Source of the DNA: Mobula birostris | Lineage: Eukaryota | Direction: 5' to 3' | Assembly: GCF_030028105.1 (NCBI RefSeq) | Contig: NC_092375.1 | Coordinates: 146,009,415 to 146,073,414 of the forward strand | DNA length: 64,000 nucleotides | Shown here: piece by piece, positions 1 through 64,000 of the stretch | Layout: each line of letters begins with the position of its first letter | How positions within the stretch are numbered: position 1 is the stretch's first letter | The notes under the pieces: model-generated | Database searches by the model: none | What the model was told of the DNA's origin: nothing | The model's input: the letters and a program-made list of their open reading frames with translations, nothing else | Translations under genes and position numbers: made by a program

Positions 1-1420
1 GCACTTTAACACAGTTATTCATGGATGATTTGAAATCATATTTTCCATCATCAGTAAAGCTAAAGCAATTAATTCAAATAGTAGAACTATTTTCAGAAGA
101 TATAAGCAAGGTTTGGAATATATAATGGCAGAACATTAAACATAAAAGAAGGTGTAATAGAGCTGATAGAACATAAAACAGTGCAGTAGGTTACAATATA
201 ACAGATGGTAACTGTGAAACATGAAGTATTTGGGATATCGATAAGCAAAGAAAATAGATCATAGTGTGATAGAGGGAAACCTTTCAACAAAATTTACTTC
301 GTTGCTTAACAAAATCTGCCAAACAGAGCTCAATAGTAAAAATATAACAAAAACAATAAACACTTTCACTTTACCCATATTAATGTATTCTTTTGGCATA
401 ATATCCTGATGTAAAACCGATCAGTAACATTTACAAGGAAAAATAAGAACTGAAATGACAAATTTTAGAAAATACTATGTACCATACACTCGACCACACT
501 TAGGTTAACACTACTGAGGACAGAATGAGGAAGCGGAATAACAGACATAAAAAATTTACACAACAATCAGATAAAACTTCAAAGGATATATTTTCATCAA
601 TGTAAACAAGAGTCAGCACTCCTTGTGAGCATATGCAATTCTGAAAAAAATTACACCATTGAGCTTAAATGCAAGCTGAGTCTGAGCCTGAGGCCTCCGT
701 CAGTTAGAGTTGACCATGGATGTTGCATGCCAGCTGTCTAGGTATGCAGCCTGGGCAGTACAATATGGAGAGCAAGCTGTTGCCCATGTAGCAAGCTCCC
801 CCTCTCCACCCAGATGATGAACCCAAGGGCATGTCAGAGACCGATACAGTTTGGTACCAGCAGTGTCACAGGATTGCCAGCCAGCATTGAACTCAGTGTA
901 GGTCTGCCTTAGGGACTCCAGCTCCGGAATTTTCCCCTCGGGGTTTACTCCTGAAGCCTTCCCCATGAACGGGTATAGCAGCAAGACTGTGGAAGTTTGA
1001 GATCAGTTTTCCTTCCCCTAGATGAGCTGCCAGCCATGGCTAATGAGCCCCATCTGCCCAAAGTGACTGGTTTTAAGTCACCAGTAACTCGCCTTTGCCC
1101 TTTCTCTTGCCAGTAGAAATGGTTCCGCCGGGCTTAGTAGCTAAGCCACATGTGAAGTCTTGGAACTGGATTTGGTTGTCAGAGGCTTTTTGGGGTGCAC
1201 GCCATTGGGAGCATATAATAAGTAGTGGGAGCTTGTCCCGTTACCACCCCCGGCTACAATAACCTTAATCTTAAGGTTGATTTATGTAAATCTTCAGAAA
1301 ACAATAATACTAAACACCACCAGAATAGTCTGAAGGTTCCTAGCAATTGAGAAATGAATGTGCTTGACTATGTCCATACCTCAGATTTTACCAGCTTCAG
1401 TTGAGAAAAAAAATAGCAAT
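1..1420 (+). mobile_element. Degenerate R4/Dong-like (restriction-like endonuclease) non-LTR retrotransposon, 3' part, interrupted at ~670-1270
   Basis: FMDDLK RT motif at the start, KYLG, and homology to 10500-12325. 3' end is gagaaaaaaaatagcaataat. Confidence 0.7.
670..1270 (-). mobile_element. GC-richer non-coding interspersed repeat (possibly RTE-associated) replacing part of the R4-like element
   Basis: Abrupt composition change and a short-repeat tail (ctcaggctcagactcagc on -). No protein motif seen; family is a guess. Confidence 0.4.
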
Positions 1421-1424
1421 AATG

Positions 1425-4400
1425 ATCAGTAAATAAGTGATAAATATCGAGAACATGAAATGAAGATTCCTTGAAATTGAGCCCATAGATTGTGGGGACA
1501 ATTCACAGATGGGACAAAGGAGATTGTGTGAAGTTATCCCTTCTGGTTCAAGAGCCTGGTGGTGGAGGGGGAATAACTGTTCCGGAATCTGATGGTGTGA
1601 GTCCTGAGGCTCCTGTCCATTCTTCCTGTGAGCAGCAATGAGAAAAAAGCATGACTTGGGTGGTGACGCTTCGTGATGATGGATGCTGCTTTCCTGTGAG
1701 AACGTTCCATGTAGATGTGCTGGATGGTGGGGAGGGTTTCCTCATGATGGACTGTGCTGTATCCACTACCTTTTGTAAGACCATAAGACCATTAGGTATA
1801 GGAGCAGAAATAGTTCATTTGGCCCAGCGAGTCTGCTCTGCCATTTCATCATGGCTGATCCAATTTTTCCCTCGGCTCCAATCTCCTGTCTGCTCCCTGT
1901 TTCCCTTCATGCCCTGACCAATCAAGAATCTATCTACCACTGCCTTAAATAAACATAAAGACTTGGCCTCCACAGATGCCTGTGGCAAAGAATTCCACAG
2001 ATTCTCCACTCTCTGGCTGAAGAAATTCCTCCTCATCTCCATTCTAAAAGGATACCCCTCTATTCTGAGTCTGTGTCCCCTGGTCTTGGACTCTTCCACA
2101 ATAGGAAACATCCCCTCCACATCCATTCCATCAAGGCCTTTCACCATTCTATAGATTTCAATGAGGTCACCCCTCATTCTTCGGAATTCTATTGAATCCA
2201 GGTCCAGAGCCACCAGATGTTCTTCATACGACAAGCCACTCAATTCTGGAATCATTTTTGTGAACCTCCTGTGAACCCTCTCCAGTTTCAGCACATCCTT
2301 TCTAAGATAAGGGGCCCAGCACTGCTCACAATACTCCAAGTGTGGCCTCACCTGGGCTTTATAAAGTCTCAACATTACATCCTTGCTTTTATATTCTAGT
2401 CCTCTTGAAATGAATGCTAACATTGCATTTGGCTTCCTGGGCACAGACTCCATCTGCAAATTAACCTTTAGGGAATCCTACGCAGGACTCCGAAGTCCCT
2501 TTGTACCTTAGATTTTTTGTATTTTCTCTCCTTTTAGAAAATAGTCTACCCTTTCATTTCTTCTACCAATGTGCATGACTATACACTTGCTGACACAGTA
2601 TTCCATCTGCCATTGCTTTGCCCATTCTTCTAATCTGTCTAATTATTTTTGTAGCCTCTCTACTTCCTTAAAACTACCTGCCCCTTCACGTATCTTCATA
2701 TCATCTGTAAACTTTGCAACAAAGCCATCAGCTCCATCATCCAAATCGTTGGCCAGTAACGTAAAAAGCATCAGTCCAAACAAAACCCCTTATGAAACAC
2801 CACTAGTCACTGGCAGCCAACCAGTAAACGCTCCTTTTATTCCCACTCTTTGCAACCTGCCAAGCAGACACTGCTTTACCCATGCCAGAGTCTTTCCTGT
2901 AATACCAAGGGCTCATAGCTTGTTTAGCAGCCTCATGTGTGGCACCTTGTCATCTCTGTAGTATTTTCTGTTCAAAGGCATTGGATTTTCAATACCTGGC
3001 CATGAAGCAGCCAGTCACTATACTCTCCACAGCATATAAGTTTGTCAAAGATTTAGGTGTCATGCTGAATCTTTACAAAGCTCTAGGTAAGTAGCGGCTC
3101 TGCTGTGCGTTTTTCGTCATTGTACAACACTGATCAGCCAACTCCATTCTTTCATCAGCAAATTCAGCCAGATGAGTCCAAAGTGATTTGCCTTCGATAA
3201 TCTCTGCTGGGCAGAGGACAGGTCCTCTGAAATGTTAACACCCAGAAGTTTAAATTTGCTGACCTCTCCACCTCTGATCCCCCGATGAGGACTAGCTCAT
3301 GGCCCTCTGGATTTCTCATCCTGAAGTCGGTAATCAGCGCTTTGGTCTCGCTGACACTGAGTAACAGGTTGCTGTTGTGTCTCCACTCAGCCAGATTTCC
3401 AATCTCCTTCCCATATTCTGATTTACCTCCACCTTTGATTTGGTTTATCAAAGGGGTGTCATCAGTAAACTTGAATATGGCACTGGAGTTGTGCTTAGCC
3501 ACATAATCATCGGTGTAAAGCAAGTAGAGCACGGGGCTAGGCACACAGTCCTGTGGTGCATCTGTGCTGATGGAGATTAGGGTAGAGAATTCGTTGCCAA
3601 TTCAAACTGACTGGGGTCTGCAAGTGTGGAAATCGAGGATCCAATTACACAAAGAGGTACTGAGGTTAAGGTACTCCAGCTTACTGACTTGTTTTGAGGG
3701 GATGATGGTATTGAATGCTGAGCTGTAGTCAGTAAAGACCATCCAAGTCACTTCTCAGGCAGGAGTTGTTATCTTTTATCATCAACCTCTCAAAACACTT
3801 CATCACTGTGGATGTACGTGCTACAGGACAATAGTCATTGAGGCAAGTTACCGTGTTCTTCTTAAACACAGGAATAATTGAAGCCTGTTTGAAACAAGTG
3901 TATCCCTCAGATTGCTGAAGTGAGAGGTTAAAGATTTCAGTGAACAGTCCAGCCAGTTGATCAGCACAGGTCTTACTCAGGTACCCAATCTGGGGCTGAT
4001 GATCTCCATGGGTTCACCCTCCTGACGGATGCTCTCATGTCAGCCTCAGAGACTGAAATCACAAGGTCATCAGCAGTTGTGGGAGTTCCTGATGATTGCT
4101 CCATGTTTTGATGGTCAAAATGAGCATAGAAGATACTGACATCATCTGGAAGTGATGTTCTGTTGTCACCTGTGTCACTTGATTTCCATCTTACAAGAAG
4201 TGCCACAGCTGACGAGCATCCTTCATTGATTCAAGCTTAGTCCAGAATTGCTACTTCACCCATGAAATGTTTTTCCAGAAATTGTACCTGGACCTCTTGG
4301 AACTTCCTTGGTCACCAGACTTGAGTGCCTCTGATCTGGACCTCAGCAGACTGCAGATCTCATGGTTCATCTGGAGCTTCTGGTTGGGGAAGACTCTGAA

Positions 4401-4460
4401 TGACTTTGTGGGGACGCACTCGTCTACAACTGTTTTTATAAACTGGGGTCAATTGCTGTA
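1425..4460 (-). mobile_element. Rex1/Babar-clade LINE remnant upstream of copy 1, interrupted by CR1 at 1778-2950
   Basis: SPVLYLLYTDDYVAK...KFTDDT and L.VSETK..I.DFR motifs; colinear with 35950-37860. Confidence 0.75.
1778..2950 (-). mobile_element. CR1 LINE 3' fragment
   Basis: ORF 1815-2459 has LYKAQVRPHLEYC...LERVHRRFTKM...RRMRGDLIE...TRGH...WNSLP. Short-repeat tail taagaccataagaccat. Confidence 0.9.
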
Positions 4461-4687
4461 ATCAGAGTGAATTATTGATTATTGCCCTTTCTCACATCAT
4501 AAAATTGAATTAAAAGGAATGGAGTATCACAAGGGTAGTGAGGAAATCCAGAATGTGGAGGTAATTGAAATGATGAGTGTATGTGTACAGTTCTTCACTG
4601 ACAGGAGAGTGGAAGGCTTTGACTGTTCAATGTGTTCACCAAGAGAAGTGGGACAAACATAATGAATGTCAGAGGTGGGAAAACTAC

Positions 4688-5497
4688 ATCATTATGTGCT
4701 CATCATTCTTTATTACAGTTCAAAGTGGTACAGAGAGTTCATATGTCTAAAGACAAGCTCTCCCGTTTCTACACAGTTATTTCCCCTTACTGTGATAGAT
4801 GTACTAATGGGGTGGCCACACTAATTCATATGTTTTGGACATGTCCAAGCCTTGAAAAATTCTGGAAAGATGTATTTCAAATTTTTTCTGTACTTTTCAA
4901 TGTTAGTTTTAAGCCCAAACCTTTGACTGCCATGTTTGGTATTGTTGAGGATAGTGCTACAAAATTGAAGCCATCTAATTTGCGGGTATTGGCCATTATG
5001 TCTCTTATGGCCAGGAGGGCGATCTTGCTCAAGTGGAAGGAGGCTGCCCCGCCCAGTCACGTTCAATGGCTATCTGATGTTATGTTGTGCCTTGATCTAG
5101 AGAAGATTCGTTGTTTGATTTCTGATTCTAAACATGATTTTTTAATGTTATGGGGACCCTTTCTGAATTATTTTCATAATCTTTGAACTGTTATCAAAGT
5201 ATGGTTCTGAGCTGTTATTATTATAATATCATATGGTAAGGTAGTTTTCTTTTTTCTTTTTTTTTTACCAACCAGCTCATTTTGGTAGTGGGGGTAGATT
5301 TTTTTTAAATAAAATACAATTATTTTATTTTATTTCATTTCACAATTCAATATTTTTTCTACATGATTGATTTGGAATATGGGATACTGTGATCATATTA
5401 CTATGATTTAAATGTAATGTAATTTGTATTACTTGTATCCTTATGAATTTTGTATTTCTATTCATGCAATTTATAATATCAATAAAAATATTGAAAG
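4688..5497 (+). mobile_element. L1-clade LINE 3' fragment inserted upstream of copy 1
   Basis: QFKVV.R...CDRC...LIHMFWTCP...FW (ORF2 C-terminal CCHC region), AATAAA near the end, imperfect TSD agaggtgggaaaact (4671) / agaagtgggaatact (5498). Absent from units 2-4. Confidence 0.85.
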
Positions 5498-5937
5498 AGA
5501 AGTGGGAATACTGAAAGGAACCACAGTGAAAGGCAATATTAACTCTTACTTGGAGGATCAAGTGGGTTATGAAGGGAGAGGCAGCAGAGATTATTGAAGG
5601 CAAAACATGTTTATCTCATTTGGCTGAATTTACTGATGAAAGAATAGAGGTGGCTGATTAGTGCTGTGGAGCAAAAGCTGTATAGATTGGTGGATTTTCA
5701 AAAAAAAACTCTTCTCAGTTTAATAAGGTATAAATTCAATTTAGGCCTTTTGGGAAAGAGAACCAAAATGTGACATTGACCTAGGTGAATGGACCTGGGT
5801 GATATGTAGCTGTGAATTTTCCTGAACTGTTTGGTTGAAACAATTAAAATGATAAGAAAGCACAACTGAAAGGATCTATGCAACAAATGTCTTTCTGTTG
5901 CTTTTCTACAATAAATGAAAGAAAGGATTTCGTTGCA

Positions 5938-6018
5938 TTTTGCTGATGTTTAATGTTGTGTCATAAGAATAACAAGGAACTGCCTAGTGAGGTCTTTCTA
6001 CCCTGCATATAAATACCA
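5938..6018 (+). promoter_or_regulatory. Proximal promoter of copy 1: Maf-type half site TGCTGA (5941) and TATA box (6008)
   Basis: TTTTGCTGATG...ATATAAATACC block repeated upstream of every copy. Maf control of lens crystallin promoters is established; function of this site is inferred. Confidence 0.7.
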
Positions 6019-6072
6019 ACTTGTGTTAGGCAGTGAAACATTCAGCTGGTTAGCAGACTCACAGTGTTCAAA

Positions 6073-7796
6073 ATGGGAAAGGCAAGGGCTACTCAGTAAA
6101 TGAACCAAAATGAGAATTCTTCATGAACACCTGAGAAACTATTAACACAGATATGTTTCTTCCCACAGATCATCTTCTACGAGGACAGGAACTTCCAGGG
6201 TCGGCACTATGAGTGCAGCTCCGACTGTGCCGACCTCTCCCCTTACTTCAGCCGCTGTAACTCCATCCGTGTCGAGAGTGACTGGTGGGTGTTGTACGAG
6301 AGACCCAACTACATGGGATACCAGTATGTCCTGAGCAGGGGAGACTATCCTGACTACCAGCGCTGGATGGGATTCAATGACACAATCAGGTCCTGTTGCA
6401 GCTACCCATACGTACGTTTCTATTTTTTTTCCAGGGCATCTGATCTTTTGCAGTTTGTCTCTGAAGATGCCAGCAATTGTCTAATGGGTATTAAGTATGC
6501 TTGTTTATTTATATGCAGTGTTGTGCAATTATGAAGAAAACACAGCAGAGCTTTGGTTTGCGAAGGTTCAGCATGGCATCAATGTAAAGACGGAGGTAGT
6601 GTTAGGTCTCTTAACGAGCATTAATGCACCTAAGTCCCCAGGGCCTGACGGAATATAACCGAGGTTACTGAGAGAGGCAAGAGATAAGATTGCTGGGACC
6701 TTGAGCAACAACTTCTTGTCTTTTTTCATCATCTCGCATATTGCTTACAATTTTGGTGACGCCATTACTGGAATGATGTCGAGATGTTGGAGAGGGTGTA
6801 GAAGGGGCTTATCAGGATGCTCTCGATTAGAGGGCATTGGATATAATGAGATGTTGGACAACCTTATGCTGTTTTCTCTGGAGTGGCAGAGGTTGAGTGG
6901 ACATCACGTAGAGGTTTATAACGTCAAGAGAGGCATAGATAGAGTAGAGAGACAGTATCTTTCTCGCACGGTTAAAATTACAGATACCAGAGAACATGCA
7001 TTTAAGGTGAATGGGTGTATGCTCAAGGGAGATATGAAGGGCAAGTTTTTTTTACACGGAGAGAGGTGGGTGTCTGGAATATGCTGCCCAGGGTGATGTT
7101 AGAGGCAGGTTCACCAGGGGCTTTTAAGAGAGTCTTAGGCACATGCATATAAGGGATGTTGAAGGATAAGGACATTACTTACGCAGAGAAGAATTAATTT
7201 AAATAGTCAACTAAATTTAAGTTTACTAATTTAATTGGTTCAGCAGAAAATTGTGGGCCAAAAGTCCTGTTCCTGTGCTCTACTGTTCTATGTTCTACGT
7301 TCTAAATACAGAATTTCTCATATTTTCTCCTTTGTTTTCCTTTAACTTATGTTTGAATCAGCAGCAATGCCAGTTGGAGACAGATAATTAATGAAATTTT
7401 CACAGTGCATCTAACTTTATTTCCCATTGAAGACTGTGAAATGGTGTTCTGATGTAATGCTTAATGAGCGAACGATCGTCAAAAGATTATTACTAAAACG
7501 GTGTTTTTTTTCTATTCCAGTATCGAGGAGGAAACTACAGGATGAGGATTTATGAGAGGCCTGACTTTGCAGGACAGATGATGGAGTTCATGGATGACTG
7601 TCCCCCTGTCTACGATCGTTTCCGTTACCATGACATCCACTCCTGTCAGGTGATGGATGGTTACTGGATCTTCTATGAACATCCCAACTACAGAGGCCGA
7701 CAGTACTTCCTGAGACCCGGGGAATACAGGAGATACATTGACTGGGGCGGCTACAACTCAATGATCGGGTCCTTCAGGCGCATGAGGGACTTCTAA
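6073..7796 (+). CDS. Gamma-crystallin (elasmobranch gamma-S1-like), copy 1; exons 6073-6081, 6169-6411, 7521-7796; 175 aa
   Basis: Spliced translation MGK|[53 protein letters not shown]...|[23 protein letters not shown]...GSFRRMRDF* shows four beta/gamma-crystallin Greek-key motifs. Exons of 9/243/276 nt with phase-0 introns match the classical gamma-crystallin layout. TATA at 6008, AATAAA at 7847-7852. Confidence 0.95.
6560..7305 (+). mobile_element. Old CR1 remnants in intron 2, shared by copies 1-4 (also ~16630-17300, 26850-27270, 39100-39720)
   Basis: [14 protein letters not shown] motif, gagagggtgcagagg, and ttctatgttcta tail in homologous intron positions. Confidence 0.75.
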
Positions 7797-10700
7797 AAGT
7801 GGCTCTTAACAATCTGATTTTGACCTGTTGAAACATTTATGGAGGCAATAAAATCCCTTTGATGACCCTATCATCTCATTACTTCATTTACCCTGATTCC
7901 ACTGGAAATCACAATAGAACAGTAATCATAATCTGAGGACCACATTTGGGAAATCAGGATACGGCAAATGGTCCAGTAGAGGACAGGGGCATATTCTGCT
8001 GGAGGAACAATAATTTCTTACCACTTAATACTATAACAGTATGAAAAAGATATGGAAAGTGTATCAGAGTTTGAAATAGAAACACAGTCTGATTTGAAAT
8101 TAAATCTCATCAAACCACACATTTTTGTGGTTTTCAGTTAACCTGATTAAATCAAGGCAGAGTGCTGTGAAGGGTTTTAATTCTGAAAGTAGCACAATAG
8201 ATATTAGAGCAAGATGCCTGGCAAACAGCAGTGATTACCATTACATTCCTGAAGGCTTGTTGAGGAATGCTAATATAAAGGCAGAAGAACTTTTCCAGAT
8301 TTAAGTCACACTTCTGTGTTCTTTGGAGTCAAGTGCAGGATCTTCTTATTGAAACAAATAACACCCTACAGCACACAACCGGGTTGATGTCGCGATCTTT
8401 CTACCATGAGGGGCTTTGGATAGTTGTCATAGCTACAAGTTAATGGGGTAATTATTTAAAGTTGAGGTATTGAGAAATTTCTTCTCACTGAAATTGACAA
8501 ATCAACAACCCAGTAAACTCATAGCTAAATAATTGTAGTGTATCTATCATCTCATAGAGCGGCATGAAATATTAATCTGAGATGTAACATTCTTAAACAT
8601 AGAGATTTCTCCAGAGTGAGGATGGCATTACAGAGGTTTTTAAAATCATGATAATCATGGATTATGTGGAGGGTGACAGTATTGTTCCCTGTGTAGAGGT
8701 GTCTAAGATGAGAGGGCATAGATTTAAAATGAGAGAGCAAAGCGGGTACCCGAGTAGTTCATTTTTCACGCAGAGCATGGTGAGTATATGGAACAAGCTA
8801 CCAGAGGAACTTGTAAAGATGGTACAATTTCAATGTTTAAAAAAAACGTACACTGAAACACATTATGATTAATATTATCTAGGACAGAAGGAGGAAGAGG
8901 AGAAAACTATCATAAAAAATTTACTCAAATGTCAGATAAAACTTCTATGAATAAGCTTCAATGGAAAAGCATGACCCTGCATGGAAGACCTTCCCACAAT
9001 CTGGGCAGACTACACATTGAGAAAGAGGCATGTAGCACCTGGCTCAGATTTGCAGACCTCTTCCCAGGAACAGAGGTGTCCCTTGTGGCAATACAAGACC
9101 ATGTAGTTAGCACACAAAAATTTATCAGAATCATATAAAAGACCAACAAATTCAAGACAATAAATGCAGAAAATGCCAAAAGAAACCAGAAGCAATCCAA
9201 CACATTGCAGGATCCTGCAGTAGTTTAACTCAATCTGATTACTTACACAGACACAAACAGGTATTAAATATCACTCCAAGAATCTTTCTTTAAAATACAA
9301 ACTCAGAAAGACAACATACCTTACTATAAATACAAGCCTGATTCAGTTTTAAAGTCAGAGTATAGTAATCATACAGATATAATAGTATAGAATAAGCAAG
9401 CAAAAGCAACTTATTTAATGGATATAGCCAGTCCAAACACACATAATAATCAGAAATCAATAAGTGCAAACACCAGAAATAATCTGTACTAAAAGAGGGG
9501 CTTGAAAGTCTAAGGAACATGAACAGGTTATATATTGTCCCAATAGTAATACCTATAACTGGTATCATCCCAAAGTCACTACATAATAGCATTAAAAAGT
9601 TAGACCTACATAGCAATATTAATGTAAATCATCAGAAAGCCACAATATTAAATACCACTTCAATAGTTTGAAAGTTTGTAACAATTGAGAAATGAGTGTA
9701 CTTGGCTATGACCGTACCACAGGTTTTACCAGATTTAGCAGAGAAAAAAAAGTGTTTTAATAATAATAATAATTTTTATTGCTATAAAAATAGATACATG
9801 AAATGTGCCAGACAAAGAAAACAGAATTATCAGTTCAAAAACAATGTAAAAGGTATATACAGGACATTGAAACTAAATCTGACACACCAAAATGTCACCA
9901 ACCCCAGCCCAGAATTACCAACTAACACAGAGAATATGAACTTTTGGTCTAACATCTGATCACACAGGATGACATGCAATCAAGAAGCAAGCTGGAATAG
10001 GGAGGAAAAAGGACACACACACATGATTGATGAAATACAGATCCCTGAAATTACAAAGGATATGCTGAAAGAGGTTATAAAAAATATCCACAACTGGAAA
10101 GGTATTGGCAGTGATAATATTCATAATTATTGGTATAAAAACTTTACTTGCCTTCATCTGTACCTATTAATACATATCAACAATGTTCCTAAAATTCCTG
10201 AAAACTGCCTGAATTTTTAACAGAAGGTAGAACATATCTTTTACTTAAAGAGTAAGTTACAAATGATACATCAAAATATCATTCTATTACTTGTTTACAA
10301 ACAAATAGTAACATCACGTGTCTCACAACTAATCACCAGTAATTTGGATAACCACAATATACTTACAGAAGAGCAGAAAGGATGTTGGAAGGGTATAAAA
10401 GGATGAGGAACAACTTATAACGGATTCCATAATTCTAAATCAAGCCCTGCAGAAAAGCAGAAATCTTTCATGTTGCTATATTGCTATGTTGAAGGAGTTT
10501 CACAAGTAATATATATATATATAATTAATAGTATACATGGACGATTTGAAATTATACGCTGCTTCATTAGTAAAGCTAAAGGAGTTAATTCAAATAGTAG
10601 AACTATTTTTGAAAGATATAAACATGAACTTTGGACAGGATAGACGCAGAACATTAAACATAAAGAAAGGTGCAACAGAGCTAGTAGAATATAAAACAGA

Positions 10701-11748
10701 GCAGCAGGATACAATACAACTAATGGATGAATATGAAACATACAAGTATTTGGGATATCAACGAGGAAAGAAAATAGATCATAGTGTGATACAGGAAATA
10801 CTTTTGACAAAATTTACTTCAAGGTTTAAGAAAATCAGCCAAACAGAGCTCAATATTAAAATTATAAAAAAGGCAATAAACACTTTTGTTATACCCATAT
10901 TTACATATTCCTTTGGCATAATATCTTTCTCCAAAACAAATCTGGAAAATTTATTAAGAAAAATAAGAACTGAAATGACAGATTTCAGAAAACATGATGT
11001 ATTAGATTAACACTACCCAGGACAGAAGTGGGAAGAGGAATTAAAGACATTAAAAATTTACACAACAGTTAGATAAACCTTCTAAAGATATACTTTCATC
11101 AATGAAGACAGGATTTAGCATTTCACAGAATCATATGCAATTCTGTTAAGTATATACCACTAACCTTAAATGGGATCACAACCCAGAGAAATAAAGACAC
11201 TGTCACTATTGAGGAAAAAGTCAACAGATGGAATGGTATGACCCTCCATGGAAGACCCTCCATCTCCACGATCTGAGTGACTGAATGTCGCCAAGGAAGT
11301 GTCGAACACCTGGCTCAGAGTTGGATACCTCTTCCCAGAAACAGAACGGTTCCTTGTGGAAATACAGGACCAGGTGCTTTACACACAAGAATATATCAAA
11401 AATGCATAATAAAAGATCAACAAATTCAAGATGATAAGTGCAGAAAATGCCAAGGAAAAACAGAAACATTCGACACATTACAGGATCATGTAGCAATTTA
11501 ACTCAATTTGATTACTTAACACAGGCACAATTAAGTGGCAAACATCATTTGTCAAAATCTTGCTTTAAATTACAAACTAATAAAAAAACACCATATCTTA
11601 CTATAAGTACAACCCTGATCCAGTTTTAGAGTCAGAAAACCACAAATTATATTATGACCGATCCGTTATCACGGAAAGGATAATCCATAATAACCGTCTG
11701 CATATAATAATACAGGATAAACAAGCAAAACAACTTACTTAATAGGTA

Positions 11749-11992
11749 CAAACAACAGGAATTCTGCAGATGCTGGAAATTCAAGCAACACACATCAAAG
11801 TTGCTGGTGAACGCAGCAGGCCAGGCAGCATCTCTAGGAAGAGGTACAGTCGACGTTTCAGGCCGAGACCCTTCGTCAGGACTAACTTCCTTCAGTTAGT
11901 CCTGACGAAGGGTCTCGGCCTGAAACGTCGACTGTACCTCTTCCTAGAGATGCTGCCTGGCCTGCTGCATTCACCAGCAACTTTGATGTGTG
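11749..11992. mobile_element. Non-autonomous Penelope-derived palindromic insertion
   Basis: Arms 11787-11887 and 11894-11994 are reverse complements with one mismatch. The arm matches the terminus of the GIY-YIG element at 24522. Near-perfect TSD ttacttaat(a/c)ggta at 11735-11748 and 11993-12006. Confidence 0.85.
11897..11934 (+). ncRNA. Minimal type I hammerhead ribozyme motif (mirror copy on - at 11847-11884)
   Basis: TAGTC-CTGACGA-AGG(gtctcgg)CCT-GAAAC-GTC^-GACTG: CUGANGA and GAAA core, stem I TAGTC/GACTG, stem II AGG/CCT, palindromic ACGT stem III, GUC cleavage triplet. Confidence 0.75.
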
Positions 11993-13310
11993 TTACTTAA
12001 TCGGTATACAGGTAGCCACTCCAAACGCACAGAAATTATAGAAATCAAAATGTGTAAAACACCAGAAATATGCTGAATTAAAAGAGGAAGTTGAAAGACT
12101 TTGGAACATGAACAGGGTATACATTGTCCAGATGGTATCATTCAAAAGGCATGACACAATAGAATTAAACAATCTGGGCTACACAGCAATATCTATATAA
12201 ATCTTCAGAAAGCCATAACTTTAAACACCACTAGAAAATCTGAAAGTACCTAGTATTCGAGAAATGAGTGTACTTGGCTATGCCTGTACCTCAGCTTTTA
12301 CCAGCTTGAGCTGAGAAAAAAACTAATAGAGGTTAACACATTCACAATGCATAAATATTATCGAGCAATGGAACTTGATTCTGTCAGGACAGCATACAAG
12401 GACAAACTTCATCAACAGTTTATAACACAATATCCTGTCATGCAAGTAAATGCACAATGAATAGAAAATCAAATTGGAGTGAGAGTAAAAGATAACTTAA
12501 TTCCTATAGACATGTTAAACCAAATAAAACATGAAGTTGCACAAGAGCTTCAAAGAAGCCAACCTAAAACTATAACAATGCTATGCAAGAGAATAATGAA
12601 GATGCAATCCACCAAAGTGCTGATGGAAATAGAATTATTTCAGCTGCTTCACAATCCAACGTTAACAGCAGCAACACATATGTAGAGCCTTCGCAAAATG
12701 CCGATGATAAAGCTGAGCTTACAGACAAAATTATCCAAATATTTAACACCACACTGACAGAATATATGGGTATTGATCCAACAAAGGGACCCCACATGTC
12801 AAAGTAAAATACATCATCAAAATTTGCAAAAATTGTTAATACTCTCAACAATATTATAATACCACAATATTTTGGAAAACTTGCCACAATTGAAGAACTA
12901 CACATAATATACTGTGTAGCATTATCAGCAGTACAGTGCAATGGCTACAAAACAGAGGGACTCATTAATAGAGACCCAAAATTGAGCAATGAAATCAAAA
13001 TACCATAATGGCAGAAGTGATTTTAAAAAATGAAAACCTAAGAGCAGAAATAGCCCACCTAATAGATATAAAATGGATAATCTGAGCAAGAATGATAAGG
13101 GAAAAGCCAAGGAAATACAAAAGGAAATGTAAAGTCCATACAAGAAATGATCAGCCTAACAAAAGCAATGTAGAATTTATAGAAACCAGTACACTAAAAC
13201 AAAAGCTTGTGCACACAAAGCCAGACTAAATAGGTATATGAAATGTGCGAGAGGAAGCAAACAGAATTATCAGTTAAGAAACAATGAGAAAGATTTAAAC
13301 AGGCCATTGA

Positions 13311-13337
13311 AACACACACACACACACACACACACAC
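13311..13337. repeat. (CA)n microsatellite
   Basis: About 13 AC units. Confidence 0.95.
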
Positions 13338-13607
13338 GAAGGAATGAAAATACCCGAAGTCACAATAGATATGCTGAAAGAGGTTATAAAAAATACCCAC
13401 TAGAAAAGTATTAGCAGTGAGAAAAATGTACTTGCCTTCATTTGTACCAATTAATACATATTAACAATTTTCTGAAAAATCCTGAAAAAGTGCCTGAATT
13501 TTTGACAGAAGTTAAAATATATTTTTTACCTAAAAGGAGAATCACAAATGACCCATCAAAATATCATCCTTGTTTACAAAAAATATATAATTGAGACATT
13601 ATGCACG

Positions 13608-14650
13608 TAAGACCATAAGACCCTAGACAAAGGATCAGAAGTAGACCATTCAGCCCATTAGGTCTGCTCCACCATTCCATCATGGCTGATCCAGGATCCC
13701 ACTCAACTCATATACCTGCTCTCTTGCCATATCCTTTGATGACCTGACCGATCAGGAAACTATCAACTTCCACCTGAAATATACTCACTTACTTGGCCTC
13801 TATTGCAGTCTGTGGCAGAGTATTCCACAGATTCAATACTCTCTGGTTAAAGAAATTCTTTCTTACCTCTGTTCTAAAAGGTCGCCCCTTCATTCCCGAA
13901 TCATCCTCGTGAACCTCCTCTGGACTCTCTCCAATGACAACACATCCTTACTGGGATATTGGCTCTAGGACTGTTGACAGTAATCCAAGTGCAGCATGAC
14001 TAGTGTCTTCTCAAGCCTCAGCATTATCTCCTCACTTTTATATTCTATTCCCCTTAAAATAAATGCCAACATTGCATTTGCCTTCTTTACCACAGACTCA
14101 ACCTGTAAATTAACCTTCTGGAAGACTTGAACAAGGATTCCTAAGCCCCTCTGCACCTCTGATATTTGAACCTTCTCCCCATTTAGGTAATAGTCTGCAC
14201 TATTGTCCCTTTTACTAAAATGCATTATCATACATTTCCCAACACTGTATTCCAACTGCCACTTTTTTGCCCATTTTTCCAATTTGTCAAAGTCTTGGTG
14301 CAATCACATTGCTTCTTCAGCACTACCTACCCCTCCACCTACCTTTGTATCATCTGCAAAGCCATCAATTCCATTATCCAAATCATTGACAAACAATGCA
14401 AAAAGCAGTAGTCCCAATACTGACCCATGAGGAACACCACTAGTCACTGGTAGCCAACCAGAAAAAGCCACCTTTATTCCCACTCGCTGCCTCCTGCCTG
14501 TCAGCCATTCCTCTATCCATGTCAGTATCTTCCCTGTAATGCCATAGGATTTTATCTTGTTAAGCAGCCTCATGTGTGGCAACTTATCAAATGCCTTCTG
14601 AGAATCCAAGTAAATAACATCCACTGCCTCTCCTTTGTCCACCCTGCTTG
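13608..14650 (-). mobile_element. CR1 LINE 3' fragment, internally deleted
   Basis: [36 protein letters not shown]; tail taagaccataagacc. Confidence 0.9.
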
Positions 14651-16046
14651 TTCTTTTGTTACTATAGCACAAAAGAAATTAAACTACGCATAAAAGGTTG
14701 TCACCCTGTTGACATATTAAGCACATTTCACTATTGTACACAAATATATATTTCCTTTTCCAATTTTTGATACAGATGTTGTTGTCAATGTGGTGTTTGG
14801 GATGATTTGTCTGCAGATTTTAGAACTGGCTAATTTATACTGTTTTTATTGAAGAAATTTTTCAATGTTCACACGTTGATGTCACTGGGCAAAGAATTGC
14901 ACAGCACAAGATTTTTGGGCACACTGGTCATTACAAGTTAGAGGGAACATTGCCTCAGCACTTTTTTATTTCTTTTCTGCACTACTTATATAAAATTAAC
15001 TATTTAATCGTATATACTTCATTTTTCCCTATATTTATTTATCATGTACTTCATTGTGCTGCTGCTTTAAAGCTAACAACTTTCACAACATATGCCAGTG
15101 ACATTGAACCTGATTCTGAATCTGATTCTTACTTTCATTTTGTAAGCGGTCATATCATTCACACCCTCACACAGCCTTGAGCATCCATCATTAATTCCAG
15201 TTTAGCCCATGAAATGCATTCCGGAGATCGTATTTGGACATCTTGTATCTTTGCTGGTCACCAGACCTGAATGCATCTCACCTGGCTCTAAGCAGATTAC
15301 GGATCTCATGGTTCATCTAGGGGTCCTGGTTGGGGAAGGTGCTGAATGATTTTGTGGGGACACACTCGTCTGCGACTGCTTTTATAATCCACCAGCTTAT
15401 CAGAAGCAATTACTAATTGATTGGCCTTTCTCACATCAGTAAAAAAAATTAACAGGAATGAGATAGCACAAGGAGGGTGAGGAAATCCAGAATGTAGAGA
15501 TAATTGAAATGCTGAGCGTATGTGTACAGTTCTTCAATGACAGGAGAGTGGAAGGCTTTGATTGTTCAACGTGTTCACCAAGAGAAATGGAGCAAACATC
15601 GTGAATGCCAGAAGTGGAAAAACTACAAGGGACCACTGCGGAAGGCAATATTAACTCTTACTTAGAGGATCAAGTGGGTTATGAAGGGAGAGACAGCAGA
15701 GATTATTGAAGGCAAATCATATGTGACTCATCTGGCTGAATTTGCTGATGAAAGAATAAAGGTGGCGGATCAGTGTTGTGTAGCAGAAGCTGTACAGATC
15801 GATTGTCAAAAGATGTTTGTCAGTTTAATAAGGTGTCTCCTTAATGTAGGCAGTTTGGGAAAGTGATTCAGAAGGTTACTTTGACATAGGTGAATGGACC
15901 TGGGTGATATGTAGCTGTGAATGTTCCTAAACTGTTTAGTTGAAACAACAATTAAAATGATAAGAAAGCACAACTGAAAGAATCCACAATGCAACAAATG
16001 TCTTTGTTGTTTTTTGACAATAAATGAAAAAAAGGATTTTGTCACA

Positions 16047-16127
16047 TTTTGCTGATGTTTAATGTTGTGTCATCAGAATAACAAGAAACTGCCTGGTGAG
16101 GCCTTTCTACCCTGTATATAAATACCA
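16047..16127 (+). promoter_or_regulatory. Proximal promoter of copy 2 (TGCTGA 16050, TATA 16117)
   Basis: Homologous to the copy 1 promoter with the same 67-nt spacing. Confidence 0.7.
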
Positions 16128-16181
16128 ACTCGTGTTAGACAGTGAAACATTCAGCTGGTTACCAGACTCACTGTGTTCAAT

Positions 16182-17814
16182 ATGGGAAAGGCAAGGGCTA
16201 CTCAGTAAATGAACTAAATGAGAATTCTTCATGAACACCTGATCAACTATTAACACAGATATGTTTCTTCCCACAGATCATCTTCTACGAGGACAGGAAC
16301 TTCCAGGGTCGGCACTATGAGTGCAGCTCCGACTGTGCCGACCTCTCCCCTTACTTCAGCCGCTGTAACTCCATCCGTGTCGAGAGTGACTGGTGGGTGT
16401 TGTACGAGAGACCCAACTACATGGGATACCAGTATGTCCTGAGCAGGGGAGAGTATCCTGACTACCAGCGCTGGATGGGATTTAATGACTGTATCAAGTC
16501 CTGTCGCAGTTACCCACCTGTAAGTTGCTGTTGGTAACTGAATTTTATCCTTCGGAGTTTGGCTTTGCTGATGGAGAATTTGCCTCGGAAGTGCCTGCTG
16601 GGTATCAAATATGCCTGAGTGTATTATTATGAAGGGTATTTTGAGGCAAAGGAGGTGGTAGTGTTAGGTCTTGTAAAGAGAATTAAGTTGGATAAGTCAC
16701 CAGGGCCTGATGGGATATTCCCCAGGTTACTGAGAGGGGAAGGAGATTGCTGGGACCTTGACCAACATCTTTGGATCTTCTTTAGCTATCTGGAGTTTAG
16801 CAAGAGTTTTGTTCACATCATTATAGGAAGGACGTCAAGGCCTTGTAGGGGGTGCAGAGGAGACTTGGCGGGATGCTGACAGAATTAGGAGGCACGTGCT
16901 ATATTGTGTTCTTTTCTCTGGAGTGGCAAAGGCTGAGGGGGAGATCTGAGGGAGGTTTTTAAGATTTATAAGATTATGAGATTATGATAGAGTAGACAGA
17001 CAGTATCTTTTTCCCCACAGTTAAAAGCTATAAAACCAGAGGACATACACTTAAGGTGAGAGGCTGCCTGCTGTGTTATTAGAGACAGACAGTTGGGTAC
17101 TTCTGCAAAATGTTTTGTTAGGCACATGAATATGAGGAAAGTGGAAGGAAATGGACATTATTTAAGCAGAAGGGATAGTTTAGTTTGCCATTTAATTTAA
17201 ATGATCACATAAATTTAAATTTACAAATTTAATTGGTTCAGCAGAATATTGTGGGCCAAAAGGCCTGTTCCTGTGCTCTACTGTCATATAATCTATGTTC
17301 TAAATGTAGAACTTCTCATATTTTCTCCTACATTTTCCTTTAGCTTCCATTTGAACCAGTAGTAATGCCGGTTGGAGACATTGTTGAGGCAAATGGTTAG
17401 AGAAATGATCAAATTGCATCTGACTTTATTTCCTGTTGAAGTCAATGGCCAGACTATGAATTAGTGTTCAGATGTAGTGTACAATGAGTGAATGACCTAC
17501 GAAATATCATGACTAAAACTGTGTTTTTCCTATTCCAGTACCGAGGTGGAACCTACAGGATGAGGATTTACGAAAGGCCTGACTTTGCCGGGCAGATGAT
17601 GGAATTCATGAATGATTGTCCCTCTGTCTACGATCATTTCTGTTGCCATGACATCCACTCCTGTCAGGTGATGGATGGTTACTGGATTTTCTATGAGCAG
17701 CCCAACTACAGAGGCCGACAGTACTTCCTGATACCTGGGGAATACAGGAGATACAGTGACTGGGGCGGCTACAACTCAATGATCGGGTCCTTCAGGCGTA
17801 TGAGGGACATCTAA
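16182..17814 (+). CDS. Gamma-crystallin (gamma-S1-like), copy 2; exons 16182-16190, 16277-16519, 17539-17814; 175 aa
   Basis: Same exon sizes, open frame, AAG|GC and cag|ATC junctions, CCT|gtaagt donor, ttccag|TAC acceptor. TATA at 16117, AATAAA at 17865-17870. Exon 3 has several private substitutions (DHFCCH, FLIP). Confidence 0.93.
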
Positions 17815-20016
17815 AAGTGGCTCTTGAAAATCTGATTTTATTTTGTTGAAATATTTACCAAGACAATAAAATACATTTGATGACACTATTTGCTCATTCG
17901 ATTCATTTACCCTGATTCCACTGAAAATTCACAGTCAAACAGTAATCATCATCTGAGTACCACATTAAATTGTTTTACCACAGTTGGTTCCAATATACAG
18001 GTAACATTATGATGATTCATAGGAGGCTGAAAAATATAAACTGAATTGAAAGTTATTCTTTGCCTCGTGTTTTTGTGCCTATTGAGAGGCATTATGCTCC
18101 ATTTCTGAATTTATTTCCAATGAATTTAATGAGTATAAATATCTATCTTTATGATTTCCATAATTCTGATGGTTCTTTGAAATGACTTTACAAAATAAAT
18201 GATTTTACAATGACGAAGCTACGTAAATGGAGACATGGAATTAAACAGCACAGAAAACGATGCTTTTACAAAACATGATGAATTCAAGTTGAGACCAGCA
18301 TGAACAACAAGGTGAAATGGACAGAAATCTGCTGGCTAGTTTAAACATATTTATGATTCTGTGTGGGACCGGATTGTGAAGGAGGGAAGTTGAGTGGAAA
18401 TTGATGTGGAATGATTTAAAGCTGCAGAAGCTTCTAAGGAAATTTAACAAAATCGGAAAGAATTATTTAAACCTTAGTAAACACAGATCCGAAATAATGT
18501 AATTAGACTGAAATATAAGTCTTTGAAAGGATGATGAATCTCTGCAATTGTCTATTCGGAGACTGTAGAGGCAGATCGAGGAAGTGGAAACAGTCTAGGG
18601 AAATGGCCCAGAAGAGGACAATGACAGGTTCTGATGGAACTTTTTAACCTCTTACCACTTAATACTATAACAGTATGACAGAGATCGGGAAAGTGTATAG
18701 TGGTTTAACATAGAAGCACAATCTGAGCTGAAATTGAATCTTAACAAATCCACATATTTTTGGTGGTTTTCAGTTCACCTGGAATTAAATCAAAGCAGAG
18801 TGCTGAGAAGGTTTTAATTCTGAAAGTGGGCACCACAGATATTAGAACAGGGCTTTTTGCTGTAGTAAAGAGCAGCAATACCTTACTTCGGAAAGCTTGC
18901 CTCATGTCTTGTTGAGGGACAAAAGAACTTTTCCAGATTTAAGTCACATTTCTGTGTTTTTTTGGAGTCGAGTGAAGGATGACCTTATTGACTGAAATCA
19001 CAGCCTAAACCACACAAAGGGGTTGATGTTGAGATCTTTCCACCACTGGGGTCTTGGACAGTTGTCACAGCTGTCAGATAATGGGTCAAATATTTAAAGT
19101 TGTGTTGTTGAGAAATATCTTCTCACTGAAATTGGCAAACCAACAACCCAGTAATGGAGGAGTTAAATAGCTGTAGTGTATGTATCAACTGAATGAACTG
19201 CCTGAAATAAACATCTCAGATGTAACTTCCTTAAACATAAGAACTTCCCCAGAGTGAAAGAAACTGATGTGTGACATTATCGAGGTTCTTAAAAAATGAA
19301 TTGTGTATAAGGTTGAGGGTCACAGTATTTTTATGAGAGTAGAGGTTTAACATGAGACAGCTTAGATTTGGATGAGAGAGGAAAGAGAGGAACTGAGGAG
19401 CAGAAAATAGTGTATCAAACTGGAAACAACCAAACAAATGATTCATTGACACATCTTCGATACATGGACGATTTGAAATTATATGCTCCTTCCTTCATCA
19501 GGAAAGCTAAAACAATTAACTTAAAGAGTGGAACTATTTTCAAAGGATATAAACATGAACTTTGGACTAGATAACCGAAAAATGTTAAATATAAAGAAAA
19601 GTGCAATAGAGCGAGTAGAATATAAAGCAGAGCAGCACAATACAGTTGATGGATGAGTCGGAAATGTAATTAAGTATCAAAATACATAATAAAAGACCAA
19701 AAATTAAAAATGATTGAAGAAAATGTCAAGAGGAACCAGAACAATTCAGCACATTACGGTATCCTGTAGCAGTTTAACACAAACTGATTACTTGCACGGT
19801 CACAATCAAGTAAAAAAGTACCACTCACCAAAACCTTGCTTTAAAATGCAACCTCAGAAAAGATACCATACTTTATGATAAATAAAACCCAACCCACTAT
19901 CACAGTCAGTCCTAGAAATTATATTACAACCAATCTATTATTACCTTAAGACAACCTATAATAACTATCCGGATAAAATATTACAGGCTAAACAAGAAAA
20001 AACAACTTATTTAATA

Positions 20017-20806
20017 TGTAATGCCCTGTTTAAAATTTCTACTGCTAATGCCTTGGGGTTTTTCATTTAGGAGCTTTCTGTAAAAACAGCGTGTTCTGCT
20101 GGTAGAATGTTTTGGTTTCAGCTAAAAGATAAGGGAGTATGATGTTCAGTTTCTGAATGTTTTGTCAGCCAATCAGTATGGTGGAATTGGGAGAAGGTTC
20201 TAGAGTGAGCTGGGCGTAGAGATATTTGTGATGGACACTGGTGGGGTTTGTGATCTTATTGGTGGCAGCTGAAGAGAAGAGAATATTGGGAGGGATGGCC
20301 GTGGAATTCGATCCGACGGGAAGACGCGATTGCAAGGAGTGCTTCGTGAGAAGATGGAGTTCAAGATGCGAAGCTCTGCTAGTGATTGGTGATAGGAATT
20401 CAGCATCATGAGTAATGGTCATTTCCAGCTTTAGGATAATACCAACTCCAACGCCATATGGATATTCAAACTGGTATAACTGTAATAGGCCCTTTCTGTC
20501 TTTACTTTCTTTTGTTCCTCTTAATAACTGTTTGATAAAGCTGAAATTAGTAAATACACTTTCATTATAATTGTATGTGGGATATGACCTGTTATTTCTT
20601 GATGAATGATAATTGTGTATTGTCTGTATTTACATGGCATTCACTCAACTTGGTGTTCCATTAATCAGAACATCCCAACTTTCCTTTTTGTTGAACCCCA
20701 TATCACACCAAACCAAGCTGTATATTGTTTATAAAACATAGCCTTCTCACTACTCAGTCAGGTAGCTGTTAGCAGAGTGGGCTAATGGGTCAAGATTGCA
20801 GTGACA
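20017..20806. mobile_element. Solo LTR, 790 bp
   Basis: Begins TGTAA, ends TGACA, 4-bp TSD AATA (20013-20016 and 20807-20810), no coding motifs. Confidence 0.75.
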
Positions 20807-20940
20807 AATAGATAGAACCATTCAAAACAGATATAAAATACAGAAATCAGCAATTAAAAAGAAACACCAGAAATATGCGGAATTAAAAGAGGAATTTGAA
20901 AGACTATAAAAAACATGAACAGGTTATACATTGTCTCAAT

Positions 20941-23212
20941 CAGTGATCATAACACCATTAGTTTCAACTTGATATTGGACAAGGATAGATCTGGTCCTAA
21001 GGTTGACGTTCTTAACTGGAAGAAGGCAAAATTTGAAGAAATGAGAAAGGATCTAAAAAGCGTGGATTGGGACAGCTTGTTCTCTGGCAAGGATGTGATC
21101 AGTAGGTGGAAAACCTTCAAAGGAGAAATTTTGAGAGTGCAGAATTTGTATGTTCCTGTCAGGATTAAAGGCAAAGTGAATAGGAATAAGGAACCTTGGT
21201 TCTCAAGGGATATTGCAACTCTGATAAAGAAGAAGAGGGAGTTGTATAACATGTATAGGAAGCAGGGAGTAAATAAGGTGCTTGAGGAGTATAAGAAGTG
21301 CAAGAAAATACTTAAGAAAGAAATCAAGAGGGCTAAAAGAAGACATGAGGTTGCCTTGGCAGTCAAAGTGAAGGATAATCCAAAGAGCTTTTACAGGTAT
21401 ATTAAGAGCAAAAGGATTGTAAGGGATAAAATTGGTCCTCTTGAAGATCAGAGTGGTCGGCTATGTGCGGAACCAAAGGAAATGGGGGAGATCTTAAATA
21501 GGTTTTTTGCGTCTGTATTTACTAAAGAAACTGGCATGAAGTCTATGGAATTAAGGGAAACAAGTAGTGAGATCATGGAAACTGTACAGATCGAAAAGGA
21601 GGAGGTCCTTGCTGTCTTGAGGAAAATTAAAGTGGATAAATCCCCGGGACCTGACAGGGTGTTCCCTCGGACCTTGAAGGAGACTAGTGTTGAAATTGCA
21701 GGGGCCCTGGCAGAAATACTTAAAATGTTGCTGTCTACAGGTGAGGTGCCGGAGGATTGGAGAGTGGCTCATGTTGTTCCGTTGTTTAAAAAAGGATCGA
21801 AAAGTAACCCGGGAAATTATAGGCCAGTAAGTTTATCATCGGTAGTAGGTAAGTTATTGGAGGGAGTACTAAGAGACAGAATCTACAAGCATTTGGATAG
21901 ACAGGGACTGATTAGGGAGAGTCAACATGGGTTTATGCGTGGTAGGTCATGTTTGACCAATCTATTGGAGTTTTTCGAGGAGGTTACCAGGAAAGTGGAT
22001 GAAGAAGAGAAGGCAGTGGATATTGTCTACATGGACTTCAGTAAGGCCTTTGACAAGGTCCCGCATGGGAGGTTAGTTAGGAAAATTCAGTCGCTAGGTA
22101 TACATGGAGAGGTGGTAAATTGGATTAGACATTGGCTCAATGGAAGAAGCCAAAGAGCGGTAGTAGAGAATTGCTTCTCCGAGTGGAGGCCTGTGACTAG
22201 TGGTGTGCCACAGGGATCAGTGCTGGGTCCATTGTTATTTGTCATCTATATCAATGATCTGGATGATAATGTGGTAAATTGGATCAGCAAATTTGCTGAT
22301 GATACAAAGATTGAAGGTGTAGTAGACAGTGAGGAAGGTTTTCAGAGCCTGCAGAGGGACTTGGACCAGCTGGAAAAATGGGCTGAAAAATGGCAGATGG
22401 AGTTTAATATTGACAAGTGTGAGGTATTGCATGTTGGAAGGACAAACCAAGGTAGAACATACAGGGTTAATGGTAAGGCACTGAGGAGTGCAGTGGAACA
22501 GAGGGATCTGGGAATACAGATACAAAATTCCCTAAAAGTGGCGTCACAGGTAGATAGGGTCGTAAAGAAAGCTCTTGGTACATTGGCCTTTATTAATCAA
22601 AGTATTGAGTATAAGAGCTGGAATGTTATGATGAGGTTGTATAAGGCATTGGTGAGGCCGAATCTGGAGTATTGTGTTCAGTTTTGGTCACCAAATTACA
22701 GGAAGGATATAAATAAGGTTGAAAGAGTGCAGAGAAGGTTTAGAAGGATGTTGCCGGGACTTGAGAAACTCAGTTACAGAGAAAGGTTGAATAGGTTAGG
22801 ACTTTATTCCCTGGAGTGTAGAAGAATGAGGGGAGATTTGATAGAGGTATATAAAATTATGATGGGTATAGATAGAGTGAATGCAAGCAGGCTTTTTCCA
22901 CTGAGGCAAGGGGAGAAAAAAACCAGAGGACATGGGTTAAGGGTAAGGGGGGAAAAGTTTAAAGGGAACATTAGTGGGGGCTTCTTCACACAGAGAGTGG
23001 TGGGAGTATGGAATGAGTTGCCAGACGAGGTGGTAAATGCGAGTTCTTTTTTAACATTTAAGAATAAATTGGACAGATACATGGATGGGAGGTGTATGGA
23101 GGGATATGGTCCGTGTGCAGGTCAGTGGGACTAGGCAGCAAATGGTTCAGCACAGCCAAGAAGGGCCAAAAGGCCTGTTTCTGTGCTGTAGTTTCTATGG
23201 TTCTATGGTTCT
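20941..23212 (+). mobile_element. Young 5'-truncated CR1 LINE with uninterrupted ORF2 (RT domain; ORF 20915-23134)
   Basis: Starts at the SDH end of the APE domain; KSPGPD, NYRPVSL, QHGF, DFSKAFDKVPH, GVPQGSVLGP, FADDTK; (TTCTATGG)n tail. Confidence 0.95.
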
Positions 23213-23439
23213 AATAGTAATCTCTACAACTGGTATTATCCCAACCCAAAATCAGTACACAATAGCATTAAACAATTAGGCCTACCCAGCAATATTTATG
23301 TAAATCTTCAGAAAGCCGAAATGCGAAACACTACTTGAATAGTTCCTTGCAATTGAGAAATGAATCTGATTGGCTATGCCCATCCCTCAGCTTTTACCAT
23401 CTAAAGCTGAGATAAAAACATACCAATAATAATAATAAA

Positions 23440-24510
23440 TAAATAAGCAATAAATATTGAGAACATGAGCTGAAGAGTCGTTGAAGTGAGTGTAAAGTTC
23501 ATAAGAAGAGTTCAGTCTTGGGACAAGTGAAGTTGAGTGAAGTGATTCCATCTGGTTCAAGAGCTTGATGGTGGAGGAGTAATACTGTTCCCAAACCTGG
23601 TGCTGTGAGTCCTGAGGCTCCTGTACCTACTTGCAGAGAGTAGCAGTGAGAAGAGAGTGTGACCTAAGTCATGGGTTTCCTAATGACAGATGCTGCTTTT
23701 CTGCGATAACGCTCCATGTAGATATGCTGATTGGCAGAAAGGTCTTTACCCAGAACGGACTTGGCAATATCCATTATGTTTTGCAGTGCTTTCCATTCAA
23801 GGGCATTGGTGTTTCCATACCTGGCCATGATGCAGCCAGGTAATATAATCTCAATAACACATCTACATAAATTTGTCAATGTTTTAGACGGCAAGCTGAA
23901 TCTTCCTAATCCTCTAAGTAAGTAGAGACACTGCAGTGCTTTTTTCATAATTGCACAACAATGAGCAGCCACTTATGTTCTTTCAGCAACAAATTCAGCT
24001 GTGACTTACCTTCAATATTCTCAGCTGGGCAGAGTACTGGTCCTATGAAATTGTCACATGAAGGAACTTAAAGTTGCTGATTCTCTCCACCTCTTAATCC
24101 TCCAATGAGGACTGGCTTATGGCCCTCGGTTTCCTCCTCCTGAAATCAATAATCAGCTCCTTGGTCTTGCTGACAGGGAGTAAGAGGTTGCCCCTGTGAC
24201 ATCAGTCAGCCCATTTTAAATCTCATTTCTACATGCTGATTCCTCACAACCTGTTGTCACCTATGTCGCCTCATCTTACTTTGTAAGAAGTGGTAGCACT
24301 CAAGCTCTGCCACAGCCTGATGATCATTCTTCAGTGATTCAAGTCTACCCCTGAAACGTCACTTCACTCACGAAATGCATTGCAGAGATCATACCCGGAC
24401 CTCTGGTAACTCTCTTAGCCACCAGACTGGAATGCCTCTGATCTGGGCATCAGCAGATGGTGGATTTCTTGATTCATCCAGGCTCCTGTTTGGGAAAGAC
24501 ATTGGGGATA
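23440..24510 (-). mobile_element. Rex1/Babar remnant upstream of copy 3
   Basis: KKALQCLYLLR.L..F...TL...C.IE.IL.GCI..YG; homologous to 1425-4460. Confidence 0.75.
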
Positions 24511-24521
24511 TACTGGTAGAT

Positions 24522-25576
24522 AACACACATCAAAGTTGCTGGTGAATGCAGCAGGCCAGGCAGCATCTCTAGGAAGAGGAACAGTTGATGTTTCGGGCCG
24601 AGACCCTTCATCAGGACTAACTGAAAGTAGAGATAGTAAGAGATTTGAAAGTGGGAGGGGGAGGAGGAGATCTGAAATGATAGGAGAAGACAGGAGGGGG
24701 AGGGATGGAGCCAAGAGCTGGACAGTTGATTGGCAAAAGGGATATGAGAGGATCATGGGACAGGAGGCCTAGGGGGAAAGAAAACGGGGAGGGGGGGAAA
24801 CCAGAGGATGGGCAAGGGGTATAGTCAGAAGGACAGAGGGAGAAAAAGGAGATAGAGAAAAAGAACAAGTGGATATAAATAAATGACGGATGGGGTACGA
24901 TGGGGAGGTAGGGCATTAGCAGAAGTTTGAGGTCAATGTTCATGCCATCAGGTTGGAGGCTACTCAGACAGAATATAAGGTGTTGTTCCTCCAACCTGAA
25001 TGTGGCTTCATCTTTACCGTAGAGGAGGCCGTGAATAGACTTATCAGAATAGGAATGGAATGTGGAATTAAAATGTGTGGCCACTGGGAGATCCTGCTTT
25101 CTCTGGCAGACAGAGCGTAGCCATTCAGCGAAACGATCTCCCAGTCTGCGTGAAGTCTCGCCAATATATAGAAGGCCACATTGGGAGCACTGGACGCAGT
25201 TTATCACTCCTGCCGACCCACAGGTGAAGTGTCGCCTCACCTGGAAGGACTGCCTGGGGCCCTGAATGGTAGTGAGGGAGTAAGTGTAAGGGCATGTGTA
25301 GCACTTGTTCCGCTTACAAGGATAAGTGCCAGGAGGGAGATCGGTGGGGAGGGATGGGGGGGGAGATGAATGGACAAGGGAGTTGCGTAGGGTGCGATCC
25401 CTGCGGAAAGCCGGGGGGTGGGGGAGGGAAAGATGTGTTTAGTGGTGGGATCCCGTTGGAGGTGGCAGAAGTTACGGAAAATAATATGCTGGACCTGGGG
25501 GCTGGTGGGGTGGTAGGTGAGGACAAGGGGAACACTATTCCTAGTGGGGTGGCGGGAGGATGGAGTGAGAGCATCC
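24522..25576 (-). mobile_element. Penelope-like element 3' fragment with GIY-YIG endonuclease remnant and terminal degenerate hammerhead (24582-24619)
   Basis: PLVLTYHP and FTC.S.GVI.C..C..CGLLYIGETSRRLGDRFAE...PVATHFN...EEQ..IF; 10-bp TSD actggtagat (24512-24521 and 25577-25586). Confidence 0.9.
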
Positions 25577-26265
25577 ACTGGTAGATGATTGTTTGTATAA
25601 ACTATAGTTAGTTATTGTAATCTGAGTAATTCATTGAGATATTGGCCTTTCTCACATCAGAAAAATGAATTAAAAGGAATGGAGTATTACAAGGATGTTG
25701 AGGAAATCCAGAATGTGGAGGCGATTGAAATGCTGAGTGTATGTGTACAGTTCTTCAATGACAGGAGAGTGGAAGGCTTTGATTGTTCAACGTGTTCAAC
25801 AAGAGAAGTGGAGCAAACATAATGAATGCTGGAGGTGGGAAAACTACAAGGAACCACTGTGAAAGACAATATTAACTCACACTTGGAGGGTCAAGGGGTT
25901 CATGAAGGGAGAGGCAGCAGAGCATATTGAAGACAAATCATGTTTGACTCATTTGGCTGAACTTGCTGATAAAGAATAGAGGTGGCTGATCGGTGTGCAG
26001 CAGAAACTGTACAGATAGATTGTTGCAAGACGTTTATCAGTTGAATAAGGTATCTGCTCAATTTAGGCAGTTTGGGAAAGAGAACCAAAATGCTACTTTG
26101 ACCTTTGTGAATGGACCTGGGTGATATGTAGCTGTGAATGTTCCTAAACTATTTGGTTTAGACAACAATTAAAATGATAAGAAAGCACAACTGAAAGAAT
26201 CCACAATGCAACAAATGGCTTTCTGTTGCTTTTTGACAATAACTGGAAAAAAGGATTTTGTCACA

Positions 26266-26346
26266 TTTTGCTGATGTTTAATGTTGTGTCATCAGAACAA
26301 CAAGAAACTGCCTAGTGAGACCTTTCTACCCTGCATATAAATACCA
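26266..26346 (+). promoter_or_regulatory. Proximal promoter of copy 3 (TGCTGA 26269, TATA 26336)
   Basis: Intact homologous block despite the downstream frameshift. Confidence 0.65.
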
Positions 26347-26400
26347 ACTCATGTTAGACTGTGAAACATTCAGCTGGTTACCAGACTCACTGTATTCAAA

Positions 26401-27790
26401 ATGGGAAAGGCAAGGACTACTCAGTAAATGAACTAAATGAGAATTCTTCATGAACACCTGAGCAACTATTAACACAAATATGTTTCTTCCCACAGATCAT
26501 CTTCTACGAGGACAGGAACTTCCAGGGTCGGCACTATGAGTGCAGCTCCGACTGTGCCGACCTCTCCCCTTACTTCAGCCGCTGTAACTCCATCCGTGTC
26601 GAGAGTGACCGGTGGGTGTTGTACGAGAGACCCAACTACATGGGATACCAGTATGTCCTGAGCAGGGGAGAGTATCCTGACTACCAGCGCTGGATGGGAT
26701 TCAATGACACAATCAGGTCCTGTCGCAGTTACCCATATGTAAGTAGCAATTTCTTTTTCAGGGAATTTGATCTTTTGCAGTTTGGCTTTGCTGATGGAGA
26801 ATTTGCCTCACAAGCACCTACTGGGTATCAAATATGCCTGAGATTATTAATATGAAGGGCATTTCAAGGCATAGGAGGCAGTAGTGTTGGGTCTCGTAAA
26901 GAGAATTAAGTTGGATAAATCCCCAGTCCTTGATGGGATATAGCCCAGGTTATTGAGAGAGGCAAGAACTGAGATTGCTGGGACCTTGACCAACATTTTT
27001 GGATCTTTTTTAGCTATTTAGAGTTTCGCAACAGTTTTGGTCGTCGAGGCTTTGGAGAGGGTGCAGAGGAGGATTGTCAATAATGCTGTCAGAATGAGAA
27101 GACGTGCTATAACGAAAGGGTGGACAATCTTGTGTGGTTTTCTTTGCAGCAGTGAAGGCTGAGGGGGAGATCTGAGAGAAGTTTCTAAGCTTATCAGAGG
27201 TATCGATAGAGTAGACAGACAGTATCATTGGCCCACAGTTAAAAAATATAATACCAGAGGACATGAATATGTTTTAAGATCTAAATGCAGAATTTCTCAT
27301 ATTTTCTCCTGGGTTTTTCTTTAACATATTTGAACCAGTAGTAATGCCAGTTGGAGACATTGCTGAGGCAGATAGTTAGTGAAATGATCAAATTGCATCT
27401 GACTTTATTTCCCATTGATGTAAATGTCCAGCCTGTGAATTAGTGTTCAGATGTAGTGTATAGTCAGAGAATAGTCTATAAAACATAACTAAAACAGTGT
27501 TTCCTATTCCAGTACCGAGGTGGAAACTACAGGATTAGGATTTACAAGAGGCCTGACTTTGCAGGGCAGATGATGGAATTCATGGATGACTGTCCCTCTG
27601 TCTACGATCGATTCCGTTACTGTGACATTCCATCACCTGTCAGGTGATGGATGGTTACTGGATCTTCTATGAACATCCCAACTACAGAGGCCGACAGTAC
27701 TTCCTGAGACCCGGGGAATACAGGAGATACAGTGACTGGGGTGGCTGCAACTCAATGATCGGGTCCTTCAGGCGTATGAGGGACTTCTAA
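26401..27790 (+). pseudogene. Gamma-crystallin copy 3, frameshifted; exons 26401-26409, 26496-26738, 27513-27790
   Basis: Exon 3 is 278 nt rather than 276: gacattccatcacctgtcag versus gacatccactcctgtcag in the other copies, giving a premature TGA at 27645-27647 (128-aa product). Also DWW>DRW, YER>YKR, and poly(A) signal AATAAA>AGTAAA (27841-27846). An assembly error cannot be excluded. Confidence 0.82.
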
Positions 27791-30700
27791 AAGTGGCTCT
27801 TGAAAATCTGATTTTATTTTGTTGTAATATTTATGGAGGTAGTAAAATACCTTTGATGACACTATCAGCTCACTTGGTTCAGTTATCCTGATCCCACTGG
27901 AAATCCCAGTAGGACAGTAATCATAATCTGAGGACCACATTAACTTGTTTTACCACAGTTGGTTCCAGTTAACAGATAACATTATGATGACTCATAGGAG
28001 GCTGAAAAATGTACACTGAATAGGAAGTTGTTCTTTGCCTCTTGTGTTATTGTATCCATTGTGTGGCATTGAGCTCCATTTCTGAGTTTATTTCCAGTGA
28101 ATTTAATGAGTACAAATATCTATCTTTATGAATTCCATGATTCTGCTGGTTTGTGAAATGACTTCACCAAAAGTCACCTTTTTGTTTTACAAAACATGAT
28201 GAATTCTACCAAAGTTGAGACCAGTGTAAACAACAAGAACACATGGACAGAAATCTGCTGGATAGCTGGAACATATCTATGATTCTCTGTGAGTCCGCAT
28301 TGTGAAGGATGGAATTTGATGTGGAATGATTTGAAGCTGTAGAATCTTCTAAGGAAAGTTAACTGAAAAAGAAATAAGCAAGCATTATTTAATCCTTAGT
28401 AAACACAGATTAAAAGAATATAATAAGACTAAAAAGTAAGTTTTGGAGAGGATGGTGAATCTCTGAGATTGTCTATCTCAGAATGTTGAAGAGGTGGCTC
28501 ATTTGGGATATTGAAAGAGAAGCAGAAGCACTTTTAGAAAGTCAAGATATGGGGAAATGGCCCATTTTAGGAGCAGATTCTGGTGGTGTGGCAATAACTT
28601 CTTACAAATTAAGACTATATTTGTCTGAAAGAAATATGGAAAGTGTGTAGTAGTTTAGCATAGAAGCACAATCTGAGTTATAATTGAAGTTCATCAAATC
28701 CACATGTTTTTGGCCGTTTTCACTTAAGATGGAATTAAATCAAAGCAGAGTGTTGTTTAGGGTTTTAATTCTGAAGGTAGAGTTAATAGATATTAGAGCA
28801 AGGTTTTTTGCTTTGGCAATGAGCAGCGATTACTATTACTTTGGGAAGCTTTCCTCATGGCTTGTTGAGGGATGCTAATGTAAAGATAGAAGAACCTTTT
28901 TTACATTAAAGTTACTTTTCTGTGTTCTTTGGAGTAGAATGAAAGATGATCTTATTGAAACAAATGACTGCCTAAACCACATATCCAGTTTAATGTTGAG
29001 ATCTTTCCATCACTATGGGCTTTGAAAAAGTTGTCATAGCTACAATTATTTAAAGTTGAGGTATTGAGAAATTTATTCTCACTCAAACTGGCAAACCAAT
29101 AACCCAGTAAAGTTACAGCGAATTTATCTGTTGTGTCATCTCATAGAATTGCCTGAAATAATAATCTCAGATGTAACCTCCTTAACAATATGATTTCCCC
29201 AAAGTGAAGGAAACCGATGGATGACATTAGAGAGGTTTTTAAAATTATGAGAAGCCTGTGGAAGATAAAGTATTTTTCACAGGGTAGAGGAGACTAAAAT
29301 GAGAGGACATAGATTTAGGATGTGAGGGAAAAGAGGGGACCTGAGGGGCACATTTTTCCCACAGAGTGTGGTGGGTATATGGAACAAGCTACCGGTGGAA
29401 CTTGTAATGGTCGGTACAATTTCACTGTTTAAAAAGTATTTAGACAGGTACATGGATAGTAAATATGAAGCAATGCAGGCAAGTTGGTCCTGAAGAGGTG
29501 AACAAATCGGTCAGCATGGATAAGGTCAGCAACCACATGGAAACATCTCCACCTGGAAGTTTCTTCCAAGCCACACTCACACAATTGAAGATATGAAAAC
29601 AGCTGAAGTTACATTGGATATTTTTAAAGCTGTTATAAAAAAACTAACAACTGGAAAAGTACCGACAGTGATAATAGTCATAATTATTGGCATAAAAATT
29701 TACTTGCTTTCATTTGTACCTATTAACACATATCAATAATTTTTTCAAAAATCTTGAAAGAGTACCCGAATTTTTGACAGAAGGTAAAACATAACTCTTA
29801 CCAAAAAGAGAAATCACAAATGACTCATTAAAATATTGTCCTATTACTTGTTTACAAACTATAAGTAAAATTGTAACTTCATGCATCTCATAACCAATCA
29901 CCACTCACTTAGATATCCACTATATACCTACAGAAGAACAGCAAGGATGCCTTAAGGTCATGAAAGGATGTAAAGAACAACTGATAATAGATGCTGTAAT
30001 TCCAAATCAAGCCTGGAGCAACAGCAAAAATCTTTCATGTTGCTATATTGACCAGTAAAAAGCATTTGATTCTGTTCCACATTCATAGTTAACTGAACTT
30101 CCTAACACAGTATATATAAACTACACCCAATACTTGTGTAATTCCTACATCAGATGAAGCATTGGTGCACTCTATCTATTGACAATTAAAAAAGAACAGC
30201 AATCGTTATCAAAATAAACCAATGCATTTATTAGGGCAACTCCCTAAGCCCATTGATTTTGTCTAGCTCTCTAATTTACTGAATTGGATGAAAATAGTGT
30301 ATCCAATCAGAAACAACCAAACGAATTACACCTTGACACACCTTCTATTCATGGATGATTTGAAATTAAACGCTCCATCATCCGTAAAGCTAAAGCAATT
30401 AAATCAAATAGTAGAACTATTTTTGAATGATATGAACTTGAACTTCAGACTGGATTAGCACAGAATATAAAGAAAACTGCAATAAAGGTCATAGAATACA
30501 AAACAGAGCAGCTGGATACAAAAGGATGAATATGAAACATTTAAGTATTTGGGATATCAACCGCAGACCAAATAAATCATAGTACAATAAAGGGAAAACT
30601 TGCAACAGGATTTTCTTCAAAGCTGAAGAAAATTTGCCAGACAGAGCTCAATAGTAAAACTACAACAACAGCAGTAAACACTTCTGCTTGGACATAATTT

Positions 30701-31035
30701 CAAGTCCACATTGGGTAAAACTTGAATGTAAATCCGTACAAGGGTTCTCACTGGGTTCTATTTCAGGGACTTTGCTTCCCTTTGCTCTTTCTAAATTGCA
30801 TAAACAACTGGATAATCCAATAGTTAAATATACTTTACGAATATGGTTTCAATTTCAAAAAATGTTTGGGTTGAATCAATTTATTTTAGTAAGTCTTATT
30901 ACATCTAATTTTTTTTTCAACCCTCTATTACGGATCAAGCCTATTTGGTTTGGAAAACCAAGGGTACATTACGATTTTGTGATCTATTTTTGGATAACTG
31001 TTTCATGTCCTTTGAACAATTATCTAATAAATATA

Positions 31036-31495
31036 GTTCACCTGTGGCTCTCCGTAGCTGTTTGCATGCTACAGCGGCCATACCCCGGGCAACGACTTCG
31101 ACAAGCTGGCTAAACCAGGCGAGAGTAGCCGATGGGTCTCAAACCCTGGGTGAGATAGGGAGTTGTCTATCCCAGCATGTGAAGACAGACTCTGGCGGAT
31201 TGAGCGGACGAGACCAATGGAAGCTCCAACGGTCAAGAAGGTGGTCTCTGCAAATGTGGTGGAATGTGTAGAGCAGGAAAAGACACAGAAGACTTCCTGG
31301 TCATCCACTACGCCTAGTCCCATTTCCAGCCATCTCGACTCTGTCTTGCCACTGGATCCAGATGGGAATTGGGAAGAGAGAGTGAGGCTGACGCTGCACA
31401 GCTCTCCCTCACTTAAATCCAAATCACGCGTTAGTCTCGACACCATCATAATGGCGTCGAGGTCCCCATCGATGTCAATGGACGAACAGCAGTAG
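31036..31495 (+). mobile_element. 460-bp non-coding retroposon (SINE-like, family unassigned)
   Basis: 11-bp TSD TAATAAATATA (31025-31035 and 31496-31506), 3' hairpin CTCGACACCAT-CATA-ATGGCGTCGAG, CAG/TAG tail. Confidence 0.7.
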
Positions 31496-31590
31496 TAATA
31501 AATATAATTTGCCTAGATCACATTTCTTTAGATATTTACAGATTAGAAAATTTTTAAATACTGTTCTTCCTACCTTTCCAAATCTATATC

Positions 31591-34506
31591 TGTAGTGTTC
31601 TCGTGCAGTGTGCTGAAACTCTGACTAAACACCAAGTTAAACCGGATCCAATGAAGACAGAGTCGTAGTAAGGTTAAACATTTACTGTTCACTCTTCCAC
31701 ATTAACATCGTATGGTGAAAACTGTTGATAAAAAATACAAACATATACAGCGTCTGTTTCATTCTGGAGACCACCCGCACTCTCTTCTTTTAGCAAGTGT
31801 CTCCAGCTGCCCCGAGTAGTGGGCGAGGGGGGTCGTGTCAAACTGCCCTCGGGCTCGAGCTGACCCCGCGTTTGAAATTGAAAAGCCGGCACGTGCACTG
31901 CCCCAACCGCCGCTTCCTTAACAGAAACCATGTTAATATTTTTATTTCAAATACATTCTTTTGAACTTATGGCGTTGCTTCTATAATGTTTCTTTGTGGG
32001 TAGAAACGGAGCTCTTCACGATCATGCTGCACGCATGACACCCATCTTCACACCTTCTTCGAAGCGAAGTTACACACAAGACGCAGTGAAACCAGAGGTG
32101 ATGTCATCACATGCCGTGATATACCATAGACAATGAATTTACCTTTGTTAAACTGTAACATAGTTATCAACTTTTAACTTTAACTAGAAAATAGTTACAA
32201 ACAAATCATTTAAACCGTAGAGCCAACAAAGTCAAATAAATGTCTTAAGGGCAGCACACTCCCCGCCTGACCTTTGTAAGGTCACTATAAACATGGTATA
32301 GAACTTTAGTCTCCAGATCAGTCTTTAGGTAGAAGTAGAACAGCCTCTGTAACTGGTCTCAGGTTTCCTTTTCAGGGTACGTTGCAAAGATGTGAACCGG
32401 TTGACTGCCTGCTCTTTGTTGTTTGGCAAGCGCTGGCGCGGTTCTCTGAACGGTAGTGGGGTGACCCAGTTGTTTGCTTCGTCTCTAAAGACCTTTGTGT
32501 CCATTATTTTTAAGAAGATGGCATCTTTTACTGATGGAGCAAGTTTATTATCGTGCTTAGTTTGAGTGAAGACTGACTGTCCCAGTGTCTTCTCAGTTAC
32601 TGTACTATGCTCGTGCCTTTGTTGTGCTTCCTTGATACACATAACACTTGTGGAGGGCTGAGAAGTTGAATGGCGGCCTCTTTCTAGCACATTAGTCTTG
32701 AGCGTGTTAACTGTCGGTTTGTGTATGTTGCCAGGGCACACCTCTCCTATCACCACCCAGCGCAGATCCAGACGTTGGACGAAGGAGGTGTTGTGTGGTA
32801 CATTGACCTGCTGCCTGACTTTGTGCACCCTAAGAACGTCTCTTCCGAGTAGCAGGAGTATTTCTGCTTCCGGATCCAGTTCTGGGATGTGCTTGGCAAT
32901 GTGGTGGAGATGGGGCTGGTGTAGCACTGCTCTTGGTGTCGGAATCTCAGATCGGTTGTTCAAGATCTCATTGCACACTAAGAGTGGAGGGAGACTGATG
33001 ACGACTTTGCCATCCAGCGACTCGAGCTGGAAGCCTTCTGCCTTCCTGCCATATGTTTCTGCGATGCCAGAGCAAGTTCTGAGGTAGTATGGGAATGGAT
33101 TACACTTTACGCTGAACAACTTGAAGAACTCTGGTCTCACTAGTGAGCGGTTGCTCTGGTCCTCCAGAATTACATAGGGTTTGATGGCCTTGCCTTTGGC
33201 TCCCTTAGGGTATGCCTTAGTGAGGCAGATCTTTGAGCACGAATGGCTCAACTGACCTGGACTACAAACTTCTGACAATAGTTGTATCAGCGTGATGCTC
33301 TCCCTCCCTGCCATCCTCTTGTAGGAGTGGAGGAGCCTTGGCAGTTTGCGGTGACGGGCCGGGATGCATGGCTCCATCGTGATTAGTACTGTTACATTCC
33401 GAGCACTTTACGTGGAACGTACACTCTTTAGCGAGGTGGGAGGTAGAGGAACAGCACTTAAAACATATTCTGTTTTCCTTGAGAAGGGCCTTTCTTTCGC
33501 CAAAGGGTTTGTTTCGAAACATTCTGCATTTTTTGAGGGGGTGAGGTTTGTTGTGCAATGGACAATTCTTGCTAGGGTCATCGTCGATTGCGGAGACTTC
33601 GGTTTTATGCACTGAGACGGGTTTATTGATGACAAAATTGTTCAAAATGGGTTCGACTGGCTTGGTGTGAGTTGTGGTGCTGCCTTGATTCATGAAACTA
33701 GTGTCGTTTCGCCTCTTTGCCTCCTTGCACACAAACCTACTAAAATACTCAAAGGCAGGGATCGACCACCATTCTCTTCTTTGTACTCTGAGCCAACAGA
33801 CACCCATCTTTCCTGCAGCCCAAACGGAAGCTTGTCCAAAATTGGTCCAACTCCACGTGAGATATTCAGATACGACAGGCCACTTAAATACCCGTCTTCT
33901 TTAGCACCTTGAAGCTCCATGAGTAAATCTCCGAATTCTCGTAATTTAGTGTGGTCTTTGGTTGACACCCTAGGAAAATTGTCCAGCCATTGAAATAGCA
34001 CCCTCTCAATAATCTCAGGGTCCGCATAGCAGTCCCAAAGTCTCTTCCATGCTTTGTGTAAGGCTAGTTTGGGGTTACTGATGTAAACTGAGCATATGCA
34101 TTTCACCTGTTCACTTGATTCCTTTCCCAGCCACTTAGTCATAAGGTCCAACTCTTGGTTTGCTATGAGCTGGACTCCGTCGATGGCACTGGTGAATGAG
34201 GAGTACCACGCATGGTAATTTTTAGGCTTATCGTCAAACTGGTACAGTCCTGAATTGACGAGGTCTCGTCACGCTAAATACTGTGCCAAGGGTTCTGCTG
34301 CAGGTGGCGTGCTAGCTGGGGGAATGTGTTGGGGAACATATGACTGAGCGTGTACGTTCATGATGTGATTTGGTGTTCTGACTTCAGCCTTTGTTTCTGT
34401 TCTCGCCGGATCTGGTAAGTTTGGTGTCGGGAAGTATTCGTAATCAGCGCCTTCATACTTGAGTTTGTGGCAAGGGTGCAATTGTGAGTTGTCTTCCCCA
34501 GGTGGA
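31591..34506 (-). mobile_element. BEL/Pao LTR retrotransposon, 5'-truncated and internally deleted; 3' LTR 31591-32258, PPT 32259-32268
   Basis: Gag with triple Cys/His knuckles (CPLH..PH..KKC, CFKCC...HLAKEC, CSEC...H...MH), protease-like ILEDQSNRSL, PLPF...LPNN...A..R. LTR is TG...CA preceded by AGGCGGGGAG. Confidence 0.88.
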
Positions 34507-35949
34507 CCTATTATGGCAATTTTTGGTTTACCAATGACAGAACCAATTCATCTAACCTCTTCAGCTTGTCAGATGATTGCATTTGTTACATTAATGGCTA
34601 GAATATCCATTTTGCTGAATTGGAAAGAGATTAATCCTCCTACTACATTTCGTTGGTTCTCTCAAACTATGTTGTGCTTAAATTTAGAAAAAATTAGGAG
34701 CGTCATTTATGATCCTTCTATTAAATTCGAAAAGACTTGGAGGCCATTTATTCAACACTTCCATATGATGTAATTTGACCTTTTCCAAACCTATTCTATT
34801 AATTTAAAATATATGAAGAGAGGAGCGGAGTTAATGACACTAATGGTCCTATTTGATGTAACATTACAGCCCATGTCTTTTTCTTTTATTCGTTTAGTTG
34901 CTTAGTATTGTTTAGTTTAGTTTTTTGGGGGGTATTTTGTTTTTTTCCTTTATTTTTTCTATGCTACTTTTACTTTTTTTTACTTATATTTGTATTCTTA
35001 TTTTGCAAGACTTTGGGAGTTTTTATATCCATGTGTTAATTGAGTTTATACTTTTATAAGCTAATTATTAATAATGTAAACCCAGTAGCTTTGTATTAAT
35101 ATTATGCTATGTTTAACATTTTGATATCAATTAAAAAATTGGAAAAGAAAAGAACACTTCTGCTATACCCATATTTACATATTCTTTTGACATGATATCT
35201 TGGTGCGAATCTGATCTGCATAATTTACAAAGAAAAATAAGAACTGAAATGAGAAATTTTAGAAAACACTATGCGCACTCGAGCACATTTTGAGTAACTC
35301 TACCTAGGACTGAAGGAGGAAGTGGAATATCCGACATAAAAAATTTACACAACAGATGGGTAAAACTCCTACGGATATAGTTTCATTAACAAAAACAGGA
35401 TTCAGCATTCTATGTGAGCATATGTAATCCTGATAAGAAGTACACACAACTAAACTTAAATGAATGCACAAGCCAGGTAAATGAAGAAGTTATCACTATA
35501 GAAGAAAAAGTTAACCAATAGAAGAGCATGATCCTCCATGGAAGACATCGCCATGATCTGAGCAGACAAGATGTTGAAATGAAAGCATGGAGCACCTGTC
35601 TCAGAGTCGGAGACCTCTTCCGAGAAACAGAGGAGTTCCTTGTGCCAATATAGGACCAGCAGGTTAACACAAAAGTTATCAAAAATACATAATAAAAAAA
35701 CAACAAATTCAGGATGATAAAAAAGGAAAATGCCAAGAGAAATCAGAAACAATCCTGCAGCAGTTTAACTCAGTCTGATTACTTGCACAGGCACAATCAA
35801 GTAGCAAGAATCATACACCAAAATCAAGCTTTAAAATACAACCTCATAAAAGATACCATGCCTTACTATAAATACAAGCGTGATCAAATTTCACATCAAA
35901 GTTCTGCAAGATATATTGTGACTGATGTCATAAGCAATGTGTATCAAGA

Positions 35950-37860
35950 CCACGAGAAGAAGAGTCCGTGAAAGTGAGTCCATCAGTTGTGGGATCAGTT
36001 TAATGATGGGCAAGTGAAGTTGAGTGAAGTTATCTCCTCTGGTTCAAGAACCTGATCCTTGAGAAGTAATAACTGTTCCTAAATCTGATAGTGTGAGTCC
36101 TAAGGCTTCTGTACCTTTTTCTTGATTGCAACAGTGAGAAGAGAGTGGGTGGTGGGGTCCCCTGACGATGGATGATGCTTTCTTCTGACAATCCTCTGTG
36201 TAGATGTGCTCAATGATGGGGAGGGTTTTACTTATGATGGACTGGGTCGTATCCATTACTTGTAGTACAAGGGCATTGGTGTTTCAATACCAGCCTATGA
36301 TACAGCCAGTCAATATTCTCTCTACCATACATCTGTGGAAGCGTCATTCCAAATCTTTGCAAATCTCTAAGTAAGTAAAGGTTCTGTCGTGCTTTCTTTG
36401 TAATTGGACAGCACTGATCAACCACCTCTATTCTTTCATCATTAAATTCAGCCTGATGAGTCATATGTGATTTGTCTTCAATAATCCCTGCTGGGCAGAG
36501 GACAGGTCCTTTGAAATTGTAACACTGAAGAATTTAAAGTTGATGATCCTTTCTACTTCTGATTCCTCCGATGAGGCCTGGCTCATAGACCTCCAGTTTC
36601 CTCCTCCTGAAGTCAATAATCTGCACTTAGGTCTTGCTGACTTTGAGTAAGAGGTTGCTGCTGTGGGACCACGCAGCCAGATTTTCAATCTTTTTTCTAT
36701 ATGCTGATTCATTACCACCTTTGACATGGCTGATGACATTCAAGTCAGCAGCAAACTAAAACCTGACGTTGGAGCTGTGCTTAGCCACACAATCATAAGT
36801 GTGAAGTGTGTAGAGCTGGGGGCTAAGCACACAGCCTCGAGGTGCGCCTGTGCTGATGGAGATTATGGAGGAAAATTTGTTGTCAATCCAAATTGACTGG
36901 TGTTTGCAAGTGAGTAAATCAAGGATCCAATTACACAAGGTGTTATTGAGGCCAAGGTCTTAAAGCTTATTGGTTAGTTTTGAGGGGATGATAGTATTGA
37001 ATGCTGAGCTGTGGTCAATAAGGAGCATCCTGTTACACGCATCTTTGCTGTCCAGATGTTCTAGGATGTAGTAAAGAGCCAATGAAATGGAATCTGCTGT
37101 GGACCTGCTGTGCCAGTAGGCAAACTGAGGCAGATTTAAAAGGCTTCCCAAGCAGGAGTTGATATTTTTCATCATCAACCTCCCAAAGCACATCATCACA
37201 GTGGATGTAAGTGCTCCTGGACAATAGTCATTGAGGGAAGTTAGCATATTCTTCTTAGGCACAGACATAATTGAAGCTTGCTTAAGGCTGGTGAGTACCT
37301 CAGACTGCCGCAGTGAGAAGTTAAAGATCTCATTGAACACTCCAGGCAGCTGATCAGACAGCACAGGTCTTTAGTACATGGCAGGTCCCCATTGAAGTTG
37401 GATGGCCTCTGTAGGTTCATCCACATGATGGAGGCTCTCACTTTGGCCTCAGAGACTGAAAACACAGGGTCATCAGGGGATGTGGGTGTTCATGATGGTT
37501 TCTCCATGTTTTGATGGTCAAAATGAGCATAGAAGACACTGAGCTCATTTGGAAGTGAATCCCTGCTTCACCCATGTCTTGCTTTCACTTTGTACGAAGA
37601 GATAGATTTCATCCCCTGCCACAGCTGACGAGCATCCTTCAGTGATTCAAGTTTCGCCTGGAACTGCCACTTCTCTCGTGAGATGGCTTTCCAGATATCG
37701 TACATGGATCTCTTGTAACTTTCTTGGTTGTAAGACTTGAATGCCTCAGATCTGGGTCTCAGCCGATTGTGGATCTCATAGTTCATCCAGAGCTTCTGGT
37801 TGGGGAAGAATCTAAATGATTTTGTGCAAGCACACTCATCTATAATTGCTTTATAAACCA
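35950..37860 (-). mobile_element. Rex1/Babar LINE remnant upstream of copy 4 (most complete copy)
   Basis: LNDY.P.ALTS.VM.CF.RL, QFAY...[27 protein letters not shown]. Confidence 0.88.
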
Positions 37861-38513
37861 CCAGCTTATCTGAGGCAATTATTGATTGATTGGCCTTTCT
37901 CACATCAGTAAAATGAATTAAAAGGAATGCGATATCACAAGTGTGGTGAGGAAATCCAGAACGTGGAGGTAATTGAAATGTTGAGTGTATGTGTAGAGTT
38001 CTTCAATGACAGGAGAGTGGAAGGCTTTGACTGTTCAACGTGTTCAGCAAGAGAAGTGGAGCAAACATAATGAATGTCAGAGGTGGGAAAACTACAAGGA
38101 ACCACTGCGAAAGGCAATATTAACTCTCACTTGGAGGATCAAGTGAGTTATGAAGGGAGAGGCAGCAGAGATTATTGAAGGTGAATCACATTTGACGCAT
38201 CTGGCTTCATTCACTGGTTTAAGAATAGAGGTGGCTGATCAGGGTTGTGTAGCAGAAACAATACAGATTGGTTGTCAAAAGATGTTTGTCAGTTTAATAA
38301 GGTGTCTCCTCAATTTAGGCAGTTTCAGAAAGAGAACCAAAATGCTATTTTGAACTTTGTGAATTGACCTGGGTGATTAGTAGCTGTGAATGTTCCTGAA
38401 CTGTTTGGTTTAAACAATTAAAATGATAAGAAAGCAAACTGAAAGAATCTACAATGCAACAAATGTCTTTCTGTTGTTTTTTGACAATAAATGAAAAAAA
38501 AGATTTTGTCACA

Positions 38514-38594
38514 TTTTGCTGATGTTTAATGTTGTGTCATCAGAAAAACAAGAAACTGCCTAGTGAGGCCTTTCTACCCTGCATATAAATACCA
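38514..38594 (+). promoter_or_regulatory. Proximal promoter of copy 4 (TGCTGA 38517, TATA 38584)
   Basis: Homologous block with the same spacing. Confidence 0.7.
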
Positions 38595-38648
38595 ACTTGT
38601 GTTAGGCTGTGAAACATTCAGCTGGTTACCAGACTCACTGTATTCAAA

Positions 38649-40152
38649 ATGGGAAAGGCAAGGACTACTCAGAAAATGAACTAAATGAGAATTCTTCATG
38701 AACACCTGAGCAACTATTAACACAGATATGTTTCTTCCCACAGATCATCTTCTACGAGGACAGGAACTTCCAGGGTCGGCACTATGAGTGCAGCTCCGAC
38801 TGTGCCGACCTCTCCCCTTACTTCAGCCGCTGTAACTCCATCCATGTCGAGAGTGACTGGTGGGTGTTGTACGAGAGACCCAACTGCATGGGATACCAGT
38901 ATGTCCTGAGCAGGGGAGAGTATCCTGACTACCAGCGCTGGATGGGATTCAATGACACAATCAGGTCGTGTCGCACCTACACTTATGTAAGTTTCAGTTT
39001 TTTTAGGGTGTTTGATCTTTTGCAGTTTGGGTCTGAAAATGGAGAATTTGCCTAGCCAGTGCCTAATGGGTATCAAATATGCCTGAGTGTATTAATATGC
39101 TCAGGCATTCCGAAGTGAAGGAGAAGGTAGTGTTAGTTCCCTTAAAGAGCAAGAATGTGGATAAGTCCCCAGGGCCTGAAGGGATATACCCCTGGCTATT
39201 GAGAGAGACAAGAAATGAGATTGCTGGGACCTTGACCAACATATTCATTTCTATTCTAGCCATCAGGAGTTTTGCATACAGTCTTGTTTGCACCATTATG
39301 GGAAGTATGCCGAGAATTTGGAGAGGGTGCAGAGGAAACTTGTCAGGATTCTGCCAGAAGTAGAGGGCATGTGCTATAACAAGAGGTTGCAATAGGCTGG
39401 GTTGATTCCTTTGGCATGCCGAAGACTGAGGGGAGATCTGATAGATGTTTATCAGATAATGAGAGGTATAGATAAAGGAGACGGACAGCATATTTTGGCC
39501 ATGGTTCAAATACCAGAGGGTATGCATTTTACGTGAGAGTATATAAGTTCAAAGGAGACGTGAGGGGTAATTTTTTGCACAGAGTGGTGGGTGTCTGGAA
39601 TGTGTAGCCCCGAGTGATGTTAAAGGCAGCTACATCAGGGACTTCTAGATGATGTTTAGTTAAGCAAATGAATGTAAGGGAAGTTGAAGGATATGAACAT
39701 TGTTTAAGCAGAAGGGATTAGTTAGTTTAATTTAATTTAATTTAATATAGTTAGTGAAATCATCAAATTGTATCTGACTTTATTTCCCAGTCTGTGAATT
39801 AGTGTTCAGATGTCATTTATAATATGTGAATTCTCTACAAAACATCATTACTAAAGTTCAATGTTTCCTATTCCAGTACCGGGGTGGAAACTACAGGATA
39901 AGGATTTACGAGAGGCCTGACTTCAGAGGGCAGATGATGGAATTCGTGGATGACTGTCCCTCTGTCTACGATCGTTTCCGTTACCGTGACATCCACTCCT
40001 GTCAGGTGATGGATGGTTACTGGATCTTCTATGAATATCCCAACTACAGAGGCCGACAGTACTTCCTGAGACCCGGGGAATACAGGAGATACAGTGACTG
40101 GGGTGGCTACAACTCAATGATTGGGTCCTTCAGGCGCATGAGGGACTTCTAA
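38649..40152 (+). CDS. Gamma-crystallin (gamma-S1-like), copy 4; exons 38649-38657, 38744-38986, 39877-40152; 175 aa
   Basis: Open frame across 9/243/276-nt exons, TAT|gtaagt donor, ttccag|TAC acceptor. TATA at 38584, AATAAA at 40203-40208. Confidence 0.95.
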
Positions 40153-41747
40153 AAGTGGCTCTTGAAAATCTGATTTTAACCTGTTGAAATATTTAAGGAT
40201 GCAATAAAATATCTTTGATGAAACTATCAGCTCATTTGGTTCATTTCTTCTGATTCCACTGGAAATCACAATAGAACAGTAATCAGGATCTGAGTACCAC
40301 ATTAAGTTGTTTTACACAGTTGGTTCCAGTTAACAGATAACATTATTATGATTCACAGGAGACTGAAAAATATGAGCTGAATAACAAGTTGGTCTTTGCT
40401 TCTTGAGTTATTGTGTCCATTGTGTGGCATTGAGCTCCATTTCTGAATTTATTTCCAGTGAATTTATTGAGTATAAATATCTGTCTTTATGAGTTCCATG
40501 ATTCTGATGGTTTTGTGAAATGACTTCACAAACGTACGAACAACATAAATAGAGACATGGAGTTAAACAGCACATAAAGCAGCAGTTTTACAAAACACAA
40601 TGACTTCTACCGAAGTTGAGACCAGTGTTAACAACAGGTTCTGTATGATTCTACAGGTTCTATGATTCTGTACGGGTCAGCATTGTGAAGGATGGAGGTT
40701 GAGTCGAAATTGATTTGGAATGATTTGAAGTTGTAGAATTTTCTACAGAAATTTAACAAAATAAGAAATAAGAATGAATTCTTTAAACCTCAATAAACAG
40801 AGATCTGAAATATCGCAATGGGACTGAACTGGAAGTCTTGAAGAGGATAGAACTGTCTATCCCAGGGGTTGTAGAGGCAGATCATTGGATATTGAAAGAG
40901 AAAGTCGAAACACGTTTGGGAAGTCAAGATATGGGGTATTTGGCCCAGAAGAAGAAAGGAGCAGGTTCTGGTGGTGCAGTAATAACTTCTTACCACTTCA
41001 TACTATCATTGTATGAAAGAGATGCAGGAAGTATTTAGCTTAGAAGCATGATCTGAGGTAAAATTGAAGCCCATCAGATCCACATATTGTTAGTGTTTTT
41101 CAGTTAACCTAGAATTAAGTCCATGCATAGTGATGTGAAGGGCTTTAATTCTGGCTTGCTGAGGGATGCTAATGTTAGGACAGATGAACCTTTTGAGTTC
41201 TTTTGAGTTGAGTGAAGGATGATCTTATTGAAACAAATAGCACTGATTTGTTGGGTGTTGTATATCTCCTTTGGAGGTAAATAAGGTGGTCAGTATTTTG
41301 GTTCAAAACCCACTATCAGGACTGAGAATGCAAAGAGATAACTAGTATTAGAGGCAATGGAGAGGGGTGAGGCAGGGGCTGGTGGGCAACAGGTGAAACT
41401 AGGTGAGGAGGGGGATGATGGGCAGATGGAGCCAGGTGTGTGGAGGGGTCAGGGTGGAGTTTGCGAGACCAGTGGGAAATAGGTACAAAACGATAGGGCG
41501 AGAGGAGAAAATAAGAGCAGGTGGAGCCGGGTGGAGGAAAACTCAAGGTAGAGAAAGAGGCTGGAAGGTGAAAAGCAGACATACAAAAGGCTGCAGGTAC
41601 TGGAATCTGAGAAGGGAGGGATAATGGAGCAATATTTTGTGTGCATTCAGATAACAGTCCTTTACTTCTGAAGTTTTTTCCATTTCTCCTTCTCTAACTC
41701 CAGCTGGAGGTCGACCCTTTTCACAGTCTGATTACGCATATCGCTAT

Positions 41748-43190
41748 TAGAACCATAGAACCATAGAACACTACAACAGAGAAGACAGGCCATTCAGCCC
41801 TTCTAGTCTGTGCCGAAACTTTATTCCGCTAGTCCCATTGACCTGCACCCAGTCCATAACCCTCCAGACCTCTCCCACCCATGTATCTATCCAATTTATT
41901 CTTAAAACTTAAGAGTGAGCCTGCATTTACCATGTCAGATGGCAGCTTGTTCCACACTCCCACCACGCTCTGAGTGAAGAAGTTCCCCCTAATGTTCCCC
42001 CAAATGTTTCCCTTTTCACCCTAAAGCCATGTCCTCTCATATTTATCTCTCCTAATCTAAGTAGAAAGAGCCTACTCGCATTTACTCTGTCTATACCCTC
42101 ATAATTTTGTAAATCTCTATCAAATCTCTCCTCTTTCTTCTACACTCCAAGGAATAAAGTCCTAACCTCTTTAATCTTTCCCTGTAATTCAACTCCTGAA
42201 GACCTGGCAACATCCTAGTAAATCTTCTCTGCACTCTTTCAATCTTACTAATAGCCTTCCTATAGTTAGGTGACCAGAACTGCACGCAATACTCAAAATT
42301 TGGCCTCACCAATGTCTTATACAACCTCAGCATAACATCCCAACTCCTATACTCAGTACTTTGATTTATGAATGCCAGGATGCCAAAAGCTTTCTTTACA
42401 ATCCTGTCTACCTGTGACACCACTTTCAGGGAATTATGTATCTGAACTCCCCGATCCCTTTGTTCCTCTGCACTCCTCAGTGCCCTACCATTTACTGTGT
42501 ATGTCCTACCTTGATTTGTCCTTCCAAAATGCAACACCTCACACTTGTCTGCATTAAATTGCATCTGCCATTTTCTGGCCCATTTTTCCAGTTGGTCCAG
42601 ATCCCCCTGCAAGCTGTGAAAGCCTTCCTCACTGCCCACAATGCCTCCAGTCTTAGTGTCATCAGCAAACTTGCTGATCCAATTTACCACATTATCATCT
42701 AGATCATTGATATAGACAACAAACAACAATGGTCCCAGCACAGGTCCCTGAAGCACACCACTAGCCACAGGCCTCCAGTCTGAGAAGCAATCATCCACTA
42801 CCACTCTCTGTCTTCTCCCACACAGCCAATTTTGAATCCAGTTTACAACCTCTCCATGGATACCTCGTGTCTGAACCTTCTGAACTAACCTCTCATGTGG
42901 GACCTTATCAAAGGCTTTACTAAAGTCCGTGTAGACAACATCCACCGCCTTTCCTTCATCCACTTTCTTGATAACCTCCTCGAAAAATTGTACAAGATTT
43001 GTTAAACACGATCTACCACGCACAAAGTAAGGCAGCAAGCACCTCCTCCTCTTTAACATCTATATGTTCCATGACACTACTGCTTGTTTCCCTTCCTTCC
43101 ATATATGTTATGCCAGTTTTCTGAGTAAATACTGATGCAAAAAACCTGTTTAAGATCTCCCCCATCTCGTGAGGTTCCACGCATAGACGA
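41748..43190 (-). mobile_element. CR1 LINE 3' portion (ORF 42091-43059), related to the 20941 copy
   Basis: GRSCLTNL..FF, DFSKAFDKVPH, FADDTK, RPNFEYCVQFWSP; tail tagaaccatagaaccatagaa. Confidence 0.93.
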
Positions 43191-44758
43191 CTTACTATTT
43201 TTCTTTCTCCTTAACTTTCTGAATTCCCCCAACACTCCCTATTGCCACCTGAACAAGAAGTCCTTGCACCTCACAATCAGGTGACAGGTGGATTCTGGCA
43301 CCCATCTCATTCTCCACTCCCCCTTCGGTTTATATCCCACCATCTCACCTGGATGCACCAGTCAGTTCTTCGTGTGGCCCCTCTCTCCATAATTTTATAC
43401 TGGCTACATCCCCTCTATCTTGCAGTCCAGATAGAAATATCAACTGCCCATGTCCTTCCCCAGAAGCTGCTTGGTCACTGGGCTTCTCCAGTCTTTTGCA
43501 TGTTTCACCAATTCCATGTTGTTCAACCATTTTGGAAAGGAGAAATAAATCTGAAGTATCTGATACTGATGCACGAAGCACTCACAAGAGTAATGAATGA
43601 GGAGTGAGGGTAAATGTTATAGGCTTAAGGACAATGGAGAATCACATCTTCTTCTGAAGAAGAATTTTGGGTCCCCAAACTCAATCACTCATCAGATGAT
43701 TTAGAAACATTAACTTCAGTAAGTGGTGTTAATGTCTTCTGTGCAGGCACTAGAAAGTTTATAGAAGGGATTTTTGAAAAATTACAGAATTGGTAAAATT
43801 GCAGAAGGAAGGATGGAAGGAAAATCCAGGAAAATGCAAATCCTCTGACTAAATGTCACATCTCAGGAAATGAGTGGACTAGTTCATCAGTGTTTGAACA
43901 GATATATCTGATTGAAGAGATCGTAGGTTTAGAAAAAATAGGACTTATCCCAAAATACAGTTTCACCATGGGCACATCCCTGTCCTCCATTAGGGATATC
44001 TTCAAGAGCCTTTGCCTCAAGAAGGTGGCATTCTTGAACCATATTAAGGAACCTCACCATCCAGGAAAGGCCTCTTCGCATTACTACTTTCAAGGAGTGT
44101 GTACAGGACACTAAAAGATCCACACACAACTTCTTCCATTTCACCATCAGATTTCGGATCAGTATGTGGACTCACAAGCATCACATCATTATTTACTTTT
44201 TTCACTATTCATTTACTTTTGAATCCTCTGAGTGCTCAGGTTTGCTTCTATATCTGAGGGGTGTGTTGATTGTTAGATTAATTCGCCCTGGTAACTTGTC
44301 TCATATGTGCAGGTGAGTCACAACTTGGGGGAAATGATGAGTAAAATATGGAGAGTTTTGAAAATGGGATCAATGAAGGATTAGTGCAGGTGGGTGATCA
44401 ATAGTCAGCACTAACACAGTAGGCCAGAGGACCTCCTTCCATGTTGTATATCTGTCTAAGAGCAGGGGCCCACAGAGGTGTGGCAGGAGCTGAAGATGAT
44501 CAGATCAATAATGAATTACATGCCCAGTGTGTGTATGGTTAAAATTTATCTCCACAGAGATAGCATCTAAGATGAGAAACAATCATGAGTTAAGGTCAAT
44601 ATTGTTCCAAACCATGAGATTCAAGTACCATTTTGTATATTTTATACAATTTAATACCAATACAAAAATAAATGAATGACAATGATAATTGCTTTGCAAA
44701 GGGTATTTTATTTTCTGAAATACATTCTCAGAATAATATCTTGCTTATTGAGTGTAAA

Positions 44759-47700
44759 CTAGAAGTCCCTCATGCGCCTGAAGGACCCGATCATTGAGTT
44801 GCAGCCGCCCCAGTCACTGTATCTCCTGTATTCCCCGGGTCTCAGGAAGTACTGTCGGCCTCTATAGTTGGGATGTTCATAGAAGATCCAGTAACCATCC
44901 ATCACCTGACAGGAGTGGATGTCACGGTAACGGAAACGATCGTAGACAGAGGGACAGTCATCCATGAATTCCATCATCTGCCCTCCGAAGTCAGGCCTCT
45001 CGTAAATCCTCATCCTGTAGGTGCCTCCTCGGTACTGGAATAGAGGATTTTAATGAATCTTTAATACAGTATAATCATGTCAAAAATGTGTACAATATAC
45101 TGTAGATATTATATATAGATGCAGTCGTACCAATCCTCTATAATGATCAATAATTAATTATATTTCAGGACTATCCTTAATGAAATAATATGGAGAAAAT
45201 TTATCTCTACATTGGGGACAGTTAAACTATAGACAATTGTGATTAAGAATGATATAGTTCACTGTTTCTACAGGAGACGGTGAAGAACCACACAATTTCA
45301 TAAATATACATTAAAAATAAATTATTTGCTGTTGATCACATGAAAGGTATTTTAAGGATGTTAATACATCCTCTTTCTTCTTTTCCAATATTTTTTGTTG
45401 ATTTCGATATAGAAGAATACAGAGTTCAAGAGAATACATATTATAAAACAAAAAAAAATATAATAGTACCAGATACAGTATATTGAATCACATTAATGAA
45501 CTCCTTACTCTATATTCAATATAATCACATGAAAGTGTGTATGACAGAATTATGTTTCTGAAGTAGAGGCACCTTTTGCATATCTAAAAAGTTTAATACC
45601 TGGTTGAAGAGCAAGCTCTGGAGTTTTGAATATAGTATTACCAAAAAGAACAAGTTTTAAGGATTTAGTTCCACATAGAGATAATATGAGTCACTTAATG
45701 TAAAAGTTGTGTTAGAAGATGTACGTAAGTGCTGGTCTGTGTCTGTAAATAAGATGGTTTCTTAATATAAAAGAGATTGCAAGTTGATCTGTGGACTTAG
45801 AACCTGACTTCTTCATTGGTTTGTGTTACTTGACAAAAGTGAACCTGATCATCTTGAAAGTATTTGTAAATTATGGGAGAGGACAAATTGCTTCAACATA
45901 GAGTGAACATGGATTCAAACAACCTATTTCCATGCTTTAACCTCACTGTGACCTATGAAATCATGCAATTAAAAAGGGAGAATTGTGTAATCCAGTTCAC
46001 ACACAGCTTGATTCAGTGAATTAGGTGTTTCTGAACCAAACTCTGCACAGATGCATGAAAGGAGGCCACTCATCCCACTGAATCCTTGATAGACAATTTT
46101 TTCTTCTTTCCATCCTCTTACTATCTCTTATACGATAAATGGCATAGATGAAATGGATAGCCAGAGATATTTTCCCAGGGTGGTAATGGCTAACATGAGG
46201 GCTTATAATTTACAGAAGTAGGACAAAAGTATAGGGGATACATCAGAGGTGCTTTTTCCTACAGCACAGTGCAATAGGCCTGTACTGTGCTGTATAGTTC
46301 CATGTTTTCCACTCTCTGCCCATGATGGGTTACAGCACATCTAGAGTAATAGAGCACAAAGGTGGCTCTTCGGCCCAAAAGGTATGTGCTGACCACAATG
46401 CTCATCTCTCATTTGCCTACGTTTGACCCTTACCCTCTGATTAATTTTTCTTTGTTTTGTATTTTTTGTATTACAGACGTCTCAGACATCAATGTCCAGG
46501 TGTTATAGCTGCATTCATGTCATTGTATAAAACCATCACAAACTGACCAAATATTCTATGTGGCCCAATTAGACCTGAATAAAGGAGATACAAGAGATGG
46601 CAGATCCTGGAATCTCGATCAACACAGAAGGTACTGGAAGATCTCAGACAATCAGGCAGCCTCTATGGAAGGAACTTAACAGACAACATTTCAGGATGAG
46701 ACCCTTTATCAAGACCAGCAAATGCTGGCTGACTGGCTGAGATCGCCCAGAATCTTGTGCGTTGACATTAATAAAGGTTCAGCATAAAAAGTCAAAGATG
46801 ATAAATGTTACCTTTGTTTCTCTTGAAATGGTTGCTGTTAGATCTAATGTTTTTCCAAAATTTTCTGCTTTTCATTTCATATCCCAGCAACTGCAAGTTT
46901 CTATTTGTTTTTGATTCAGCATAACTTTTCTGCTCTATATTTAACACAGCTATTTACGGAGCCCAAGATGACACGATGACAAATATTTTGCTCACACCTT
47001 TTAATACGTCCTGATTCTCTGTCCCTACACCTCCTCTCCCCACCTTGGAATTGAGCAATTAAGTCTTCATTGCTTCTCCGCATTTGTTGGGAATCTCTCC
47101 ACTGCTATTCCAGTTTCACCATACCCTGTGTGCTCTGCCATCTCCCATTCAGAAGCTCTACCCTGGTACATTCCCTTTAGGTTGGCATGAGCTAAATCCA
47201 GCCAGGTCTGCATCCTATTTGCCACCTGCATTCTGGGTCACTCTGTCACCTCTGCACATCTCACTACCGCCCACAACCGCTCTGTCCTGGTGGGTTTTTC
47301 CTCTGTCTTCTCAGCCTGGTCACACTTCACCCTACCCCATGCCCTGCCTCATCAGCCCACACCTCTTCACATTGCCCGCCATATCTGTTTTGGTGGCAAC
47401 TTCACTCTGTTCACCCAACACAGTCTTTCCGACCTTCACCCTTTCAGGTCTGTTTTAATTGCACTCCGTGTCATCCTGCTGCCTCTTCATTCCCCTTTGA
47501 TGCCCGCTGCCCCTGTGCCCTGCGGAGTTCGCTCTCACTTTGTTTTGCCTTCATCCTCACCAGTGCACTGGTTCATCAGTACGCATCTTCTCACATTGTC
47601 CCTGCTCACGGGCTCAGGTAGATACTTTGTGATTGCAGAGTTTCTGTCACTGTCACTGTCACAAACCTCAAACCTGACTAACCTATAGGTAAAATACATC

Positions 47701-48555
47701 TCTTCACTATCCTTTCAATGCTTCTAATAAACATCTTCCCATCCACATCAGATTCAGAATGGTTCATGAAGCCACAAACACTGCCTTACTATTTCTCTTT
47801 CACACTATTTATTTGCTTTTTGTAAACTATACTAGTTTCTATATCTTGCACTGCACTGCTGCTACAAATCAACACATTTCACAACTTAAGTCAGTGATAA
47901 TAAATCTGATTTTGACTCTGATTGTTGGTTGTGCCCTCACAATCACAGATACAGATCTGTCTGTCAAAAGCAACAGGACTTTCAGCCTTCACAACAGATT
48001 CACTATTTTCCTGTATCAACTTCATTTCTGTTGATCAATTTAACAATATTTACTGACTTCAAACTTGGCCCCAAATGCCAGCAGCTAACTCTAGCATTCA
48101 CAGCAGTTTAACATTTCAGAGAAAGAGCTTGTGCACAAGTGTAATTATTGCAAATCTCAGCCATTTTCTAGCGGTGTGCCAAGTGGCATGGAATATCTCA
48201 GTCACCAACAGCAACTTACAGGTGGGTAACTGCGACAGGACTTGATACAGTCATTAAATCCCATCCAGCGCTGGTATTCAGGATACTCTCCCCTGCTCAG
48301 GACATACTGGTATCCCATGTAGTTGGGTCTCTCGTACAACACCCACCAGTCACTCTCGACACGGATGGAGTTACAGCGGCTGAAGTAAGGGGAGAGGTCG
48401 GCACAGTCGGAGCTGCACTCATAGTGCCGACCCTGGAAGTTCCTGTCCTCGTAGAAGATGATCTGTGGGAAGAAATAAATAGCTTAAATCAGACTGGGGA
48501 CACATGATGGTTACAATATAATTCACAAAATGAAAAGTGGTCTTGCCTTTCCCAT
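44759..48555 (-). CDS. Gamma-crystallin (gamma-S1-like), copy 5, inverted; exons 48555-48547, 48462-48220, 45034-44759; 175 aa
   Basis: Minus strand reads ATGGGAAAG|gcaaga...ccacag|ATCATC...CCACCT|gtaagt...ttccag|TACCGA...GACTTCTAG. Intron 2 is 3185 nt. TATAAAT at 48611-48605, AATAAA at 44712-44707. Confidence 0.95.
46588..46768. mobile_element. Old Penelope-derived foldback element in intron 2 of copy 5
   Basis: Diverged match to the 11749 element (gcagatcctggaatct...catttcaggatgagaccctttatcaagac); flanked on both sides by aataaagg. Confidence 0.55.
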
Positions 48556-48600
48556 TGTGGTGTACGGTCAATAACCAACTGACTACATGTAACTGTAACT

Positions 48601-48680
48601 GGGTATTTATATACTGGACAGAAAGGCATTTACAGCAATGCCTTTGTAATGTAAATGACGCAAACCTGAGGTCAGCAGAA
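48601..48680 (-). promoter_or_regulatory. Proximal promoter of copy 5 (TGCTGAC 48677-48671, SOX-like ACAAAG, TATA 48611)
   Basis: Minus strand: TGCTGACCTCAGGTTTGCGTCATTTACATTACAAAGGCATTGCTGTAAATGCCTTTCTGTCCAGTATATAAATACC. Confidence 0.68.
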
Positions 48681-49024
48681 AACAACATATGTCCCGTGAA
48701 TGCTGAAAAAGCACCTGAGGATACGAGACGTGTCAGCGATCCAGTGATTGTTTTTGTTTTGCAGCAGGCAATTTAATTCTACAATGCAGTAAATCAGCCT
48801 TTTTCTTTCTACACTTTCATTCTAGAGTTTCAAAAAGTCATAACACTGAGATACATCGTAGAATCACAGTCAAAGAACAGAATATTCGGCCCACGCAAAT
48901 CCATGGCAACCATCAACCACCAATGTACACTAATCCTAAATTAATCCCAGTACTTTATTCCCCCCACATTCTCATTAACTTCTCCTGAATTTTACTACTA
49001 ATTTACACACTGGGAACAATTTCC

Positions 49025-49944
49025 TGTGGCCAATTAAGACAATAAGAAATTGGAGAAAATCAGGTCACTCGTCCCATCAATACTGCTCCTTTATTCCATC
49101 ATGGCTGATTTATTATCCCTCTCAACCCCATTCTTATGCCTTCTCAAGGTAATCTTTGATGCCCAAACTAATCAAGAAATAATTAACCTTCACCTTCAAT
49201 ATACCCAATGCTTAGCTTGTACAGCCTTCTCTGGTAATGAATTCCACAAATTCACCAGCTTCTGGCTAAAGAAACTTTTCCTAATCTCTGTTCTAAATGG
49301 ATGTTCCTATATTCTGAGGATTTTCACTCTGATCCTAAACTCACCCACTATAGGAAACATCCTCTCCACATCCAGTCGATCTAGGCCTTTCAATATTTGA
49401 TAGGTTTCAATAAGATAACTCCCCATTCTTCTAATTCCAATGAGTCCTGGACCAGAGGCATCTAATGCCCCTTATATATTAACCTTTCCATTCCTGGGAT
49501 CATTCTTGTGAACCCCCTCTGGGCCCCTCTAATGTCAGCACATCTTTTCTTCAATAAGGGGCTGAAACTGCTTACAATTCTCCAAGTGCAGTGCAACTGA
49601 TGCCTCACAAAGCCTCAGGATTACATCCTTGTTTTTTTCATTCTAGTCCCCTCAAAATGAATGCTAACATTTCATTTGCCTTCCTTACTACCGGCTCAAT
49701 CTGCAAGTTAACCTTTCAGGAATCCTGCATGAGGACCCCCAAGTCCCTTTGCACCTGGATTTTTTGTACTTTCTCCTCATTTACAAAATAGTCCGCATCT
49801 TTATTCCTTCTACCAAAATGAATGATCATGCCCATCCCTACAACTGCAGTATATTCCATCTGCCACTTCTTTGCCCATTCTCCCAATCTGTCTATGTCCT
49901 TCTGCAGACCCCTGTTTTGTCAACACTACATGCCCCTCCACCTC
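49025..49944 (-). mobile_element. CR1 3' fragment upstream of copy 5
   Basis: Homologous to 1778-2950. Confidence 0.85.
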
Positions 49945-52900
49945 TGTCAGGCCTGCACAGGAAGGCACCTCCCAGTCTCCACACCTGCCATTCATTTCCG
50001 GCTCATCACCTGCAGTCTATCTAAACCCAGCTCTCATGCCCAGCCCTTGTCCACATCAAACTGGCCAGTCTCAGCCAGTTACTCCTAGCCCTTGTCCACA
50101 TCAAACTGGCCAGTCTCAGCCAGTTACTCCTAGCCTTCAGTTACCTTATTGCCTGTTGTGTTAAGTATTCACTCTCTCTTATTTTGTGGCTCAATCTGGC
50201 TTGTTATTTTGCAGTGTATTATTAAAGAGCTTGCTCACTGCTAAATCATCTCCACTGCTCTGCATTTGGGTCAAGACTCACAGGATGGGTGAAGCATCGA
50301 TTGACCCAGCAGAGCATGCTCGCCTGAAGGAAATGGTCCACCGACGCGAGCACACAATCCAGAAGCAGCAAGAATCCACTGACAACTTGCTTGCCATTCT
50401 ATTCCAATTCTCCAACTTGATACAGCAACCTTGCACAAGTCAATCTCCTCCTTCTGAGCCCTGGATTCTGGTTCTCAAATGCTTCGACAGATCCCCACAA
50501 TATTGGCACACCTTCCTGTTCCAGTGTGTCTTACAGTTCAGACTCCAACCATCTCTGTATTCCACAAGATTACCTTCCTCATCTCCCCCTTGACTGGGAC
50601 AATAAAACCACCATCTGCAATAAAGCCATGAATGATTACATCACCAAAGTGCTACAGCATAGCTTCAATCGAACATCCCAGTCCCTAGCCAGTGCAGCTA
50701 GGGGTGTCTGTCGCTGCATCAACTACCATGGATTCAACAAAATCACCATTAAGAACCGCTATCCTCTCCCTTTGATAGATAGTGCATTTGAAATCTTCTG
50801 TGTGTCCCAGATCTTCACCAAACTGGATGTACAGAGTGTGGACAACCTGATCCACATCCACCAGGGGGAAGAGTGGAAGACGGCATTCATAACACCCACT
50901 GACCACTATGAATATTTGATTATGCCTTTTAGACTTTCCAAAGTCCATCTGTTTTCCAAGCCTTCATTCACAAAATCCTCTCAGACAAGCTGCACAGGCA
51001 TCTGTTCATTGACCTCAATCATATCGTCTTCTTCTCTAAGGTCCCCCAAAGACCACGTCTCTCATATCTGTTCAGTCTTTCAGCATCTCCTCAAAAACCA
51101 ACTGCACTGCAAGTTAGAGAAATGCCAGTTTCATACCCCAGATATTTTCTTCCTGGGTTATAGCCATGGACCCAGAGAAAGTGTACACCATCATTGTAAA
51201 CTCCTGACCTCACACCTCCAACAGCTACAATGTTTTTGGGCTTCTCCAACTTCTACTGCCGTTTCATCAGGAATTACAACCAAATCACTGGTCCTCCCAC
51301 CCTCCTCATCACATCAGACCACGCTTTCAACGACTTCAAGAGCTGGTTCACAACCACTCCCGTTCTTTGGCCTTCCATAACCCTTCGGACCTTTTGTGAT
51401 AGAGGTGGATGCATGTGGTGTGCGCACTGGGACTGTCCTCTCCCAGCGAGGACCAGATGGGAAAAGGCACCCTTGTGCCTTCTTCTCATGTAAGTTCAAC
51501 TCTACACAGCATCATTATGGAGCAGGGGACAGGGAACTACTCACAATTAAATAGGCCTTGGAGCAATGGAGACATTGGCCTGTGGAGAACACTGAGCATT
51601 TCTGACCACCAGCAGACCCACCAACTCAGTCCATGTCAGTTTGCTAGGCCCTCTTCTTCAAACAGCTCAACTTCACCATCTCCAACCAGCTTGGTTCTAA
51701 GAACACTAAGGTCAAAGCCCCGTCATGAAAATTCGACCCAGCTGAAATGGAAATTGACCTTCAGCCTATCATTCCATTCTTGCAGAACCTCACCCCGACC
51801 ATCTGGGATCTTGAGAACCTGATCCTCCAGGCCCTACTGCACAATCCTGCTCCAGCTGACACCTGACAACTGCATGTATGTGCTGGAGGTCGCATGCTGT
51901 GAGGCACTCCAGTGGACCTGCTCCTCACCCCTCTCCAGCCATTCAGGCACATGCTGGACCCTGGGTTTTCTGTGACTCTGGTTCTGGTGGCCTGCCATGA
52001 TCGCAGGTGTGCATCAGTTTGTTGTTGCCTGGCCTCAGTGTGTCCTGTTCAATTCCTCCAAGCTGCCATAGATTTCATCACGACTAGGCCACAGAGATTG
52101 TGACAGCGGTAGACCAGTGCTCCAAGGCGGCCCACTTCATTGTCCTCCCTAAACTTCATTCCGCAACTGAGAGGACAGATCTGGTTCGCCACGGTTTCCC
52201 TCAGGACATTGTATTGGACTGGGGCCCACAATTCATCTCCCACTTCTGGCAAGCCCTCTGCTCCCTCCTCCGCACCTCAGTGAGTTTGTCCTTTGCCTAT
52301 CATACGCAGACCAACATTCAGTCCGCAAGTGGAGAAGTTTCTGCAATGCTTTGACACCCCTAACCCTTCTACATGGAAGGGGTATCTGCTCTGGACCAAA
52401 CTGTCCTACGATCTACACATTTTCTCTGCTATGGGTGTGTCATCCTTTCAAGTGCTTCATGGCTACTAAATCCCATTGTTCCCTGCAGAGAAACCAATGA
52501 TGTGGGTTACATCTGCCAAGGCCCTGGTTTGCTACTGGCAGAATGCTTAGAAAGGGCATGGAGGGCCATCCTAGCTGTCAACTGCACCTACCGCTGTCAG
52601 AACAACAGCCATCAGTGCCTGACCAGACTACTCCACCCTGGGACCACGACAGGCTGTTAACCTGAGCTCTGGCCCCGTGCACAGACTCCTGCATGCTCTC
52701 GCCCCAGTTCAGTGGTCCCTTCCAGCTCGCCCATGGCGTCGGTCCAGTTACTTACCATCTCCAGCTGCCATGGTCCCTCAGGATCGCACCTACCTTCCAC
52801 GTCTTGCCTCAAGTACATTGTCCGTGGGCCAGTCAAGGTGGTCGAGTGGACACAGTTCACCAGTTGATGGATTCATGTTGTCGTGTTTGGCGTGTGGTCA

Positions 52901-53321
52901 ACTGGGAAGGATAAGGCCCAGAGGAGAGGTCTTGGGTGTCATCCAGTTTCATCTTGGGTGCATCGCTCATCATGGAGTTCAAGATCATCCTAGGCCATCT
53001 GGTGCTGGCCATAGGACGGTGGATCCTGTCAGGTCTGAACAGACAGGCAACTTCTGGTCTCCACACAGCCAACAAGAGTCACCTTCCACTTGGTTCCAGC
53101 TCATCGTCTGAGCTTATTTAAACTCAGCTCCCATCCACAGTCCTTATTCACCCATCAAACTAGCTCGCCTCAACTAGTTGCTTCAGTTACCTCGTCATGT
53201 TAAGTATCTATTCCCTCTTGTTTCGTGGTCCCTCGTGGCTTGATATTTTGCTGTTCATTAATAAAGTGATTGTTCACCACTGCTCTGTGTTTGGGTCAAA
53301 CCTCCTCTATATTTCCTGACA
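49945..53321 (+). mobile_element. Degenerate Ty3/Gypsy LTR retrotransposon (possibly chromodomain-bearing); LTRs ~49945-50282 and 53027-53321
   Basis: CINY..FNKITIKNRYPLPLID, FTKLD, EWKTAF, FLGFSNFY.RFI, integrase HGFP..IV.D.GPQF.S.FW, W.G..PEERSWV. Both LTRs start TGTCAGG and share gctctg..tttgggtcaa. Confidence 0.85.
50042..50135. repeat. Perfect 45-bp tandem duplication inside the 5' LTR
   Basis: agcccttgtccacatcaaactggccagtctcagccagttactcct occurs twice. Confidence 0.95.
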
Positions 53322-54239
53322 GTATCCACTTTACCACTGTTTGGCCCTGTAATGTTGATAGGTATTGAGATTTAACTGTACAGTCAAATTGAAAACCGTA
53401 CAGGTCAGTGAGAATTAATATTCTTACTATTAATATTCTGTGCACAATAATGGGATACGTGACGTTCAATGTTATTCTGCTTGTGTTTATTTTGCTTTTT
53501 CTCATCAGGGTTTGTATGAAAGTCAGTCTGCAGTAGCAGAGAGCTTTTCATTCTTAGCAACAAACTTGTCACTGTGCTGGCACTGCACTCTTGGATGTGA
53601 GACAGAAGGATGAGGTTCAAACTCTTCCCTGGGGAACTGTGACCGGAATCCTGCGGCTGATCCATGGATCAGCACAGGAGGAGTGATGCACTGTGTGAGG
53701 TACTGCTCAGCTGGAGGAGGAGAACCATTACAAAGAGCAACAAAGTTCATCTGGTGCTCTGAAAAATATGACTATTATTGTGTAACATCACAGCAAACAG
53801 TTTGCCTGCTGTTTGTTGGAGCAGACACTGTTTTCCACATTGACACCATTGTAACTGTCAATATGTTTCAGACATCTTCATTCTCTATTTAAAAAACTCC
53901 TGGATTTGAAAAGGTGGTGAATTACTGCAAAAAGTGTAGAAACTTTCCTAGGTTTAACAAAGGTCTCTACAGGGGGACACATTCTGAGCCATCAATGATG
54001 GCCCTATTGACATTGGTGGAGGATATATTTTCTGATCATCTTCCTTACTACTTCAATTTCTTTCATTAATAAATCTTCCAGTTCTTTCTCCTCCATTAAA
54101 ACAAAGCCAGCAAATCCTGTACCAAGTCCCACAATGAGGCTGAAGGGCAGGGGCACAGCAGACTGTGAGAGTGCTGCAGCATAACTCCAAAACATAAAAA
54201 AAAGCTAATTCAAAGAAAAACATGGATCCAGGAGATGAC

Positions 54240-57200
54240 TCGTGTATGTCCTTAGTTTTACTTTAGCGAGACATGCACATATGACACGGTGGTGTGATGA
54301 CGCATGCCATTTACGTACTTTTACATTTAACCTGTAGTGAATTATTTAAACAAAGAATGCTTAATCAACAACATATTTATAATATTACTCCAATATTATT
54401 AAAATATTAAATATACTCCTCCCTGCTTAGCTATAAATTCCAGCTCAATAGAGAATGCATCTCAACTTGTATACACAGTATACTATATAATACAACTACT
54501 ATACAGACATCCACAGCATAGTAAATTTTAAATTGTCCCATTCAAACTGAAAGATTCAATCACTGTGGAGACTTTATTACTCTTGTGGGATAAAGTATTT
54601 TCTGATTTTGGTGGGGGAGCCACTTTGCTTGGCTGTGGAACAGTCTCAGGTTCTGGGGCCTCCTCCGTTATGATTGTCAGAGTTGACGCTGGATCTGCAG
54701 GAAGTGGTTCTTTTCTTCTGGATGTGCTGGCATCCAAACAGTGCATGGCAAGCCTTGCTGGACAACGTCCATCATGATGTGTGAGTACAGTGTCTGCTGT
54801 CACCATTTTGTTTGCCTTTTGGAAAGCCACCTCGCACTGCTTTGTCCATTGTCATTTCTTCCCGATTTGCAGTAATGGATTCAAAGGGTGGAGCACAGTA
54901 ACCAGATGGGCAGGAACCTGTTATAATGACGAACAAATCCTTAACAAGACTACAATTGTGGCATGCCTTTAGCCTTAGGGAATCTATCACTGCTTGAATG
55001 TTTGCAGCACACTTGTGTATCATTGTGGCCATAGTAAGTGATGCTTGGTTTAAAGAATTCACACTTGCTATGTCATGCTCTGAGCTCATAATCTTTTAAT
55101 CTTTTTAACACTGTTTTAAGATTTTGCAGATGTTCCTTCTCATCCTTACTGGTAACAATATGTCATCCAGGTAACACTGAGTGCTTGGGCAGCCTTGCAG
55201 AATCCAATCCATACCTTACTGCCATAGTGCAGGTGTAGATGCTACTCCAAAAATAAACCTATTATAGTAATAAAAGCCCTTTGTGAGCGTTTATGGTGAA
55301 AAACACTTGGACTGTTCTTCATCTCCACTTGCAGGCAGATCTTAGCTAAGTCCACTTTGCTGAAGTGTTTTCCTCCAGAAGGGTTTTCAAAGATATCCTC
55401 TATCCTGGGCAGGGCATAATGATCTTTATCATTGTTGGGTTGATGGTGACCTTAAAAACATCACAGATCCTGACAGACCCATCCTTATTGGCTACTGGGG
55501 CCACTGGCATTGCCCATGGGCTCCACTCAACATTGGAAGGAATTTATTCAGCTTGCGATCTAGCTCACTGGCTACTTTATCACAGATGGTATAAGAAATT
55601 GGATGGGCTTTGTAAAACTTCGGAGTTGAATTTTCAGTTAACACTATTTTACCCTTGATATGTTTGAGATTTCCAGTGCTATCCAGTACCTTTCTTAATT
55701 TACTTTCAGTTGAATTTCTTCAAGGTGATGTGGTGTGCAAAATTGGCATGCACTTCTCATTGGCTATTCCATTTTCTTCAAAATACTTCTCAATTTGCTC
55801 AGTGAACAATACACTGTTATCTCTTGTGCAATCAAACGAGATAGCGTGTACATTCACAAACAAAAGAAAATCTGCAGATACTGGAAATCCAGGCAACACA
55901 CACACACAATGCTGGAGGAACTGAGCAGTCCAGGCAGTATCTATAGAAAAGAATAACTCAGTTCTGATGAAGGGTCTCGGCCTGCCTGCTGAGATCCTTT
56001 GGCATTTTGTGTGTGTTGCTTGTGTACATTCTAAGTTTTGCTTTTAGTGGATGGATCCACAATCAGGTTGTAGGAGTGTTAACCACTCATAACCCCACAG
56101 TGCTGCTCTCCCCAACCATTTTTACCGCATACGAGCCTAATTTGGTTGTTGTATTTCACGGTCACGAATTTTATTCCCTTAGGAGTTATCTTTTCTCCAG
56201 TATGTTCTTGATTCGTTACCTACAAGCTTCAGTTTAATATCTTTGACATGCCGTTCAAACTCATTTTGTGGAACGACTGAAACAGCTGAGCCCGTGTCCA
56301 ATTCCATTTTACTTAATTTGCCATTCACTTCTGTTGCAAGTCATATTGCTTGTCTATTGTTAGTTTTTACGTTGTAAAAATCTCAAGGCTACACAGTCCT
56401 TTCACTCTCATCAGATTTCTCGTCAACAGCATGCAGATTATTACTCTTTTTGAAACTGCAACTTTTTATCTTTTCACTATGCAGTCCTTGTCTGCCTAGC
56501 ATGCTCTTTGTACGTGATCTACTTCATTAAATTTTCTGCAAATTTTGCCTTTAAACTTGCATTGGTTTGGTGTATGTGAGCCCCCTGCCACAATGGTAAC
56601 ACAATTATTCAGCCAGGCCATTTCTGTTTAGCTGTTGCAATTTTGTTCACATTCAATTTCATTCCTGGCTGCTGCATCTGTCTACTGCTTCCATTGATAC
56701 AATGATTTCAACTGCTCTTTAAACTGCAGGTTGTGCTTCATTTAGGAGCTGTTTTTGAATACTTTCTTGTAAGATTATACAAACTAAATGATCTCTCAGT
56801 GCATCATTAAGCCCATTACCAAACTGACAATGCTCAGACAATCTCTTCAATTCAGCCGTGTTTGCTGAAATTGGCTCTCCTTCCTTTTGATTCTGGTTTT
56901 GAAACCTAAAGCATTCCACAATAAAAATGCTTTGGGTTCTAAATGTTCCTGCACTACTTTCACTAATTCAGCAAAGCTCTTTTCGGCTGGTTTGGTTGGA
57001 GCAGTTAGCGTTCTAAGCAAACTGCATGCTTTTAAATACAATGCACTCAGAAAAATTGGCACTCACTTCTCACTGGCTATTTCATTTCCTTCAAAATACT
57101 GCTCAACTTGCTCAGTGTACAATATCCAATTATCACTTGTTCAATCAAATGAGATAACTTCTGTACATTCTTAGTTTTACTTTTAGTGAGACGTGTACAT

Positions 57201-57329
57201 GTGATGCAGTGATGATTTTTGTCATTTCCGTACTTTTACATGTAATCCATAATGAATTATTTAAACAAAGTGCTTAATTAACCAAGTATTTACAATAGTC
57301 CTCAAATATTATGAAATATATACACAACA
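54240..57329 (-). mobile_element. Degenerate Ty3/Gypsy element; LTRs ~54240-54415 and ~57165-57329
   Basis: Gag F...Q..GE.I....AELKRLSEHCQFG..LNDALRD..V, protease MELDTGSAV (~56280-56308), RT CYLDDI (~55160-55178), direct AT-rich LTR repeats, PPT adjacent to 54416. Confidence 0.85.
55856..56021. mobile_element. Penelope-derived foldback element with truncated hammerhead
   Basis: 10-bp TSD gtgtacattc (55846-55855 and 56022-56031), inverted arms, and ctgatgaagggtctcggcctg lacking GAAA. Confidence 0.75.
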
Positions 57330-57331
57330 TA

Positions 57332-57450
57332 GTTAGTATTGCTATTTCAGAAGTCCAGAGACCCAGGTTTAATCCTGAGTTCAGGTGCTGTCTGTGGGAG
57401 GTTTGTGCATTCACCCAGTGACTGTGTGTTTCTCAGTGCTGTGGTTTATT
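57332..57450 (+). mobile_element. tRNA-derived SINE head (V-SINE/HE1-like)
   Basis: B-box-like ggtttaatcc followed by gctgtctgtgggaggtttg; family not verified. Confidence 0.45.
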
Positions 57451-58559
57451 GCGGCTTAAAGCTATAAGACATCTAAAGGGCAATAGGAGCAGAAAAAGAT
57501 CTTGTTAATTTGAGGGTTCTTGGTGTTGGAGGGGTATATCTGCTGACAACGTTCCATCTAATTTTTTTTGCAGCTGCACAGATCAACCATTGCTCTGAGC
57601 AGGAAATTTTTTACATGGCCTGAAAACTGCATGACATTTTATATGGTTTTTTTTTGGTAATGTGTCAGTGCTTAGTGGGCTGACGGTTTATTAGCAATGA
57701 GCTACCAACTTCCATTCTGCATTTACTGTTACAATTTGTAATAGTGTTGTAACTTGAAACACTGAGAATGTTAGTATATTGAAGCTCAAATATTTCAAAG
57801 TAAAGATTGTGATATGTTTATTATTTAGAAAATTTATAAATTATATTAATTAACAGAGTATTTCACAATTAGCACAGTTTCTAAATTATATTAACAATTG
57901 CAAAATTATTTTAACTATAAATGAAAATTCCAGCTGTGTGGCAACAAACTTCGTGTACAGGAGCATTTCAGTTACTGTGCAACTGCTTGCTTTGTGGAGC
58001 TTAGAGGGAACAGTGTCTGCTGAATGATATTGACAAAAATCTTGTTGACAGCAATATACCAAGGACTGCATTTCCATCATCAGTGATAGCAGGACTGAAT
58101 TAATGAACACCACACAGAAGACCCATTTTCACATGATTGCAATGATGACTTCAATGAGGATGCATTAAAATCCGAAGATGTTTAACGCCCCCATGTTTAG
58201 GTTAGAATTTTGAAAGAGCTCTCCAATTAGTCCCTCTTTCCCCATACACCTACATGTATGTATCCCATTCTCTTTTTGCACCTGCTCTCTTTGCAGCAAG
58301 GCAATGTAGCAACATAAAATAGAGCTCTTAAAAAGATTCAGTTGACAAGGATACAAGCAAATGATGGTGTAGAGGATGGTGATATGGGAAGAGAACATAT
58401 TGGCTGCTTTGATTTATTCAGCAATAAACAATCTGCAGGAAGAACAGCAAGTGCTTCAAGCAACAGCTGTGGAGGCAAAGAAATTGTAAGCATTTCAGGT
58501 CAAAACCCCATGTCAGAGTCCTATTTGCTTCCCATCTCACACAAGTGAGGCCAGATCTA

Positions 58560-58890
58560 ATTGTTCATCCTCTTCATTGAAGAATGTGAGTGGCACAGGG
58601 GACCAGCTGTTATCCATGTCCTTGGATTCAGCACAGATCAGCTGATGGAGATATTTTTAACCTCTTCCTATTTCAGCGTAAAGTTTCCATCTGTGTTAAG
58701 ACCACAATCTTCCTGGTACCTCAGAAAAACAAAGTAACATGCTTTAATGACTGCCCCCCAGTGGCACTGACATCTACATTATGAACTGCTTTGAGAAGCT
58801 GGTCCCAGCACACAATAACTCCTCAAATTACTGCAAATCACCTATCGCTGCAACAAATCTATGGCAGATGCCATCTCTCTGGCTTTAAAG
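58560..58890 (+). mobile_element. Rex1/Babar RT fragment
   Basis: DIFNL.L...TTI..VP.K.KVTCFND..PVALTS. Confidence 0.7.
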
Positions 58891-59039
58891 AGAGCTGGAT
58901 TCAATCCTCGGGTGTTTGCATCTTCTCCCTTTCCCTCATGAGTTTTCTCTGGGTGCCTTGATTTCCACGCACATCCCAAAGGTGTGCAGGTTGTAATGTT
59001 AATTTGGCTCAACAGGCTTGAGCAAGAACAGCCTTGGGC

Positions 59040-62000
59040 AAACATAGGCAGAGGTGCTAGGTAAGTTTCTGGCCGTTTTCTTTTTGCTAGTACATAGACA
59101 TTGCACTGAGAATTTGTCCAGAGTTAGTGGTGTGTTCCTTGAATGAGATGTGGGAAACTTGGGAGAGCGTCAGTCTCCCTGACAACTCTATCTGCATGAA
59201 GCTCTTTAGACACCATGGTAAGGAACTAGAGCTGCAGCTGGATGACCTTCAGCTCATTTGGGAAAATGAGGAAGTGAAAGAAAGGATTTATAGGGAGGTA
59301 GTCACCCCTAAGTTGCAGGAAGCAGGTACCTGGGTCACTGTCAGGAGAGGGAAAGGGAATAGGCAGCCAGTGCAGAACAACCCTGTGGCCATTCCCCTCA
59401 ATAATAAGTATAACACCTTGGATACTGTGGTATGGATGACCAACCGAGGGAAGCCACAGTGACCTGATAGCTGGCACTGAGTCTGACGCTGTGGCTCAGA
59501 AGGAAAGGGGGGAGAAGAGGAATGCAAGTGTGAGAGGGGATTCCATAATTAGAGGAGCAGATAGAAGATTCTGTGGGCATGAAAGAGACACACGGATAGT
59601 ATGTTGCCTTGCAGATACCAGGGTCAGGGATGCCTTGGATCGGGTCCACACATTCTAAAGGGGAAGAGTGTACAGCCAGAAGATGAGGTATATATCGGTT
59701 CCAACAACACAGGTAGGACGAGGTAGAAAGAACTTTCAGTGTAATAATCTTAGAATTGCTGCCTGTGCCAGGCACCAGTGAGATAAGAATAGGATGACTT
59801 ATTTGACAGATGAATGCGTGACTGAAAAATTGGCGCAAGAGGCAAGGTTTCAGATTTCTGGATCATTAGGATCTCTTCTGGGGAAGGTACGACCTGTACA
59901 AAAAGGATGGGTTACACCTGAACCTGAAGGGGGACCAATATCCTTGCAGAAAGGTTTGCTAGAGCTATTGGGGAGGATTTAAACTATTTGGCAGGGGATG
60001 GGAACTGGAGTGATGGGGCTGAGGATGAGGCAGTTTTTATACAATTAGATGTAATATGTAGCGAGACTGTGAGAAAGAACAGGCAGATGATAGGATAAAA
60101 TTGCAGTCAAACTGTACAGTAACCAGGAGCCAAAATTGAAAAGGGTGATGAATACAGGACTAAAGGTGCTATATTTCAATGCATGCAGTATACAGAATAA
60201 GGTAGATGATCTTCTAGTGGAGTAAGAGATTGGCAGATATGATGTTGTGGGCATTATTGAGTCGTGGCTGAAAGACGTTCATAATTGGGAGCTTAACATC
60301 CAAGGATACCAATTGTATCAAAATGATAGGCAGGCAGGCAGAGGGAGCGTGATGGCTCTGTTGGTTAAAAAAAAAATGAAATCAAATCTTAGTAAGAGGT
60401 GACATAGGATCAGTAGATGTAGAATCCTAGTGGGTAGAGTTAAGAAACTGCAAGACTAAAAAGATCCTTGTAAAGGGAGTTACAGTATATAGAGCTCCAA
60501 ACAGTAGCAAATACGTGGGCTACAAATTACAATGGAAGAATGCATGTCAAAGAGGCAATGTTACGATAGTCACGGGGGATTTCAATATGCAAGTAGACTG
60601 GGAAAATCAGGTTGGTGCTGGATCCCAAGAGCCGGAATTTGTAGAATGCCTACAAAATGTTTTTTTTTTTTTGGTTTTGCTTTAGGAGTAGGTCGAGGAT
60701 TTGGAAGCTTGTTAGTGGTTGAGCCCACTAGGGGAATATCAATTATGGACTGGGTGTTTTGTAATGATGCAGATTTGATTAGGGAGCTTAAGATAAAGGA
60801 ACCTTTAGGAGACAGTGATCATACTAAGGTAGAATTCACCCTGCAGTTTGAGAAGGAGAAGCTGAAATTGGATAATTCTGTACTGTAGTGAAGGGAATAC
60901 AGAGCCATGAGAGAGAAGCAGGCCAAAGTTGACTGGAAAGGGTCACTGGCATGAATAGAAATTCTGGTAGCAATTTGAAAGTCACAAGAAAGGTACATCC
61001 ATAAGATGAAGCAATGTTCTAAAGGGAGGATGAGGCAACCATAGATGATAAGGGAAGTCAAAAATAGCATAAAAGCTAAAGAGAGGGCATATAATATAGC
61101 AAAAATTAGTGGGAAGGTAGAGGATAAGGAAGCTTTTAAAAACCAACAGAAACAAACTAAAAAAAGCCAGAAGGAGAGAAAAGATAAAATATGAAGGTAA
61201 GCCAGCCAATAGTACCAAAGAGGATACCGACATTTTTTTTAGATATGTAAAGAGTGAAAAAGAGCCAACAGTTAATATTGGACCACCGTAAAATGCTGGA
61301 GAGGTAGTAATGGGGACAAAGAAATAGCAGAAAAATTTATTAAGTATTTTGCATTAAAATTCACTGGAAACCAGTAGCAGAATACCAGAAATGCAAGTGT
61401 GTCAGTGGGGCAGAAATGAGTATCATTGGTATTACTAAAGAGAAGGTGCTTGGGAAGCTGAAATGTCTGAAGGCAGGTGGACCACATGGACTACATCCCA
61501 GAGTTCTGAAATGGATAGCTGAAGAGATTGTGGAGGCATTAGATATGATCTTTCAAGAATCAATAGATTCTGGAATGCTTCTGGAGGACTGGAAAATTGC
61601 AAATGCTACTCCACTCTTTAAGAAGGAAGGAGGCAGAAGAAAGGAAATTATTGACCAGTTAGCCTGATCTCCGTGATCGGAAGATGTTGGAGTCTATTAT
61701 TAAGGTTAAGGCTTTGGGGTACTTGGAAGCACATGACAAAATAGGGGGAAACTTGTCTGACAAATCTGTTGGAATTCTTTGTAGAAATAATTGGCAGGAC
61801 AGACTGAGGAGTCAGTTAATGTTTATTTGTATTTTCAGAAAGACTTTGACAAAATGTCACACATGAGGCTGCTGAGAAAGCTAAAAGCCTGTGGTACTGC
61901 AGGAAAGATACTAGCATGGATGGAATCACAAACAAGAGAAAATCTTGACAACGGGATGGGAAATGGTGAAGTGGGGTAGGGTGTGGGAGCATTACTGGAA

Positions 62001-64000
62001 GTTTGAGATATTGATGTTCATGCCGTCAGGTTGGAGGCTACCCAAACAGAATATAAGGTGTTGTTCTTCCAACCTAAGTGTGGCCTTATCCCAACAGTGG
62101 AGGAGGATGAATGGACATATCGGAATGGGAATGGGAAGTGGAATTAAAATGGTGGCCACTGAGAGATCCCACTTGATCTGGTGGACGGACCGTAGATGCT
62201 CGGCAGAGCGGTCTCCCCATCTGTGTTGGGTGTCACCGATTTACAAGAGGCCACACCGGAAGCACCGAACACAGTATATGATTTCAACAGATTCACAAGT
62301 GAAGTGTTGCCTCACCTGGAAGGACTGTTTGAGGCCCTGAATGGTAGTGAGGGAGGAGGTGTAGGGACAGATGGGCACTTGTCCTGCTTGCAAAGATAAG
62401 TGCCAGGATGGAAGTCAGTGGGGAGGGATGAATGGACAAGGGAGTTGCGTAAGGAGTGATCGCTGTGGAAAGCAGAAAGTGCAGGGCAGGGAAAGATGTA
62501 CTTGGCGGTGGGATCTAGTCACTACGATTCAAGGCCCCAAACAGTCAGGATAAGGCCACACTTGGGTTGGAGGAATGATATCTTTTATTCCATTTGGGTA
62601 GCCTCCAACCTGATGGCATGAACATCGATTAACATCAATTTCTCAAATTTCCAGTAATGCCTCCACAGCCCCCCACCTTCACCATTCCCCTTCCCCTTGT
62701 CCCTCTCTCATGTTATCCCCTTGTCCTTGTCTCTCTCTCATGCTATCACCTTGCCCACCCATCTCCTCCCCCTGGTGATCCTCCCTCCCCCTTTCTTCTT
62801 TCTTCCATGGCCTTCTGTCTCTTTCACCAATCAACCTCCCAGCTCTTTGCTTCATCCCTCCCCTCCGTTTTTGCTATCGCCTGGCGTTTCTCTCTCCCCT
62901 CCCCCCACCTTTCAAATCTACTCAGTTTTTTTTCTCCAGTCCTGCCGAAGGGTTTCAGCCCGAAACCTCGACTGTACTTTTTCCATAGGTGCTGCATGGC
63001 CTGCTGAGTTCCTCCAGCACTTTGTGTGTGTAGCATGGATGGAAGATTGGCTGACTGGAGGGAGGTAAAAAATGGGAATACAGGGGTCTTTTCCAGTTTG
63101 GCTGCTGGTGACTAGTGGTGTGCTGCAAGGTCAATGTTGGGACCACTTCTTTTTCATGTTATATGTGAATAATTTGGATGAAGGAATTGATAGTGTTGAG
63201 GCCATGTTTGCAGATGATACAAAGATTGGTGGAAGGGCAGGTAGAGTTGGGGAAGCAGGATGTCTGCAAGGACTTAGACAGATTGAGAGAACGGGCAAAG
63301 AGTGGAAGATAGAATATACTGCAGTGTAGATACGTGCATGGTTATGCACTTTGGTAGAGGAATAAAGGTATAGACTATTTTCTGAATGGGGAGAAAATAA
63401 AAAAATCAGAGGCGCAAAGGGACTTGGGAGTCCTCATGCAGGAGCCCCTAAAGGTTAATTTGCAGATTGAGTCAGTGGTAAAGAAGGTAAATACCATGTT
63501 AGCATTCATTTCAATAGGACTAGATTACAAAAACAAGGATGTAATGCTGAGGCTTTATAAACTGGAAAGGTTCAAAGGTGGTTTATAAAAATGGTTCCAA
63601 GATTGATTGGCTTCTCATATGAAGAGCATTTGATGGCTATGGGCCTGTATTCACCAGAATTCAGAAGAATGAGGGATGACTTCACTGAAACCTATTGAAT
63701 GGTGAAAGGCCTTGATTGAGTAGATGTGGAAAGGGTGTTTCCCATGGTGGGAGAGTCTAAGACCAAAGGGTGCAGCCTCAGAATAGAGGGGCGTCCTTCT
63801 GGAACAGAGATCAGGAGGGAGTTCCTTAGCCAGAGAGTGGTGAATCTGTGGAATTCTTTGCCACAGGCAGCTGTGGAGGCCAAGTCTTTATATATATTTT
63901 AAAGTAGAGATTGATTGGTCAGGGCATGATGGGATACGGGGAGAAAGCAGGCGATTGGGGCTGAGAGGAAAATTGGATCAGCCATGATGAAATAGCAGAG
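59040..64000 (+). mobile_element. Near full-length degenerate CR1 (ORF1 with GDS esterase remnant, ORF2 APE and RT), interrupted at 61926-63030
   Basis: GDSIIRG..RRFC, LYFNA.SI.NK.D.L, GDFN, DSDH, GLHPRVLK, WKIAN.TPLFKK, FADDTK, WNSLP; many stops and frameshifts. Confidence 0.9.
61926..63030. mobile_element. Penelope-like element with inverted structure (- fragment to ~62520, then + fragment ending in a degenerate hammerhead at ~62936-62975)
   Basis: Homology to 24522-25576 in both orientations; 14-bp TSD tagcatggatggaa (61912-61925 and 63031-63044). Confidence 0.85.

Follow-up and report, generated by a model that had tools for sequence, protein, structure and literature searches.

The gamma-crystallins of the rat have evolved in concert. 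Interlocus conversion among the mammalian gamma-crystallin (CRYG) genes is reported (Plotnikova et al., 2007; PMID 17564961). The locus of the ray Mobula birostris that we analysed here resembles the mammalian one in that clustered three-exon gamma-crystallin paralogs swap sequence. It differs in belonging to a ray and to a much larger cluster, and in that an edge of the tract is visible in introns that are otherwise unalignable. Conversion between CRYBB2 and CRYBB2P1 occurs in human cataract, and a review, in the section available to us, warns that chimeras of this kind can be artefacts (PMC3554465). As far as that section goes, a short tract there also joins crystallin paralogs that lie distant from each other on one chromosome. 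However, the human gene is a beta-crystallin, its donor is a pseudogene and the product is a disease allele, whereas the donor type in the ray is intact. In teleost protocadherin clusters, lineage-specific conversion and regional homogenisation are described in the excerpted text of PMC1852091. There, too, one coding region has been made uniform among the paralogs of a cluster, although protocadherins have large single exons and are neuronal, whereas the region concerned in the ray crystallins is a 204-nt part of a small exon.

For chondrichthyans, the available text of Mayeur et al. (2024; PMC11979771) describes a gamma-crystallin ‘duplication hotspot’ with a 40-gene cluster in the catshark, and takes species-specific clades as recent duplicates. 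By the same text, the gene family and the type of cluster (tens of genes, pseudogenes, species-specific clades) are the ones that we find here. The terms ‘gene conversion’, ‘concerted’ and ‘homogeni’ are absent from the available main text of that paper, and conversion terms are absent from Kappe et al. (2010; PMC2929430). A Squalomix preprint names the cluster and goes no further. Among the matches listed, mainly from the open-access literature, there was no report of conversion in chondrichthyan crystallins. The tract described below is of a known kind, in a family with known conversion, in a lineage for which we found no report.

The gamma-crystallin genes of the window

The window, the whole 64,000-nt stretch of DNA that was analysed, contains five complete three-exon gamma-crystallin genes and, by self-comparison and tblastn, no sixth (Table 1). 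Copies 1 to 4 are arranged in tandem on the forward strand and copy 5 is inverted. Each gene has a 3-codon exon 1, whose boundary is inferred from the sequence, followed by one exon per domain. The proteins belong to the vertebrate gamma-crystallins, with Beta/gamma-crystallin domains and a length of about 175 aa, and the closest named proteins are ray ‘gamma-crystallin S-1-like’ sequences (95-99%). The reading frame of copy 2 is open and encodes 175 aa (PF00030, E 3e-31). Copy 5, with an intron 2 of 3185 nt, also encodes 175 aa, and exon 2 of both copies matches Pfam PF00030. In copy 3, a 2-nt insertion in exon 3 (27513-27790) causes a frameshift and an early stop, and exon 2 carries a Trp-to-Arg change; this copy is probably a pseudogene. 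Over exons 2 and 3, the translations of copies 2, 4 and 5 equal the Mobula birostris proteins P0041, P0154 and P0123, which may derive from the same assembly and thus do not count as independent support.

Table 1. Positions in the window of the five genes and of the segments of copy 2 discussed in the text; each gene range runs from its ATG, which for copy 5 is the higher coordinate.
Feature	Position	Strand	Details
Copy 1	6073..7796	+	tandem type; exon 2 6169-6411; exon 3 CDS from 7521
Copy 2, recipient	16182..17814	+	exon 1 CDS 16182-16190; exon 2 16277-16519; exon 3 CDS 17539-17814
Copy 3	26401..27790	+	tandem type; flanks nearest to those of copy 2
Copy 4	38649..40152	+	tandem type; exon 2 38744-38986; exon 3 CDS from 39877
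Copy 5, inverted, candidate donor	44759..48555	-	exon 1 CDS 48555-48547; exon 2 48462-48220; exon 3 CDS 45034-44759
Family-wide homogenised block	16264..16482	+	intron 1 last 13 nt and 5' part of exon 2
Diagnostic converted segment of copy 2	16483..16541	+	exon 2 last 37 nt and intron 2 first 22 nt; 58/59 as in copy 5
3' breakpoint	16539..16541	+	16540-16541 compatible with copy-5 and copy-3 types; copy 2 4 nt shorter than copy 3
Copy 5 stretch paired with 16264-16541	48198..48475	-	blastn 278 nt, 99.3%

Several further features of the window were seen. Intron 1 of all five copies apparently begins with GC instead of GT (6082, 16191, 26410 and 38658 on the forward strand, 48546 on the reverse strand). 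The N-termini of P0041, P0123 and P0154 differ from our gene models, which suggests that the deposited models miss the short exon 1 and its GC donor. Reverse-transcriptase frames of the LINE type lie between or beside the genes at 20900-23134 (+), 42091-43059 (-) and 50421-51380 (+); two of the 11 frames tested exceed the curated cut-off. The first of the three is open over 744 aa (RVT_1, E 1.5e-36), and an inverted copy of it at 41744-43026 is 82% alike. The two halves of 11787-11995 match the same ~100 nt at 24521-24625 (94-95%), one in each orientation, which marks a small palindromic MITE-like element.

The mosaic structure of copy 2

The original prediction held that exon 2 of copy 2 is of the copy 5 type, in a gene whose promoter and intron 1 are of the tandem type. 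Our alignments bear this out. The second exons of copies 2 and 5 agree at 242 of 243 nt, and the sole difference, at 16462, is a position where copy 2 agrees with copies 1, 3 and 4. Without a gap, the identity extends over 16264-16541 (276/278; the other difference is at 16536). Beyond these limits copy 2 is of the tandem type. Its identity to copy 3 and to copy 5, respectively, is 90.1% and 50.3% in the promoter (500 nt), 96.5% and 62.2% in intron 1, 82.7% and 44.6% in intron 2 from +23 to +500, and 85.5% and 45.4% in the 3' flank. On both sides, therefore, the flanks of copy 2 group with copies 1, 3 and 4. With blastn at word size 7, the non-coding DNA of copy 5 gives three matches to copies 1-4, all of them in copy 2: the 22-nt start of intron 2, 26 nt of the TATA region and 72 nt, inverted, further upstream.

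The sequence that sets copies 2 and 5 apart is concentrated at the end of the exon. Copies 2 and 5 have a base in common, different from that of copies 1, 3 and 4, at seven exon sites (16483, 16490-16492, 16497, 16517 and 16518) and at four intron sites in ungapped alignment (16533, 16534, 16537 and 16538); all 11 fall inside 16483-16538. The two copies agree at 21 of the first 22 bases of intron 2, where either of them matches copies 1, 3 and 4 at 12-13 of 22, and copy 2 is copy-3-like from there on, so that the identity of about 20 intron bases claimed at the outset is correct. Compared with copy 3, the segment changes Thr to Cys, Arg to Lys and Tyr to Pro in copy 2 (exon-2 codons 72, 74 and 81). 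By eye, the base of copy 2 at 16536 creates a second donor-like hexamer (16534-16539), 14 nt into intron 2; the hexamer is nearer the consensus in copy 2 than in copy 5, and splicing at it would alter the reading frame.

The 5' part of the shared sequence is of a different nature. Here, 217 nt are nearly identical in all five copies, and the last 13 bases of intron 1 are identical to copy 5 in all four tandem copies. Since 16264-16482 is homogeneous throughout the family, it is silent on the donor, and the tract has its 5' end somewhere within this block. The extent first proposed, 16277 to 16545, thus holds for 16483-16541, which is specific to copies 2 and 5; its remainder up to 16482 is uniform in all five copies. 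The 3' breakpoint, first placed near 16545, was right to within a few bases: the identity ends at 16541 and the breakpoint lies at 16539-16541. In these alignments, the tract has a provable length of 59 nt and a possible length of up to 278 nt.

Permutation tests and trees agree with this picture. The longest run of copies 2 and 5 comprises 21 matching columns, which span exon position 207 to intron +15, and was not equalled in 2000 permutations of the 350 polymorphic gap-free columns (0/2000). This test is generous because exons are generally more alike than flanks, and other pairs also score in it (copies 4/5, 0/2000; copies 3/5, 0.0025; copies 1/5, 0.010). In a test confined to the 61 exon columns, copies 2/5 reach p = 0.0038, or 0.038 when corrected for 10 pairs, copies 4/5 reach 0.0004, and the remaining eight pairs are at 0.24 or above. 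Past the splice consensus, copies 2 and 5 agree at 15 of 16 intron bases (binomial p = 4e-5 against a background of 7/16). In separate trees from the five-locus alignment, the last 44 exon bases and 22 intron bases join copies 2 and 5 at 100/100, whereas in the promoter, intron-2 and 3'-flank trees the branch to copy 5 measures 1.0-1.3 changes per site. The tract is thus far more alike than its flanks and its tree is discordant with theirs, as is expected of gene conversion.

Origin of the copy-5-type segment

Interlocus gene conversion into copy 2 by a copy-5-type paralog very probably explains these observations, and both the non-allelic event and the direction that had been proposed are supported. 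Copy 2 would be one of four old tandem duplicates, in which the 3' end of exon 2 and the following 20-22 intron bases were overwritten non-reciprocally, either by copy 5 or by another copy-5-type gene elsewhere in the cluster. Parsimony points in this direction: the tandem-type end is common to copies 1, 3 and 4, and the flanks of copy 2 lie among theirs. From general recombination biology, copy 2 may have been broken within exon 2 or close to it and have invaded the paralog via the shared 217-nt block, and synthesis may then have continued across the diverged exon end into the intron. The strand would have gone back to copy 2 where alignable sequence stops, at a 2-nt overlap. The orientation of paralogs places no constraint on non-crossover conversion. 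A tract of 59-278 nt is in keeping with the mean of 250 bp given for humans in the available part of a preprint (10.1101/135152). RNA-templated conversion was considered and ruled out, as the tract contains intron bases.

The donor can be described by type. Copy 5, inverted and ~32 kb away, had been named as the source; its type is indeed that of the tract, and four other M. birostris proteins end in the same way. We retrieved 17 M. birostris records, which represent 15 distinct genes and a part of the family. Six of them end exon 2 in the same 11 residues: copy 2, copy 5, P0046, P0049, P0121 and P0126. The four from outside the window, which are known as proteins alone, are identical to copies 2 and 5 over exon-2 residues 63-81. 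Over the whole exon, copy 5 is nearest to copy 2, at a distance of 1 residue, and the other four are at 2-3. In a further gene, isoform P0227 continues into VSCCW, the translation of the first 15 intron bases of copies 2 and 5, and this intron start is probably a trait of a subfamily. Exon codon 62 is Glu in all five donor-type proteins and Asp in copy 2, which means that the tract is older than that change or has its start beyond 16462. The assignment of copy 5 itself as the donor is tentative and falls somewhat short of an even chance.

Among other explanations, a double unequal crossover, or two successive crossovers, with a copy-5-type gene is improbable but fares best. With the reciprocal product lost or outside the window, it would yield the same mosaic in copy 2 and could not be told from conversion by the sequence alone, and the clusters of relatives hold many copies, with 40 clustered genes in the catshark by the available text of PMC11979771. 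On the other hand, copy 5 has no tandem-type end, and it is established that a single conversion tract is more likely than a pair of crossovers within 59-278 nt. A single crossover with the inverted copy would have swapped the flanks, and those of copy 2 are of the tandem type on both sides. Still less probable is the reverse direction, in which the exon end and intron start were born in copy 2 and then copied to copy 5 and others. Pairwise identity is symmetric and would fit either direction. However, copy 2 would then have had to drop to 13/22 identity with copy 3 at the intron start, yet the two are 83% identical over the next 480 bases. Many Mobula, Hemitrygon and Hypanus genes also carry the YPP-type end, including M. 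hypostoma P0124, which is nearest to copy 5 in exon 3.

Near-identical exons are prone to cross-mapping, and the exon end of copy 2 could have been called from copy 5 reads during assembly or polishing. Contigs derived from sequencing reads bear on this question. Part of the gene is contained in 20 of the 24 runs listed, of which four were compared over 15900-16720; 30 of 738 pieces were examined. A 620-nt contig of run X5, from a different organism (B) and a separate study, aligns to 16512-16720 of the window without a gap and with 3 mismatches, two of which fall in the intron (16586 and 16637). Within 16512-16541, the window bases agree with copy 5 at 29 of 30 positions, and with copies 1, 3 and 4 at 17, 19 and 17. 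A tandem-type end would differ at at least 11 of these 30 bases, and the X5 contig therefore carries a copy-5-type end on a copy-2-type intron. It has 30 letters 5' of the join, one under our 31-letter rule for bridging (28 if the breakpoint is at 16539). It starts 30 bases before the place where copies 2 and 5 part, which we infer to be a branch point of a 31-mer graph. Since this start lies 3' of 16483-16497, and since at 16493 copies 2 and 5 have A but each of the 13 X5 contigs listed there has G, organism B confirms the tract over 16512-16541 only.

In X1 (organism A), the best holder of the gene, the pieces listed include no contig that bridges the join, and the bases private to copy 2 at 16095, 16115, 16181 and 16243 are in no listed X1 contig. 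Both points leave some room for an artefact, as does the matching record P0041, which may share the assembly. X9 and X13 are without cover at 16544-16627 and X1 has none listed at 16544-16556; such gaps are not evidence. Against an artefact, the tract contains two differences between copies 2 and 5, and at the join copy 2 departs from copy 3 by 4 nt in length. An assembly error is also unlikely because the contig of a different organism has the same join, and we regard this explanation as very improbable. On balance, the join of copy-5-type and copy-2-type sequence appears to be present outside this assembly, and it is most likely older than the split from organism B.

Least probable of all is the absence of any exchange, with purifying selection or retained ancestral sequence accounting for the likeness of copies 2 and 5: exon 2 is strongly conserved in elasmobranchs (88-99% protein identity), the X9 contig of a distant organism differs at only 4 of 142 bases and selection may contribute to the uniform 5' block, but conservation leaves unexplained both the 15 of 16 matching bases beyond the splice consensus in otherwise unalignable introns and the synonymous site 16483 that copies 2 and 5 have in common.

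Interlocus conversion thus being preferred, its age is hinted at by exon 3. An exon-3 peptide tree of 50 rows, made for dating, is mostly unresolved (stars on 4 of its 43 inner branches). In this exon the protein nearest to copy 2, on an unsupported branch, is M. hypostoma P0163; it has 4 of the 8 off-consensus residues of copy 2 and a DCIK..YPP end. This gives only a hint that the conversion may be older than the split from M. hypostoma.

Uniform exon 2 and diverging exon 3 across the family

The event had first been treated as a single one. Exon 2, however, is uniform across the family, and the tract in copy 2 is probably one visible edge of a series of conversions that maintains this uniformity. 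Over exon 2 positions 1-204, the five copies have no synonymous variant in 37 synonymous sites. Exon 3, counted in four copies with copy 3 excluded for its frameshift, has 18 in 51 sites; 13 would be expected in exon 2 (Fisher p = 1.9e-5). Exon 2 is 94-99.6% identical between copies whose flanks are 67-90% identical or unalignable, and coding identity as a whole is 91-99.6% alongside such flanks. No base of exon 2 is private to copy 2, whereas 14 in exon 3 are, the most among the four intact copies (Fisher p = 1.4e-4), which favours overwriting of exon 2 that was longer or repeated, and recent. Exon 3 of copy 2 (17539-17814) also has 8 off-consensus residues in 82 compared, several of which replace Arg by His or Cys, and this exon may be in decay even as exon 2 is held uniform. 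Among copies 1-4, intron 1 is 95-98% alike and intron 2 is 71-83% alike. Homogenisation among the tandem copies seems to reach upstream through intron 1.

Other exchanges are conceivable in exon 3. Copies 4 and 5 share the exon-3 sites 48, 50 and 110 against copies 1 and 2 (39924-40037). A second tract, in exon 3 of copies 4 and 5, is possible; its run has 14 columns (exon-only p = 0.0004) and consists mostly of an absence of private changes. At 17552 (exon-3 position 14, in a Thr codon), the base of copy 2 is also common to copy 5. In ray proteins, a YPP end mostly goes with Thr at this codon and a YPY end with Asn. The sharing could reflect a micro-tract, a recurrent mutation or linked residues.

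Read-derived contigs give some cross-species support for the homogenisation of exon 2. At the synonymous position 16381, single contigs of organisms B and D, with a depth of about 125, have T, and all five copies of the window and a depth-47 contig of organism A have C. At 16384, a contig of organism B has C, and the five copies and the contig of organism A have G. Single-copy contigs of organism B have a depth of about 5.5; contigs lose minority variants and their depth is not a copy number, and these sites would thus indicate, at most, a shift of the majority base between organisms. Both types of exon-2 end also occur in Hemitrygon and Hypanus proteins and are therefore old variants shuffled among paralogs.

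By itself, the tract in copy 2 is minor: it alters three residues of one lens protein among many that are nearly identical. Its importance is as a mark that trees of coding sequences misdate duplications in this cluster and would overstate recent duplication; the recent-duplication reading in the available text of PMC11979771 rests on such trees. The homogenised exons also explain the cross-mapping of short reads and gene models in the cluster. We lean, by a small degree, towards the view that exon-limited conversion among old duplicates, beside recent duplication, makes much of the species-specific clustering of gamma-crystallins in sharks and rays. If this is true, the cluster would be a long-lived array, in which exon 2 is swept uniform within each species, even where introns are unalignable and copies face opposite ways. 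The true and much older history of the genes would be kept in exon 3 and the flanks, and copy 2 would be half a gene kept young.
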